NCBI GenBank assembly: GCA_048882505.1
Contig: JBHLRO010000024.1
Span: forward strand, 1 to 32,000
Length of the DNA: 32,000 bases
Direction of reading: 5' to 3'
Source of the DNA: Candidatus Thorarchaeota archaeon
GTDB lineage: Archaea; Asgardarchaeota; Heimdallarchaeia; Hodarchaeales; Hodarchaeaceae
Made by a program: the position numbers and the translations under genes. Below the pieces are notes generated by a model. The model was not told the origin of the DNA, did no database searches, and saw only the letters and a program-made list of their open reading frames with translations. Shown one piece after another: positions 1 through 32,000 of this stretch. How positions within the stretch are numbered: the first letter of the stretch is position 1; each line of letters starts with the position of its first letter.

Positions 1-1977
1 AACTACACGGACATCCCATTGTGTGAGAGGGGCTATAAGACGGGGTTTACCTATATTGTATACCACTTGAAGCTGGTGGAGAGGATAACTTTCGATTGGT
101 CTGTTCAACGGACGTTTGACCTTGAGGGTGGGGATGGAGCCTTTGACGATCGTGGCTTTATCCTCCCCAGACAGGAGTATCCCCAAAGGGCGGTAATTGA
201 ATACAATATTCGAGGAACTGTCTGCCAGTTTTTGTAGGTGCACATTCCATAAAGTAGTATCAACCAAAGATAATGTTTTTTTGGGATAGCTTTTGGGAGC
301 AAAAAGTGGATAAGGACGACCTTTCGAAGCAATGGTTAGTTTTTGTTCCTGTTCCTCATAAGTAAACTCTACACCTTCTTTGATCGACACATAATCTGAT
401 CGTCCTAGGATTACACTAAAAGGATTATCTGGATGAGGAACAAAGGTTTGCTGCTTATCTAGTCTTGGTACCTGTTCCGGTGGCTGGAATAGATATTCTT
501 TTGCTAAGCTGCTTAGATGGGGATCTATCGTATTCAAATCGTAGGTTATAGAATGTTCATCTGATAACTGACAGATATATTTTCCTTCCTGCGCCATTTC
601 TCTGGAAAGAAACGAGTACTGCGTCTTGCATCGACAAGTCACAGTTTTACTGGTCGTGGGTAGTTCGCTCAGAGGAGTGTAACACCGTACACATCTGGCC
701 TCCGTTGAATGGGGAGGAAATAATGCCACATTTTCAGGGATTCTTGGTGCCCAGAATAGACAGGCAACATACCGAGACGAAATTGGTCGAATTCTTTCCT
801 CATATATCGGAATGACGGGAATTGGTATATCTTCATCTCGAGTGATATGGCTTTTCTTCTCCAAATACTCCAGTTTTTTAAAAAAAACACAATCATACTT
901 CGTGCGTTTTGAGAAATACACACAGCTCTGACAGGTAAACTGCAAGTGATTTGCTTGGTGGACTAGTCGGGAATAATGGGATTTACAAGTGGTAGTAAAG
1001 ACGAGTACTCGACGTTTCCGCGGTGCCTTAAACTTGAGCTTTTGAAAACGTAAATTTTGACGAATATAATTAATGGCATCAAAAGCACTCAACTTGATTG
1101 TATTTAGCTCACGTAGATATGGGTTCCTGTCAAGAAAGGTTTTTTCTCGGCTCGTAAGCGGCCTCTCCATCACCCAAGTAACGGTACGCATGTATTGGGA
1201 GACGCTCACTTTGGTTCCTTGGGCTGCTTCTCGGGCACACTCAAGAATGTCAAGATAGAGAAGACCAGGTTGTGAATCAGGATGGAGTTTAGATTTAGAG
1301 ACCAACCACTGATAGATCGTAATTATAACTTCTGCTAGGAGCACCCCACGTTTCATTTCATGAGGACCAGGAAGAGAAAAGGGTTCCTTTGGGGGATCCC
1401 TCAATGATCTATATTTGGAATATTTCTTTACCATTCTCCCAGCTTGAGTATGCTTATACATGGCCTGAAGTTTCTCATTGATTATTGGTTGAATTTCTTC
1501 AAGTAATGTTGATTTATTCTCACTCCACCCAAAAGCCCGAAATAAAACCTCTTGAAAGAGTCGGAGTTGTCGTGCAGCGAACTCCCGTTTCATTGTGTTA
1601 ATATACCATTCACAGCTCAGGACAACTAAGCGTTGGAAATCAGTATAATTGATTTGTTTACTTGTGAATTTTTCCTCAGTTCGTCTTATTCCTGAGCTTA
1701 CTTGAAGTTTAGCGATATGATTAATGTAATCCGCACAATTCAACCCGTGGGCTCGAAAATATTTTCCAAGTATCGAGGTTTGATAGTACTTTCGTTTTAA
1801 CAGGCCGCTCAAACGCAAGATTTTGACGAGTCGCAGGATTTCTGACGGGAGTTCACCTTGGCATTTCAACAAATCCTTGAGATAAGCTTCGAAAACTGGT
1901 TTGGGTTGAATCTGATACCCTATCTCGAAAATGCCCTGGATCAGACCTTCATCTAGTGAAGGAATGGAATCTTGCAT
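1..1977 (-). CDS. Large multidomain protein, partial (659 codons visible, runs off the left edge); putative highly diverged Cas1-family integrase with Zn-binding clusters
   Basis: Hand translation of the minus strand from ATG 1977 (MQDSIPSLDEGLIQ...) gives no stop down to base 1, which is why the ORF track misses it. Motifs: E168 (TLLEEIQPIINEKLQAMY), RSLRDPPKEPF (190-200), LH232...LYLD243ILE246CAR. This matches the Cas1 R..RPP.DP and LH...L.LD..E..R pattern and spacing. Cys clusters C349/352/363/406 and C429/432/448/450. CDS is solid; the Cas1 call is about 0.55. Confidence 0.85.
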   Translation of the reverse strand, partial: MQDSIPSLDEGLIQGIFEIGYQIQPKPVFEAYLKDLLKCQGELPSEILRLVKILRLSGLLKRKYYQTSILGKYFRAHGLNCADYINHIAKLQVSSGIRRTEEKFTSKQINYTDFQRLVVLSCEWYINTMKREFAARQLRLFQEVLFRAFGWSENKSTLLEEIQPIINEKLQAMYKHTQAGRMVKKYSKYRSLRDPPKEPFSLPGPHEMKRGVLLAEVIITIYQWLVSKSKLHPDSQPGLLYLDILECAREAAQGTKVSVSQYMRTVTWVMERPLTSREKTFLDRNPYLRELNTIKLSAFDAINYIRQNLRFQKLKFKAPRKRRVLVFTTTCKSHYSRLVHQANHLQFTCQSCVYFSKRTKYDCVFFKKLEYLEKKSHITRDEDIPIPVIPIYEERIRPISSRYVACLFWAPRIPENVALFPPHSTEARCVRCYTPLSELPTTSKTVTCRCKTQYSFLSREMAQEGKYICQLSDEHSITYDLNTIDPHLSSLAKEYLFQPPEQVPRLDKQQTFVPHPDNPFSVILGRSDYVSIKEGVEFTYEEQEQKLTIASKGRPYPLFAPKSYPKKTLSLVDTTLWNVHLQKLADSSSNIVFNYRPLGILLSGEDKATIVKGSIPTLKVKRPLNRPIESYPLHQLQVVYNIGKPRLIAPLTQWDVRVV

Positions 1978-2253
1978 AAAAGCCCTCAGATACTCCTGTT
2001 TGAATATAAATCATAAATCCAACGCTTTTTTATTATTTTAAAGTATTATAAAGGGATATATGATTTATTCTATATAGAATTAAATTGCTAAAAAAGGTAT
2101 CTATGAATATTAATAAAAAAGTTTTGGTAGATTTTTCTGCATCAACGTTACAGGAGATCCCTGTCCCACTGTGGATACTATTCAATAGATATAATAATCA
2201 CAGCACGACCAAACTAAGAGGACAATCATTAAATTCTTTGGAAGTAATCAAAG
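1978..2253. promoter_or_regulatory. AT-rich divergent promoter region between the Cas1-like gene and the RAMP operon
   Basis: Very AT-rich with TATA-like runs. Inverted pair ATAAATCATA (2006-2015) / TATGATTTAT (2059-2068) and perfect palindrome ATTCTATATAGAAT (2067-2080). Confidence 0.55.
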
Positions 2254-2709
2254 ATGAATTTAAAGTCCAATAAACCGCATCCCGTAAGCTTTGCATCTAT
2301 GACCTGGCAAGAGCTGGCAGTCAAGCAACTATTAGTCAGGGAAGACATCCCGTTTGTCCAGCAGAAAAAAATCACACTGGGGGGCTGTCATATGATCCTG
2401 GATTTTGAGATTGGCGGAGAAATTCTGCTAGAAGTGTCTGCTACGCGCATGCATCGCCACGGAGTGAGTCTGAAACTGAAAGCACTCCAAATTGAAGCCA
2501 AGTATGCCCGGATCAAAAAGGAACATACCTATCAATTGTGGGTATTGTTTGAATCGAGGCGAAGAGTCCATCGGCGACTCTTCAATACGCTTCAACGTCG
2601 AATGCCTTCTGCTGACCTACTACTTACTTCTCGACGGCAGCTCAGAAAAAGCTTGCGATCGGTATTTCTCGCTGAATATCGACAAAAGGGAGTGCCTCAG
2701 CATGTCTAA
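2254..2709 (+). CDS. PD-(D/E)XK restriction-endonuclease-fold protein (DUF559/Vsr-like)
   Basis: WQELAVKQLL..DIPFVQQKKI..ILDFEIGGEILLEVSA fits the E-helix / D-F / E-V pattern of this fold. Stop overlaps the ATG of the next gene (CATGTCTAA). Confidence 0.65.
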   Translation: MNLKSNKPHPVSFASMTWQELAVKQLLVREDIPFVQQKKITLGGCHMILDFEIGGEILLEVSATRMHRHGVSLKLKALQIEAKYARIKKEHTYQLWVLFESRRRVHRRLFNTLQRRMPSADLLLTSRRQLRKSLRSVFLAEYRQKGVPQHV

Positions 2710-3595
2710 GAAATCAGGTCAAAAGCCGTCTCAGAGAGTCAGGTTTCTGAATGGACCACGAAAGATCTTGAAATTCTGGTGCCATACACCCATTGCCAAA
2801 CCCCTCAATGGAGCGGCCCCGAAAAGCAAGAGTTCATACATGTTGAAACTCGTCCCCGTGTCCTACTCATATGAAGGAAATGCCAAGGTAAATGGAAAAA
2901 CCCAGAAGGTCACTAAAACATCCACTGCGGACAGTTATCTCATTAAAGGCCTACGTGGCGCCCTTCGACACAAAGTGATGGCGTTATGTTATGAAGCAGG
3001 GTTAGACGTCTGCCATACTTCCGATAAGCTGGAAGATAAACATCAAAATTCCCTCATCCCACCAGGGTTCCATCCGTTAGGGGAGTGTGCAACAAATGGC
3101 GAGAGCTGCATCATCCACCAAATCTTTGGCTCCATAAGGCACGCTAGTATTATCTCCGTTTCTGCCCCCCCAATCATCCGTTTCATAGAAAAATCCGCTC
3201 AATTGACGGCAACGGTCCAGCAAGTCCATATGGCCACCGAAAACCGTACGTGTATGAGTTTTGATCAAAGACCTATCCAAGACTTTTCGGAATCATACCT
3301 GAGCGGGACCTTTGCGTTTGAAGTCGATGTGACCTTGTGTACCCCAGAACAACTGGGCTTGCTCATCGAAGCCGGGTATCAATTGGAGAAACTTGGTCGA
3401 GGTTATAACTCGGGGTATGGACATCTTTACGTTCGCAAGTTTCAACTTCACAGAAAAACAAAGAAACGAGTGATTAAGACGGTTAAGGAGGAATTTGTGG
3501 TTCATGAACAGGTGTCAGAAGAACCCCTGAACCATGAGGTACCCCAGGCCTTGGGGGCCTGGGCACAGTATCGGGAGGAGCATAGGTGCAATTAA
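2702..3595 (+). CDS. cas7: Cas7-group RAMP (Csm3/Csf2-like backbone subunit), 297 aa
   Basis: IKGLRGALRH (RAMP s.kGalR motif), C..C..CIIHQIFGS (Zn / +FG motif), C-terminal G-rich loop LEKLGRGYNSGYGHL. Start moved from 2492 to ATG 2702, which overlaps the upstream stop by 8 nt. Confidence 0.8.
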   Translation: MSKKSGQKPSQRVRFLNGPRKILKFWCHTPIAKPLNGAAPKSKSSYMLKLVPVSYSYEGNAKVNGKTQKVTKTSTADSYLIKGLRGALRHKVMALCYEAGLDVCHTSDKLEDKHQNSLIPPGFHPLGECATNGESCIIHQIFGSIRHASIISVSAPPIIRFIEKSAQLTATVQQVHMATENRTCMSFDQRPIQDFSESYLSGTFAFEVDVTLCTPEQLGLLIEAGYQLEKLGRGYNSGYGHLYVRKFQLHRKTKKRVIKTVKEEFVVHEQVSEEPLNHEVPQALGAWAQYREEHRCN

Positions 3596-4407
3596 GTCTT
3601 GAAGGCCAGATCTTGACTCCAATCGTAACGAAGAGAACATTCTTTCATCTCATGGGGTGTCAGTTTCGCATCCTACGGCCTCGGCGACGCTATTACACAA
3701 AAATTACGGTGGGTAAACCCATGTACCCCTACTCCTTCATCTGTTACCTTGGAAGCCTCCAAGTTACGTATTCCTGTAAAACCAAAACTCAGGCGAAACG
3801 GAAACTAATTAGCCTCCTCAAGATCGAATCAATCGGGCGTTTCAGTAGCGAAGGAATGGGAAAGATTCAATGGGAAACGGGGCGAATTCGCCAAAATAGG
3901 TGTTTCTTTCAACGGAAAAGATATTCCAAGATTCGGATACGGCAAGGGCTCCCCCAGTACTTACCCCCGCTCGCGCTCAGATTGATCAGGTACGGATTAC
4001 TTCACGATTTTGTCCATACGTCCAGACATCCCTCCAAAATTTATGTTGAACCTCAAGTCAAGGAGGTAGATCTGTTGCGACGACATCATGACCTCACTGA
4101 TGACCCATTTATTCGACGATTCCAGCAATATGATCGGTTGGCATCTCGAATTACCCGTCGGATCAAGTCTCCTCGCCAAAACCGCTACAATTGGCAGTCT
4201 AACCAGACCCTGGACTTTGAAAAACTCGCGACTGAAATTACAGAGGTAGCCAACAAGTCGGTCTGGAAACTCTACCACTACATCTATGAATCCACGGAAC
4301 TGGCCCAACTCACTGAAAGCCTGCAGTTTGGACATACATCCCTGCGCTACCATCTCCTCCTCATAGCTAATTTGATCGTGCGAGACTTTCAACCTCGCGG
4401 GAGTTGA
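3586..4407 (+). CDS. Cas5-like RAMP fused to an HD nuclease domain (Cas10-type circular permutation)
   Basis: GTG start after GGAGG, 10-nt overlap with cas7. N-terminal LEGQILTPIV and G-loop SIGRFSSEGMGKIQW. C-terminal LLH140D141, H167H168, YD183RLAS, then TSLRYH256LLLIANL. Confidence 0.72.
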   Translation: MQLSLEGQILTPIVTKRTFFHLMGCQFRILRPRRRYYTKITVGKPMYPYSFICYLGSLQVTYSCKTKTQAKRKLISLLKIESIGRFSSEGMGKIQWETGRIRQNRCFFQRKRYSKIRIRQGLPQYLPPLALRLIRYGLLHDFVHTSRHPSKIYVEPQVKEVDLLRRHHDLTDDPFIRRFQQYDRLASRITRRIKSPRQNRYNWQSNQTLDFEKLATEITEVANKSVWKLYHYIYESTELAQLTESLQFGHTSLRYHLLLIANLIVRDFQPRGS

Positions 4408-4410
4408 AAC
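4386..4410 (+). repeat. Single CRISPR-repeat-like palindrome overlapping the Cas5-HD stop codon
   Basis: CTTTCAACCTCGCGGGAGTTGAAAC: TTTCAAC/GTTGAAA arms and a 3' GTTGAAAC end. No exact second copy seen. Confidence 0.35.
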
Positions 4411-4421
4411 CCTTGCACACC

Positions 4422-4495
4422 CCTGTCATAGTGTTCCGTTGGTTTGACGACGAAAGCAGAAGAGCTGGAGTCAAACTGCCCAAGGGCTATGCAGG
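4422..4495 (+). ncRNA. Candidate structured RNA or terminator: long imperfect hairpin in the Cas5-HD / wHTH intergenic gap
   Basis: CCTG(T)CATAG pairs with CTATGCAGG, TCC(G)TTG with CAAGGG, and GTTTGAC with GTCAAAC; about 22 bp in total, read by eye. Confidence 0.4.
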
Positions 4496-4507
4496 TATTA
4501 TCATGAT

Positions 4508-4528
4508 GTCATATACAATTAATATGAC
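4508..4528. promoter_or_regulatory. Palindromic operator-like site upstream of the wHTH gene
   Basis: GTCATAT-acaatta-ATATGAC, perfect 7-bp arms overlapping a TATA-like AT run, 26 bp before ATG 4555. Confidence 0.45.
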
Positions 4529-4554
4529 TCTGATTTTCTTAAGATCCGAGATCA

Positions 4555-4863
4555 ATGGCATCAAATCAACTAGTCCACGACTCGATGGTGACGAAAAGAA
4601 AGGAACGGAGACCGCCCCAACTGCCAGGGGTGCCAGAGAGAGAGAAAAAGGCAATAGTTCATGAGCTGGATCGCAATATTTATGCGATTCTAAGGCGAGA
4701 AGGGCCGTTGACCCGCTCTAATCTGGTATCACTGACAGGGATAGCACGAACAACATTATATGACAGTCTCCTGAGGCTAATTGTGAAAGGCTACGTGACA
4801 CGGTTCTCAGAGGAACGCAAAGAACGTGGGCGTCCGAAAGTCTTCTTTCAAGCAACGGGATAG
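4555..4863 (+). CDS. Winged helix-turn-helix (TrmB-like) DNA-binding protein
   Basis: LDRNIYAILRREGPLTRSNLVSLTGIARTTLYDSLLRLIVKGYV...RGRPKVFF: classic archaeal wHTH with RGRP wing. Confidence 0.85.
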   Translation: MASNQLVHDSMVTKRKERRPPQLPGVPEREKKAIVHELDRNIYAILRREGPLTRSNLVSLTGIARTTLYDSLLRLIVKGYVTRFSEERKERGRPKVFFQATG

Positions 4864-4868
4864 GCGTG

Positions 4869-5033
4869 GTTTAAATCTAACGGCATTTTAAAGTAGTTGC
4901 CGTGGGAAGTCCCTGAATATGACGGGATTTTAAGAATCCGCTTCTGTATTTCACGTTTTTCTCTCTAGAACGGGTTTTTTTCTGTTGTTTTTTATTCGGT
5001 GTTTTGATCCCGAGAATAAAGGGATTATTGAAC
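4869..5033. repeat. Cluster of degenerate direct repeats and small hairpins downstream of the RAMP locus
   Basis: ACGGCATTTTAA (4880), ACGGGATTTTAA (4922), ACGGGTTTTT (4970), AGGGATTATTGAA (5020). Two TCCC-..GAATA..-GGGA hairpins near 4910 and 5008. Confidence 0.35.
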
Positions 5034-5481
5034 CGTAAAATCATTGAATGTATTCAGCACGACTGCCCCTGCCCAACACAGATAGGTGAGAAGGGACCGC
5101 CATTCAAAGATTGCGGCATTTTTAAAGATTTCACCTCCCACCAACGTCGTCAATGCGAACACTAGGTCAATAAATGGAACGAAAAATCCCCAATAACCAG
5201 CTATTTTACTGCTATGGGGAAGAGAAAATAGGAACCCAATAGTGAATATTAAAACGGGGAAAAAAGTAAGATAGATCAAAAACTGAAGAGAAAATGAAAC
5301 GGAAAGTTGACAGATTCCAAAAAACGCCACTCATGGCAATCATGATGCCATTGATTTTACACCGAATCTTCGCTTGAGTATCCTTAGATACCAGGGTCAA
5401 TATAAGATGGCAAAATAGCTGGGTAGTACAAAGGTACCTCGACAAGCAGCATGGCCACAATACGATAGTTAGGGGAACCAC
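5025..5481 (-). pseudogene. Probable frameshifted or decayed multi-pass membrane protein gene
   Basis: Two overlapping hydrophobic ORF fragments in different frames (5212..5481 and 5025..5330) with no clean start. Could also be sequencing error or spurious ORFs. Confidence 0.3.
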
Positions 5482-5838
5482 CGTTCTCTTGCGAGGGATA
5501 GCGGGATTCGAAACGAGCAGTATCCATGCTTATGGCATCCCATAATATCAGTTTTTTTTTGATATCTGAATGTAGCCAAGAGTCTAAAGATATGGCGAAA
5601 TCAAGAGCTTAGAAGGGATCAAATTATCTGGATAGGATGTTGATCATCTTCAAAATGATGATATCCCTGTATTGGGATTCAAAATAGGTTCCAACAGTAG
5701 GGGAGGCAAAAAACAATGTAGAGGTGTCGGAGCTGGAAGATCTGGGCCGTTTTTAAAAGGACTTTATAAGGCGACAAAAAGCTATTTATGATTCAGACTC
5801 GAACTCAATGATGTCAGTAGGATTCGGAGAGAAGTGAG

Positions 5839-7380
5839 GTGGTGAAAACCCGTGAATCCATTAAGAAGTCGATTTCAACAATCTTACAGCAGCTTTCTCT
5901 TCGAACCAGCGCCTATCCACCACCTGAACAGAAAAGGTTGGATGAATTACTAGAACTAATCGGTCATTACGAAGAGGCGGACTTTAGTAGAAATAAATTA
6001 GTATTACGGTTTGTTAAATATAGTGAGGGGACTTTTAAAGATGAAGAGTATCTTGGGCTTCCATTCTTATGGTTTAGTGGTACCTACTCTCAAAATGCAA
6101 AAGTGTTACTAGAACATTCCAAGTTTCATGCAATATCGTTCTATGAATTCTTAGCAAAGCATTTGCGGGGGATATTTCGTCTAGTAAACCGTTTAGAACC
6201 CTTATCTTCGATTTTATGGGAAGATTTACAATACGAAGCCAATAAATTACTCCAATATCTAACGAAAAGAGATATAGAGACTTTAAAGGTGGAATTTCGA
6301 CTTTTAAAAGAAAAAGGAGTAATTACACTAAATACACGCCAGCAAAGAGAATATATTGGGGAATATATCGAGTTTTTCAAGGACGAGACACCTTTTGTTG
6401 AGCTGAAACGTTTATTTTCTGTCGTAAACGGAAAATGGATGCTCCAATTCTTCTCCCCTGCTTTTGATCTAAGTCGTGTACTATTTCAATTCAAGATTCT
6501 CGATTCAATTCCTTTGAGTGATATAATAGACTTTTCAAATCGTAAAAACTCCACATTGACTATAAGCGATATCTACAACACGCGCGAAGATCCAAACCGA
6601 TATCTAGGATTTTTCTTTGTTCCAATTAATTGTGTTTCTGACCTTAAGACATATCTTCAGAAAATTCAGAAGAGTGGGCATATAATACTGGAAAAATATT
6701 CTTCAGTAACCGATGTTCGGAAGAATATTTCGCTACGACTTTATCAACCAGGAAGAGGCTGGCAAAACACCAGTACAACTTACCTATCTAAGTTAAAACG
6801 AATTATATTATCAATTGGACCTGACGAGCTAGAACAACAACCAAGTAGTTATCAAGATGACCTTTATATCCCTAATGCAATGAACAAAAGATGGAGCTAT
6901 CGTGATCATCCTCTTCCTCATCGATTGATAAAGTTGGTCTGTAAAATGGCAAAGGAGTTCTCCTTCATGGATTTTCCCATTGACTCTGATAGGTTAAATA
7001 AGCCGAACTCTCTCAGTATCGATCAGATCGGGCTCCTGAAACAATTATATTACAACAAAGTTGTGTATCCAGTTTTTATACCTTGGCAAATTATCGATGA
7101 ATTCTCGCTAGACAATTTCTGTGTATATATCCAGAAAATCCCATTTTCTAAGCTGGTAGAATTAATAAAAATTATCCCATTCAGTGAAGTATTTTCCACC
7201 GAAGAGTTTTTCTGCTTGTTTGGTAGATTAACACCACGACTAGTTAATTGGATTCGCTCAGATTTAGGTTGGAATGTCTATATGATCAGTAGAACACATA
7301 AAAAAGCTGCGCAGTTAAATTTTGCCTGGTTTAACAAAAGATCATTGACATGGGCGGTTCCAGAAGTTCTGGAATCTTAA
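5839..7380 (+). CDS. Hypothetical protein (513 aa), possibly with duplicated wHTH plus ferredoxin-like (Lrp/AsnC-like) halves
   Basis: Long ORF, GTG start within GAGGTG. The fold guess is weak and comes from two similar hydrophobic strand patterns (FFSPAFDLSRVLFQFKI; VFIPWQIIDEFSLDNFCVYI). Confidence 0.8.
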   Translation: MVKTRESIKKSISTILQQLSLRTSAYPPPEQKRLDELLELIGHYEEADFSRNKLVLRFVKYSEGTFKDEEYLGLPFLWFSGTYSQNAKVLLEHSKFHAISFYEFLAKHLRGIFRLVNRLEPLSSILWEDLQYEANKLLQYLTKRDIETLKVEFRLLKEKGVITLNTRQQREYIGEYIEFFKDETPFVELKRLFSVVNGKWMLQFFSPAFDLSRVLFQFKILDSIPLSDIIDFSNRKNSTLTISDIYNTREDPNRYLGFFFVPINCVSDLKTYLQKIQKSGHIILEKYSSVTDVRKNISLRLYQPGRGWQNTSTTYLSKLKRIILSIGPDELEQQPSSYQDDLYIPNAMNKRWSYRDHPLPHRLIKLVCKMAKEFSFMDFPIDSDRLNKPNSLSIDQIGLLKQLYYNKVVYPVFIPWQIIDEFSLDNFCVYIQKIPFSKLVELIKIIPFSEVFSTEEFFCLFGRLTPRLVNWIRSDLGWNVYMISRTHKKAAQLNFAWFNKRSLTWAVPEVLES

Positions 7381-8415
7381 GGAAAAAATAAAAGGGGAAA
7401 TTAGCACTAATTCCTTTCACAATCCGCCAGTTGGACCATCATTTGGAGGCATCGTTTTTCACCTACAATTGAGGATGACAGGGCTTTTAATAGTCCCTAA
7501 GTTTGGAAATGCAGAGTCATTTTGTGTCATTTTCGGTTCTCTCTCCTTCTGATAAGAATAACAACAATCAAAGCCAATTAGAAAAGGATTTGAGTAATGA
7601 ATAGGAATATAAACGTAGAATTCGACAGATAGTCTTCTACAACTACCCTTAAAATCCCCAACTTTCTTGGCATGATTGTAAGAGTCTGATCTGGTATCCT
7701 CCAAGCATCCTCTCTGATTGAATCAGGAAGGGGTCTCAATGGCGGCCCTTAATCACCAGGATTTAACTTCTCCCCCAGAACAACCAACTGGACAGTAAAG
7801 GACAGTCAGGAATACCCCTCCTGATTCTTTTTTTTTATAATAAGTTATTGATCCATAATTTGACCATGCTTTTATAAATACCTTTCACTAGCATATAAAC
7901 TTCTCTATTCCTACCTACTGCATTAGATTACTTCATAATCTCCTTTTCTGATAGATCAGTTTTTTCAGGAATCATTTTAATTGATTTCTTCAAGGTTTTT
8001 TGAATATTAAGCATACTAGCGACAAAATTGGGATGTCTGTTCTTACTTTAGTATATCATTCCAAATCTAGGCATTCAATGGCTTCTTGATAAACACAGTC
8101 CAAACCGTATCCAGAATTCAGTTTGTCATGAAGACAAAGATATGTAACTGAATCATTGGATGAAATAAAATGAAATGCTGATGGGGGAAAACATAATAAT
8201 ATTTGGGAAAAGGCTTAGATACTGTTATATTTATGGTAGGATAAGCCAGAGAATTTATAGAAAGCTGTTTACACTACCTCGATGAAAAAATCTTGAATTA
8301 AAGGCTTTTGAATTTTTATCATTCTCAAGATTTATGAAAAAAAAGCAGTTCATTCCCAAAGTTTCAGAAGCACATTCTGAACGTTACTGAAAAAAATCAA
8401 ACCCCATAACTTGAA
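7381..8415. other. Candidate replication origin (oriC) region
   Basis: About 1 kb without a convincing ORF, upstream of a co-oriented DUF6788-cdc6 pair next to DP1. AT-rich from ~7830 to 8400. G-string-containing inverted elements at 7713-7733, 7772-7793 and 7815-7827. Confidence 0.4.
7720..7836. repeat. 14-bp inverted repeat pair (one bulge) enclosing 79 bp, followed by a 9-T run
   Basis: GAATCAGGA(A)GGGGT at 7720-7734 versus ACCCCTCCTGATTC at 7814-7827; T run at 7828-7836. Confidence 0.8.
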
Positions 8416-8772
8416 ATGACTGTTGTTCTGAGAAACATGGCGTCCATAATTGCAAAGTGGCAGAAATGTGGTAAATCTACGTGCCGCTGCAAATCGGGGG
8501 CACTGCACGGGCCCTACTTTTGGTTAATCACGTACGTGTCTAGGAAAGCAGAACATCCGCAAAAGGGGCGGTACAGCTGGAAGTACCTGGGCAAACATCC
8601 TGAAACCGCGTGGATCCGACTTAAAGAAATCGATGAGCGTTTCGATCAACAATATGATCTACAGGATCTAAAGAACAAAATAACGGATATGATACAGATC
8701 CGAAAAGTTCAAAGAGACATTTCGGTTACTGAACCGGTTTTGGTTGTGGATGAACCTGGTTTGAACCATTGA
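8416..8772 (+). CDS. DUF6788-like small Zn-binding protein
   Basis: KCGKSTCRCKSGALHGPYFWL and YLGK are the hallmark motifs of this family. Confidence 0.75.
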   Translation: MTVVLRNMASIIAKWQKCGKSTCRCKSGALHGPYFWLITYVSRKAEHPQKGRYSWKYLGKHPETAWIRLKEIDERFDQQYDLQDLKNKITDMIQIRKVQRDISVTEPVLVVDEPGLNH

Positions 8773-8958
8773 ACATTAGGGTCTATTTTGGCCGCTATAC
8801 GATGCGTACATCCGAGAATGGCCCAAATTTTCTAGGGGACCCCGACGAAATAATACCATGGTGTGTTAATGATTCTTATATGTACAGTGGAAATAGAGCC
8901 ATTGCGAATGGAACCCGTGGATCGGGTAGCCTTCAACGGTCGGTTATGAGGAATTCAA

Positions 8959-10215
8959 ATGGCACAATTAGACCGCACGTCAGGGGATAGAAATCGTGAA
9001 GAACCGGAGGTCACGTTAGACGATATTTTTGAAGGATATTTGAAGCAACCCAAGCTGTTCACCAACCGCGATGCGCTTGAGAGTTCGTTTGTCCCAGAAA
9101 ACTTACCCCACCGGACTGAACAAATCAAACAGCTCGGATATATCCTAGCATCGGTGCTTCGTGGGGCCAAACCGAGCAATATCCTGTGTTTTGGGAAAAC
9201 TGGCACAGGGAAAACGGCCGTCTCTAAATATGTCTTGAATAGTTTGGGGAAAAAGGCACCACAGCATGGCCTAAGAATTGAAGTAGCATATATGAACTGT
9301 AATTCCGTTGACACTAATTATCGGGTTTTCGCGGACTTATGCAGTTCCTTGGGGGTTGAGGTGCCATTTACTGGGCTTGCCACGGATGAAGTATTTACAC
9401 GGTTCAAACGGGGTTTAGATCAGCGGCATTCATTGTTTATTGTCGTTCTTGACGAAATTGATTCGTTGGTGAAAAAATCAGGGAATGAAACCCTTTACAA
9501 TCTAACCCGTATTAATACTGATCTCACCAGAGCCAAAGTGAGTCTAATTGGGATCTCGAATGACCTGAAGTTTAAAGAATACCTGGATCCTAGGGTACTT
9601 TCCTCGTTGTCGGAGGAGGAGATTGTTTTCAAACCTTATGAGGCACCTGAAATTATGGATATTCTGATCGACCGTGCAAAGTTGGCGTTCAAAGAAAATG
9701 TCCTATTGGAGGGGGTCCTCAATATGATTGCCGCGATCGCTGCCCAGGAACACGGTGACGCACGTCGGGCTATTGATCTGTTACGAGTATCTGCAGAAAC
9801 CGCGGAACGGGAAGGCAGTGAACAAATCCTTCAAAGACATGTCAAGATCGCCCAGGGTGCCATAGAGAGGAACACAATCACGGAAGTGTGTGCGTCTCTG
9901 CCACTCCAATCTAAGATAGTTATCTCTTCAATTTATCTCTTGGAGAGCACCCAGGAGACGTCTCAAACGGTGTCCACTGGTGATGTTTATGACGAATATG
10001 TCCGTTTGTGTCGAGAAACGGGGATGGATTCCCTAACACAACGTCGGGTAGGGGATCTCATTAATGAGCTTGACGCCCTAGGCATAATTAGTGCCCGAGT
10101 CGTTTCACGAGGACGTCATGGACGGACAAAAGAGATACGTATATCAGTACCCCGCCCGTTGGTGGCAAAAATATTGCGAGAAGACAAAATCATTGGAAAA
10201 AGGATAACCAACTAG
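8959..10215 (+). CDS. cdc6: Orc1/Cdc6 replication initiator
   Basis: F+PENLPHRTEQI, Walker A GKTGTGKT, Walker B VVLDEID, sensor GDARRAIDLLR, C-terminal wHTH with SRGRHGRTKEI. Confidence 0.97.
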   Translation: MAQLDRTSGDRNREEPEVTLDDIFEGYLKQPKLFTNRDALESSFVPENLPHRTEQIKQLGYILASVLRGAKPSNILCFGKTGTGKTAVSKYVLNSLGKKAPQHGLRIEVAYMNCNSVDTNYRVFADLCSSLGVEVPFTGLATDEVFTRFKRGLDQRHSLFIVVLDEIDSLVKKSGNETLYNLTRINTDLTRAKVSLIGISNDLKFKEYLDPRVLSSLSEEEIVFKPYEAPEIMDILIDRAKLAFKENVLLEGVLNMIAAIAAQEHGDARRAIDLLRVSAETAEREGSEQILQRHVKIAQGAIERNTITEVCASLPLQSKIVISSIYLLESTQETSQTVSTGDVYDEYVRLCRETGMDSLTQRRVGDLINELDALGIISARVVSRGRHGRTKEIRISVPRPLVAKILREDKIIGKRITN

Positions 10216-10268
10216 CATTGGTTTCAATAAATGCAGGAAATCCGCTTGAAAGAGAGCAGGTCTCACGA

Positions 10269-11840
10269 TTAGGAGGGAATTATACGCATTTTTCTAAGAT
10301 CGATCATGGTAATTTGACCAGTTTGGGTGTCTAAAATATGGACAACCCCTACTGATGTTTTCTGTGGGGTTTTCAAATGGTCTGGGCCCTTACCTTGAAA
10401 TGTACCACAAGCGATTATTTTGACTCCTTTGTACTCGGCCATTGATGCTTGGTGGCTGTGCCCGACCACGAGTATTTCTGGGACCCGATCAATGACAAGA
10501 TAGTCCCGTTTTGCAGGTACAAGCGGAATAGTGACTCCATACTCCGGAGCCAAATGCCGATATTCTAATAATTGTTGAATGCTCGAAATAGGATTGATCG
10601 GATCGAGTTGTTCAAGCCCTTGTCCATGGTAGACTAGGAGGTTCAGACCATCGATTATCACGCGAAGCGGGTTACCATGAGTGAGTACGTTCGGAAGGGA
10701 AAAAATCGAATTTCCTACTTCTCGATCAATAGCAGGCTGTGGTAAGGCCATTTGGGTGGCATCATGCTCTCCTGGGATTACTATTATCTGAATGTAAGAA
10801 GGAATTTTAGAGAATAGAGCTGATAAGCCATCATATTGAGCTTGAAGGGAAGATACACTCAAATTGGCTTGCTGGTCAGGAAATTGCCCAACTCCGTCAC
10901 AAAGATCCCCCGCAACAATAACAACTTTGATATCCTGGGCTATTGCAACCAGATCGGGGGGTAGGTCATCCAACTGAACCAATTTTACTAAGTTGGCAAA
11001 AGCCCGTGTGGCGAAAGATTTGGCCCCATAGTGAATATCTGCAAGAAACAAGATTTTTCCAGAACGGGGATTCTGTTGAAATCGGATAGGAGTGAGACCA
11101 GGCCGAATCACATCTTTTCCCCAAAAGGCAGTAATAGCTCCCTCCTCATACTTCTTGGGTAGATCTCCCGCAACCCCGATCACGGTATCACGGAGAATTT
11201 CGTGATACTCTGGAAAAGATGTACTCTCTTGAACCATGACACATCGAGTAAGTATTTCATCAGTAGGATCTTCTAACTGGATAACAAACTTACCCGTATG
11301 TAATACCCCCGTATCTTGCACCATCCCAATCAAGATTCCGCTTTTGTCAAGAGGAACTTCCTGTATCGTCAGATTTCGGCCAAGAATCCGTCCTTGATCT
11401 GTTAGTTGATCCCTTATGATTCTTGAGAGTCGCTGAAACCTGTCAAGAAACAAATTCCGAAACGTGTCAACGTCGACGGGATCAGAAAGGGAAGTCGGGA
11501 TATCGAGATCAATAACAATTTCGGGTAGAGAGGGGGGTTTCTTTGGAGCAGAGAGTTGAGGTGTTTGTGTTGTTGAAATCTGGCCAGAATTAGTGGTTGA
11601 TAAGACTTGCTCTGTAGAAGCTATTTCACGATCTTTTGATATCTCAGAATTGTGTTTAGTTGTCGCCAAGACTTCCTGAATGACAGGGACGGTTACAACA
11701 GGGATTTCTTGAGGTAATTGGGAAACCAGAGTCTTTATTTGGCTTTTGGAGAGGGAACTGTTTCTTAGATAATCGAGAACCTCGCCTGTGACATTGAACC
11801 TGTGTTTCAAGAACAGAGCGATTAGTTCACCTCGATCCAT
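10269..11840 (-). CDS. polB: DNA polymerase D small subunit DP1 (OB fold plus calcineurin-like phosphoesterase), diverged
   Basis: F+DRF.RL motif; OB fold LIGMVQD..IQLEDPT; motifs DIHYG, AGDLCDGVG, PGEHD, YHG, GHSH; HLAP.YG. Symbol is the archaeal DP1 (polD1) usage. Confidence 0.88.
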   Translation of the reverse strand: MDRGELIALFLKHRFNVTGEVLDYLRNSSLSKSQIKTLVSQLPQEIPVVTVPVIQEVLATTKHNSEISKDREIASTEQVLSTTNSGQISTTQTPQLSAPKKPPSLPEIVIDLDIPTSLSDPVDVDTFRNLFLDRFQRLSRIIRDQLTDQGRILGRNLTIQEVPLDKSGILIGMVQDTGVLHTGKFVIQLEDPTDEILTRCVMVQESTSFPEYHEILRDTVIGVAGDLPKKYEEGAITAFWGKDVIRPGLTPIRFQQNPRSGKILFLADIHYGAKSFATRAFANLVKLVQLDDLPPDLVAIAQDIKVVIVAGDLCDGVGQFPDQQANLSVSSLQAQYDGLSALFSKIPSYIQIIVIPGEHDATQMALPQPAIDREVGNSIFSLPNVLTHGNPLRVIIDGLNLLVYHGQGLEQLDPINPISSIQQLLEYRHLAPEYGVTIPLVPAKRDYLVIDRVPEILVVGHSHQASMAEYKGVKIIACGTFQGKGPDHLKTPQKTSVGVVHILDTQTGQITMIDLRKMRIIPS

Positions 11841-11926
11841 ACTGCTGACGATCCTGACTTCTTAATAACCATCCTATCCCACGTATCTGAACATAAGTTC
11901 CTTTTATTATTTTTCTCCATGGTACG

Positions 11927-11951
11927 GGCTGCCCTCGCTTAGAGGGCAGTC
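11927..11951 (-). terminator. GC-rich hairpin between aglB and the DP1 gene
   Basis: GGCTGCCCTC-GCTTA-GAGGGCAGTC (plus strand), 10-bp stem. Function not established. Confidence 0.35.
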
Positions 11952-12010
11952 GGAACATCAGCTCACTCCATGTACTTAAAATAGTCGTAATTTATGTGAA
12001 AGAAGAAAGA

Positions 12011-14176
12011 TTATGGAGCAATGGCACCTGGTGGAATGGCGTCCCACTTAATTCTCCAAATATAAACCCAATCATGAGAGGTTTTATATGCCAACTCATA
12101 ATAGTCGGCGTATTCCGCATAATCCGGGGAAAATCCTTTATCCGCGGGAGCATTATCTGAAATGGGAGCATAGCTGGTGATTCGATCATATGTGGCCTGC
12201 TCGACTTCAGCGGTGTATAAGGCCCAAAAGACCGAGTCATAGAATTTGTTGACATACCCTTCAATGAATTGACCCCGTGAATCATAGGCTAGGTAATCGT
12301 TTTGGGTGATATGGACAATGTTGCCATTTTTTTCGCCAATCCTTACAAACCAAGGAACTTTGCCTAGGTCTGAATCCAAGCCTTGAGCTCCGAACCCATC
12401 CGAAACCAATAGTACAATATATGAGATATCATAAATCTTGGCGATCTTGAGACTTTCGCGAGGGTTTAAAACCAGCATGCAGCCGATATTGGCAATTTTG
12501 GTACTATTGATAGTCGCATTATCCACAAGAATCGTCGTATTCGAGTTCCCACTGATCCAATACCCATAGTCCCACCACGAAGCTACGGTGCCATCATTAA
12601 TAGTGACTTGATAATCGAGCCATCCGATGGCTTCTTGCCAATCATTCCCTACGATCAATCTATTCTCTTCTACAACAAGAGTGAGAATCGAAGGTGCATG
12701 AGTACTTTGGACCGCCGCATCGCTAGCCAGCATTATCGAGGAAAGTAGGAAGAGGCCGATGAAGGCAAAGGCGATGGCTGTATGCTCATTAGTCAGGGGT
12801 TGGCTAATACGGGTTTTTCGCCGAGAAAGGGCAAATCGTTCTTGAAAAGTGAACACAAAGGGGAGTAGGGTTTGATCCACTCCTTTCGCTATGAGGAGGG
12901 CCGCTGCTGGGGCTAAAATAAGAGCCAGTCGTACCATACTTCCCGCGAAGAAAATAGCCGTAACCCCAAAGAGTAACAACAAGATATTCTTCTCCGTTGG
13001 CTGTTCCCAGAGATAATACATGCTAAGAGGTACGAAAACAATAATTATGCCGATATTATTGAAAAAAGCCAGCCAAGTGGCGATTTGATGCTCAGCAACG
13101 GATTTGAGAATCGGGGTTTCATCTCGATAGAACGGAAGCAGAACCGTGATAAACTTGGAAGATAAACTGGTCAGAACCCCAGTCAACAGAAGAATGATGG
13201 TTCCGATCCCAGCAAGGATAATTAGATATGGAATGAGAGGGCGGATTCGATCATAAACTGAAGAAGTGTCATAGTATTCACTAATATAGTTCCATAACGC
13301 CACTAAGACAAGGAATCCCACCACCCCCAGGGGAATCAAGCCATCCGTTGACACGAGCGATCGGGGACCATTCCGTGGGATAAGAACCATGATTAAATCG
13401 CCAATGAGGATGGCGCCCGAATATGATATCAGCAATCGATCCGAATATTTCTTGAGAAGAACCAGTATGAAGGCAAACAGCGCCAAGAGGTTAAAGACAT
13501 AGGTGGAAGCCCCCCAAGAGCCCGACATTACTCCAAGTGAAATGCCTGCCAAAATAGTGGTGATTATGGAACCCGTTCTTAAGGATCGGGCGAAGAAATA
13601 GAGGGATATAACCAATAACAGGATGCCTAGGCCTTCATTATCGAAAAAACCCGCAACAGTGCGTTGAAGATGGCCCGCTGAGACCGATAATAGCAAGGCA
13701 GACAGAATCCCGACCTTTTTATTGGCCAGCTCCTTGCCCAAAAAGTATATCGCGATCGTAGTTAACGATCCTGTGATGGCTGGTTGGAAATAACACATCA
13801 CTCTTAGCGGAACATCGATTCCTAAAACGAGGGCTAATTCGTGAAGGAGGACAGCCGAGAGGGGAGTACCGATGTATTGAGATCTACCCCAGAAACGGCC
13901 TTCAGGATACCAGGTCTGGTAGTCCACCCAAGAAAAAAAGTCGAACAATCCGTGCTCAGAGATGTACTCGGCCGCCCGTAACTGAGAGTAGGGATCGTTG
14001 GCAGAAAGGATCACCTCATACCGAAAAAAAGGCAAAATTCGCAGTATGAAAGCTATCACAAAGATAAGAACCAGAGAGGAGTAGAGAAGGATATGTTGTC
14101 TGGTAAGGGTTGTTGTTGCAAAATTATACCGAGTTCTGAGGTCATCGGTAATTCTAGATGTAAGACTAGGCGACAA
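12011..14176 (-). CDS. aglB: Oligosaccharyltransferase AglB/STT3
   Basis: About 13 TM segments, NDPY, GFFDNE, SVAEHQ, WWDYG and DNATINS motifs. Confidence 0.96.
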   Translation of the reverse strand: MSPSLTSRITDDLRTRYNFATTTLTRQHILLYSSLVLIFVIAFILRILPFFRYEVILSANDPYSQLRAAEYISEHGLFDFFSWVDYQTWYPEGRFWGRSQYIGTPLSAVLLHELALVLGIDVPLRVMCYFQPAITGSLTTIAIYFLGKELANKKVGILSALLLSVSAGHLQRTVAGFFDNEGLGILLLVISLYFFARSLRTGSIITTILAGISLGVMSGSWGASTYVFNLLALFAFILVLLKKYSDRLLISYSGAILIGDLIMVLIPRNGPRSLVSTDGLIPLGVVGFLVLVALWNYISEYYDTSSVYDRIRPLIPYLIILAGIGTIILLLTGVLTSLSSKFITVLLPFYRDETPILKSVAEHQIATWLAFFNNIGIIIVFVPLSMYYLWEQPTEKNILLLLFGVTAIFFAGSMVRLALILAPAAALLIAKGVDQTLLPFVFTFQERFALSRRKTRISQPLTNEHTAIAFAFIGLFLLSSIMLASDAAVQSTHAPSILTLVVEENRLIVGNDWQEAIGWLDYQVTINDGTVASWWDYGYWISGNSNTTILVDNATINSTKIANIGCMLVLNPRESLKIAKIYDISYIVLLVSDGFGAQGLDSDLGKVPWFVRIGEKNGNIVHITQNDYLAYDSRGQFIEGYVNKFYDSVFWALYTAEVEQATYDRITSYAPISDNAPADKGFSPDYAEYADYYELAYKTSHDWVYIWRIKWDAIPPGAIAP

Positions 14177-14384
14177 AATGGTTCACCGAGATGGATCTAA
14201 ACGGGTACCCTCGGATGTTACGGGATATCTGATTTCCTGTTAAAGATAACGAAATGCTTGATGAATGATCTGCCTTTTCATTTTGTTTTTTGTTTTTTGC
14301 AGTTCGATGTTCTTTTAGATAGTTCTTTTTACACGATGTCAGGGTAAATTGAAAGTTATTCACTAAATAAATGCAGTTGTAAAG

Positions 14385-14744
14385 GTGCTATTCGTGACGA
14401 AACCATCGATTACCCCAGATATTGATCTAGAGTTGTTCGAACTTAAATTTCCTGGCAAAATCATAGGTAAAGCAGTCATAGATGCCAATGCACAGATGAT
14501 TGGGGTAATCCGTAATGTTAGAGTTCAAATTGGATCAACAACAACCGTGACGAGCTTAACGATCAAAGGCTTGAATACTGAATTTGAAATAAAGTCAGAA
14601 GATATCAAAGCAATCGGGAATGTCGTCAATTTAAATGTCACCATCAAGCACTCCGAACCCATAGAGGTCCAAGATGTTATCCGCTTACGTAATGAAATCC
14701 AAGAGGAACTCCTCCATTTCTATCAGGTGATCCAGCCCCGATGA
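14385..14744 (+). CDS. PRC-barrel domain protein
   Basis: KIIGKAVIDANAQMIGVIRNVRV...IKSEDIKAIGNVVNL is a typical PRC-barrel pattern; C-terminal helix. Start codon uncertain. Confidence 0.7.
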   Translation: MLFVTKPSITPDIDLELFELKFPGKIIGKAVIDANAQMIGVIRNVRVQIGSTTTVTSLTIKGLNTEFEIKSEDIKAIGNVVNLNVTIKHSEPIEVQDVIRLRNEIQEELLHFYQVIQPR

Positions 14745-14750
14745 CAAGGC

Positions 14751-15122
14751 TTATTGATCGAAATTGGCGATCTTTAATGTAATGTCTACTATAGTGTCAA
14801 TTGTTTGAATAATACGCTTGAGTTCGTCCAAAGATTCCGTAGCAGCTAGCTGATGACCTAGGGCAAGGAGTTTTCCTACAAGAATGTCTTGCAACAGTTC
14901 AATTGTCTCACCAAGGGAATATCTATGCTCAATTTGCTTTGCCTCTGCATCTGATCGTGCAAAAACCGCTTCTCTATTACATTTAGGACAAAAAATCTTG
15001 TTTTCTTTCTTGAAGAGGGGAACATGACAGTCCGGGCAGGCATCTGATAACATTGTTGCTCCTGTGAGAAGTAATGAACTCATACGTGCAATGGGATCAG
15101 ATTCTGAGGGTTCTTTTGCCAT
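14751..15122 (-). CDS. UPF0148 / Sjogren-scleroderma autoantigen p27 family Zn-ribbon protein
   Basis: LLLTGATMLSDACPDCHVPLFK...IFCPKC followed by a coiled C-terminus. Confidence 0.88.
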   Translation of the reverse strand: MAKEPSESDPIARMSSLLLTGATMLSDACPDCHVPLFKKENKIFCPKCNREAVFARSDAEAKQIEHRYSLGETIELLQDILVGKLLALGHQLAATESLDELKRIIQTIDTIVDITLKIANFDQ

Positions 15123-15194
15123 AGTGGACGCCTCCTTTTACATGATTCTTTCTAGGTTCCGGTATTAATATAATATTAACATCAATCCATACCA

Positions 15195-17792
15195 CTAGAA
15201 TTTGATGATAGAGGAGATATGGGCGTTTGCACCATCAGCGATGGATTCTTGCTTGCTGAGAATAATTTTCTGGACATTATGCATGTTCTTAAAATCATCA
15301 GCGAAGGCGGCAAGCGCAGGAGGAATATTTAGGCTAGTGAGAGGGGCCTTGAATGATAGTTTTCTGAGTTTTTTATTTCTCCAAATTAATGAGTTAAGTT
15401 CCATGATTTTTGGAGTACGAAGATCTTCTTCTGGAGAATTAGTGCCCGATTTTGGCATCAGTTCTTTATGGATACTTTGTGAGGGCTCATAAAGTTTTTG
15501 ATAAATAGCCTCGGCTATGAACGGGGTGATAGGAGCGAGAAGCTTGAGAATGGTTTGGAAGACGTGGTGCATGGTGAAGTGGGCACTTTTGGCCGCCTCT
15601 TGATGTGAAATGTCATCACTATACGCACGAGCTTTTGCTAATTCTATATAATGGGCCGCAAAGACCGTTCGTACCCAATTGTAGATATTTATCGATGGAA
15701 TGGAGAAATCGAGTTGTCGATAACCTATATGACACCTATTGATAAGCCCATTTAGACTTGATAAAATCCATTCATCTGTGGGATATAATACGGAGGGTTG
15801 GGTGCTATTGGGAAAGGAGGAGACGAACCGGGCGATATTCCAAAGTTTGGTGATAAATTTGGTGTGGCCATTCAATTTGGCCAAAGAAAATCGAATGTCG
15901 GTTCCATGGCTACCTTGTAAACATGACGAAAGCCTGACACTATCGGCACCGCAGTAGAGATTCGGGAGTTCATTCTTCCCCTTAAATCCATTAATAATCT
16001 TCTTCTCGGCAATATACCTCCAGCTATCCATTTCGGGTTTCAAGGTTTCAGGAGTATTCACAGGTAAATTGCGGGGTTGAATGAATACCAATGGGTCTAC
16101 ACTGTTACCGAGGCTTTTGGACATTTTCCCACCAAATGGATCAAGAACAAGGCCAGATATCCATACTTGTTTGAACGCTGGTTTCTTAAAAAGATGATAA
16201 GCGCGCAGAATGGTATAGTAAAGCCAAGTTCGTACGATTTCCTTCCCTTGAGGACGAATTGAACAGGGGAAATTCTGGATGAAAAAAGACTGATCAGGAT
16301 CTTCAAAAAAGATCTCGCCATAATTGCATACAGCAAGTTCTGAGATTGAAGAATCGTACCAAGTGTCAAATGTTTTTTCCTCTCCTATGGCGTCTGCGAG
16401 CGCATTTCCACATTGAGAACACCTAGAAAGGCTAGCTGGGGGATTCTCTTTCCAAGCTTCATAATAACGATCGAGTGATTTCGGGACGTTTGGAAATTGA
16501 CATTTCTGGCAATACCAAATTGGAATTGAAGTACCGTAAAACCGGCTTCTGCTTATCGCCCAGTCCATGGATAGATCTTTCATCCAGTTCTCTAGGATAT
16601 TCTGACTAGATTGAGGATAGAAATGCATAAGCTCAGATATCTTTCTAAGCTCAGGAAGAAATTCTACCTGTTGGAGATAATATTCGTCTTGGCCGATAAT
16701 TTCGATCACTGTTTTGGATCTCCAACAAATAGGTACACGTCGAGAAATGGGTGACGATTTGATCAAGAAAGCTGCGCTTTTTAGATCAGATAGGATAGCT
16801 TCTTGTGCTTCTTTGACCGTTTTTCCTTGATACTTACCTGCTACCGAGTTTAATTTCCCATCAGTTGTAATAACGGTTTTGGGATGATTAATACCGAAAT
16901 CTCGAAGGATTTTTACGTCTGATTTATCACCATACGCACAAATCATCATGATCCCAGTACCCAATCCAGGATCAGCTTCTGGATGAGAGAATATAGGAAC
17001 TGATTTGTTATATAGAGGTGTTAATGCCTGCTTTCCCTCCAGATGAACGTAGCGGAAATCATCAGGATGATAAATTATTAGTTCACAGGCTGCAATTAGC
17101 TCTGGGCGTGTTGTGGCGATTCTGATTGCTTCATCCGAATCAACAAGATTAAACGTTATTTCATGAATTAATGAGTCATCATTTCGATATTCGATTTCCG
17201 CATCAGCTATAGTCGTCCCACAATCTATGCACCAGTTATTTGGTCTGGTAGATCTATAGATTAATCCATTATACCAAGCTTGAATAAAAGTACGTTGTGT
17301 TAGCAAACGGTATTGTGGAGAGTCTGTTTGGTAATAAATGCTGGGGGTTCCGTAAAATGGGTTACAAGATAACCCCATCCACTTCATTACTGCCAATGTG
17401 TTTTCTTCGGCTTTATCTAGCTCAGTTTTACAGATTTTAAGGAATTCCTCACGATTCATATCATGCATCGATTGACCTAGTTTACGTTCAACTTTGACCT
17501 CCACGGGAAGGCCATTTCGATCGACACAGGCTGGAAATAACACTTCATAACCCATCATTCTGTAATAGCGTGCAATCATGTCTATCTGTGCATAGTGTAT
17601 GGCAAAACCCAGATGGGCCCGACCAGAAACATATGGAGGGGGAGTATCTATGATATAAACGGGTTTACTTGTCTTAGGGTTGAACTGAAAGGTTGCATCC
17701 TTTTCCCAATAAGCAATGACATCCCGTTCGATATTCGGGTTCCAATATTTCATATCTAGCTTTGATTTAGTTTTCATTGATTTTATCTCCAT
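15195..17792 (-). CDS. valS: Valine--tRNA ligase
   Basis: IDTPPPYVSG.HLGF, TTRPE, GTG..MIC.YGD editing domain, RPQGKEIVRTW, KMSKS. True start may be the Met at 17777. Confidence 0.95.
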   Translation of the reverse strand: MEIKSMKTKSKLDMKYWNPNIERDVIAYWEKDATFQFNPKTSKPVYIIDTPPPYVSGRAHLGFAIHYAQIDMIARYYRMMGYEVLFPACVDRNGLPVEVKVERKLGQSMHDMNREEFLKICKTELDKAEENTLAVMKWMGLSCNPFYGTPSIYYQTDSPQYRLLTQRTFIQAWYNGLIYRSTRPNNWCIDCGTTIADAEIEYRNDDSLIHEITFNLVDSDEAIRIATTRPELIAACELIIYHPDDFRYVHLEGKQALTPLYNKSVPIFSHPEADPGLGTGIMMICAYGDKSDVKILRDFGINHPKTVITTDGKLNSVAGKYQGKTVKEAQEAILSDLKSAAFLIKSSPISRRVPICWRSKTVIEIIGQDEYYLQQVEFLPELRKISELMHFYPQSSQNILENWMKDLSMDWAISRSRFYGTSIPIWYCQKCQFPNVPKSLDRYYEAWKENPPASLSRCSQCGNALADAIGEEKTFDTWYDSSISELAVCNYGEIFFEDPDQSFFIQNFPCSIRPQGKEIVRTWLYYTILRAYHLFKKPAFKQVWISGLVLDPFGGKMSKSLGNSVDPLVFIQPRNLPVNTPETLKPEMDSWRYIAEKKIINGFKGKNELPNLYCGADSVRLSSCLQGSHGTDIRFSLAKLNGHTKFITKLWNIARFVSSFPNSTQPSVLYPTDEWILSSLNGLINRCHIGYRQLDFSIPSINIYNWVRTVFAAHYIELAKARAYSDDISHQEAAKSAHFTMHHVFQTILKLLAPITPFIAEAIYQKLYEPSQSIHKELMPKSGTNSPEEDLRTPKIMELNSLIWRNKKLRKLSFKAPLTSLNIPPALAAFADDFKNMHNVQKIILSKQESIADGANAHISSIIKF

Positions 17793-17988
17793 CAGAACAG
17801 AGACCGTGGCATAAAGCCCCCTTCAGAAGTCCTAAGAAAAAAAATTCAGCTGATTTTGGGGATAAAAGGATATAAACAAGATCTTCTTCTCCCAATAATC
17901 CATTCCATCTCTGTTGAGAGCTGCGAGAAAAGAGCGTTACGGGAAATGGTGTTGTTTCACACGAGGCCATGATTGAGGGATCTAACAA
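17767..17988 (-). CDS. Possible small hypothetical protein
   Basis: Stop overlaps the valS start region as in coupled genes, but there is no recognisable motif or good start. Confidence 0.2.
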   Translation of the reverse strand: MLDPSIMASCETTPFPVTLFSRSSQQRWNGLLGEEDLVYILLSPKSAEFFFLGLLKGALCHGLCSDGDKINEN

Positions 17989-18125
17989 AGCGATCCCGGC
18001 TGGTAGATACCACTATTTCACCATTCGTTTCTGGAAAACACAGCTTTAAAAAGCCGTCTATTATTGATCGTGGTTGCTTGATAGCAAGATAAAAAGCTTT
18101 GCATGGATTGCGTGAGAATAAAGGC

Positions 18126-19229
18126 ATGAGTCGAGATATTTTAGCAGAAGAACAACTTAAATTTGAAATAATACGCGTTCTTTCCCGTTACTTCCTCCGT
18201 CAAATTGAAGATCTAGTTAGAACTAAAACAGGGGCTTTCTTTCCCGTAGAAAAAATCGAAAATATAGAGCTAGGCCGAAGGCTGGGGAAACGGAGGGAAT
18301 TGCAGTTAGCGACGCTCACGGTTCGAGATGCAATTTCTGATCGCAAATTCAGTTTCGAACTTGCCTTTAAGTTCCATGCAGATCAAGATGCCGCTATCAA
18401 GGAGGGAAATGGGGCGTTATGGCTAGGAGATGTCTTAAAGAACAATTTTAAGGTGCACACACCACAATTACTGTATTTATCTAGAGAAAGCTCGCTATTA
18501 ATTTATGAGGGAGTTCAAGCAAAGGAATTCTATGACAGTGAGCTTGGAGAACACGAAAAACTGCTTTTAGCTGGCATGGCACTACCTTATGTTCATGGCA
18601 TTTTCAAACAGAGGGTGCAAGTGGATCGCTATCTCCACCTAATTTCAGGGGTAACCGCTGGTTTACGAATGTCACCAGATGAGAAAACAGAGTTTAATTC
18701 TCTTTTTAAACCGTTCCTCCGTCATATAGGCATCAGCGAAGCGGGTGGGAATTGTTTTGGTGATTTCCATCCCGGAAATATTATGTTTCAACATGGCGGG
18801 GATATAAATGCATCTACGAGTAATACGGGGAATGTAGTGGTAGATCACACCCATATTTTTTTAATTGATCCAGCTTTTTTAGATAATGAAGGAAACGTTG
18901 ATAGAACTGAGGACATCGGGACTTTTTTTTCAAAAATTGCTTCGAATGAATGGTTATTGAACCAATCATTTGACACTAGTATAGGCCAAATTGAGCAATT
19001 CGTTAAAGGTTACAATTACATCACCCAAATGAACGGTACAACGTTACAGGATTATTATGTGGACGGAAAACCCTCTTTCGATTTTCAAATTGGGTTGGGA
19101 ATCCTGCTTGATACCTTATATAAAATGAAAACACCTGGTGGAGATTTTGGAACCAAAACAAGCACTAATATTGAGGCGGCCAAACAGATTTTGACTCGAC
19201 AGCCGTTTGAAGCAGTCGAACCTGCCTAG
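18126..19229 (+). CDS. Aminoglycoside-phosphotransferase / choline-kinase-like protein
   Basis: GDFHPGNIMF (Brenner-type catalytic loop), FLIDP (DFG equivalent), DIGTF. ATG 18126 preferred over TTG 18099. Confidence 0.72.
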   Translation: MSRDILAEEQLKFEIIRVLSRYFLRQIEDLVRTKTGAFFPVEKIENIELGRRLGKRRELQLATLTVRDAISDRKFSFELAFKFHADQDAAIKEGNGALWLGDVLKNNFKVHTPQLLYLSRESSLLIYEGVQAKEFYDSELGEHEKLLLAGMALPYVHGIFKQRVQVDRYLHLISGVTAGLRMSPDEKTEFNSLFKPFLRHIGISEAGGNCFGDFHPGNIMFQHGGDINASTSNTGNVVVDHTHIFLIDPAFLDNEGNVDRTEDIGTFFSKIASNEWLLNQSFDTSIGQIEQFVKGYNYITQMNGTTLQDYYVDGKPSFDFQIGLGILLDTLYKMKTPGGDFGTKTSTNIEAAKQILTRQPFEAVEPA

Positions 19230-19426
19230 CCATATTTTTGTTATTTTCGACAGACTCTTAACAAAATATTAGAAGGACTGAGAATTTTCGCACTACCTGC
19301 CTTTAAGGTAGTCCTCCATCCCGTCTTCCTAGACGATAGGGTGCTAAATTTAGGTACCTGGCGTTAATAGTTTTAATAGTTTTTTTCGCAAGGATTAATA
19401 GAGATACTCGGGGCGTTTGCTTGAAT

Positions 19427-22400
19427 ATGGAAAAACTTTCCAATGATGATAAATGGGTTGTCTTGCGGGCGATGTACAACGAGTTTGGCCTAGTTAGACA
19501 ACATTTACTGTCGTTTAATGAATTTATTTCTCTTTCATTAAATGAAATTGTTAGGGAAAGACCCAAAATTGAACCTGATATTGAGGGCTTTTACGTCAAG
19601 CTGGAAGGGGTGGAATTAGGAACTCCATCAGTAAAAGAAGCAGATGGTTCTGAACGCACAATTTACCCTATGGAGGCGCGTATCCGAAACTTAATTTATT
19701 CCAGCCCATTAAATTTAAAAATGAAACCAGTATATGTGGATGCCGGCATAGAGAAAGAAGAAGAGGAGGTAACCGCATATATCGGGCGATTACCCATTAT
19801 GTTGAAATCAGAGGCATGCCTTCTAAACAATTTGCCTCGTGATGAATTGATTCGACTCGGAGAAGATCCAGAAGATCCTGGAGGATATTTCATTATAAAT
19901 GGATCAGAACGAGTAATTGTTACCCAGGAGTATCTTGTAAGTAATCGCGTGTTAGTTGACGAGGGGAGAAAGGGTTCATCGACAACCGCCGTTGCAAAAG
20001 TCTTCAGTACCGTTGCAGGATTTCGATCCCTAGTGTCAGTTCAGCGTAGGAAAGATGGGCGGTTATTGGTCAATTTCTTTAGTGTTCCGCGTCCCCTTCC
20101 ACTTGCGGTTTTGATTAAGGCATTAGGGGTGACCATAGATCGTGATATTGCCAATCTTGTAACCAATGATCCTGAAATTATTCAAGAATTATTGCCCACT
20201 CTTAGAGAAGCCGCAGAGATCATTGATCAGGAAGAAGCTTTGGATTTCATTGGTAAACGTGTGGCTGTGGGGCAAACTAAACAATACCGTATACTCCGGG
20301 CGAAACAGGTTCTTGACAACTATTTATTGCCTCATGTAGGAAAGGATGAGAGATTCCGCCCCCAGAAAGCCCTTTACCTCGCACAGATGGCGCTTAAAGT
20401 CATCCAACTTAATTTAGGTCATACTATGCTAGATGACAAAGATCATTATGCTAATAAACGCCTAAAACTTGCAGGAGAGATGTTAACCAGTCTTTTTCGA
20501 GTTGCTTTTCATTCGCTTTACCGAGATATCAAATATCAATTGGAGAAAGGCGCCCGGAGGGGGAAGCTCCCCAATCTCCGTGTTGCAATGCGGGCCGATG
20601 TCATCACAGAACGTATTCGCCACGCCCTCGCAACGGGAAATTGGGTAGGAGGAAAGGCAGGAGTATCTCAGCTTCTGGACCGTACCAACTATATGTCTAC
20701 GTATAGCCATTTACGCAGAGTAATCAGTCCCTTAATCCGAAGTCAGGCGCATTTTGAAGCTCGTGATCTTCACTCGACGCATTGGGGTAAAATTTGCCCC
20801 AATGAAACTCCTGAAGGCCCAAATTGTGGATTAGTCAAGAATTTGGCGATGCAGGCTTATATTTCAGTAGGAACCGATGAAAACAAGGTAATTGATTTCA
20901 TCATACAGAATTGTAAGATTACCCCTGTATCCGAAACCATTGATCACGAAGGGGTTCACATTCTTGTGAATGGAAATCTGATTGCTACAACACGTGAACC
21001 AGAAATAACTTTCGATATGATCCGTGAGGCCCGCAGAGCCTCCAAACTGAGTCATGAAATTAATTTGGCCTATTTTGATGAAAACAAGGTCATATCCATA
21101 AATACAGATGAAGGGCGTGTTCGGCGCCCTCTGATTATCTTGGATCCGAAAGGTGAGGGATCGGAGGAACCGGCCATACCCAGGTTAAAAACCTCTCATA
21201 TTGAAAAGATAAAAAGAGAAGATGCTAAATTTTCGGATCTTCTTAAGGATGGGGTCATTGAATTTCTAGATGCAGAGGAAGAGGAAAACGCCTTTATTGC
21301 CATGACATTGGACGAGATTGGTTCACATCATACTCATGTTGAAATCTCCCCTTCAGCCATTTTAGGTATTTGTGCCTCAATTATTCCGTATGCAGAACAC
21401 AATCAATCCCCTCGTAATACCTACGAAGCAGGTATGACTAAACAAGCCTTGGGTTTGTATGCTTCAAATTTCTACTTCCGAACCGATCGTCGTTCTCATA
21501 TTCTGCAAGCTCCACAGATCCCCCTTGTAGGGAGTAAGTCCATGGAGGTTATCGGATTTAACGATAGACCTGCCGGTCAAAACTTTATTGTTGCCATTTT
21601 AAGTTTTCAAGGGTATAATATCGAAGATGCAATTATCCTGAATCGTGCCAGCATTCAACGTGGTCTCGCGCGAAGTCATTTCTTTCGCTCTTATGTTGGA
21701 GAAGAAAAAAAGTATCTAGGGGGTCAGGAGGATCGATTTGAGATTCCTCAAAAAGGCGTACGCGGGTATAGGGCAAAAGAAGTTTATCGTCATCTTTCAG
21801 AAGTCGATGGAATTATTGAACCAGAGATAGAAGTTGGGGGTGGTGATATTTTAATAGGACGAACTTCTAGGCCTCGATTTTTAGAAGAATATATTGATTT
21901 AGAACCGTTAGAAGCATCCACCCCACAGCGGCGAGAAACAAGCGTGGCTATCCGTCATGGAGAAAAAGGAATCGTTGACTCAGTTATCCTGACTGAAACC
22001 TCAGAGGGCAGCACACTAGTAAAAATCAAGGTTCGTGACCAGCGCATTCCTGAGTTAGGAGACAAATTCGCTTCGCGACATGGACAAAAAGGAATTATCG
22101 GGCACATTGTACCCCAAGAAGATATGCCGTTCACTGAACATGGAATTGTCCCCGATCTTATCATTAATCCTCACGCCATCCCATCTAGGATGACATTGGG
22201 TCAGATTATTGAATGTATGAGCGCTATAGTTGCCTGTTATGATGGTAACCAAATTGATGCCACTTTATTTGAAGCACCTGATCCTGAAGATATAGCATCT
22301 AGGCTTCGTAGTCTTGGATTTCATCCTTACGCCGAATCCGTGATGTATGATGGTATGACGGGGCATAAACTTCCCGCTCGGATTTTTATTGGTCCCACGT

Positions 22401-22846
22401 ATTATCAAAAACTGCATCACCTAGTGGCTGACAAAATACACGCTCGGGCAAGAGGACCGATCCAGATTTTGACTCGACAACCGACCGAGGGCCGTGCCAG
22501 AGAAGGTGGACTTCGTTTTGGCGAAATGGAAAGAGATTGTTTGATTGGGCATGGAGCGGCCTTGTTGCTCAAAGAACGTCTCCTGGAAGAATCCGATAAG
22601 ACAGAGATATTCATTTGCGAAAAATGCGGGCTAATTGCAACCTTTAATCGTAAAAAGGATCAAACATACTGTGCAATTTGCGGAAATGTAGATACGGGGA
22701 TTTACAAAATTGCAATTTCCTATGCCTTTAAATTACTCCTTCAGGAACTTATGAGTCTTACAATAAAGCCGCAGCTAATTCTCGACGAAGCTACAGGACA
22801 ATCTGAGGAAACTCCGTACGAATCAGAAAGCACAATTTCATCCTAG
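19427..22846 (+). CDS. rpoB: DNA-directed RNA polymerase subunit B (unsplit Rpo2)
   Basis: GYFIINGSER, CPNETPEGPNCGLVKN, GDKFASRHGQKG, GGLRFGEMERD, C-terminal C4 Zn ribbon. ATG 19427 (ORF track TTG 19421). Confidence 0.99.
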   Translation: MEKLSNDDKWVVLRAMYNEFGLVRQHLLSFNEFISLSLNEIVRERPKIEPDIEGFYVKLEGVELGTPSVKEADGSERTIYPMEARIRNLIYSSPLNLKMKPVYVDAGIEKEEEEVTAYIGRLPIMLKSEACLLNNLPRDELIRLGEDPEDPGGYFIINGSERVIVTQEYLVSNRVLVDEGRKGSSTTAVAKVFSTVAGFRSLVSVQRRKDGRLLVNFFSVPRPLPLAVLIKALGVTIDRDIANLVTNDPEIIQELLPTLREAAEIIDQEEALDFIGKRVAVGQTKQYRILRAKQVLDNYLLPHVGKDERFRPQKALYLAQMALKVIQLNLGHTMLDDKDHYANKRLKLAGEMLTSLFRVAFHSLYRDIKYQLEKGARRGKLPNLRVAMRADVITERIRHALATGNWVGGKAGVSQLLDRTNYMSTYSHLRRVISPLIRSQAHFEARDLHSTHWGKICPNETPEGPNCGLVKNLAMQAYISVGTDENKVIDFIIQNCKITPVSETIDHEGVHILVNGNLIATTREPEITFDMIREARRASKLSHEINLAYFDENKVISINTDEGRVRRPLIILDPKGEGSEEPAIPRLKTSHIEKIKREDAKFSDLLKDGVIEFLDAEEEENAFIAMTLDEIGSHHTHVEISPSAILGICASIIPYAEHNQSPRNTYEAGMTKQALGLYASNFYFRTDRRSHILQAPQIPLVGSKSMEVIGFNDRPAGQNFIVAILSFQGYNIEDAIILNRASIQRGLARSHFFRSYVGEEKKYLGGQEDRFEIPQKGVRGYRAKEVYRHLSEVDGIIEPEIEVGGGDILIGRTSRPRFLEEYIDLEPLEASTPQRRETSVAIRHGEKGIVDSVILTETSEGSTLVKIKVRDQRIPELGDKFASRHGQKGIIGHIVPQEDMPFTEHGIVPDLIINPHAIPSRMTLGQIIECMSAIVACYDGNQIDATLFEAPDPEDIASRLRSLGFHPYAESVMYDGMTGHKLPARIFIGPTYYQKLHHLVADKIHARARGPIQILTRQPTEGRAREGGLRFGEMERDCLIGHGAALLLKERLLEESDKTEIFICEKCGLIATFNRKKDQTYCAICGNVDTGIYKIAISYAFKLLLQELMSLTIKPQLILDEATGQSEETPYESESTISS

Positions 22847-22893
22847 AAAAATAGCCCATTAGAAGAAATCTAACTGAGAAACTTGTGACCATC

Positions 22894-23094
22894 ATGTCAA
22901 CTGATAGCAGTAGATTGGGAACTGCTAGTTTTTATAAGCGTTCTCGGCGTATCCTACGTCTAGCAAAGAAGCCAGACCGATCTGAGGTATTTATGGTGAT
23001 TAAGATTACTTTGGCTGGTATGGTGATCTTAGGATTGGTTGCGTTCCTCATTAGAATTGTCATTTTTTTCGTATTGGGGAAAAGTTTTACGTAG
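22894..23094 (+). CDS. secE: Protein translocase subunit SecE/Sec61-gamma
   Basis: RILRLAKKPDRSE followed by one TM helix; directly upstream of spt5. Confidence 0.9.
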   Translation: MSTDSSRLGTASFYKRSRRILRLAKKPDRSEVFMVIKITLAGMVILGLVAFLIRIVIFFVLGKSFT

Positions 23095-23105
23095 ATAGGT
23101 GGTCC

Positions 23106-23585
23106 GTGGTTTCTATGTTGGATCGCAAGGCGATTCTATGTTATAAGGTGAAAAAAGGGCAAGAGATGAATACCGCTGAAATTATAGCCAGGCGTGCTGA
23201 ATTACATGGCTATGATATCAGGACAATCCTTGTAACGGAAATACAAGGCTATATCTTCTTCGAAGGGGATGTAGAGGACATAACAAAGGCAGTTGATAAT
23301 GCACAGTATGTGGGTAAATTACTGGGCCGCGTTTCAGTAGGGGAAATCGAGAATCATCTGCTACCCGCCCCAGTTATTGATGGTTTAAAGAAAGGAGATA
23401 TTGTAGAGATTATAGATGGCCCATTTAAAGGATCCAACGCTCGAATTACTTCTATCTATCATTCACGAGAGGAAATCACTGTAGACTTGATGACAAGTAG
23501 TGTGACGATTCCCATCGTTCTCCATGCGGATACAGTTAAATTAATTCAACCCAGTCAAGAAGAAGAAGAAGAGCTGAGTCTCTAG
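23106..23585 (+). CDS. spt5: Transcription elongation factor Spt5/NusG
   Basis: NGN domain (GQE, QGYIFFE) and KOW motif (GDIVEIIDGPFKG). Confidence 0.95.
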   Translation: MVSMLDRKAILCYKVKKGQEMNTAEIIARRAELHGYDIRTILVTEIQGYIFFEGDVEDITKAVDNAQYVGKLLGRVSVGEIENHLLPAPVIDGLKKGDIVEIIDGPFKGSNARITSIYHSREEITVDLMTSSVTIPIVLHADTVKLIQPSQEEEEELSL

Positions 23586-23673
23586 GTTTATGTACTTGGA
23601 GCTGCCGATTTGTCGGAATTCTAGGTAACCGTAAAAAACCCGAATAAAAAAAGCCGAAAAATGGGTAGATGGC

Positions 23674-24585
23674 ATGGCGACGAGTGTTGCTGAATTTTCA
23701 TCGGGCCTGGCAAGAAAACAGGCACAAATCACGTCGATCAGAGACTTGATCTCTCAGAACGCAAACATTGCGATAGCAGATCTGAGTGGTATCTCTTCCA
23801 AGGCACTGCAAGGAATTAGGAGATCATTGAGATCAGGTGATGTTACTGCCACTATTAAAATCGCAAAAAATACGTTGAAATCCCTAGCGTTCGAGAAATT
23901 GGCAAGGGAGTCAGGTAACAAGGATCTCACCAAACTCATCCCTTATATTAGAGGTTCCTGTGCCTTAGTTTTCTTTAATACCAATCCATTCAAAATGCAG
24001 AAATTCCTGGATCAGAATCGAGTACCAGCTCCAGCAAAGGCAGGCCAAATTTCTTCGGTGGATGTTTATGTACCAGAAGGGGCAACCAATCTGGAGCCAG
24101 GGCCGATTATAAGTGAACTTGGGGCTGTTGGATTGGCAACAAGGATAGAACGTGGTAAAATAAAAATCACGAAAACGACAAAGGTATTGTCAGTTGGGGA
24201 AACAGTAACAGAAACACTGGCTGCAGTACTGACTCGACTTGGAATTCAACCATTCAAGGTGGGCTTGGAGCTTGGCGTCGTCTTAGAAGACGGAGGACTC
24301 ATTGATGGAGCAGTCCTCAAGGTTGATAAGGAGAAGGTGGTGGCAGATCTACAAAGAGCATATGTAGATGCCATTGCATTGGCCATTCATCCTGAAGTCG
24401 CGTATTATGCTGAAAATACAATTGGTTTACTTATGAGAAAGGCAGTTCTGCATGCACTCACACTCTCATTAGTTACCGGTTATGTGACAAACAAAACAAC
24501 AATACCTCTCCTAACTAAATCACGTAGTCAAGCCTTAATGCTAAAAGAGGCAATTAAAAAGAAGAATCCTGAGATTGAACTTTAA
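23674..24585 (+). CDS. rpl10: 50S ribosomal protein uL10 (P0)
   Basis: KIAKNTL, TNPF, APAKAGQI, TNLEPGPIISEL. 303 aa with no acidic C-terminal tail. Confidence 0.95.
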   Translation: MATSVAEFSSGLARKQAQITSIRDLISQNANIAIADLSGISSKALQGIRRSLRSGDVTATIKIAKNTLKSLAFEKLARESGNKDLTKLIPYIRGSCALVFFNTNPFKMQKFLDQNRVPAPAKAGQISSVDVYVPEGATNLEPGPIISELGAVGLATRIERGKIKITKTTKVLSVGETVTETLAAVLTRLGIQPFKVGLELGVVLEDGGLIDGAVLKVDKEKVVADLQRAYVDAIALAIHPEVAYYAENTIGLLMRKAVLHALTLSLVTGYVTNKTTIPLLTKSRSQALMLKEAIKKKNPEIEL

Positions 24586-24642
24586 GCATGAATCGAGATT
24601 TAATCTCTGTATCAATCCTGCGTGTAATCATTTTCTCGGGAT

Positions 24643-25569
24643 TTAGACTCTTAAAAGCTGCGTCACATAATCTTTTGGATCAAACGGCTGTAAATCATCA
24701 TATTTTTGCCCATTTCCAATGAACAATACGGGGATACCTCCCGTTGCGTGTGTAATCGATATTAAAGCTCCGCCACGAGCATCTGCATCCATTTTCGCGA
24801 GAATTACCCCATTAAGGGGGATGTGTTTATTGAAATCTATGGCCTGGTTTGTCGCATCGTTACCAGCAAGGGCATCTACCACAAGGATTGTGAAATCAGG
24901 ATTTGTAACACGATGAATTTTTTTCATTTCTTCCATTAGATCACGGTTCACAGCCATTCGACCGGATGTATCAATGATGACTACATCAGCGTATTTTGCT
25001 TTAGCATGAGCGATGGCATCATATGCCACTGCTGCTGAGTCCCCACCATATTTTCCTGAGATCATTCTAACCCCAATTTTGTCAGCATGGGTCTTAAGTT
25101 GTTCTTGGGCACCGGAACGGAATGTATCACTTCCTGCAAGCACGACCCGTAAATTCCTTTTTTTCAAGAGGTAAGCAAGTTTGGCAATCGTAGTCGTTTT
25201 TCCCGTCCCGTTAATTCCGAGAAAGAGGATAACCATTGGATTAATGTGTCTTTCTAGCTTTTTTGTCTCTTTATGACGAGTTAAAATCTCAAAAAGGTCT
25301 ATTGGGGTTTTGGAGGTAACAATATCCACCAAAATGGGTTTTGCCGCATCTAGGATCAATTTCGAAAGATCACTAAATCGTTTCGCACGTCTCCCATGCA
25401 AAGCCGCAATAAGCTTTTTGGAGATTTGCTTGGCAACTGCTAAAGATACGTCGTTAGAGATGAGAAGTTGTTCGAATCCTCTAATTGCGTTTTGTATGTT
25501 CTTTTCAGTGATTTCACGGGTCGAAATCCTTGTTAGGAATGCATTTAGCCCCGATTTCAGCATAGACAT
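24643..25569 (-). CDS. ftsY: SRP receptor FtsY
   Basis: GINGTGKTTTIAKLA, DTFRSGAQEQL, DTSGR, KMDADARGG, GQKYDDL. Confidence 0.96.
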   Translation of the reverse strand: MSMLKSGLNAFLTRISTREITEKNIQNAIRGFEQLLISNDVSLAVAKQISKKLIAALHGRRAKRFSDLSKLILDAAKPILVDIVTSKTPIDLFEILTRHKETKKLERHINPMVILFLGINGTGKTTTIAKLAYLLKKRNLRVVLAGSDTFRSGAQEQLKTHADKIGVRMISGKYGGDSAAVAYDAIAHAKAKYADVVIIDTSGRMAVNRDLMEEMKKIHRVTNPDFTILVVDALAGNDATNQAIDFNKHIPLNGVILAKMDADARGGALISITHATGGIPVLFIGNGQKYDDLQPFDPKDYVTQLLRV

Positions 25570-25599
25570 GGGAATTATGCAACCAAAAAGATCTCTGTC

Positions 25600-26043
25600 T
25601 CACATCACTATCTGATACTTTTGTGCAAGCTGAATTAGCTCTTGCCTGCGTCCCTCAAGTGCTTGTGCGAACTGAAAGTAATTGCTTTGGAGTTGTTTTA
25701 CGCTTTGTTCCAAACTAGTTACTTGGTTTTTGTTTTTTTCCTCTGAAAGGTCTCGAGAGATCTGAAGATTGATACCAGAGCCTATTGAGACAAAAGCAGT
25801 GTCAGGATCCTTTACTGTACAAAGAATAAGATTAGATCCTCCAATTGGGACCAGTATTTCATCTCCGGATTTTGCATGCTTTAGTTCTTCTTGGATTTTG
25901 ATTGCATCATTGATGGAATCTATGGCCCTTGCCGTAAGATTAAGCTGTTGTTCGATCGCGGAGAGCTGAAGCTGTACTTGATCAATTTCATACTGCAATG
26001 TTCGGATTTTCGTGACAATTTCGTTGGTGATTTCATTGGACAT
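25600..26043 (-). CDS. pfdA: Prefoldin subunit alpha
   Basis: Coiled coils flanking EILVPIGG...VSIGSG beta hairpins; conserved position between LX and ftsY. Confidence 0.92.
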   Translation of the reverse strand: MSNEITNEIVTKIRTLQYEIDQVQLQLSAIEQQLNLTARAIDSINDAIKIQEELKHAKSGDEILVPIGGSNLILCTVKDPDTAFVSIGSGINLQISRDLSEEKNKNQVTSLEQSVKQLQSNYFQFAQALEGRRQELIQLAQKYQIVM

Positions 26044-26047
26044 AGGA

Positions 26048-26311
26048 TTAATCTCTCCCAAAAGGAATTTTGAAATCAGTAGAGATTAATTGCTTAATCA
26101 TTGGGTCTTGAACGTCATCAGGGGAAATTTCCTGAATGGAAGATACTCGAATTTGATTCCTCTTCAACCGATTACAACTACCCAAATCTTGCATTAGTTT
26201 TTCAATTGCGTTTTCTTCCGTGGTCTCACATAACTCCTTGGAAAAAGCAGTAACTTTGTTTCGTTGTTTGAACTTCCCCTTAATACGAAAAATTTTTACT
26301 TCTTGTGTCAA
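26048..26311 (-). CDS. rplX: 50S ribosomal protein eL20 (L18Ae/LX)
   Basis: VKIFRIKG..FSKE..AIEKL...LGS..RLKRNQI; TTG start. Confidence 0.9.
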   Translation of the reverse strand: MTQEVKIFRIKGKFKQRNKVTAFSKELCETTEENAIEKLMQDLGSCNRLKRNQIRVSSIQEISPDDVQDPMIKQLISTDFKIPFGRD

Positions 26312-26345
26312 GTTGTTGAACCTTCCTAGTAAGTATGATTGTCAT

Positions 26346-26999
26346 TTATGGTATGAATACCCGGGTAAACTCCATGAGTTCGATACCAGTCGTTTCCCGT
26401 CCTATAAACATCCCTTTTGAATTTCCAAAAATGCCCGACGCTACAAATTCTGAACCTTTATTAACACTACCAATTCCTACTTCTTTCAATTTGAGAATGG
26501 ACTTTATTTCAGCTATCTCATCCTCTTTTGATAATGGGGAAAATAAACCACCGTTATTATTTGCGTATGCTAGGCTACCCACCAAATCCGAGTTTGCGAG
26601 AGTTTTGGGTTCGATAGGTACATCCAATGTATCTGAGATTTCTTTTCGAATCTCATTAGGGATAATTGGCGAGATAATACCTCCCTGATCGTTCACAAGA
26701 GCCACGTTTCCAAAGGCGAAGAATTCAGGGGCCTGATAGACAGGTAATTGGGTATTCTTAAGCTGTCCTAGTACCTCTGCGGAAATAACCTTTGATACAA
26801 CTAATCCATACGAATTTCCTGCTACCAAACTTCCAAGAATGGTATCTGATACAAGGAAGACATCGGCCTGAAGGCGCCGTTTCATGAGATCGATAAGTTT
26901 GGGAGGAGAAGTAATGGGACCGAAGGCATAGGCCTCCGCAGCAAATAAGGGTACACCGATATGCTGACTACCTAAGAAGTCTATAAGTTCGATCTCCAT
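26346..26999 (-). CDS. eif6: Translation initiation factor 6 (aIF6)
   Basis: GSLVAGNSYG, GNVALVND, GSVNKGSEFVASG pentein repeats. Confidence 0.93.
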   Translation of the reverse strand: MEIELIDFLGSQHIGVPLFAAEAYAFGPITSPPKLIDLMKRRLQADVFLVSDTILGSLVAGNSYGLVVSKVISAEVLGQLKNTQLPVYQAPEFFAFGNVALVNDQGGIISPIIPNEIRKEISDTLDVPIEPKTLANSDLVGSLAYANNNGGLFSPLSKEDEIAEIKSILKLKEVGIGSVNKGSEFVASGIFGNSKGMFIGRETTGIELMEFTRVFIP

Positions 27000-27078
27000 A
27001 GATTAGGCCTCCGCTTCGGTAGATTTTTGGTATAAGCATATTATTTGGGAAAAACCTTGACATAAAGGAGGTGAGAGA

Positions 27079-27363
27079 TTATTCCAAAAATACGCTAACT
27101 CGATCATCTTCTGTTTTTACAGCCCGAATACGGATTTTTCGGGGTGGGTGTTGAATGCCGCGTGCCCACATAAATGCATTAACCACAGGATCTATACTGA
27201 GTTCATCATCACTACATCGCATATGACGCTTGATAAAATCCTTGAGATGACGAACAGCTCGAGGAGTTCGTTGGGGACGCGGGATGTTTCTTCCATAGAT
27301 CTTCTTTCCAAAAGGAATCGTGTAGATTCGTTCTTCAACAATAGTCTCTGGGGATTCACTCAA
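27079..27363 (-). CDS. rpl31e: 50S ribosomal protein eL31
   Basis: ERIYTIP, RTPRAV, MWARGIQHPPRKIRI; TTG start. Confidence 0.95.
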   Translation of the reverse strand: MSESPETIVEERIYTIPFGKKIYGRNIPRPQRTPRAVRHLKDFIKRHMRCSDDELSIDPVVNAFMWARGIQHPPRKIRIRAVKTEDDRVSVFLE

Positions 27364-27377
27364 CGAGATATCCTTCC

Positions 27378-27533
27378 TCAGGGCTTAATTTTGGTTCTAC
27401 GCCAATGTCTTCTCTTTGGATGGCTAGTGACGGTACGGTTTGTCTTGAGAATGACCCATGTCGGTACTGTCTGATTCTGAGTATATTTTTTCGCAAGACG
27501 TAGCTTTTTCGCAGGAGGTTTATTGCGTGCCAG
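27378..27533 (-). CDS. rpl39e: 50S ribosomal protein eL39 (51 aa; not in the ORF track)
   Basis: Hand translation: (M)[50 protein letters not shown]. The codon at the conserved Met position is CTG; an in-frame GTG lies at 27542. Confidence 0.95.
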
Positions 27534-27542
27534 TTTTATCAC

Positions 27543-28211
27543 CTAGTTTTTTGCAAGTTTTACTGTCGGCCCCATAGTAGTTTTGAAACTCACTGATTTG
27601 ACTTGAACCATTCCTTTCGGGAGTCTTCCGGAAATAGCTTGTAGAATTGTAGACGCGTTCTCTGCTAAATCTTTGTCTGGCTGATTAATTTTTCCAATTG
27701 GGGCATTAATTACGGGGCTGGACTTTAATCTTAGTTTGACTGTCCTGTCATATCGATTAACCAATTGCTGTAGATCGGTTCTAGGGGAAATAGGTTTTGG
27801 CATTTTACCCCTCGGACCTAGTACTTTTCCCAAGAATCGAGCCACGACCGCCATCAATTGAGGTTGTGCCAGGAAGAATGTAAATTCATTTGCCAGCTTT
27901 TTTGCAGATTTAGGTTCCTTACCAAGCTGTTCGATTTCCTCCCGACCGATGGTTCGAAGGCCTAGATCGTTAGTTCGGACAGCCAGATCTCCTTCTGCAA
28001 AAACAGCAACCTTTGGTGATCTCGAGGCCGCTCCCAGATCGTTTGGCACTATAGTTTCCAGATTAATCCTGTTGGAAGGGTTTTTCAAATCCAAATCCCG
28101 TAAACCAATGGAGATCTCTACTGTTTCTTCGAAATTACGTTTCCTTCGCTCCTGGCTTTTGGTTTTCGCTTGGGAAATAGCTTCTTCCAATCGACTTGAC
28201 GTGTAAGACAC
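27543..28211 (-). CDS. rpl1: 50S ribosomal protein uL1
   Basis: RNFEETVEISIGL, LGKVLGPRGKMPKP, KTTMGP; GTG start. Confidence 0.96.
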   Translation of the reverse strand: MSYTSSRLEEAISQAKTKSQERRKRNFEETVEISIGLRDLDLKNPSNRINLETIVPNDLGAASRSPKVAVFAEGDLAVRTNDLGLRTIGREEIEQLGKEPKSAKKLANEFTFFLAQPQLMAVVARFLGKVLGPRGKMPKPISPRTDLQQLVNRYDRTVKLRLKSSPVINAPIGKINQPDKDLAENASTILQAISGRLPKGMVQVKSVSFKTTMGPTVKLAKN

Positions 28212-28375
28212 GATAAACCACTTAACTTGCGAATTACTACTGTTTTTGGTTGTTTTGACCTGGCTATTTTATTTTTTCAGTTCACGATTAGAAATAAAGC
28301 CAGTTTATACAGTCAAGTGTACATAAGTCTAGGCATGAACAACATCAAAAAATCCTATATTTATGGTGAAACTCG

Positions 28376-28849
28376 ATGACAACGACAGTTGAAGCACTTG
28401 TAGACGCGGGACAAGCAACTCCAGGCCCAGCATTAGGGGGGTCTCTTGGACCATTGGGTGTAAACGTCAATGAGGTCATTTCGGAAATAAACAAGAGAAC
28501 TCAACAATTCAAAGGTATGAAAGTCCCAATTACAATTGAAGTGGATGATAATCGGAAATACACCATTACAGTTGGAATACCTCCGACGGCTTCATTGCTA
28601 TTAGGAGAGGTTAAGGTCGAAAAAGGTTCTGGTACCCCCAATACTGAAAAAATTGGAAATATAACGATGAATCAGGTTATTAAAATTGCTAGGATGAAAC
28701 ATGATACCATGTTAGCGATAGATTTGCGTAGTGCAGTCAAAGAGGTCATTGGCACTTGTGTCTCAATCGGACTCTCAGTAGACAATAAAGATCCAAAAGA
28801 AATACTTTTGGATATCAATAAAGGGAATTATAACAAGTATTTTGATTAA
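28376..28849 (+). CDS. rpl11: 50S ribosomal protein uL11
   Basis: GQATPGPALG, GLNV-like motif, VGIPPTASLL, EVIGTCVSIG. Confidence 0.96.
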   Translation: MTTTVEALVDAGQATPGPALGGSLGPLGVNVNEVISEINKRTQQFKGMKVPITIEVDDNRKYTITVGIPPTASLLLGEVKVEKGSGTPNTEKIGNITMNQVIKIARMKHDTMLAIDLRSAVKEVIGTCVSIGLSVDNKDPKEILLDINKGNYNKYFD

Positions 28850-28851
28850 AC

Positions 28852-30084
28852 ATGGTTGGGTCTTCGATTGAATCTCTTATCGGGATTCGAGGATTCTCAA
28901 CCCCAGCCATAATTGGCATGGGAGGGGTGATAAGGCAGCATTTTTCCGATTTTATAGTTCGAGAAATACTGCCTAATGGTTCCCCAATATCTGATGGATC
29001 AAAAATTGGATTTGGAGCCATTGGCGGGTTATATGTGCACTGTATTCTCCAAAAATCAGGATTAGATACCTTTACCGCCATTAGAAAGATCAGTAATTGT
29101 CTGAAAGTTTCTGAAGGAGATTTTGGATATGCTGGATTAAAAGATGCGGAAGCAGTTACTTACCAAAGAATCTCCATTTGGAACATCCGGATTAATCGTG
29201 TAATCGCTATAGATTTACCTCAAATTAGGTTATTTAATCCAGTACGACAAAGATTTGCCGTTAAGATTGGGGATCTGATAGGGAACCATTTCGAAATAAC
29301 CATACGAAAGATTCAGAGGAACTGGAATTCCCTTATGTGGGAGGAATTTATGAGATCCATTTCATCGCGTGGTATATTGAATTATTTTATGGCCCAACGA
29401 TTTGGATCCCGCCGACCTATACTTCATCTAATTGGACGTTTTCTGATTCAAAAGAGATATACAGAGGTGATACGTACATATTTGGGGCATACCAGTTTAT
29501 TAGAGAATCCAAAAATTACGGAATTACGAAAGAATTGGCTACAGAATTGGAAAGAAGGCGAAGAGATAAAAAATGCTTTTATATTCCCAAATTCATATCA
29601 TATCGAAAATATTATGCTCAAAGGATTGAAAAGGGGGTTACCTGCAAGAAGTATCATCGAAAACCTTCCCCAAGCTTTTCTACGATTGGCGATTTCGGCG
29701 TACCAATCCTATCTCTATAATATAGTGCTTAGTTATCTAAATAAGTCTCATATCATTACGAAAAACACTCTTATTCCTTTGATAGGTTATCAAAGCCCTA
29801 AACATAAACATTTATTCTCTGAGTTAGTATGGGATACCATGAATGAGATTTTAGAGGATGAGGCAGTTGATTTTGATTGCTTTCGGCATGTAGAATTACC
29901 ATGGCTGCGTTCAAAAGGATCAAAACGCAATGCGGTGGTATATCCCACCAATTTCGAACGATTCAGGTTAGCTAGTTCAGCAATAAAAGTGGCGTTTTCC
30001 CTTCCTAAAGGATCCTATGGAACAGCAGTTATGAGAGAATTATTGAAAGACCAAAGGGATCTTGAAATGGGTCATTCAGGGTAG
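28852..30084 (+). CDS. truD: tRNA pseudouridine(13) synthase TruD/Pus7
   Basis: DFIVRE, YAGLKDAEAVTYQ, GNHFEI, NYF..QRFG, FSLPKGSYGT. Confidence 0.95.
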   Translation: MVGSSIESLIGIRGFSTPAIIGMGGVIRQHFSDFIVREILPNGSPISDGSKIGFGAIGGLYVHCILQKSGLDTFTAIRKISNCLKVSEGDFGYAGLKDAEAVTYQRISIWNIRINRVIAIDLPQIRLFNPVRQRFAVKIGDLIGNHFEITIRKIQRNWNSLMWEEFMRSISSRGILNYFMAQRFGSRRPILHLIGRFLIQKRYTEVIRTYLGHTSLLENPKITELRKNWLQNWKEGEEIKNAFIFPNSYHIENIMLKGLKRGLPARSIIENLPQAFLRLAISAYQSYLYNIVLSYLNKSHIITKNTLIPLIGYQSPKHKHLFSELVWDTMNEILEDEAVDFDCFRHVELPWLRSKGSKRNAVVYPTNFERFRLASSAIKVAFSLPKGSYGTAVMRELLKDQRDLEMGHSG

Positions 30085-30476
30085 AAAATATTTTCCTCTA
30101 TTCTTCCACTAAGTGAGCCAGTTTTTATAAGGGTCTGAATAGCCTTTTCAACAGAGGTAGATGAAACTCCCTTTATTTCAATTTGATCTATTGACGTTGG
30201 TTCTCGGATTAAAGAAACAGCTTGGAGAAGAGTTTCCTTTTTTGACATCCCCGAACCTATCTCATCGCCTTTGATTTTTTTCAATGAGGCCTTAATCGAC
30301 GCGCCGCAAGTTGGGCACCGGAAACTTCCCATAATAGTCAGTGTCACGCGTCCTTCTTTATCTGGCATTGGGCTGACTAGCTGCCAGGTCTTACTAGGTG
30401 GCGTCTCGACCGGATTGATTGTGGTATCACACTTTTTACAGACAATCGTTTTACTACGCTTTTTCTTTGGAGGCAT
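30072..30476 (-). CDS. Zn-ribbon (Cren7-like) protein with a C-terminal winged-helix/PCI-like segment
   Basis: CKKC...PSKTWQLVSPMPDKEGRVTLTIMGSFRCPTCG, then LIKTGSLSGRIEENIF. ATG 30476 follows a GGAGA motif. 13-nt convergent overlap with truD. Confidence 0.65.
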   Translation of the reverse strand: MPPKKKRSKTIVCKKCDTTINPVETPPSKTWQLVSPMPDKEGRVTLTIMGSFRCPTCGASIKASLKKIKGDEIGSGMSKKETLLQAVSLIREPTSIDQIEIKGVSSTSVEKAIQTLIKTGSLSGRIEENIFYPE

Positions 30477-30510
30477 ATGAACTTCTCCCACAAAACACAA
30501 ACAGAGCTAA

Positions 30511-30738
30511 TTAGGTTGAAACTAGTTGGATCGAGGTTTTCAAACAGGCATGGCACAGTTCTCCCCCGTAAGGGCGGGCCGCATGCCGAGTACTCCTGGT
30601 TCTTTTTCTTCTATGCAAATGAATTATCGCTCCACAGATCCGACAATGACCCTTAGAGGGTTTTTTCTTTGTAGAATGGCGAAGAGATCGGGCTCCCGGG
30701 CTTTTCTTTTGAGTAGTTCCCTTTTTAGTAGTTACCAA
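30511..30738 (-). CDS. rpl34e: 50S ribosomal protein eL34
   Basis: SPGAR..H..KKPSKGHCRICG...RPYGGELCHACLK; conserved position after DUF106; TTG start. Confidence 0.9.
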   Translation of the reverse strand: MVTTKKGTTQKKSPGARSLRHSTKKKPSKGHCRICGAIIHLHRRKRTRSTRHAARPYGGELCHACLKTSIQLVST

Positions 30739-30803
30739 GTACTTAAATCTCCAAACAATTCATGACGAAATCCTTTTCAAACTTGTCATTAGTATCTTCA
30801 TGT

Positions 30804-31382
30804 TTATTCTGGCTGCAGGCCGAATGCTCTTCTGAAAATACCCGAAAACAGCAATGAGCCTGCCATGTACCACATGTAATAGAACGGTACAAAAACTCGC
30901 CCCCACTCTGGATGTACAATATTCCTTCCTGTCGGAAGGATAATGAGGGATTCAGGGAGGTTAAACGGTATTACAGCAGGTAAGGTACCATGAGCTTCCC
31001 AAACCCCGTTTACCTCGACGAATCCGGGATCATAATATGCATTGAATACGGCAAAAAATACAAAAATTGGAATAATTAGAATTAATGTCGGTTTCAATTG
31101 CATCCTACTCAGTTCGGATTGCACACGTCGCATACGGTCAGCCTCGTGCTCATACTGTTTTTTTAGTTTCACATCAGCCGTTTTAAGCATTCGAGTACGC
31201 AGTTTTTGATAGCGTTTCGTCTCTCTAGTAAGCCTGCGCAGCTTATCTGTGTCAGTAAGGTATCTAGCAAGCACTGCAGAGATAAGTGCGACAATGAAGG
31301 AAATCAAGAGGATAAAGATGGATGATAGGGGAGGTTCGGTTGGGGGAAACTGGGCCACAGGCAATACATTCACATCAAGCAT
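30804..31382 (-). CDS. EMC3/TMCO1-family (DUF106, Oxa1 superfamily) membrane insertase
   Basis: TM1 - coiled coil (LTDTDKLRR...MQLKP) - TM2...WYMAGS TM3 topology; synteny with L34e. Confidence 0.88.
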   Translation of the reverse strand: MLDVNVLPVAQFPPTEPPLSSIFILLISFIVALISAVLARYLTDTDKLRRLTRETKRYQKLRTRMLKTADVKLKKQYEHEADRMRRVQSELSRMQLKPTLILIIPIFVFFAVFNAYYDPGFVEVNGVWEAHGTLPAVIPFNLPESLIILPTGRNIVHPEWGRVFVPFYYMWYMAGSLLFSGIFRRAFGLQPE

Positions 31383-31531
31383 GTTGTGCTATCATTAGAG
31401 GGTCTAGTTGTATATAAATCCGTATAACACTTTCCTGCTGTTTTACATCCAAGTTCTCGGCCGTTTTTTATCATTGATTTCTTGATATTATTCCCCCAGC
31501 TAAACACCAAATTTATTGGAATATGGGGTCA

Positions 31532-31999
31532 TTAAGCCTTACGGACGATTTTCTTTGCTTCTAGTGCGTAATATAGCACTTCAGCCACGGATCGATCCTT
31601 GGTTCGGTTATCATGACGCAATCGCGCAACACGGTTAAAGCGGTTAATCTCTTCCTGAGCTCGTCGTGCCTCAATATGCAAACCCTCTTTTTGAGCTGTC
31701 TCTAGAACCTGCTCGATTTCGGAGAAGTCCGTTTCTCCCTCTAAGGTAATTTTCAGCATGGCACTTACCATCGAAGCTCTTACATAGCCTCGTAAGTGAT
31801 CGGTATCTTTTGTAATCTGAATTGCTTCTTCTATCAAATCCTGGGCAGTACTCAAAAATGTAATATCAAAATAAATCCGATATCGATATATCGAAATGAT
31901 TGCTAATGAAATTAGGGCGCCATAAAGATCAGAGATTCGTGCACGGTTCTTTCGACGTAAAATATAGTTATATAACTCTTCGGCTCGAGCCAAATTTAA
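31532..31999 (-). CDS. C-terminal part of an alpha-helical (TPR-like) protein, 5' end outside the window
   Basis: Frame stays open upstream of TTG 31993 to the window edge; Ala/Leu-rich helical repeats. Confidence 0.6.
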   Translation of the reverse strand, partial: LNLARAEELYNYILRRKNRARISDLYGALISLAIISIYRYRIYFDITFLSTAQDLIEEAIQITKDTDHLRGYVRASMVSAMLKITLEGETDFSEIEQVLETAQKEGLHIEARRAQEEINRFNRVARLRHDNRTKDRSVAEVLYYALEAKKIVRKA

Positions 32000-32000
32000 T

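Follow-up and report, generated by a model that had tools for sequence, protein, structure and literature searches.

Array-less derivatives of type III CRISPR-Cas systems in Asgard archaea, termed ARAMP, combine Cas5 and Cas7 homologues with nucleases, and the majority of these loci have a distinct Cas1 (PMC8730458, PMC12669027). The two reviews attribute the class to Makarova et al. (2020, CRISPR J 3:156); it was named from genome analysis, apparently without a laboratory test. HRAMP (haloarchaeal RAMP; Makarova et al., 2019, FEMS Microbiol Lett, cited from PMC8730458) is likewise array-less; it combines diverged Cas5 and Cas7 proteins with various nucleases and is predicted to act in defence in a non-canonical way. 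In type IV-C systems, the large subunit Csf1 has a Cas10-related C-terminal HD domain (PMC8730458).

The locus described here lies within a 32,000-nucleotide stretch of a metagenome-assembled Asgard genome (hereafter the window; G000:C24:1-32000) that starts at the first base of its contig. The initial annotation had suggested that the class might already be named, which is correct: it is ARAMP. The locus resembles that class in its Asgard host, the lack of an array, its highly diverged Cas7 and Cas5 proteins, its nucleases and a very divergent Cas1. Its Cas5 part is nearest to type III and type IV proteins (Csm4, Csf3), and the same cassette occurs in Heimdallarchaeota B3_Heim, whose genome was already public when Makarova et al. 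(2020) appeared. Nothing in the locus contradicts membership of the class as described in PMC8730458 and PMC12669027. HRAMP differs in being haloarchaeal and only distantly related, and the two reviews mention no Cas1 for it. Type III (Csm/Cmr) systems likewise have a Cas7 backbone and a subunit of the Cas5 (Csm4/Cmr3) type together with an HD domain like that of Cas10, but the Palm/cyclase domains of Cas10 were not found at the locus, nor were Cas11, Cas6, an array or genes for cOA signalling. Like type IV-C, it derives from type III by reduction and retains Cas7, Cas5 (Csf3 matches the Cas5 domain with Z 8.3) and a Cas10-like HD domain. Unlike in type IV-C, the HD domain is fused to Cas5 rather than to a large subunit; Csf1, DinG and an array are missing, and a Cas1 homologue is present. 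We place the locus in the ARAMP class of array-less type III derivatives and lean, on balance, towards the view that it works with an RNA partner as proposed below.

Overlapping genes for Cas7 and a Cas5-HD fusion

All five open reading frames of the initial annotation are present at the same coordinates and intact, and the overlaps of 8 nt (2702-2709) and 10 nt (3586-3595) are as it had them. The Cas7-like RAMP and the Cas5-RAMP::Cas10-HD fusion have overlapping reading frames and are predicted to be co-transcribed, and their starts (ATG at 2702 and GTG at 3586, respectively) coincide with the N-termini of their homologues, which were found in Asgard archaea only.

The first of these genes (2702..3595, + strand) encodes a diverged protein of 297 aa, in which a loop rich in glycine lies C-terminally and a Cys/His cluster is conserved. 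Its direct matches are weak (Pfam RAMPs, E 0.014; PADLOC Csm3, E 1e-3). The Cas7-like call is nevertheless upheld by an Atlas score of 0.96 to Heimdall RAMP clusters and by 74 homologues, many with PF03787; structural TM values were 0.60-0.69. Residues C104, H105, H124, C129, C136 and G232 are invariant. The alignment has no invariant Asp where the Csm3-type catalytic position is expected, which counts against the favoured reading.

The second gene (3586..4407, + strand) encodes a 273-aa protein in which residues 1-110 form a Cas5-type RAMP domain and residues 127-273 an HD nuclease domain of the Cas10 type, as had been suggested from sequence. None of its 113 homologues matches a Pfam family. 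The AF2 model (pLDDT 89.3) has CRISPR RAMPs as all of its top 50 Foldseek matches. With VIA, the N-terminal domain is best matched by Csm4 (9g9a_G, Z 8.6) and Csf3 (7xfz_B, Z 8.3), and the C-terminal domain matches the Csm1/Cas10 HD domain (6ifk_A, Z 7.3; 6mua_A, Z 6.8). A Z of about 7 is in a range that can be generic for helical domains, which weighs against our reading. The assignment is also supported by the invariant residues H140, D141, H168, H250 and H256; the HD dyad comes approximately 14 residues after the start of the domain, and Csm1 is aligned from its residue 1-2 onwards. Cas5 and Cas10 are in direct contact in type III complexes, and the Cas5::HD fusion is therefore a plausible vestige of such a complex.

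Modelling of the two proteins together, proposed in the initial annotation, yielded a pair with ipSAE 0.79 compared to 0.00 for the best control; of 80 solved complexes, 58 attain the mark used for this score, as do 2 of 110 mismatched pairs. The model runs had no less than 83% of their contacts in common, with partner pLDDT of at least 75. The model supports binding of Cas7 to Cas5-HD through the RAMP domain of the latter, and its score could partly reflect resemblance to solved Cas5-Cas7 complexes.

The Cas1-family gene and the flanking genes

The minus-strand ORF at 1..1977 is open for 659 codons down to base 1 and runs off the contig. It represents the first 659 codons of a gene for a diverged Cas1-family protein of about 980 aa (big Cas1), spanning positions 10-659 of 981 in the family HMM, and shares 38% identity with a full-length paralogue on contig C16 and 32% with a 993-aa protein of B3_Heim. 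In the model, the C-terminal 350 aa of the family have a Cas1 fold, which matches A. fulgidus Cas1 with Z 21.4 and a casposase with Z 20.5; the top 12 structural matches are all Cas1 and the next has Z 6. A distant family member matches Pfam Cas1 (E 0.003), and a Cas1-like E/N/H/D set is invariant across the family. On the strength of the structural matches, the annotation as a divergent Cas1-family gene holds for the gene family. The part inside the window is an N-terminal extension with conserved Cys clusters and contains only the first ~20 residues of the Cas1-modelled region. A companion note had called the same ORF a permuted Cas1; this is ruled out because the catalytic domain is an ordinary Cas1 domain located C-terminally, past the contig start.

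Extending the contig leftward had been suggested, with a complete cas operon and array as one possible outcome. Contig C82 is the probable left neighbour. It ends with the final 90 codons of the Cas1 gene (C82:2427-2699, - strand), followed by an SF2 helicase gene, and has no cas operon or array; the catalytic part of the window copy falls within the C82-C24 assembly gap, which counts against the favoured reading. A helicase-metallophosphatase gene lies beside or near big cas1 on C82, C16 and contig C21 of B3_Heim, and in L025 and G025.

An AT-rich region of 276 nt (1978..2253) separates the Cas1 gene from the divergent operon and presumably holds the promoters of both transcription units. The divergent layout recurs in B3_Heim, Logan contig L025, G190 and G211. 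The first gene of the operon (2254..2709, + strand) encodes P2nuc, a 151-aa protein that is always divergently paired with big Cas1; its homologues adjoin big cas1 in every same-genus locus, and the homologue on C16 is the N-terminus of a 1104-aa fusion. P2nuc had been annotated as a PD-(D/E)XK nuclease, which is possible but weakly supported: E20, D50 and E60 are invariant, the canonical Lys after E60 is absent, one of four members matches Phage_endo_I (E 0.005), and the profile had no match in the PDB. At the other end, a winged-helix gene (4555..4863, + strand; 102 aa) was correctly recognized, with TrmB/Lrs14-like DNA-binding matches to Pfam TrmB (5.4e-7) and HTH_24 (5.2e-5), NCBIfam Lrs14 (6.2e-7) and PADLOC Csa3 (E 0.009). 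No homologue was found in 29 other related loci scanned, and the protein may be a local regulator specific to this locus. The window copy differs from its closest relatives in having this extra gene and in missing an approximately 240-aa gene that they carry between P2nuc and cas7; the latter counts against the favoured reading.

A covarying element 3' of cas5-HD

A structured RNA-like element of about 113 nt (4433..4545, + strand) starts 26 nt past the cas5-HD stop codon. Its CCGTTG box and its purine-rich loop are conserved, its 8-bp stem (4441-4448 paired with 4470-4477) covaries, a second hairpin is variable, and the tail reads CTTAAG. In an alignment of eight loci, 95.3% of stem cells are paired compared to 59.7% in shuffles (0/500) and 30-52% in slid controls, and seven of the eight pairs have compensatory changes. 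RNAalifold and single-sequence folding returned the identical stem.

With a model of the element (R1), seven copies were found in the source genome. Of 22 genomes in the genus, 15 have matches, corresponding to 15 of 17 with Cas5-HD and 0 of 4 without it. At least 16 matches outside the training set lie on the same strand, 25-40 nt 3' of a cas5-HD gene or fragment, so that distance and orientation are fixed. The element may be the missing RNA partner of the cassette; alternatively, it may serve as a scaffold, as a terminator or as a site on the DNA. Three observations weigh against the reading as an RNA partner: taken alone, the window copy is only modestly better folded than shuffles (z -1.6), its 3' half has diverged, and the variable parts of the element are base-paired stems with no obvious single-stranded guide.

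Copies in related genomes

Related genomes carry several copies of the cassette, at differing sites and often in a decayed state. Cas5-HD occurs in up to nine copies per genome, with many decayed 3' fragments, and the source genome has two big cas1 genes, two cas7 genes (one broken, in the second copy) and two full cas5-HD genes plus fragments. In B3_Heim, which is congeneric and has the identical cassette type, the cassette adjoins Rpp14-p30-L15e, and the syntenic block on contig C15 of the source genome is without cassette genes. Such multiplicity, together with a Cas1 domain about equally near to casposase and CRISPR Cas1, and the statement in reviews that certain Cas1 homologues of Asgard archaea could be part of new mobile elements (PMC8730458, PMC12669027), would fit a Cas1-driven element of the casposon or CAST kind, either as the cassette or as its carrier. 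Big Cas1 would then be the integrase, next to a RAMP module defective in interference; target choice would fall to the Cas7/Cas5-HD-RNA complex, and the 3' element would be an end or attachment site. We regard this as unlikely. Positions 1-9000 contain no terminal inverted repeats, only short pairs at chance level; in the window, as in every related locus, R1 has a single match, on one strand; and no target duplications, transposase partner, polB or Tn7-type genes (TnsB/TnsC) were found at the locus. The family also differs from casposases by its ~640-aa N-terminal extension. A Cas1-like gene lies 0.4-7 kb from Cas7/Cas5-HD in 18 of 26 distinct loci scanned (at least 10 genomes), but the other 8 have none nearby, and in several copies examined there was none within about 8-9 kb. 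The copies in G041 are old paralogues (65-87% DNA identity), not products of recent transposition, and the left boundary of the window locus is unassembled.

Arrays and other cas genes

As annotated, the window has no tandem array, and it contains no Rfam family (CRISPR repeats included) or tRNA. The locus has no cas2. In the whole assembly, no repeat-spacer array was found; two 3-copy candidates were rejected as coding repeats. A canonical cas1-cas2 pair lies right where the short contig C55 is cut off, a typical break point for arrays, which MAGs often lose; an array may therefore have escaped assembly elsewhere in this MAG, which is 94.5% complete. This leaves room for crRNA supply in trans, in which case Cas7/Cas5-HD would be a non-autonomous accessory effector, a reduced type III/IV-like module. 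We consider that improbable given that the assembly lacks Cas6 (PF01881) and any PF03787 RAMP match outside the window locus, that the cassette has its own tightly linked RNA-like element, that C55 may be mis-binned because its GC content differs (0.446 compared to about 0.41), and that no array was seen in ~30 related loci covered by system-HMM and R1 scans and, for some, by DNA comparison.

There is similarly little to recommend a decaying type III relic, non-functional as a unit and with a mere terminator or mRNA-stability hairpin behind it: the stop codons, fragments and pseudogenes among many related copies (which count against our reading), the broken second cas7, the missing ~240-aa gene and the element's position right behind a stop codon suit it, but the window ORFs are intact, Cas7 and Cas5-HD each keep 22-24 invariant columns across 42-48 diverged sequences, HD residues included, their interface is predicted with high confidence, and the element's conserved unpaired boxes and its persistence next to decayed gene fragments make a mere terminator unlikely.

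Proposed mechanism

As an ARAMP member, the cassette could operate as follows. Several Cas7 subunits and one Cas5-HD would assemble on the transcript of the 3' element, with the Cas5 domain gripping the conserved box and stem as Cas5 does a repeat-derived handle. The complex would recognize foreign nucleic acid, and the HD domain, as the sole remnant of Cas10, would cut DNA; P2nuc and the helicase-phosphoesterase might then degrade the target in a Cas3-like role. In the least certain step, big Cas1 would insert or renew DNA at the locus, either the RNA gene or the module itself, which we favour over classical spacer capture because the locus has neither an array nor cas2.

This analysis adds a model of Cas7 binding to Cas5-HD, a helicase-metallophosphatase beside big Cas1, a covarying 3' element, and the occurrence of the cassette in multiple, often decayed copies at variable sites.

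Gene content and layout of the cassette

The ORF map agreed with the coordinates and the 8- and 10-nt overlaps reported in the initial annotation. A Cas1-family ORF runs on the minus strand from position 1977 to base 1, where it is still open after 659 codons, cut by the contig start. On the plus strand, ORFs for a 151-aa protein, a Cas7-like protein and Cas5-HD (a Cas5-like protein with an HD-like domain) occupy 2254-2709, 2702-3595 and 3586-4407, respectively, and a winged-helix (wHTH) ORF at 4555-4863 follows on the same strand after a gap of 147 nt.

HMMs of each cassette part were scanned over related loci. The genome (G000) is congeneric with the Heimdallarchaeota genome B3_Heim, and the same-genus loci (two in B3_Heim, with others in G190, G211 and the Logan locus L025) place a large ("big") Cas1 gene on the minus strand and genes for proteins of 150 and ~240 aa, Cas7 and Cas5-HD on the plus strand. 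The window lacks the ~240-aa gene that sits between the small nuclease candidate and cas7 in its closest relatives. This gene (L011:7273-8001 in B3_Heim; L025:2385-3101) has no Pfam family, and PIN-like motifs (D...T-x-D; LLD..CD, LVTTNDRLL) can be made out by eye in the C-terminal half of its product. Genome G041 (L057-L063) has eight diverged Cas7/Cas5-HD copies, and in six of these Cas7 is immediately preceded by a short Cas1-like gene. In another family of related loci (f7) the Cas1-like gene lies at a distance of 6-7 kb, and some related copies consist of the Cas7/Cas5-HD pair alone.

To the right of the cassette, an Orc1/Cdc6 gene (8959-10215) lies within a few kb, beside a gene at 10269-11840 that we take to encode the PolD small subunit; this pair may mark a replication-origin neighbourhood. 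Closer by, 5839-7380 encodes a 513-aa protein without a Pfam family, which is present in 1-4 copies per genome across the genus (28-33% identity) and, belonging to a multi-copy family, was useless as a synteny anchor.

Cas7 and a Cas5 protein with a Cas10-type HD domain

The Cas7-like protein (2702-3595) gave weak matches to Pfam RAMPs (E 0.014) and to PADLOC Csm3 (E 1e-3). Its 74 homologues are all from Asgard archaea, with PF03787 detected in many, and Atlas matched it to Heimdall RAMP clusters with a score of 0.96 and TM values of 0.60-0.69. The family retains a glycine-rich loop and a Cys/His cluster (C104, H105, H124, C129, C136); the family alignment showed no invariant Asp where Csm3 has its catalytic residue. 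Cas5-HD (3586-4407) has 113 Asgard homologues but no Pfam family, and sequence-family searches returned no match, so its identity as a Cas5 is one of fold. The AF2 model (pLDDT 89.3) has two domains. Residues 1-110 adopt a predicted RAMP fold, for which all 50 of the top Foldseek matches were CRISPR RAMPs; the best VIA matches were Csm4 (9g9a_G, Z 8.6, rmsd 3.2, 107 residues aligned) and Csf3 (7xfz_B, Z 8.3), followed by Cas5 proteins of types I-A, I-D and VII at Z 6.9-7.5. The only match for residues 127-273 (~147 aa) was the N-terminal HD domain of Csm1/Cas10. VIA values for this domain (6ifk_A, Z 7.3, 133 aligned, 18% identity; 6mua_A, Z 6.8) lie in a range that, taken alone, VIA flags as one that helical domains in general may reach. 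We still consider the match credible, since H140-D141 follow the domain start by ~14 residues, the aligned part of Csm1 begins with its residue 1-2, and the His/Asp residues are conserved: H140, D141, H168, H250 and H256 are invariant across 48 Cas5-HD sequences. On the strength of the model, we read Cas5-HD as a Cas5 fused to the last remnant of Cas10. The Cas7-like and Cas5-like-HD calls of the initial annotation were thus both upheld.

Two-chain modelling of Cas7 with the RAMP domain of Cas5-HD, which had been proposed as a check, predicted an interface with a score of 0.79, against 0.00 for the best control. Of 80 solved complexes, 58 reached this mark, as did 2 of 110 mismatched pairs. 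The model runs had at least 83% of contacts in common, with a partner pLDDT of at least 75. The modelling supports an interaction in which Cas7 contacts the Cas5-HD RAMP domain, and the pass may partly mirror the likeness of the pair to solved Cas5-Cas7 complexes.

A Cas1 with a large N-terminal extension

The 659 Cas1-family residues in the window matched no family or structure in Pfam, NCBIfam, PADLOC or the PDB. A full-length paralogue of 983 aa (38% identity) is encoded on contig C16 of the same genome. The family is rare, with five clusters at 90% identity and 33 representatives recovered with a profile, and it was resolved as Cas1 by fold search alone: sequence searches with a profile of the C-terminal region were without match and Atlas gave no usable match, although one distant member matched Pfam Cas1 at E 0.003. 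In the last ~340 residues of full-length members, E, H and D are invariant and N is nearly so; H and D lie 13 residues apart, the spacing also of E. coli Cas1. The AF2 model of this C-terminal domain (pLDDT 89.7, pTM 0.88) matched Archaeoglobus fulgidus Cas1 in Foldseek at E 2e-7. In VIA it matched 4n06_B (Z 21.4), the Cas1 domain of a Cas6-RT-Cas1 fusion (Z 20.8) and the casposase 6opm (Z 20.5); Cas1 accounted for all 12 top matches and the next match fell to Z 6.2. The modelled domain is therefore unambiguously assigned to Cas1, and family members are Cas1 proteins extended at the N-terminus by ~640 aa, with conserved Cys clusters in the extension. Relatives of the N-terminal ~330 residues were not detected. 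The ORF in the window spans family positions 10-659 of 981, corresponding to the extension and about 20 residues of the modelled domain. Calling 1..1977 a Cas1-family gene was thus correct for a protein of which mainly the N-terminal extension is in view. The proposal of a permuted Cas1, with catalytic helices followed by zinc clusters and then N-domain strands, was rejected, since both the E/N/H/D set and the Cas1 fold belong to the C-terminal part, beyond the window.

Because the window is the first 32 kb of its contig, direct leftward extension was impossible. The extreme end of a 2.7-kb contig, C82:2427-2699(-), encodes family positions 888-975 and the stop codon, that is, the last 90 aa of a big Cas1. 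As N-terminal and C-terminal parts of this family each occur twice in the genome, C82 is most simply the left neighbour of the window contig, C24; between them about 228 codons are unassembled, the catalytic residues among them. Downstream of the Cas1 end, C82 encodes an SF2 helicase of at least 715 aa that is cut by the contig start. C82 carries no cas operon or array, which the initial annotation had regarded, just left of the window, as the mark of an ordinary type III/IV variant.

A ~990-aa protein that joins a helicase to a calcineurin-like phosphoesterase recurs near big Cas1 (contig C21 of B3_Heim, L025, G025, and C16 and C82 of the present genome), and one member of this group has a weak Cas3-like C-terminal match. 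On C21, two paralogous ~467-aa genes without a family (L076:2676-4076 and 7456-8862) flank the helicase-metallophosphatase; in another Heimdall genome, a relative (L009:12965-14459) is found ~4.5 kb from a Cas7/Cas5-HD pair. The C16 locus (C16:14263-32700; L005 covers C16:17000-36999) has no Cas7/Cas5-HD. Its 983-aa Cas1 is divergent from a gene for a 1104-aa protein. The first ~135 aa of the latter match the 151-aa protein of the window, and the remainder belongs to no known family; the helicase-metallophosphatase is at C16:14263-17187, with two FtsX-type permease genes between.

The 151-aa protein and the winged-helix protein

A homologue of the 151-aa protein (2254-2709) adjoins big Cas1 divergently in every same-genus locus, and on C16 the homologue forms the N-terminus of the 1104-aa protein. 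E20, D50 and E60 are invariant in the family, with x-S/T in place of x-K after E60. One of four members matched Phage_endo_I at E 0.005, and the family profile found no match in the PDB. The assignment as a PD-(D/E)XK nuclease is weakly supported, and we describe the protein as possibly PD-(D/E)XK-like. Cas4 was ruled out, as the family has neither conserved cysteines nor the ExK lysine. The wHTH protein (4555-4863) matched TrmB/Lrs14-type winged-helix families, in line with its earlier description; no counterpart was found in 29 other related loci.

A structured element downstream of cas5-HD

Alignment of the 200 nt downstream of cas5-HD from 19 loci revealed a common element, and the trimmed alignment comprises eight loci from Loki, Heimdall and G041 genomes. 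The element consists of a CCGTTG box, an 8-bp stem, a purine-rich loop, a variable hairpin and a CCTTAAG tail, in this order. In the stem, 95.3% of cells are paired, compared with 59.7% in shuffled alignments (0/500) and 30-52% in slid controls, and seven of the eight pairs show compensatory changes. RNAalifold independently recovered the 8-bp stem, as did folding of the window copy by itself, with a z-score of only -1.6. The window copy (4433-4545, +) starts 26 nt past the cas5-HD stop codon, and 9 nt separate its end from the wHTH start. Blastn with the DNA downstream of cas5-HD did not link the window to other loci; the link emerged solely from the multiple alignment and from R1, the covariance model of the element.

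R1 detected seven copies in the present genome, five of them outside the training set (C2:70782-70883, C27:18208-18309(-), C2:93299-93399, C2:384435-384528 and C28:17778-17880). At least three of these five adjoin 3' fragments of Cas5-HD genes; next to several of the extra copies, all that is left of a decayed cas5-HD is its last ~30-110 codons. Element copies (7) thus outnumber intact effector pairs (1-2). R1 matched 15 of the 22 genomes in the genus; it was positive in 15 of the 17 genomes with Cas5-HD and negative in all four without, counts that, coming from related genomes, are not independent samples. At least 16 non-training matches are preceded, at a distance of 25-40 nt, by a cas5-HD gene or fragment in the same orientation. 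R1 did not match the element variants of G041 and f7. G041 has its own conserved non-coding element of 130-180 nt, also after cas5-HD; across L057-L063 this block is conserved at 76-88%, versus 65-73% for the genes, and is partly repeated between cas7 and cas5-HD.

Assignment to the ARAMP class and alternative readings

ARAMP (Asgard RAMP) is described as an array-less, CRISPR-like class derived from type III (PMC8730458, section 6; PMC12669027, legend to figure 1). Its described components are Cas5 and Cas7 homologues, nucleases that are often HNH or PD-(D/E)xK, and, in most loci, a distinct Cas1 (PMC8730458, PMC12669027). Here, the named homologues are all from Heimdall, Hod, Hermod, Thor, Odin or Promethearchaeota; Cas7 is diverged, as is Cas5 at the level of fold; and the distinct Cas1 is present at family level (Z 21.4), with the N-terminal 659 aa and last 90 aa of this copy assembled. 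Among nucleases, the HD domain keeps all invariant His/Asp residues, the 151-aa protein is weakly supported as PD-(D/E)XK, and no HNH was seen. No array is present at the locus, whose left edge is cut. The features that gave a clear result are all present, B3_Heim, public before 2020, has the same cassette, and we file the locus as a further member of ARAMP, a class which the initial annotation had suspected of being already named.

The locus was also compared with other systems. Type III has a Cas10 Palm/cyclase, whereas here only the HD-like ~147 aa on Cas5 are found, with no other large subunit in 1-4863. For type IV (a Csf1-type large subunit with a DinG, CysH or Cas10-like partner), Pfam, NCBIfam and PADLOC scans of the locus proteins showed no such family, and Csf3 matches the Cas5 domain well in structure. 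Our favoured reading is that a Cas7-Cas5-HD complex would assemble on a transcript of the 3' element, with the HD domain as its nuclease and the small nuclease candidate and the helicase-phosphoesterase as putative accessory degraders. We hold this proposal tentatively, at a little under an even chance.

One rival is a Cas1-driven mobile element. The flank of the B3_Heim cassette maps to contig C15 of the present genome without a cassette, as at an empty site, and the B3_Heim contig ends before the far boundary, hiding the exact ends and any target duplication. The Cas1 fold would fit a casposon, but polB is absent among the locus genes and no convincing terminal inverted repeats were found, with the left boundary unassembled: the search returned only short pairs of 79-94% identity, at chance level, and R1 gave no inverted second copy. 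The structured element is itself no terminal inverted repeat, since each locus has one copy on one strand. The Pfam families of CAST systems (TnsB/TnsC, TniQ) are absent from the locus proteins and the C82 helicase, and a weak TniB match belongs to the Orc1/Cdc6 gene outside the cassette.

A second rival is a trans-acting effector fed by an unassembled array, for which a canonical cas1-cas2 at the edge of contig C55 speaks. That canonical cas1 (C55:1-6798, L006; PF01867, E 9e-69) adjoins a cas2 cut by the contig start, and its neighbours are a DUF2797-like gene, an RHH/DUF5678 gene and a Bax1 (DUF790)-XPB helicase pair. The GC content of C55 is 0.446 versus about 0.41 genome-wide; an array may lie just past its edge, or the contig may be mis-binned. 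No tandem repeats, Rfam families or tRNA were found in the window, and the array scan of the whole assembly (4.3 Mb, 83 contigs) returned two candidates only, both coding tandem repeats. The description of the locus as array-less stands for window and assembly, with the caveat of the cut left edge and the C55 genes. Unlike in type III, neither an array nor Cas6 was found in the assembly, whose completeness of 94.5% leaves absence from the organism unproven.

The third rival is a decaying relic: Cas5-HD is present in 37 of 301 Asgard genomes with up to nine copies per genome, many matches being 3' fragments with stop codons, and the present genome has a second, partly broken Cas7/Cas5-HD pair (C2:387419-388790) plus fragments, while the HD site of the cassette itself is intact.

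Significance

In terms of annotation, the locus adds one more ordinary case to a catalogued class; it is also an instance of an intriguing system with an RNA candidate that is directly testable. The present analysis adds fold-level gene identities, a corrected Cas1 architecture and the probable left neighbour, and ties the helicase-phosphoesterase and the structured element to the locus; we do not claim that these last two points are new relative to the 2020 description of ARAMP. In the publications consulted, later ones of the same group, we found no experimental study of the class. The function of array-less Cas7/Cas5 pairs and the retention of Cas1 are questions for CRISPR evolution, and the locus offers handles on both: a confidently modelled Cas7-Cas5-HD pair with a Cas10-type HD site, a covarying RNA-like element as candidate bound RNA, a recurrent helicase-phosphoesterase that may replace Cas3, and a Cas1 with a large zinc-cluster extension. 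Should the element prove to be the RNA partner of Cas7-Cas5-HD, the effector would be compact and its guide fixed or slow to change, with implications for the route by which type III systems were reduced to type IV-like and array-less forms.

A bolder reading, which we consider improbable, casts the element as the RNA dedicated to an array-less RNA-protein nuclease, with the giant Cas1 and its helicase-phosphoesterase partner writing, renewing or relocating such RNA genes. If true, single RNA genes scattered over the genome would take the part of a repeat-spacer array in a form of heritable nucleic-acid-guided immunity or mobility, and the seven element copies, versus two effector copies, would be the "memory" of this genome.

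Follow-up and report, generated by a model that had tools for sequence, protein, structure and literature searches.

An open reading frame at the edge of an Asgard archaeal contig probably encodes the N-terminal part of a giant, ARAMP-linked Cas1-family protein

The minus-strand open reading frame at the left end of the window, as we call the whole 32-kb stretch of DNA analysed here, probably represents the 5′ part of a gene for a giant Cas1-family integrase of Asgard archaea, in which a Cas1 of normal domain order follows an N-terminal extension and which is linked to an ARAMP system. The frame fills positions 1-1977, starts with an ATG at position 1977, codes for 659 aa and stays open through position 1, which is at the same time position 1 of contig C24. 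It is real, as the first-pass annotation had stated, and all 659 aa align with full-length homologues of 973-1012 aa. The frame is the 5′ two thirds of a giant Cas1 gene; its content reaches the last strand of the Cas1 N-domain, and the catalytic domain of this copy lies off contig C24. The last 90 aa of that domain are probably carried by contig C82, which would leave about 230 aa unassembled. The C82 fragment is an open frame with a normal stop at its end, and the two contigs are joined solely on the basis of compatible position and orientation. No 21-mer is shared between their ends, nor between either of them and the end of any other contig. Likewise, no further piece of the gene was found in its own genome, and the metagenome collection, searched for the missing part by exact 40-nt matching, returned nothing. 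The features of the locus are compiled in Table 1.

Table 1. Features of the giant Cas1 locus at the start of the window
Feature	Positions	Strand	Basis and remarks
First 659 aa of a giant Cas1-family protein (~985 aa)	1..1977	-	3′ end missing at the contig start
Canonical Cas1 N-terminal beta domain (aa ~592-659)	1..204	-	VIA alignments; last strand truncated by the contig end
Extra beta-rich module (aa ~525-591) preceding the Cas1 domain	205..405	-	P0002:530-983 model
Cys8 region (aa 349-450)	628..933	-	CxxC-x10-C-x42-C, then CxxC-x15-CxC
Winged-helix domain (aa 3-80)	1738..1971	-	AF2 model m6eab5d7f1ce9; VIA-wide
Divergent intergenic region (276 bp) between Cas1 gene and cassette	1978..2253		ORF layout; head-to-head also in 8 other loci
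PD-(D/E)xK-like protein, 151 aa	2254..2709	+	Orthologues adjoin every family member examined
Cas7/Csm3-like RAMP protein, 297 aa from the ATG at 2702	2702..3595	+	PADLOC Csm3, E 9.8e-4
Protein of 273 aa, possible Cas5-like RAMP N-terminal half and HD-like C-terminal half	3586..4407	+	Translation motifs
Winged-helix (TrmB/HTH_24) regulator, 102 aa, adjoining the cassette	4555..4863	+	Pfam TrmB, E 5.4e-7

Fold and domain order of the giant Cas1 family

Cas1 is the writer of CRISPR immune memory and also the mover of casposons. Conventional profile libraries do not detect it here: at E values up to 10, Pfam, NCBIfam and PADLOC failed to recognise the window protein and three full-length homologues (P0001-P0004) as Cas1, and a PDB sequence search with the same four proteins yielded nothing usable. 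For fifteen longer or more distant relatives and a neighbour protein from contig C16 (P0005), Pfam yielded no more than stray hints of HTH and zinc-ribbon domains. With no match to Cas1 in any sequence library, the protein is assigned to the family by its predicted fold and by motifs.

The AF2 model of a paralogue (P0002:530-983, pLDDT 91.3) retrieved exclusively Cas1 or casposase structures among the top 50 Foldseek matches in the PDB, with a best E value of 1.2e-9. In line with this, VIA aligned the model with A. fulgidus Cas1 (4n06_A) at Z 21.9 over 257 aa and 2.8 Å, and with the casposase 6opm_B at Z 21.1, and a whole-chain VIA alignment placed residues 3-316 of 2yzs_B onto model residues 62-447. 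The C-terminal 390 aa of the full-length relatives correspond to an ordinary Cas1, with a beta domain followed by a helical domain. Moreover, the residues E758, H847 and E863, together with D860 and E862, are conserved in 22-24 of the 26 family sequences, and the first three align with the casposase catalytic triad E162/H232/E247 (PMC6977970). One representative, P0017, has its catalytic H, D and E replaced. When the family profile was compared with the PDB, the sole match was again a casposase, 6opm, across the H...DLxE motif (E 0.092). As modelled, the family is shown to have the Cas1 fold in normal domain order with a conserved triad, of which the window copy contains the beta domain alone.

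The approximately 590 aa ahead of the Cas1 domain are a family-specific extension. From N- to C-terminus, the likely order is a winged helix, a helical region with no recognised fold, the Cys8 module, the extra beta module and then the ordinary Cas1. For aa 3-80, VIA-wide returned many winged-helix domains at Z up to 7.2 across 58-70 aa, with an rmsd of 2.0-2.3 Å; because these Z values are modest, the assignment holds at the fold level only. Beyond this first winged helix, the model of residues 1-535 gave no meaningful match in Foldseek-PDB, the AFDB clusters or the Atlas. The Cys8 region comprises C349, C352, C363, C406, C429, C432, C448 and C450, located as the first-pass annotation had it. 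All eight cysteines are present in 13-14 of 16 homologues, the remainder having gaps, and they are invariant wherever the region is covered. Weak Pfam zinc-ribbon matches occur in the homologues. The region presumably forms two metal sites, the second of which would be zinc-ribbon-like.

Two beta-rich segments at the C-terminal end of the window protein had been taken for similar copies of a Cas1 N-domain. Both segments exist. Their mutual similarity did not hold up in profile comparison (hhalign probability 0.6%), and in structure comparisons only the second segment (aa ~592-659) aligns with Cas1-N. The first (aa ~525-591), which has five strands and one helix in the P0002:530-983 model, lies outside all Cas1 structural alignments, these starting at model residue 61-69 or later, and has no profile similarity to the true Cas1 N-domain.

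Distribution of the family and its gene neighbourhood

With 31 family representatives in 1.84 billion protein clusters, the giant Cas1 is rare, and it is confined to a few Asgard lineages, its members stemming from MAGs of Hodarchaeota (JAEOT accession series) and Heimdallarchaeota (B3_Heim). Within the genus, 7 of 21 sampled genomes are carriers, the source genome included; outside its own family, four genomes belonging to 3 of 29 other sampled families encode it. A single genome has 2-4 copies. These are just 33-42% identical to each other and are therefore ancient paralogues rather than recent transposition products. Within the family, the window copy diverges most, with no more than 35% identity to any other member. 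Its Asgard host is reflected by the archaeal housekeeping genes in the window, namely those for Cdc6, the PolD small subunit, AglB and Rpb2; of these, the gene for the PolD small subunit (10269-11840) belongs to the host. Scanning the window for Rfam families and tRNAs returned no match.

The intergenic region that separates the Cas1 gene from the divergent cassette presumably holds promoters. At eight other loci, a cassette of PD-(D/E)xK, 239-aa, RAMP and HD genes is likewise divergent from the Cas1 gene; the 239-aa gene is missing from the window cassette, and the RAMP and HD genes of the window are full length. The PD-(D/E)xK-like protein is the constant partner, and next to the Cas1 copy on contig C16 its orthologue forms the N-terminus of a 1104-aa protein. 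Its invariant residues are E20, D50, E60, K76, E81 and K83. An Atlas model resembles the folds of PDDEXK_11, DpnII and endonuclease I, with TM values of 0.6-0.66 that serve as a lead only, and a profile of the 151-aa protein gave chance-level matches against PDB sequences. A complex prediction for a family Cas1 domain (P0006:540-993) and the neighbouring 150-aa protein (score 0.00, mark 0.32) speaks neither for nor against binding.

The window RAMP protein reaches E 0.014 with Pfam RAMPs, and its 48% identical orthologue at locus L008 scores 27.9 bits, above the cut-off of 22.1. In the translation of the 273-aa protein HD-like motifs are legible, and its L008 orthologue has a sub-threshold Pfam HD match (E 0.0016). 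The Cas5-like half is suggested solely by weak Atlas leads to RAMP, Csf3, Csm4 and Cas6 proteins. The 102-aa regulator has no orthologue at the other loci and belongs to the window locus only. When blastn was used to look for conserved non-coding DNA downstream of the HD gene, its only matches in the window were to coding sequence. Some of the other loci have about 60-100 nt past the stop of the HD gene in common. From gene order alone, we infer a functional tie of Cas1 to the RAMP and HD genes.

Neither a CRISPR array nor Cas2 was found near the giant Cas1 in the window or at the eight other loci, and the 32-kb window contains no tandem repeats and no array-like repeat. Searching the genome with PF01867 (Cas_Cas1) gave a canonical gene on contig C55 as the sole match, which forms part of a canonical cas1-cas2 pair, the only Pfam Cas1 and Cas2 matches of the genome.

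Mobility, decay and permutation as alternative readings

The giant Cas1 could alternatively be the transposase of a new casposon-like element, with the RAMP, HD and PD-(D/E)xK genes as cargo or accessory genes. Its casposase-like fold and presumed independence of Cas2 would suit such an element, as would the occurrence of several copies in one genome, the patchy spread within the genus and beyond the family, and the housekeeping surroundings, which vary by genome (Rpb4/L21e, L7Ae/S28e, and near Cdc6 in the window). Moreover, some Asgard Cas1 homologues have been described as 'possibly associated with novel MGE' (PMC8730458). However, around four complete modules the best inverted and direct repeats up to 700 bp from the ends were no better than in shuffled controls; the true boundaries could lie farther out. 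None of the genes called next to Cas1 at the examined loci, or called in the window, encodes a family B polymerase. The low identity of the copies within a genome, indicating ancient paralogues, likewise speaks against recent movement. In addition, the five genes have remained linked across deep divergence, as would be expected of a functional system more than of variable cargo. On balance, we consider a casposon-like element unlikely, albeit with an appreciable chance of being correct.

The window copy could also be a decaying remnant, that is, a pseudogene or truncated gene in an ARAMP locus that is degenerating and no longer functions, because it is the most divergent member of the family and is not accompanied by the 239-aa gene, which would have been lost from its cassette. 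The same genome in addition contains a Cas1-less partial ARAMP module on contig C2 and isolated HD-like fragments, and the replaced catalytic residues of P0017 fit with decay in the family. Nonetheless, 659 codons are open up to the contig edge, the C82 fragment is open as well and ends in a normal stop, and the RAMP and HD genes are intact in length. Moreover, the window copy retains the family-invariant residues, among them the eight Cys and those of the YPLHQLQ..VYN.GKPRL block. We consider decay improbable.

Hardly credible is the reading of the first-pass annotation, a circularly permuted Cas1 with its catalytic helical domain at residues ~130-290 ahead of the zinc clusters and two Cas1-N-like domains, or else a single-chain pseudo-dimer. 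The residues named in its favour, E168, R190, R193, D194, P195, P196, H232, D243, E246 and R249, are present at their positions, the spacings are arithmetically right and Cas1-like, and a true Cas1 N-domain does stand at the C-terminal end of the window protein. However, a Cas1-like E/H/D/E pattern arose in 274 of 1000 shuffles (27%) of the same protein, which is chance level. Non-conservation of E168, H232 and E246 in homologues had itself been named as refuting the idea; they occur in 7, 1 and 3 of 16 homologues, respectively, the single H232 being that of the window protein. The AlphaFold model of residues 1-535 (pLDDT 77) had no Cas1 match in Foldseek-PDB, the AFDB clusters, VIA-wide or the Atlas, an absence that in a long multi-domain model is not proof, as compared to a C-terminal model with Cas1-type structures in all of its top 50. 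Profile-profile comparison by hhalign of the N-terminal region with the Cas1 domain of the family, including its catalytic part, gave trivial overlap only. Finally, full-length relatives have their true catalytic domain after the beta domain; a helical domain does lie past the window edge, as the pseudo-dimer version had supposed, yet it is the only one of the protein and not a second. The striking permuted Cas1 is an artefact of chance residue spacing combined with a contig break.

Possible role and comparison with known systems

For a giant Cas1 of normal domain order with an N-terminal extension, a mechanism can be envisaged in which the protein would act without Cas2 and by casposase/Cas1 chemistry, that is, by 3′-OH attack on target DNA. 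By analogy with the HTH of casposases, the N-terminal winged helix and the zinc modules might recognise the DNA site, and the small putative PD-(D/E)xK nuclease may trim DNA ends in a Cas4-like manner. The two proteins would then handle DNA for an ARAMP system that has no array. In its furthest form, the giant Cas1 and its invariant nuclease partner would be a self-contained integration machine with neither Cas2 nor array, whose winged-helix and zinc modules choose the target and which either serves the ARAMP effector by recording or inserting DNA at a non-repeat site, or moves the whole defence cassette. We offer this as a speculation that is rather doubtful as it stands. If true, such a machine would stand midway in evolution between casposases and the adaptation modules of CRISPR systems.

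ARAMP systems were reportedly described by Makarova, Wolf, Shmakov, Liu, Li and Koonin in 2020 (CRISPR J 3:156). They have no array, descend from type III systems and occur together with HNH or PD-(D/E)xK nucleases (PMC12669027), and in Asgard archaea they include 'a distinct form of Cas1' (PMC8730458, PMC12669027). ARAMP systems retain a Cas1 but lack an array for it to write into, and their mechanism is described in reviews as enigmatic. The giant Cas1 locus matches ARAMP, a CRISPR-derived cluster already catalogued but unstudied, in its Asgard host, in the Cas7-like RAMP gene and a possible Cas5-like/HD gene, in a putative PD-(D/E)xK-type nuclease, in having no CRISPR array or Cas2 nearby, and in a highly diverged Cas1 alongside RAMP genes, arranged head-to-head in the window and at the eight other loci. 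The window copy differs in that its cassette is without the 239-aa gene and in its low identity to the other members. We infer that the family is the exact Cas1 of the 2020 ARAMP description. What emerges is a concrete domain map of one giant ARAMP-type Cas1 family together with its constant partner, a small putative nuclease, which makes this rare and narrowly distributed protein a defined target for biochemistry.

With the Cas1 of CRISPR adaptation, represented by the A. fulgidus protein (PDB 4N06), the giant Cas1 has in common the fold and the catalytic residues. In contrast, it is three times larger and goes unrecognised by Pfam Cas_Cas1, and its locus is devoid of Cas2, array and leader, the canonical pair being encoded elsewhere, on C55. 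The small putative PD-(D/E)xK nuclease encoded beside it is reminiscent of Cas4-Cas1 modules, where Cas4 stands beside Cas1.

The casposase of Methanosarcina mazei (PDB 6OPM), which is the only PDB match of the family's sequence profile, likewise resembles the giant Cas1 in its two-domain Cas1 fold with an aligned E/H/E triad, in its independence of Cas2 and in having a DNA-binding appendage of its own, both of them predicted in the case of the giant Cas1. The casposase, however, comprises about 410 aa with a C-terminal HTH, whereas the giant Cas1 has its extension of about 590 aa at the N-terminus, and the search around the module ends brought up neither terminal inverted repeats nor target duplications. 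The giant Cas1 modules also lack a family B polymerase and have RAMP and HD genes as neighbours.

The open reading frame and its relatives

The archaeal genome comprises 4.3 Mb in 83 contigs, and the window begins at position 1 of its contig, C24. A single ORF occupies this end, running stop-free on the minus strand from an ATG at position 1977 to the contig edge and encoding 659 aa. The residues named in the first-pass annotation, from E168 to R249, are found in it with arithmetically correct spacings, as are eight cysteines (aa 349-450, nt 628-933), indicating that the ORF and its features are real. The protein was not recognised by Pfam, NCBIfam, PADLOC or PDB sequence models. When 1.84 billion cluster representatives were scanned exhaustively with HMMER, only 31 family members emerged. 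Full-length relatives measure 973-1012 aa, in some cases 1282-1433 aa, and align with the protein along all 659 residues.

Cas1-motif-like blocks are located in the C-terminal third of the relatives, the part absent from the window. A profile of this part built from 26 sequences yielded a single PDB match, the M. mazei casposase 6OPM, with a marginal E value of 0.092, and the alignment covers the His...Asp-Leu-x-Glu motif. The best 50 Foldseek-PDB matches to an AlphaFold model of residues 530-983 of the paralogue P0002 (pLDDT 91.3) were all Cas1 or casposase, the top E value being 1.2e-9. VIA-align superimposed this model on A. fulgidus Cas1 with Z 21.9 over 257 residues at 2.8 A, and on the casposase with Z 21.1. 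In P0002, the positions matching the triad of the casposase (E162/H232/E247; PMC6977970) are E758, H847 and E863. These three, as well as D860 and E862, are conserved in 22-24 of the 26 family sequences. Taken together, these results show that the family has a Cas1 fold, as seen in the P0002 model, and a conserved triad. In P0017, a 257-aa fragmentary representative, the catalytic His, Asp and Glu are replaced by Asp, Ser and Lys, which likely marks an inactivated copy.

Three pieces of the family are present in the genome: the window piece, the complete P0002 on contig C16 (983 aa, with 35-39% identity to the window protein across aligners), and a C-terminal piece of 90 aa that lies at the right-hand end of the 2.7-kb contig C82, in the orientation expected for a continuation of the window gene. 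On the simplest reading, the order would be C82, a gap of about 230 codons, then C24; the C82 and C24 ends have no sequence in common, and no other assembly was found. Directly downstream of the C-terminal fragment, a helicase-like ORF (C82:1-1212, locus L004, minus strand; >404 aa) whose GGGKT motif is Walker A-like exits the other end of the contig.

The long form (P0011-P0014, 1282-1433 aa) carries an extra ~270-470 aa ahead of the common architecture; in one example, L009:8001-12254, the 3' end of the Cas1 gene is directly adjoined by a DDE_5 transposase gene. More distant proteins (P0022, P0024-P0027 and P0030-P0032; 554-1473 aa) have only the Cas1-like domain in common, with the triad kept, and their long N-terminal regions are unrelated, so that giant Cas1 proteins comprise several architectures. 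One Hodarchaeota MAG, YT5_056 (genome G262; loci L015, L016 and L017), harbours three to four copies that are mutually 33-42% identical, indicating that deep paralogous lineages coexist in one genome.

Order of the domains

The first-pass annotation had proposed a permuted Cas1, with the catalytic helical domain first and E168/H232/E246 as its active site. Among 16 aligned homologues, however, E168 is kept in seven, D243 in nine and E246 in three, and H232 occurs in the window protein alone; since these residues are not conserved, this reading fails. Moreover, the Cas1-like spacing E-x(55-75)-H-x(9-12)-[DE]-xx-[DE] is at chance level: 274 of 1000 shuffled versions of the protein contain it. 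Searches of Foldseek-PDB, AFDB clusters, VIA-wide and Atlas with an AlphaFold model of residues 1-535 (16 homologues as input, pLDDT 77.4) did not retrieve Cas1. All that can be recognised in this model is a winged helix spanning residues 3-80 (VIA-wide Z up to 7.2, 58-70 residues, ~2 A), and profile-profile comparison of the N-terminal with the family C-terminal alignment revealed nothing beyond trivial overlap.

Whole-chain structural alignments to Cas1 start at about residue 62 of the P0002 model, which is residue ~598 in window-protein numbering. Thus, the second of two proposed beta segments (aa ~592-659, nt 1-204) is indeed a genuine Cas1 N-terminal domain, its last strand cut by the contig end, and the helical catalytic domain comes after it, in the normal Cas1 order. 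The first segment (aa ~525-591) lies outside every Cas1 alignment and is an additional module; its profile shows no similarity to that of the second segment (hhalign probability 0.6%). The earlier fallback, a second helical domain beyond the window edge, was right in placing a catalytic domain there, though it is the only one and involves no permutation. The initial observation is partly confirmed. Most of its interpretation was wrong, the exceptions being the beta domain and the catalytic domain past the edge.

The cassette opposite the Cas1 gene

Three genes are arranged head to head with the window Cas1 gene. Their reading frames overlap, by 8 nt between the 151-aa ORF and the start of the RAMP gene and by 10 nt between the latter and the gene that follows.

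Genes of the cassette in the window
Product	Coordinates	Observation
151-aa protein	2254-2709	most constant partner of giant Cas1
297-aa Cas7/Csm3-like RAMP	2702-3595	PADLOC Csm3 E 9.8e-4; 48%-identical orthologue above Pfam RAMPs cut-off
273-aa protein, HD-like motifs	3586-4407	orthologue vs HD E 0.0016, below cut-off

As revealed by tblastn, eight further loci, in MAGs of Hodarchaeota and Heimdallarchaeota, have the same cassette, and in all eight a ~239-aa gene missing from the window separates the 150-aa nuclease-like gene from the RAMP gene. The C16 locus lacks the RAMP and HD-like genes, and there the 151-aa-type domain forms the N-terminus of a 1104-aa protein. These comparisons show co-conservation of Cas1 with the cassette of nuclease-like, RAMP and HD-like genes. 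Residues E20, D50, E60, K76, E81 and K83 are invariant in the 151-aa family, and an Atlas model of this protein resembles PD-(D/E)xK nucleases (TM 0.6-0.66), which provides a lead only. In YT5_056, cassette genes occur at L015 and L017; L016 is too short to show any.

Contig C2 carries a second RAMP and HD module (C2:387419-388777) without adjoining Cas1 or 151-aa gene, its RAMP match spanning just residues ~103-244, and two isolated HD-like fragments (C2:70427-70738 and C2:97624-97911). In this genome, such systems seem to be breaking up into decaying, dispersed pieces. Two NCBI MAGs (L006/L007, 9475-16218) carry, downstream of their giant Cas1 gene, genes for an AAA_5 protein with a weak phage-integrase match, a KAP/NACHT-like NTPase and a NERD/UvrD_C protein, a neighbourhood that is defence-island or mobile-element-like. 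Window positions 6001-8000, just upstream of a Cdc6/Orc1 gene (8959-10215), have a GC content of 0.355-0.364 versus 0.41-0.48 around them and overlap a 513-aa ORF without family match (5839-7380); this stretch may represent foreign DNA or lie near an origin.

Possible function and comparison with ARAMP systems

By analogy, the giant Cas1 would catalyse transesterification of the Cas1/casposase type, independently of Cas2, and the putative small nuclease might act like Cas4. The Cas1 protein bears DNA-binding-type appendages, and selection of the DNA may fall to the winged-helix and Cys8 modules at its N-terminus; the casposase requires its HTH for activity (PMC6977970). This DNA-handling arm would either serve the RAMP/HD effector or move the cassette. 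Two to four family copies per genome, differing genomic neighbourhoods and a patchy spread (within the genus, 7 of 21 genomes sampled, this one counted, and four genomes in 3 of 29 other sampled families) are in line with mobility of the cassette, whereas terminal repeats around four modules do not exceed chance, copies within a genome are just 33-42% identical and the gene set is stable over deep divergence.

The only Pfam-recognisable cas1 and cas2 pair of the genome is located on contig C55, and the window contains no tandem or CRISPR-like repeat, Rfam match or tRNA. The ORF encodes a rare, uncharacterised giant Cas1 of a catalogued Asgard system; the copy in the window is truncated and more divergent than usual. 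The host, the genes present and the lack of an array all agree with ARAMP (Asgard RAMP), array-less CRISPR-derived systems with "a distinct form of Cas1"; as far as the descriptions in two reviews from the same group reach (PMC8730458, PMC12669027), we accordingly classify the locus as a divergent member of ARAMP rather than a new kind of system.

Follow-up and report, generated by a model that had tools for sequence, protein, structure and literature searches.

Gene organization of the locus

The window, 32,000 nucleotides long, opens a contig from an Asgard archaeon, and the closest named loci come from Hodarchaeota and Heimdallarchaeota records. Its left part carries the following genes (coordinates are those of the window).

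1-1977, minus strand: aCas1, the large Asgard Cas1; N-terminal two thirds, truncated by the contig end
2254-2709, plus strand: small gene (151 aa) that travels with the element; homologues lie at the same place in related loci
2702-3595, plus strand: Cas7-like RAMP, with a weak match to Pfam RAMPs (E 0.015)
3586-4407, plus strand: fusion of a Cas5-like RAMP with a Cas10-type HD nuclease domain (Cas5-HD, 273 aa), from model matches
4555-4863, plus strand: host winged-helix gene outside the element, from the contexts of its homologues

The product of 1-1977 can be aligned with full-length relatives of 950-1440 aa. Its Cas1 fold is deduced from a model of the C-terminal domain of a relative, which matched Cas1 and casposase structures (E about 1e-6); in the window, that part lies off the contig. 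The match came from a fold search, and a sequence search of the PDB with the aCas1 profile gave none. The end of contig C82 carries a C-terminal piece of an aCas1-type gene, which presumably continues the gene at 1-1977. A second aCas1 gene (L076:4348-10696; G000 C16:26.3-32.7 kb) is paired with a 1104-aa protein, the start of which resembles the 151-aa product; this sister element has other cargo, with no RAMP genes and no RNA match.

The 151-aa product has no match in Pfam or NCBIfam, and its motif suggests a PD-(D/E)xK-like nuclease. In alignments of the Cas7-like protein, a Cys/His pattern and a glycine loop are invariant, and there is no conserved Asp after the first strand, the position of the catalytic residue in Csm3. 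The Cas5-HD model resembles type III/IV RAMPs over residues 1-110 (Z 8.6, rmsd 3.4, 108 aligned) and the N-terminus of Csm1, which bears the HD domain, over residues 127-273 (6mua; Z 5.8, rmsd 4.1, 131 aligned). H140, D141, H168, D183, H250 and H256 are invariant in nine sequences. Viral contigs contained no relatives of Cas7 or Cas5-HD.

The gene set from 1 to 4407 is an ARAMP (Asgard RAMP) arrangement. It combines Cas7-like and Cas5-like RAMPs that have nuclease domains and type III-like folds with a distinct large Cas1 that adjoins the RAMP genes, and it lies in an Asgard host with no array within the window. ARAMP systems (Makarova et al. 2020 CRISPR J) have been described in reviews as array-less, enigmatic CRISPR derivatives (PMC8730458; PMC12669027). 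Farther to the right, 5839-7380 (plus strand) encodes a protein of 513 aa that matches no family and has three paralogues in the genome; its neighbours are a DUF6788 gene (8416-8772) and genes for Cdc6 and the PolD small subunit.

A structured RNA at the 3' end of the Cas5-HD gene

When DNA 3' of Cas5-HD genes was collected from genomes and metagenomes, a conserved RNA was found to follow the end of the gene in nearly all close relatives (28 aligned sequences; 51 distinct copies). A covariance model detects it in 17 of the 22 genomes of the genus, each with one to seven copies. In the window, it comprises the following parts.

4378-4542, plus strand: structured right-end RNA of about 165 nt, from covariation and model matches
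4378-4418, plus strand: helix P1 (4378-4384 with 4412-4418), enclosing hairpin H1 (4387-4409)
4427-4491, plus strand: helix P2 (4427-4437 with 4484-4491), which includes the 3' half of a formerly proposed spacer
4442-4476, plus strand: kink-turn hairpin, from stem pairing counts
4492-4534, plus strand: P4, a variable, AT-rich hairpin region (relatives: about 5-45 nt)
4537-4542, plus strand: pseudoknot strand TCTT and AA; TCTT pairs with loop bases 4460-4463

The 5' boundary, provisionally placed at 4378, lies inside the last Cas5-HD codons. Of 27 sequences, 26-27 keep the four core pairs of P1, and one change is compensatory; the 5' strand of P1 is also constrained by codons, and its 3' strand was located by motif. 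In P2, 83% of cells are paired, and three of eight pairs change on both sides. The kink-turn hairpin consists of an outer stem, a 3-nt bulge, tandem GA, a 3-bp inner stem and a loop (4458-4463). Its outer stem is paired in 84% of cells as against 34-50% in shifted registers, and its inner stem in 83 of 84 with many two-sided changes. The 3' GA of the tandem is invariant, and the 5' one is GA in 21 of 28 sequences and GU in 7 of 28. This agreement with the K-turn consensus suggests that L7Ae may bind here. P4 contains a TATA-like run at 4518-4525.

In a structure-blind alignment of 12 sequences, 91.6% of cells pair and 15 of the 27 pairs show two-sided change; in slid registers of the same alignment, 37-52% of cells pair. 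Because relatedness inflates a shuffle control, the slid control and the tree described below weigh more. RNAalifold recovered the inner stem alone from the raw alignment because the gap sits in different registers, and pairing was counted instead on anchored positions and on a gap-consistent subset. Across 16 loci, no Rfam covariance model, those of box C/D, H/ACA, SECIS and ribozymes included, matched the RNA at E values up to 5. Two known classes were considered and rejected: the RNA has neither the pocket nor the ACA box of an H/ACA RNA, and a SECIS, suggested by the AUGA..GA core of the RNA, does not fit an inner stem of 3-4 bp and alignments that lack a conserved in-frame TGA. The helix II of a SECIS is far longer than 3-4 bp. 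The RNA is thus absent from Rfam, as it is from the literature searched, to which the 2020 description of ARAMP may add. Among sequencing runs, too, no holder of the RNA was listed, which has no bearing on whether it is expressed.

The same DNA had been read in the original prediction as a one-spacer CRISPR mini-array, in which cleavage by Cas6 would leave a handle of 8 nt, starting at 4403, and a fixed guide of 31 nt. The three segments of that reading, a 25-mer (4386-4410), a 31-mer and a 35-nt second unit, are present as written. The 25-mer, said to be partly coding, forms a true 7-bp hairpin that spans the Cas5-HD stop codon (4405-4407). It was also described as a lone copy, and a strict repeat-like pattern, tailored to the 25-mer itself, occurs just once in the 4.3-Mb genome. 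Its repeat-like ends, this uniqueness and a lone Cas6-like gene on contig C60 speak for an array. Repeat-like ends alone, however, carry little weight because looser TTTCAA..TTGAAA palindromes occur 17 times in the genome; GTTGAAAC occurs 239 times. The Cas6-like gene (G000 C60:1-789) stands amid metabolic genes with no array nearby. No further 25-mer (up to 5 mismatches), 31-mer (up to 8) or second unit (up to 9) was found in the assembly, nor was an array with such a repeat or of any kind (the genome is 94.6% complete, and arrays often stay unassembled). The second unit resembles the first in its last 11 nt or so, with a gap, but the ungapped identity is 7/25.

The palindrome was expected to be kept at orthologous loci while the 31-mer varied, and the reverse holds in 26 relatives. 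Hairpin H1, which is the supposed first repeat, has a stem that forms in 24 of the 26 with unrelated sequences: the identity of the 25-mer is 6-12/25, and GTTGAAA stands at the hairpin in one relative. The 31-mer is conserved at either end, where it contributes to helices: it begins with the 3' strand of P1 and closes with the 5' strand of P2 and a near-invariant CCGTT; a short linker alone varies freely. No target of the 31-mer was found in the host genome, and a 21-mer taken from it has no exact match among the viral contigs of IMG/VR. With the repeat unconserved, the units unlike each other, the supposed spacer a paired part of the scaffold and no target found, the mini-array reading appears largely refuted by the comparative data and is now barely credible. 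As to the accompanying caveat that the motif could be chance, it is covariation across relatives, and not the energy of the single sequence (z = -2.05), that lifts the fold above chance. Two other stretches of the window, 4869-4893 and 4911-4935, are 16/25 like the 25-mer and lie beyond the presumed end of the element.

Instead, 4378-4542 is predicted to be a single structured RNA, of which the segments of the former reading make up the 5' half. The proposal of a guide locus at the effector stop codon survives insofar as a non-coding RNA lies there, which likely serves the RAMP effector, but the guide is not in the 31-mer. A homing-type guide, as suggested before, would still be the leading idea, with the candidate guide presumably about 130 nt farther along, after 4542.

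The terminal pseudoknot

In 25 of 28 copies, the last four loop bases of the kink-turn hairpin are exactly complementary to four bases at the conserved 3' motif. The pairs are AAGG/CCTT in most copies, TAGG/CCTA in one clade, AAGA/TCTT in the window copy and one other, and AAAG/CTTT in one. Copies found later fit the pairing rule, and one of them, within the TAGG clade, has gone back to AAGG/CCTT. When the 3' motif was sought blind to the loop, the complementarity was perfect in 34 of 50 copies; among unusual loops, 7 of 17 are perfect as against 1.1 expected by permutation (kin are not independent). On a tree built without the pseudoknot columns, paired changes fall on about five separate branches, the branch of the window copy being long and its placement unsure. 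Because the window copy has its own compensatory pair, it seems to be still under selection.

The right end of the element

The RNA marks the right end of a mobile element mobilised by aCas1. Empty alleles at eight or more host sites place the end of the element within about 10 nt of the pseudoknot. For one full element, three close genomes lack the insertion, and their homology begins exactly after CCTTAA. A second element is a 15-kb insertion that ends 10 nt past the pseudoknot strand, and at six or more other sites the junction implied by the empty alleles is at about -7 to +10 nt. The flank of one copy (L044), seemingly different, proved to be the same site as that of a copy in the genome studied here, plus a later insertion. 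In other ARAMP clades, too, paralogues of the same genome lose their likeness where their downstream RNA ends. Two such clades (L205-L224) have different conserved RNAs 3' of Cas5-HD, in which kink-turn-like motifs can be seen by eye; many end in a GGTGATA-like motif, sometimes followed by the host start codon, and some have a second RNA copy upstream.

At the full element, 23 of the 28 bases after CCTTAA recur at the left junction on another contig. This 28-bp direct repeat spans two contigs, the adjacency of which is deduced from the empty allele, and in this one case it looks as would be expected of a Cas1-type target duplication. The target duplications of casposons are 14 and 35 bp (PMC4779613). 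No target duplication was found for the window copy, whose left end is off the contig, or for 19 others. Nor did any terminal inverted repeats exceed chance, the true left ends being mostly missing. A candidate on contig C2 lay inside an intact ABC-ATPase gene and was rejected as chance.

Six or seven more RNA copies exist in this genome (G000 C2:70760, 84729, 93281, about 97950, 384416 and 388800; C27:18247-18331), mostly with a truncated 3' piece of Cas5-HD. Those on C2 cluster in two regions, and retention of the right end with loss of the left side is the rule. The RNAs of a Borrarchaeum record (L003) and a Sifarchaeum record (L049) are near-identical, lie at different sites and are nested among Hodarchaeales copies, which makes horizontal spread likely (no rooted test).

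Host flanks and possible promoter capture

The flank of the window copy has the following candidate feature.

4543-4572, plus strand: host flank, candidate guide of undefined length, proposed by analogy with omega RNA

Elsewhere in the genome, this stretch has no match better than chance (17/20, 21/28). Homologues of the winged-helix gene occur in 20 of 21 other genomes of the genus; in none of the fetched loci do ARAMP genes come closer than 1.5 kb, and the homologues mostly carry a TATA and a ribosome site of their own. Because winged-helix is a host gene, the junction is placed at 4542/4543, 12 nt before its start codon, and 4537-4542 would be both the scaffold end and the right end of the element in this copy.

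A start codon lies within 15 nt of the RNA end in 11 of 50 copies as against 5.9% of control positions. Other copies adjoin the 5' end of RNase P RNA (five genomes) or the L7Ae leader (two genomes), ending about 3 nt before it (L159-L164, L143, L155), and at these sites the element end replaces the host promoter. At the RNase P sites, the TATA-like run of P4 is 22-23 nt from the RNA start, as in the empty alleles, and one genome has kept only P4 and the RNA end before RNase P. In other copies as well, such a run in P4 is often at the distance of a promoter. These positions suggest capture of promoters, or else integration directed at the sites where transcription begins. Such capture can account for right ends that survive the loss of the genes; the conserved core stays unexplained by it. 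A kink-turn hairpin is conserved in the L7Ae 5' leader across the genus (L138-L157), with a long insert in four genomes, which fits the known autoregulation of L7Ae. In addition, three different element copies end beside a small box C/D-like RNA, which is encoded on the minus strand and situated downstream of a Pop5-like gene (L034:8941-9005; G000 C15 near 20850).

The adjacency to host gene starts, RNase P RNA and the L7Ae leader, the promoter distance of the TATA-like run and the genome with P4 and the end only are also what a cis-acting 3'-UTR element would predict. Such a regulatory or processing element, bound by L7Ae and possibly self-cleaving, would set the end of the element transcript and free the downstream host transcript, the TATA of P4 serving as an outward promoter. 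A promoter role, however, requires P4 only and leaves P1, P2, the kink-turn and the pseudoknot unexplained; no Rfam ribozyme or leader matched, the RAMP proteins would be left without an RNA, and the surviving insertions are a selected sample, several of them orthologous. This explanation is on balance unlikely.

P4 bears on another possibility, in which the RNA is a scaffold and the variable P4 loop is the guide. P4 is a loop between conserved parts, it differs in two near-identical copies of one genome, and an internal hypervariable guide has been proposed for aCas1-TnpB elements (PMC10691335). P4 is not an obligatory guide because it is nearly absent in several intact elements: in several copies it shrinks to about 5-7 nt, and two of these copies belong to full elements with aCas1. 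Moreover, it is nearly identical in two copies that lie at separate sites in different classes, and it is unlike the empty L7Ae promoter. A guide in P4 is accordingly quite improbable.

A possible flank-guided right-end RNA

Whatever its role, the RNA is a conserved structure, linked to Cas5-HD and placed at the element end. It probably acts as a scaffold that binds Cas7 and Cas5-HD, standing in for a processed CRISPR repeat and for the missing large subunit. Transcription would continue past the element end into host DNA, so that the bases from 4543 on would become the guide. That the flank after the pseudoknot is the guide is conceivable, at rather less than an even chance, because the layout matches the logic of TnpB omega RNA. 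Guided in this way, the complex would recognise the site that lacks the element and cut it with its HD domain, which would favour retention or re-insertion of the element; this whole chain, from guide through recognition and HD cut to retention or re-insertion, deserves the same guarded credence. In favour of it, the HD residues are invariant and related Asgard Cas1 elements carry TnpB (PMC10691335).

Several points count against flank guidance. The 28-bp duplication would leave the target of the guide at the left junction and create a self-targeting problem, which IS605 elements do not have; in the one duplication case, the left copy is the more diverged of the two. There is no Cas8 or Cas10 large subunit for opening DNA or reading a flanking motif, and no conserved target-adjacent motif could be derived from the flanks. 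With type III-like proteins, one would expect the target to be single-stranded. Many copies of the RNA have outlasted intact genes, although promoter capture could account for them.

Some of these difficulties disappear if the RNA binds the RAMP-HD proteins, has no guide and holds the HD nuclease inactive as an antitoxin, in an addiction or abortive-infection device of the element comparable to type III toxin-antitoxin systems with their pseudoknotted RNA antitoxins. A pseudoknot and an intact nuclease lie within one operon, there is no self-targeting problem, a large subunit is unnecessary, and cassettes of Cas7, Cas5-HD and the RNA alone exist. However, a Cas7 backbone protein suggests a single-stranded guide stretch, and no such stretch of the scaffold exceeds about 9 nt; the element junction need not be the end of an antitoxin; and type III antitoxins are tandem repeats that lie upstream of the toxin. 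An antitoxin is hence an unlikely explanation. The explanation by a flank-guided right-end RNA, taken as a whole, is held tentatively, at somewhat below an even chance.

Implications

ARAMP stands in current CRISPR classifications as array-less and mechanistically unexplained. The genes are a known family; the conserved right-end RNA is new, as far as Rfam and the literature searched extend. The RNA structure, its mapped 3' boundary and the predicted guide position make the ARAMP question testable in a system that needs one RNA of 165 nt and two small proteins. Should the flank prove to be the guide, guidance by transposon-end RNA would have evolved with RAMP proteins besides TnpB and IscB. 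One array-free mobile element would then unite a Cas1 integrase, a RAMP effector and a guide RNA, as a living model (or derived mimic) of one step in the origin of class 1 CRISPR, and it would offer a very small reprogrammable class 1 effector.

Comparison with known systems

Tn7-like CASTs use CRISPR mini-arrays and delocalised guides. A homing role of the guide may be shared with them, but no repeat, spacer or Tn7 genes are present here. Casposons (PMC4779613) share the Cas1-fold integrase and a similar duplication size (28 bp here, in one case), whereas the present element has no terminal inverted repeats that could be found and carries RAMP genes and a right-end RNA.

With ARAMP, the locus shares the Asgard host, the lack of an array, Cas7 and Cas5 homologues with nucleases, the distinct Cas1 and type III-like folds. 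An RNA partner, an element end and a target duplication do not figure in what the reviews say of ARAMP (PMC8730458, PMC12669027), and the original description may say more. The aCas1-TnpB elements (Cas1H-Asgard-1/-2; PMC10691335) likewise have an Asgard Cas1 as the likely transposase and an RNA region downstream of the effector gene. Their effector, however, is TnpB, and the guide proposed for them is a hypervariable internal stretch that precedes a GTTCACTCA motif; in the present RNA, the junction is not followed by this motif.

In layout, the RNA resembles the TnpB omega RNA or reRNA of ISDra2 and other IS200/IS605 elements. The omega RNA overlaps the end of the effector gene and the right end, with a pseudoknot at -6 to -2 before the guide (PMC10097598). 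In both systems, one long RNA extends over the effector 3' end and the right end, the latter junction being observed in relatives and extrapolated to the window copy, and a pseudoknot occupies the last few scaffold bases with the flank directly after it. The systems differ in that the effector here consists of RAMP proteins with an HD domain and not of a RuvC protein, Cas1 takes the place of a Y1 or serine enzyme as the mobiliser, the RNA contains a kink-turn, one case of target duplication was observed and the guide role is putative. Because no RuvC effector (TnpB, IscB or IsrB) lies upstream, the locus is not a member of OMEGA, and the claim is that it works like one. It is possible, if rather doubtful, that it is a class 1 counterpart of OMEGA, a Cas1-mobilised transposon whose right-end RNA would program Cas7 and Cas5-HD with a flank guide.
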